Assembly: GCF_006345805.1 (NCBI RefSeq)
Contig: NW_021835798.1
Span: forward strand, 1-38,061
Length of the DNA stretch: 38,061 nucleotides
Direction of reading: 5' to 3'
DNA from: Octopus sinensis
Taxonomy: Eukaryota
Shown: positions 1 through 38,061 of the stretch, in pieces
Layout: each line of letters opens with the position of its first letter
How positions within the stretch are numbered: position 1 is the stretch's first letter
Translations under genes and position numbers: made by a program
Notes under the pieces: model-generated
What the model saw: only the letters and a program-made list of their open reading frames with translations
Database searches by the model: none
What the model was told of the DNA's origin: nothing

Positions 1-25256: not shown

Positions 25257-25646
25257 TCTTTATATATAAAAGTGAAGTTGTGTGTCTGTCTCCTATGATT
25301 TAGATTCCTAACTACTCCCACATTTTGCGGTGCAGCTTAACCAAAAGCGTGTATCTTATAGTCGTGATTCATATCCAGCCAATCTGGGTATTAGCGAGAG
25401 TCTACGATTTAAAAAAATTTACCATATTTCTTTCCCATTTTTAATGCATTTTTTTTTGCTATTATATAAGGGAAGTAACTCTCTAAAAATGTATTATTAA
25501 ATCTCAGAAAGTAAAAAGCTACAGTAACACCCACCCCCTTTGTGGTTTGCCATATTGAGATGGCTATTATACTACTTTACATCTCTAAAAATGCTTATAT
25601 AGTTATTTCCCTTACAAACCCGAGCAACGCCGGGCGATACTGCTAG
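25257..25646 (+). mobile_element. Non-autonomous Helitron, 390 bp
   Basis: 5' TC terminus (TCTTTATATATAAA), subterminal hairpin CCCG-AGCAACGC-CGGG, 3' CTAG, inserted between A and T with no TSD. Confidence 0.82.
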
Positions 25647-25683
25647 TATATATATGAATGAGTAACAGAAAGGTACAGGTGTC

Positions 25684-25773
25684 AATCCATTACGGCCGTT
25701 TCCAACGACTTCTTTAATTGATTATATGAAAACATTACATCCTCGTAAAGAATCCATTTTCATCAGAGGAATT
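25684..25773 (-). ncRNA. Type I hammerhead ribozyme-like motif (Penelope-type)
   Basis: AAUUCCU-CUGAUGA-[long stem II, UUCUUUA/UAAAGAA]-GAAAC-GGCC-GUA-AUGGAUU. Core boxes intact. One stem I mismatch and an A.G pair at the base of stem II. Confidence 0.55.
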
Positions 25774-25911
25774 CATGAACTTCAAAATGAAGGACATTCA
25801 AAATGATTTAACATAGTTTCAAATCTACGGAGCAAAACCTTTTCAGTGATTCTACTACTGTTTCAGTTGGCAGAATAGATTTACTAGAATAGCGTAATTA
25901 TTATTACATAT

Positions 25912-26330
25912 AGGCGCAGGAGTGGCTGTGTGGTGAGTAGCTTGCTTACCAACCACATGGTTCTGGGTTCAGTCCCACTACCTGGCACCTTGGGCAAGTG
26001 TCTTCTACTATAGCTTCGGGCCGACCAAAGCCTTGTGAGTGGATTTGGTAGACGGAAACTGAAAGAAGCCCCTTCGTTTATATGTATATGTATATATATA
26101 TATATGTGTGTGTGTGTGTCTATGTTTGTCACCCCCACCCCCAACATCGCTTGACACCGATGCTGGTGTGCTTACGTCCCCGTAACTTAGCGGTTCGGCA
26201 AAAAGAGACCGATAGAATAAGTACTAGGCTTACAAAGAATAAGTCCTGGGGTCGATTTGGTCGACTGAAGGCGGTGCTCCAGCATGGCCGTAGTCAAATG
26301 TCTGAAACAAGTAAAAGAGTAAAAAGAGTA
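25912..26330 (+). mobile_element. SINE family A, full length
   Basis: AGGCGCAGGAGTGGCTGTGTGG..GGTTCAGTCCC..CACCTTGGGCAAGTG..GAAACAAGTAAAAGAGTAAAAAGAGTA. Confidence 0.92.
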
Positions 26331-27799
26331 TATATATATATATACACACACACCACTTTGCATATGCTTTGTGTGTTTCTTTCCTCATCACTGCTTTACA
26401 ACCGGTGTTGTTTCGCTTATGTCCTCCTTAACTTCATGGTTTAGCAGAAGAATACGACAGAATAAGTACCAAACTTAAAAAGTGAGTGCAGGAGTAGATT
26501 TGTTCGACGAAACTCTTCGAGGCGATATCCCAACTTGAACACATATAACAAGAAGCTTTAAATTCTGTCCTGGACCCACGTATTTCATTCAGTCTACATA
26601 GACACATTATACCTTTTTGGAATCAGGATGATCCTGAGGTTGAAATTCCACCCTTCATTTGGTTCTTGAACATCCGGGATCTGATTTAAAAGCATTTGAG
26701 TTGCTATTGCCAGCAGGTGAAACTTGGCTGACTCGCGCCATCTTGGTTAGAGATCAAGGGGGAGATAAATGACGTTCGCTTCATTAACTTTAGGTCGGGA
26801 TAAGAACCTTGGGATAAATTGGTCAACAGTTGGAATTGATCTTGGGACTGGAACAATAGAATGCTTGCATTACAAAATTAATTCTCATCCGCCTTTAACC
26901 TCTGATCAAATGCCACCGGGGTATATAATCATTTTAGACGTATTATAGTCATGCTATTTTGCTCCTTTTAGTGTTGGGTAGCAGGCCCAATTAGCCCTCC
27001 ACAGGAGCTACTTTAAAAGTTTGCACAGAGTGCCGCTTTTAAACTAGTAGTCTAATTAATAACTGAAATAACTAAAAGATAAAATATGATATACATACAC
27101 ACTCATACACATGCACAAAACAGAAGCACTACTCAATTGGAAAATAATTAGAAATGTATGGTAAACTCACAAGCGTGTGCTTTCAGTAAACATACTTTTT
27201 GGTTTTGAATCGATGTTAATTAGAGGCAACAATGTAAAAAAGACCATGGTATTTGCTTATGCTTTTAGAAACGTGTCTTAAACGTCTGCTTACTAAGCAC
27301 ACTCGCTAATATGTTTCCTTTACATTTCTATTTATAAACGTACATATATATATAAACTTTAAAGATCAGTGACAGAGAAACAGGTGTCTGGTTTTTTATA
27401 CATCTTTTATTATTCTGTTGCTTTTTTTTCTTTAGATTGTTGTGGTTGTTGTTTTATTTTTAACATAAATTTATTACATAGAGATTCTTCAACTCAGACT
27501 TCACCTCATTTCTTCCCTACCTACCTCCATCTGCTCTGGTTCTTACTCTTTGAGTTTTGTCTGTTTTTATTTGTGGGTTGTTGTTTGTTTTAATGTCTTT
27601 ATTTATTTCTGTATATTTTCTTTCCTTTTTATTCTTTTATATATCTCTGTAAACTCATTGTCCGTTGCATTTGCAATGAAAATTACAATCATTATCATCA
27701 TCATCATCATCATACTCATCACCAACTTAACCATCATCCTCTCTTTCACTTTTATATTTTATTATTATTACTATTATCATCACCATTTTATTCGTTAAT

Positions 27800-27832
<33 letters not shown>

Positions 27833-28274
27833 GTCATCGCCGTCTTTGAAGTTTTTCATCGCTTTCTCTTTCTCCTTCTCCTCTTCCTCCTTCTCCTCAC
27901 AATCGTCATCATCATCATCACAACTGTCTTGTTCTTATTAATAATAATTAACATTATTAACATTTATCATTTCGTCCACGTTGTACAGGTTCTAGTATAT
28001 TTTACTTTGCATTTTTTAGAAATTAATTTTTTCGTTTTATTATTTCATTAGTTAAATAATTATTTTTCAACGTCTTTTCATTAAAATTTGTTTTTGAAAC
28101 AAAAAAAAAGTTTTTTGCTTCTGTATTTTTAATTATATTTTAATTTTTTAGTTTTCATTGATACTGCTGGTGTTAAGTGCAAGTGAATATTGACACGTTT
28201 GCATATGTATGTATGGTATGTATGTATGGTATGTATGTATGTATGTATGTATGTATGTATACATATATATACAT

Positions 28275-28309
<35 letters not shown>

Positions 28310-28441
28310 AATATATCTATATATGTACACACATACACACAAATATACACTTATATAGGTATTATATGTATGTGTTACTGTGCTTGTGTAATAGGTATGT
28401 ATATTTATGTGAGTTTGTCATGCATATATATACTATGTATG

Positions 28442-28479
<38 letters not shown>

Positions 28480-28530
28480 GTATCTACGTATGTATGCATA
28501 AGGACAATTTTACAAATAATAATAATAATG

Positions 28531-28568
<38 letters not shown>

Positions 28569-28658
28569 TCACAAAAACAAACAAACAATACAACACAAAA
28601 AAACCCCACACTGTCTGTTTTGTCTGTATATGAGTGTGTATGCGTGCGCGCGTCTCTT

Positions 28659-30621
28659 TCACAGATGCGTTAGTTTAGGTATGTAGGAATAGGTATCATG
28701 ATGAAGTTCGTGAGCGCTGGGTATACCGCACGCCCCCAACTGGGACGTGTGAGTCAGCTGATAGTGTATACCGCCGCTAGCGTCCTCCAGTAGCGAACCA
28801 GTAATGTAAGGGGAATTGGATCCGGTCACATGATGCAACAGGTGTGAGTTCATGTAAGCGTGGGGCGAACCCACATTTGGAGGCTGAGGAGATGATGATG
28901 ACGATGTTTGATGATGGTGATGATGGTGTGGATGAGGTTGCTGTTGTTGGTGATGTTGTTGTTGTTGTTGTTGATGGTGTTGTTGATGCTGATGTGGCTG
29001 GTGGTGATGTTGTTGTTGTTGTTGTTGATGGTGTTGTTGATGCTGATGTTGCTGGTGGTGATGTTGTTGTTGTTGTTGCTGATGATGGTGTTGCTGCTGT
29101 TGCATATGGTGGTGTTGTTGCTGTTGTTGTTGTTGTTGATGCTGTTGATGATGATGATGCTGTTGTTGTCGTTGTTGTTGTTGCTGCTGCTGTTGGTGAG
29201 GATGGTGAGGCACGTACGTTGTGAGCGGCGGCGGTGGCGGCGGCGGGTGCGACGGATGGTGCGGGGGAGGTGGCTGCTGCTGCTGCTGGGCGTGGTGTTG
29301 CGGAGGCATCGCCGACCCCGCGGCAGTCGCCGCGTGGTGAGCGACCGCGGCGGCCGGGTGATGTTGCGTGATCGAATGATGAGAAGAGGGCGGGGGAGGT
29401 GGCGGTGGCGGCGGCACCAACGCTGCCGCTGCTGCTTGGTGGTGCTGTTGGTGGGCCCCGGGTTCGGTTACCGGCGGCGACATTGAGCACGCCGCCGGAC
29501 CTAAAAGTTGTAGACTTCCTCCTAGACAGTTCCCGTTGGTCAAAGCCACGCCCCCACCCCCGTTGCTATTATTGTTGCTGTTGTTGTTGTTATTGGCATT
29601 ACTGTTACTACCATTGGTATGATTGTTGTTGTTGTTGTTGATGTTATTACTATCATTGTTATCAACATCCTTGACGTCATCACTACTTCCATCATCACCA
29701 CCACCTCCACCACCATCGCCACCAGGTGTGATATGGCCGTTGTTGTTATTGTTGTTGTTGTTGTTGTTATTGTTTGTGTGTGTGGAGAGGAGGAGAGTGT
29801 CTTTGATGTGTTGCGACGGGGTCGACGTCGTAGACGACAACGACGACGAAGACGTGGTAGACGATGCGGACGATGACGAAGAGGAGGCGGATGCGGACGA
29901 CGAGGTGGACGATGAAGACGACGAGGACGAAGAGGAGGAGGATGAGGAGGACGAGGAAGAGATGGTGGTGGTTATGGTGGTGATGGTCGGCGTCATAGAA
30001 CAGTACAGGCCGGGCGTGCCGCTTCGTCCACCCACCACCACCACCACCACCCGCCGCCGCCGCCGCCAACACCGCCGCCTCCTCCGTTCATTCCTGGAGG
30101 CGGCGGTCCGAGATTTCCTAGATTGTGCGTCGCAGCACCTGTCGTCGTCGTCGTCATCATCATAAGCCCTCCTCTCGGCGACGGCGTCGCGGATTGAGGA
30201 CGGTACGGCGATATCGCCGAGCCGCCCATGACCACATCATCTGGCGCGACGGTAGCGCCAGCACCGTTCATTTTACCAAGTCGTTCTAGACTTTTCATGG
30301 AACTCTGACTATCCGAATCCGAGTTCATGTTGGTGAGACAGTCGGAAGATTTGGCACTACCGCTGCCGCTGCCGTTGCTGCTGTTGCTGCTGTTGTTGCC
30401 AGACTTGTCCATATTCACCTTCATCTTTTTTTCTTTCTTGAACTTCATCCGACGATTTTGAAACCAGATTTTAATCTGACGTTCGGAGAGGTTCAGAAGA
30501 GCTGCCATCTCAATTCTTCGAGGCCTACAAAGGTACTGGTTGAAATGAAACTCTTTCTCCAATTCGACAAGTTGGGCGCTCGTATATGCAGTTCGGGCAC
30601 GTTTCGCTGGCTGTTCACATT
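28659..30621 (-). CDS. Hox3: Hox3 last coding exon (homeodomain plus long low-complexity C-terminus), with a one-base frameshift near 30051
   Basis: Polypyrimidine acceptor TTTCTTTTCCCTTTTCCTTCTATTCAACAG ends at 30622. Then [63 protein letters not shown], with paralogue-group-3 diagnostics [13 protein letters not shown] and LCRPRR. The downstream frame 28659-30050 ends in PKLTHL*, the conserved Hox3 C-terminus. Confidence 0.93.
30428..30607 (-). other. Hox3: Homeobox (60 codons) of Hox3
   Basis: AKRARTAY...[13 protein letters not shown] read manually; Q50 and N51 are intact. Confidence 0.96.
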
Positions 30622-30725
30622 CTGTTGAATAGAAGGAAAAGGGAAAAGAAATAATTAGGATCCAAAAATAAAATTACAATTTTAATTTTCATGATTACAT
30701 TACGATGAAATAATTGAAACAATGA

Positions 30726-30773
<48 letters not shown>

Positions 30774-30784
30774 AAAGTAAAAAA

Positions 30785-30905
30785 ATATATACAAACTGGG
30801 ACAAGAACGTGAAACACCTAGAAGACGACACAAGAAACACAGGACGGGACATTCGAAGCCCTCAATCATCAGTCAAGAACCGGATCATCTTCGCAATTTC
30901 GGCTG
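30785..30905. repeat. Dispersed repeat with a second copy at ~24848-24960
   Basis: Shared ATACAAA.TGGGACAAGAACG..GAAGCC.T.AATC.TCAGTCAAGAACCGGATCATC.TCGCAATTTC.GCT. Confidence 0.75.
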
Positions 30906-31206
30906 ATTAATCTTGAGATTGCTCCGATCTGGGCAGCCCCCAAGGGAAATCTAAGCCAAGCGCATTAGATCCCTTGGAAGAAAGCCTCGAATGTATACAA
31001 AACAAGGAGGGAAAAACGGACGATGTACACGAATAAAAATACAAAAATACGTGAAAACAATAAAGAAAGCACGAATAAGAATACAAATACGTAAAAACAA
31101 TAATGGTAAGGATAAAAACAAAACCAGGACGTCAGGACAAGGGTCTTTCGACAGGACGAGTTGAGTTTGGGGCTGGCTAGTGGAAGAGTGCCTTATATAT
31201 ATATAC

Positions 31207-31404
31207 ATAGGGAGAGTTTACGAAAAAGGAAAAAAAGACGAAGACAAGTGGTGTACGAAACAAACAGATGTATTAGTATAACGCTCAGGAATAGAAAAAG
31301 TCTTTTACGTTTCGAGCCTACGCTCTTCTACAGAAAGGGACACAGAAAAAACAAAGAGAGAAACAAGGAGAGAAAAAATGTGTGTAGTGGCTAACGATCT
31401 ATCG
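31207..31404 (-). mobile_element. Dispersed repeat with minimal hammerhead-like motif, probable Penelope-like terminus
   Basis: Minus strand CUUU-CUGUAGAA-GAGC-GUAG-GCUC-GAAAC-GUA-AAAG at ~31303-31337. Homologous to 12767-12945. Confidence 0.6.
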
Positions 31405-31690
31405 TATGTATGTATGTATGTATGTATATCATCATCATTATTGTTCGACCGTGGTCGAGACTTTCATAGTCTTTTCAAATGGCTAATAATGTGTGCGTGC
31501 GCCACTACTACACACATTGGAAAGCATTGTACAACCAAGTACTAAAGAAGATCTTTCCTCCTCCATGAAACAAAGCTGTTCCCGCTGGACGTCAACCCAG
31601 TATTTCTAAGCTACGGACCGAGTGATTTATTGTAAGATTATCTCCCTAGATAGATTGCCTTCACTACGGCTAAGGAGCCCTTTCTACCCC

Positions 31691-31728
<38 letters not shown>

Positions 31729-31977
31729 GTATATATATAAATTATTATAATTAGGGCTTAGCAAAATTGCTTCACTACATACCGAAATTTAGAAATAGTA
31801 GTTAACTACTATTCTAATACCATAAGATGTCTTCCAGACAGCTGTCTGGAATTATAATTATGTTTATAGTTATGATAGTTTTTGTATAAGTTTACCAATA
31901 ATGGTTCTTTTAACATACAGAACTACTTGGTAAGATTATCAATTATAAATTGATTAATCAATTTTACCCTTTATTAT

Positions 31978-32008
<31 letters not shown>

Positions 32009-32720
32009 GAATGTACGTATGTATACACACACATATGGAGACAGTAAGTCTATAATACAAACAAGATCAAATACAAAAAACAACCAAAGTTCAAGGGACG
32101 TTCAAATTTATTATTATATCGTTGATGTTCAAAGCTATAAACAAAAAGTTATAGAGTGAAAGCATAACGTTTCGGACATAGTCCTTCGTCGGAAACAAGG
32201 AGAAATTCAAGGAAAGGCGGTAAGACGATAGGAAAAGCGAAAAGAGACCCAGGAGAAAAAAAACGCACATGGATAACGTTCACATGATCGACCCATGAGT
32301 AACCGGAAGTGTGAGAAGTAATATACACATACATTCTCTCTCTCTCTCTTTTTAATTATTATTATCCTTACATGATTTACATACATAAACATACCTACAT
32401 ACATACATACATACATACATACATACATACACACATACATACATACATACAAAAATGCACACGCATATACATGCGTAGAAACACGACTGACTGCTACTAT
32501 AATAAATGCGAAAACTAATTTCTGTGTTTCAGTGTGTCACACTTTGACCTCCCTCCCTCACTATTCAATGACACTTCTACTATCGCTCATGCTGGGGTGA
32601 GAGTAACAGTAAGCATAGAGGCGGTAGTGGTGGTGGCGAAGACAGAGGCAAAGAAATTTAGGGAGAGTTGATGTTTTATTAAAAGTAGTAGTGTTGATGG
32701 TGGCAGTGGGAGTAATAATA

Positions 32721-32772
<52 letters not shown>

Positions 32773-33652
32773 GGTATGTGAGAGAAAGAGGGACTGAACA
32801 CTGAATCAACATACTGAACGAACACACTGAACACTGATGGTAATGGGGTGATATTAATAGTATGAGCTGTATTGTCATAGAGGCAGAGGCGGCGGTGATG
32901 ATGGTGGTGGTAGCCGAGGCAGTCCGGGATGATGGTGAGAGTAAGCGATGTGAAAGACAGTGGTGGTGGTGGTGGTCGAGGGAAAGGCGACGAAGTCAAA
33001 AGTATTGATGGTGGTGGCCTCAGAAGTGTGAATGCTGTGTGTATGGCAGATGAAGTGGCGATGGTGGTGATACTGTTATCATGCAGCTTTACAATACTTC
33101 TCGGTTGACAAATTATATCATTGTTTTGATGAAAATTGTTCATTGCTTGAAAAATATTGTTCAAGTTTAATAAACTTTAATATTAACTCAATGCATGACG
33201 CGTCATTGTTGGGCCGAAGATCTAATGAAGAGCCCTCAACCGGAGCTATCTTAAACGCCGCCCCTATCTGGCGGCTTTTAAGATAGTTTAACATAATTCT
33301 CGAGTAAAAATCAGCGTGACACAGCGTGTAACAAGGCTGTATATGTGAATTACTGGTACAATCCAGCTGACGGGCTTCTATTAGAGATTGTCTGTCTACC
33401 CAATTTCAACTGACAAAGAATGGGTCTATCCAAGGCTATATAAAAATAGCATCTGCTCAAGATGTTATGCAGTGGGATCGAAACCGGCACCTGGTGATAG
33501 TGGAGGGAATTTTTGAACCAATCGACTATACGGTACCTAAAATGCACACACATGAATGCTCCGCCCAACTCATATATAGCAATCAAGAAAAGGCTGCATT
33601 TTATGTACATATAAAATATATATGCATGCATGTATATATATATATATATATC

Positions 33653-33687
<35 letters not shown>

Positions 33688-33919
33688 TTATATGCACACA
33701 CGTATATGTGTATAATCACTATAAATCTTTAAGTGGGTTCAATTGAACAGAACACTAGCGATAGTATCGAATCGAATTTATAAAACATGCTTAACCTCTC
33801 CACCTACACACCACCATAATACACACATACACGCACACACAAACATAAGCATTCATATATATATATATATACATGCACAAGCCACCATAATCACCGCCAC
33901 CGCTGCTGCGCGCCCTCCT

Positions 33920-34135
33920 CCCATGATAACCAGGTCGTTATCATCATCAATGACCCGCCGGGCGCTGTTCTGACTGTTATAGGCTATCGTTGCCTCGACA
34001 GTGTTATCAGATCAATAAACTATGTCCGTTATCTGCAGTTATCTCCCTGCAAATCAGTCGTTATTGATTGGCGGGTAATATAAATTCTTATTAACGGCGC
34101 GATAACATCTTACTGTCATCTCATTTGATAGAGAC
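33920..34135. promoter_or_regulatory. Candidate intronic enhancer (GATA-site cluster)
   Basis: Non-repetitive island with six WGATAR sites, TGACAG (minus, 34113-34118) and TGATTGG (34065-34071). Motif evidence only. Confidence 0.35.
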
Positions 34136-34580
34136 AAAAGAAAGGCGCATGTGTTGTGCATCCACCCATCCGTCCATCCACCCATCTATACAGATCAATC
34201 ACACACACACTCACTCATACATGTTTATGTATGTACAAACACATTGATGCATGCATATATACACGCGTCTCTATGTTAATGTACTACTACTACTACTACT
34301 ACTACTACTACGACTACTACTTCTACTACTGCTGCTAATACTTCTACTACTGCTACTACTACTACTGCTACTGCTGCTACTACTTCTACTACTACTACGA
34401 CTACTACTTCTACTACTACTACTGCTGCTAATACTTCTACAACTACTACTACTACTAATAATAATAATAATACCACTACTACTACTAATAATAATATGCG
34501 CACGCGCTTATATGTATATGCATACACATATACACACGTTCATACATGCATAGCTATATTAATATATATTTGTTTAAAAA

Positions 34581-34805
34581 AGGCGGCGAGCTGGCAGAAA
34601 CGTTAGCACGCCAAGCGAAATACATAGCCGTATTTCGTCTGCCGCCACGTTCTGGGTTCAAATTCCGCCGATGTCGACTTTGCCTGTCATCATTTCAGGG
34701 TCGATTTAAATAAGTACAAGTTACGCACTGGGGTCCATATAATCGACATACTACGCTTGTCTGTCCTTGTTGGTCCCTTCTGTGTTTAGTGGGTAGTAAA
34801 GAAAT
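34581..34805 (+). mobile_element. tRNA-derived SINE, family D
   Basis: GGCGGCGAGCTGGCAGAAACGTTAG..GGTTCAAATTCC, followed by GTCGACTTTGCCTGTCATCATTTCAGGGTCGAT..TAAGTAC, which resembles a Meta/MESC-type central domain (from recollection). Confidence 0.8.
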
Positions 34806-34859
<54 letters not shown>

Positions 34860-35310
34860 ATTAAACTAATAGCCTAGCATATTGAAAAAAAATTTGAAGA
34901 TTCAGAAAAATTATATTATATACATACAAGAGGGATGACCACTAATTAGACATCCAATATGCTAGATGCAGACCGCATATGATCTGACCACTAAGAAAAG
35001 ATTGTGTCTCAAGAAAATTCAGCAAACGCATCTTATATATATATATAATACAAATAAGAAAATGGAGAAACAAATTTAGTTGGTTCATCAACTTTCGGAT
35101 ATTAGAATGTTGGATTATTTATTCATTTAACAAAATGAGAACCTTAATAGCATACATATATATCTTATAATTCAATACATATAAGATAAGAATACAAATT
35201 ATAAAAATCATAATATAAATTATTGAAATCATTAAAATCACTTTTTACAGCTATCCCATAGTGGGTTACACCCATAACCCCTATCTTACTCTGCATATAT
35301 ATGTATATAG

Positions 35311-35691
35311 TGGAGGAGCAATGGCCCAGTGGTTAGGGCAGCGGACTCGCGGTCATAGGATCGCGATTTCGATTCCCAGACCGGGCGTTGTGAGTGTTTA
35401 TTGAGCGAAAACACCTAAAAGCTCCACGAGGCTCCGGCAGGGGATGGTGGTGATCCCTGCTGTACTCTTTCACCCACAATCTTCTCTCACTCTTACTTCC
35501 TGTTTCTGTTGTACCTGTATTTCAAAGGGCCGGCCTGTCACTCTCTGTGTCACGCTGAATATCCCCGAGAACTACGTTAAGGGTACACGTGCCTGTGGAG
35601 TGCTCAGCCAGTTACACGTTAATTTCACGAGCAGGTTCCATTGATTCGGATCAACCGGACCCTCATCGTCGTAACCGACGGAGTGCTTCCA
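35311..35691 (+). mobile_element. tRNA(Arg)-like SINE, family B, alternative 3' tail
   Basis: A box TGGCCCAGTGG, anticodon-like loop CTCGC, B-box-like TTCGATTCCC. Body shared with 900-1205. Confidence 0.85.
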
Positions 35692-35830
35692 TATATATAT
35701 ATATATATATATATACATACATACACACACCTCACAAAACATCGTTCTATGTTTACTCTAACTTGTAAAGGTTTATATTTTATATTAATCGACATTTTCA
35801 TGTTTCAGATTCTATACGTAACTCTTTAAT

Positions 35831-38061: not shown

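What the first reader, a model, noticed from the sequence alone, without database searches (positions are those of the whole stretch)
28659..30070. Hox3 exon is broken by a one-base frameshift, but the out-of-frame 463 codons end in the conserved PKLTHL motif
Seen: the homeodomain frame runs GGGGGG then WWWWWW to a stop at 29993. A second frame stays open from 30050 to 28659 and ends ..YIPKLTHL*. The minus-strand junction reads GGC GGC GG GTG GTG. Adding one base, or removing the two extra Gs flanking (GGT)6, joins the frames into ~654 codons. Known: vertebrate HOXA3/B3/D3 end in PKLTHL. Inference: the second frame is the true C-terminus. The break is most likely an assembly error in a GC-rich repeat, less likely a real truncating allele or recoding site. 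An automated annotation would truncate or miss this gene.
Basis: partly seen in the sequence, partly recalled or inferred. Interest (0 to 1): 0.72.

Follow-up and report, generated by a model that had tools for sequence, protein, structure and literature searches.

The report
Octopus Hox3 with assembly frameshift error
This is an ordinary Hox3 body-patterning gene, probably of an octopus, whose reading frame is broken at a G-rich repeat in the assembled genome, most likely by a sequencing error rather than by a real mutation or a special translation trick.

Summary
Observation confirmed. The homeobox exon of a single-copy Hox3 gene runs in one frame to a stop at 29993-29995; another frame ends [10 protein letters not shown] at 28659. 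That frame is the true C-terminus: an unnamed relative (P0001) with an identical homeodomain carries both halves in one frame, and 14 of 15 named mollusc relatives end Y[IVM]PKLTHL. The break lies in 30086-29996, where a glycine-codon repeat is out of register twice, (GGC)5-G-(GGT)6-G-GGT; any repair of both slips rejoins the frames. Contigs of seven public runs match the upstream flank without gaps. The junction letters themselves could not be read, because the read tool skips this repeat. Indirectly, two runs' contigs stop exactly where an in-register repeat would merge with 120 other genomic copies, whereas the window's version is unique. No splice signal or slippery heptamer fits. Verdict: most likely an assembly error (about 0.88); a real null allele is about 0.07, recoding or a fixed truncation about 0.03. 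The scan held no earlier Hox3 note; unchecked notes report similar slips in this assembly. Low interest: an annotation fix.

The parts
30622..30655 (-). Polypyrimidine tract and AG splice acceptor of exon 2 (AG at 30623-30622; phase-1 intron inferred)
   Evidence: Sequence; P0001 similarity starts at the same point
30428..30607 (-). Hox3 homeodomain, 60 residues
   Evidence: Pfam PF00046 E 1.3e-22; 60/60 to P0001, 53-57/60 to named invertebrate Hox3, 36-45/60 to other classes
30087..30427 (-). Post-homeodomain linker in the homeodomain frame
   Evidence: P0001 aligns in this frame down to 30170; contigs of 7 of 7 runs laid match 30087-30349 with 0 differences and 0 gaps
30027..30085 (-). Glycine-codon repeat GGA/GGC/GGT holding the break; the joint-highest 70-base GC window of the contig (0.80) overlaps it
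30050..30052 (-). First register slip: G run between (GGC)5 and (GGT)6
   Evidence: in the genome this form occurs 7 times against 716 for the in-register form
30031..30033 (-). Second register slip: G run after (GGT)6
   Evidence: Sequence; not tested by any read-based evidence
29993..29995 (-). Premature TGA in the homeodomain frame as assembled (likely an artefact of the slips)
28662..30030 (-). True C-terminal coding region: Ser, Asn, Pro, Gln and His tracts between conserved blocks
   Evidence: tblastn of P0001 hits this frame at 29951-29202 and 29030-28662; contigs of 4 of 4 runs match within 29230-29732
28659..28901 (-). Conserved C-terminal block ending [10 protein letters not shown] and TGA
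   Evidence: Y, Y, P, K, L, T, H, L invariant in 7 of 7 aligned sequences

Best explanation
This is exon 2 of an ordinary, single-copy Hox3 gene whose assembled sequence is out of frame at a glycine-codon repeat, most likely because the assembly consensus slipped at two short G runs. In the animal the repeat is likely an unbroken run of GGN codons, so the mRNA would be read in one frame from the homeodomain through poly-Gly, Ser, Asn, Gln and His tracts to [10 protein letters not shown], giving a normal Hox3 transcription factor with about 650 residues from this exon. Shown: the two frames, their orthology, the 91-base interval of the break, the two slips. Inferred: the true letters at the junction, that they are errors, and the cause (indel-prone consensus in a G-rich repeat where short-read polishing would be weak; the sequencing method of this assembly is not known to me).
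For: (1) P0001 has an identical homeodomain and aligns to the first frame down to 30170 and to the second from 29951, in one open frame. (2) 14 of 15 named mollusc proteins printed end Y[IVM]PKLTHL; the exception is a hypothetical Pinctada model. (3) Contigs of 7 of 7 runs (five studies, two organism labels) match 30087-30349 without gaps, which with the stop confines the break to 30086-29996. (4) Each slip is one base off triplet register, so restoring register at both rejoins the frames whichever way it is done (arithmetic). (5) The extra-G join occurs 7 times in the genome against 716 in-register joins. (6) Contigs of X1 and X8 end 48 letters past 30087. A 31-letter assembly graph would break exactly there if real molecules carried the in-register 30-mer, which has 120 copies in this genome; the window's own 30-mer at that place is unique and predicts no break. 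(7) Both sides have similar contig depth in the same runs (21/25, 24/26, 27/29, 33/36). (8) The downstream frame carries no second break over 463 repeat-rich codons, and the one gap seen in a run is 3 bases (X13): no sign of decay.
Against: No read or contig letter across the junction was seen: the tool skipped the repeat in both calls. The contig-end argument is indirect, speaks only to the first slip, assumes the other repeat copies were present in those runs, and fits 2 of 7 runs as tested; ends at 45 (2 runs) and 37 (2 runs) were not tested against the genome, and X10 runs on for 549 letters that are not accounted for. Enrichment of the extra-G form on small contigs is weak (5 of 7 against 33 of 120, Fisher p 0.025; without this locus 4 of 6, p 0.06; the two patterns differ in length), and 2 of the 7 lie on chromosome-scale contigs. 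The rest of the contig looks accurate (663-codon intact frame at 2027-4015). PMC8574707 (passages) reports G/C errors mostly as deletions in GC-rich genomes, so 'two inserted Gs' is only one of the possible forms.
Confidence: 0.88

Rival explanations
1. A real frameshift allele in the sequenced animal (repeat slippage, probably heterozygous), encoding a truncated Hox3 with a homeodomain but no C-terminal region; as the last exon it would likely escape nonsense-mediated decay.
For: The junction letters were not checked in reads of that animal. Triplet repeats mutate often (general knowledge). The same extra-G join exists at 6 other places, 2 on chromosome-scale contigs.
Against: Needs two separate non-triplet changes 19 bases apart, whereas slippage in triplet repeats normally moves by 3 (general knowledge; the one gap seen in a run is 3 bases). 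No decay downstream. It is compatible with, and so not excluded by, the contig-end evidence from other individuals.
Confidence: 0.07
2. The sequence is fixed in the species and the C-terminus is reached by programmed ribosomal frameshifting or transcriptional slippage on the G runs.
For: The C-terminal frame is conserved and intact while out of frame as assembled.
Against: No X XXY YYZ slippery heptamer in 30120-29990. The relative P0001 needs no shift. Contig ends in X1 and X8 point to in-register molecules. A-to-I editing of the TGA would not help: the same frame stops again at 29974.
Confidence: 0.02
3. A small intron is spliced out across the junction and restores the frame.
For: GT dinucleotides at 30050-30035 with the AG at 30023-30022 would remove 14-29 bases of the right phase.
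Against: All 11 GT sites in 30095-29990 lack the GTRAG donor consensus; the AG has no pyrimidine tract; such introns are below the usual spliceosomal minimum (general knowledge); upstream donors are excluded by gap-free contigs over 30087-30349 in six probably spliced runs.
Confidence: 0.02
4. The assembly has lost a longer piece (about 200 bases or more) in or next to the repeat, not just one or two bases; still an artefact, but a different repair.
For: The X10 contig carries 549 letters beyond 30087 although the next X10 contig starts near 29778, leaving at least about 210 letters unplaced.
Against: One run of seven; a mis-join through a common repeat word explains it equally well; P0001 has fewer, not more, residues across this region.
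Confidence: 0.05

Closest known systems
Molluscan Hox3 (paralogy group 3), e.g. Nucula tumidula and Antalis entalis 'homeobox hox 3' (P0056, P0071), Patella vulgata HOX3 (P0037)
   Same: Homeodomain 54-57/60 identical; C-terminal YxY[IV]PKLTHL
   Different: Post-homeodomain region about 580-590 residues once joined, against 189-239 in the full-length named molluscs, through long homopolymeric tracts
Unnamed relatives P0001 (ENA, 402 aa) and P0121 (Logan, 187 aa); cephalopod-like by inference, no organism given
   Same: Homeodomain 60/60, shared linker blocks, last 28 residues nearly identical
   Different: One open frame; no poly-Gly tract at this place; far shorter Gln/His/Ser tracts
Octopus vulgaris Hox3 (PMC10509229, passages and part 1 of 2 of the supplement; accession OR250459 listed, sequence not seen)
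   Same: Hox3 orthology; expressed in embryos (funnel, mantle rim, arm pillars)
   Different: Its sequence could not be compared here
Gene-breaking indel errors in long-read assemblies (PMC8574707, passages)
   Same: Single-base indels in homopolymer runs that truncate predicted proteins
   Different: Paper covers microbes and parasites and finds G/C errors mainly as deletions; the method behind this assembly was not established
Vertebrate HOXA3/B3/D3
   Same: End in PKLTHL (e.g. P0093, P0099, P0069); homeodomain 51-53/60
   Different: Pfam PF13293, listed for many vertebrate hits, does not match the window's C-terminal frame

Membership tests
Hox3 / paralogy group 3 | ANTP-class homeodomain closest to Hox3 | tested here: met
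   53-60/60 to Hox3-like invertebrate proteins, 51-53/60 to vertebrate group 3, 36-43/60 to other named classes, 36-45/60 to seven other homeodomains of this genome; identity only, no tree built
Hox3 / paralogy group 3 | Conserved C-terminal PKLTHL | tested here: met
   Present in the second frame; 63 of 120 search hits end in PKL plus 2-3 residues; 27 of 44 single-homeodomain proteins at 54/60 or more end in a KLxxL-type motif, the misses being mostly arthropod-type ends
Hox3 / paralogy group 3 | Hexapeptide (YPWM) in an upstream exon | tested here: inconclusive
   No PWM in any frame of the 38-kb contig; bivalve exon 1 found nothing credible in the genome (best E 7.9); six runs' contigs go 242-611 letters past the acceptor, letters not seen
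Hox3 / paralogy group 3 | Position in the Hox cluster between Hox1/2 and Hox4/5 | not testable with these tools
   The window is a whole 38,061-base contig with no other homeobox hit
Hox3 / paralogy group 3 | One continuous reading frame from homeodomain to C-terminus | tested here: inconclusive
   Not met as assembled; met in P0001; junction letters unread in other runs
Programmed -1 ribosomal frameshift site | Slippery heptamer X XXY YYZ upstream of the stop | tested here: not met
   None in 30120-29990
Programmed -1 ribosomal frameshift site | Downstream stimulatory RNA structure and conserved split frames in relatives | tested here: not met
   Relative has a single frame; structure was not folded
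Spliceosomal intron | GTRAG donor, pyrimidine tract and AG, sufficient length | tested here: not met
   by inspection of all GT and AG sites; no splice-site model was run
Assembly indel artefact | Independent accurate reads disagree with the assembly at the site | tested here: inconclusive
   Repeat skipped by the read tool; indirect support from contig ends and word counts
Pseudogene / decaying copy | Further lesions, or an intact second copy elsewhere | tested here: not met
   Single copy; no second lesion in 463 codons; flanks identical in other runs

The most novel reading that the evidence does not exclude
The letters are real: this octopus lineage carries a Hox3 whose homeodomain and conserved C-terminus are in different frames, so it makes a truncated Hox3 by default and reaches the PKLTHL end only by slippage on a G-rich repeat, a first case of recoding or a tolerated null in a core Hox gene.
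Probability: 0.04. Interest if true: 0.7.

Novelty: not a real feature. Interest (0 to 1): 0.1.

Why it matters
Practical only. Hox3 was once listed as missing from an octopus genome (PMC5831810, passage on O. bimaculoides) and later shown to be expressed in O. vulgaris embryos (PMC10509229). Here the gene sits on a small contig without its first exon and with a broken frame, and no close protein product turned up in the searches, so the locus is a likely source of false absence or truncation in comparative work. The corrected exon would show a large repeat-driven expansion of the Hox3 C-terminal region. If the break were real it would be a rare Hox null or recoding case, but the evidence points away from that.

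Tried and rejected
Read laying twice (7 of the 24 runs listed, X10 in both): the repeat holding the junction was skipped, so no direct letters; no contig was shown in two pieces across it, so no length difference could be measured. All listed runs are contigs, no raw reads. Share of words (highest 0.94; no run reaches 1.0) does not discriminate. Protein searches for an octopus Hox3 across the junction: none among 7,959 candidates, 3,966 longer candidates or 190 candidates of 114-364 residues; representative search gave 4 hits, 2 of them junk repeats by inspection or not examined (P0124 read, P0122 and P0123 not read); exact look-up negative. These searches are length- and candidate-limited. 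Sliding the switch point against P0001 gave a flat score from 30100 downwards, so the orthologue alone does not place the break more finely than 30170-29951. Exon 1 search failed. Supplement of PMC10509229: part 1 of 2 read, accession numbers only; part 2 not read. PMC9068888 has no 'Hox' in its main text; PMC4795812 not held. Literature search for the motif KLTHL gave 5 papers, none on Hox by title; three octopus-Hox searches and one search listed no paper on this frameshift, judged from listings only. Stop-codon editing and a third-frame product (stop at 29769) rejected. No structure or complex prediction was run; it would not bear on the question.

Full report
What is there. The window is a whole 38,061-base contig (C12269) of a 2.72-Gb genome in 13,516 pieces. 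On the minus strand a pyrimidine tract and AG at 30623-30622 open an exon whose first frame encodes a homeodomain (30607-30428; Pfam PF00046, E 1.3e-22) and a linker, then [24 protein letters not shown] and TGA at 29995-29993. A second frame is stop-free from 30236 to TGA at 28661-28659 and ends [10 protein letters not shown]. Joining needs +1 or -2 bases and gives 653-654 codons including the stop.

It is Hox3 and the second frame is its C-terminus. The homeodomain is 60/60 identical to an unnamed ENA protein, P0001, 53-57/60 to named invertebrate Hox3 proteins, 51-53/60 to vertebrate group 3 and 36-45/60 to other classes and to seven other homeodomains of this genome (identity only, no tree). 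P0001 holds both halves in one frame: tblastn places its residues 13-145 on the first frame (30634-30170, 76%) and residues 137-350 and 290-402 on the second (29951-29202; 29030-28662, 60%). A second unnamed protein, P0121, matches the last 80 residues at 74%. Of 15 named mollusc proteins printed, 14 end Y[IVM]PKLTHL; 63 of all 120 proteins then held end in PKL plus 2-3 residues. The final YxYxPKLTHL is invariant in 7 of 7 aligned sequences. The 3' end is single-copy in the genome, as is the homeodomain, so this is not a spare copy.

Where the break is. Public contigs from 7 of 7 runs laid (of 24 listed; five studies, two organism labels) match 30087-30349 with no difference and no gap. With the stop, this confines the break to 30086-29996. 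Inside lies a glycine-codon repeat, GGA GGA GGC GGC GGT GTT (GGC)5 G (GGT)6 G GGT GGA, overlapping the joint-highest 70-base GC window of the contig (0.80). It is out of triplet register at two G runs (30052-30050, 30033-30031). Each slip is one base off, so any repair that restores register at both sites, by removing one base or adding two, shifts the total by the amount needed. The W6 in frame one and V6 in frame two are what a poly-Gly tract reads out of frame; the third frame reads (GGT)6 as G6.

Error or real? The direct test failed: the read tool skipped the repeat in both calls, and only contigs, no raw reads, were on offer. Indirect evidence follows. First, in this genome (GGC)4(GGT)4 occurs 716 times and the form with an extra G 7 times. 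Five of the 7 are on small contigs, against 33 of 120 for a 30-letter in-register pattern: Fisher p 0.025, or 0.06 without this locus, weak support. Second, the contigs end 48 (X1, X8), 45 (X3, X5), 37 (X6, X13) and 549 (X10) letters past 30087. Assuming these are built from 31-letter words (the index uses 31-letter words, tool text; the assembly word size is recalled), a contig ends where the next word is shared with other loci. The window's 30-mer at letters 19-48 is unique, so the window's letters give no reason to stop at 48. The in-register 30-mer at the same place has 120 copies, which predicts a stop exactly there, as seen in two runs from two studies and two organism labels. This speaks to the first slip only; the ends at 45 and 37 were not tested against the genome, and the X10 tail is unexplained (mis-join, or a longer piece missing from the assembly). 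Third, nothing downstream has decayed: contigs of 4 of 4 runs match within 29230-29732 with one substitution (X10) and one 3-base gap (X13), at depths close to those upstream. Six of the seven upstream contigs run 242-611 letters past the acceptor, beyond a 32-base AT run at which X6 stops, so they are probably spliced transcripts (inference); both halves thus appear to be transcribed.

Mechanism of the artefact (inferred). Single-base indels in homopolymer runs that truncate predicted proteins are a documented error of long-read assemblies (PMC8574707, passages; it found G/C errors mainly as deletions in GC-rich genomes, so the direction here is open). GGC motifs trigger Illumina errors (recalled; PMC3141275 seen only as a listing), which would weaken polishing at this spot. 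The method used for this assembly was not established. Against an error: the rest of the contig is clean, including a 663-codon frame at 2027-4015.

Rivals. A real allele in the sequenced animal cannot be excluded without its reads, but needs two non-triplet changes in a triplet repeat (0.07). Recoding lacks a slippery heptamer and is not needed by the relative (0.02); editing the stop leads to another stop at 29974. An intron lacks a donor consensus at all 11 GT sites and a pyrimidine tract (0.02). A larger assembly loss is a variant of the artefact reading (0.05, overlapping with it).

What is known. O. vulgaris Hox3 is expressed in embryos (PMC10509229, passages and part 1 of 2 of the supplement; the sequence was not seen and part 2 was not read). 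A 2016 review lists Hox3 as not found in the first O. bimaculoides assembly (PMC5831810, passage). The argonaut has nine Hox genes, lacking Hox2 and Hox4, three without gene models (PMC9635652, passages); coleoid Hox clusters are spread over megabases (PMC6962438, passages), which fits a lone exon on a small contig. No close octopus product was found in three word-based searches and one profile-free HMMER search, within their length and candidate limits. The scan's notes hold nothing on this gene and several unchecked reports of consensus slips in this assembly.

Verdict. A known gene, correctly spotted, with a probable assembly error. Useful as an annotation fix, not new biology. Interest 0.1.

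Noticed in passing
window 2027-4015 +: Uninterrupted 663-codon frame for an M12B/ADAMTS-like zinc metalloprotease (Pfam Reprolysin E 3.5e-10, ADAMTS_CR_2 E 3e-16), apparently intronless, 25 kb from Hox3: a non-Hox neighbour.
   Followed up: partly
window 30624-38061: No exon 1 (no PWM in any frame) in the 7.4 kb upstream; the intron runs off the contig, and a bivalve exon 1 did not find it elsewhere in the genome.
   Followed up: partly
window 28900-29990 -: Large expansion of Ser, Asn, Pro, Gln and His tracts relative to P0001 (post-homeodomain about 580-590 against 326 residues), including a near-duplicated Gln/His block at about 29060-28945.
   Followed up: no
run X10, contig of 1,695 letters: Carries 549 letters beyond 30087 that cannot all be collinear with the window; mis-join or extra sequence, unresolved.
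   Followed up: partly
L004 and L005 (G000:C7:52.99-53.28 Mb): Two homeoboxes 288 kb apart on one strand that look like Xlox and Gsx (labels recalled, not tested): a ParaHox pair.
   Followed up: no
L006, L007, L011: Lox5-like, Hox1-like and Lox2-like homeoboxes (labels recalled); the first two also lie on small contigs of 57-60 kb.
   Followed up: no
L008, L009, L010, L012: Four divergent Antp-class homeoboxes (59-63% to the query) on non-chromosome contigs, two with unusual RxRTCYS starts; class not determined.
   Followed up: no
window 14185-15650: About 1.4-kb TACA/TGCA tetranucleotide array that gives long spurious open frames in all six frames.
   Followed up: no
window 6160-6763, 7284-8067, 35964-36845: Short frames that look like Tc1/mariner transposase remnants by eye (recalled resemblance, not tested).
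   Followed up: no
window 28144-27411 -: First AATAAA/ATTAAA words start about 515 bases after the Hox3 stop; common in AT-rich DNA, so only candidates for the poly(A) signal.
   Followed up: no
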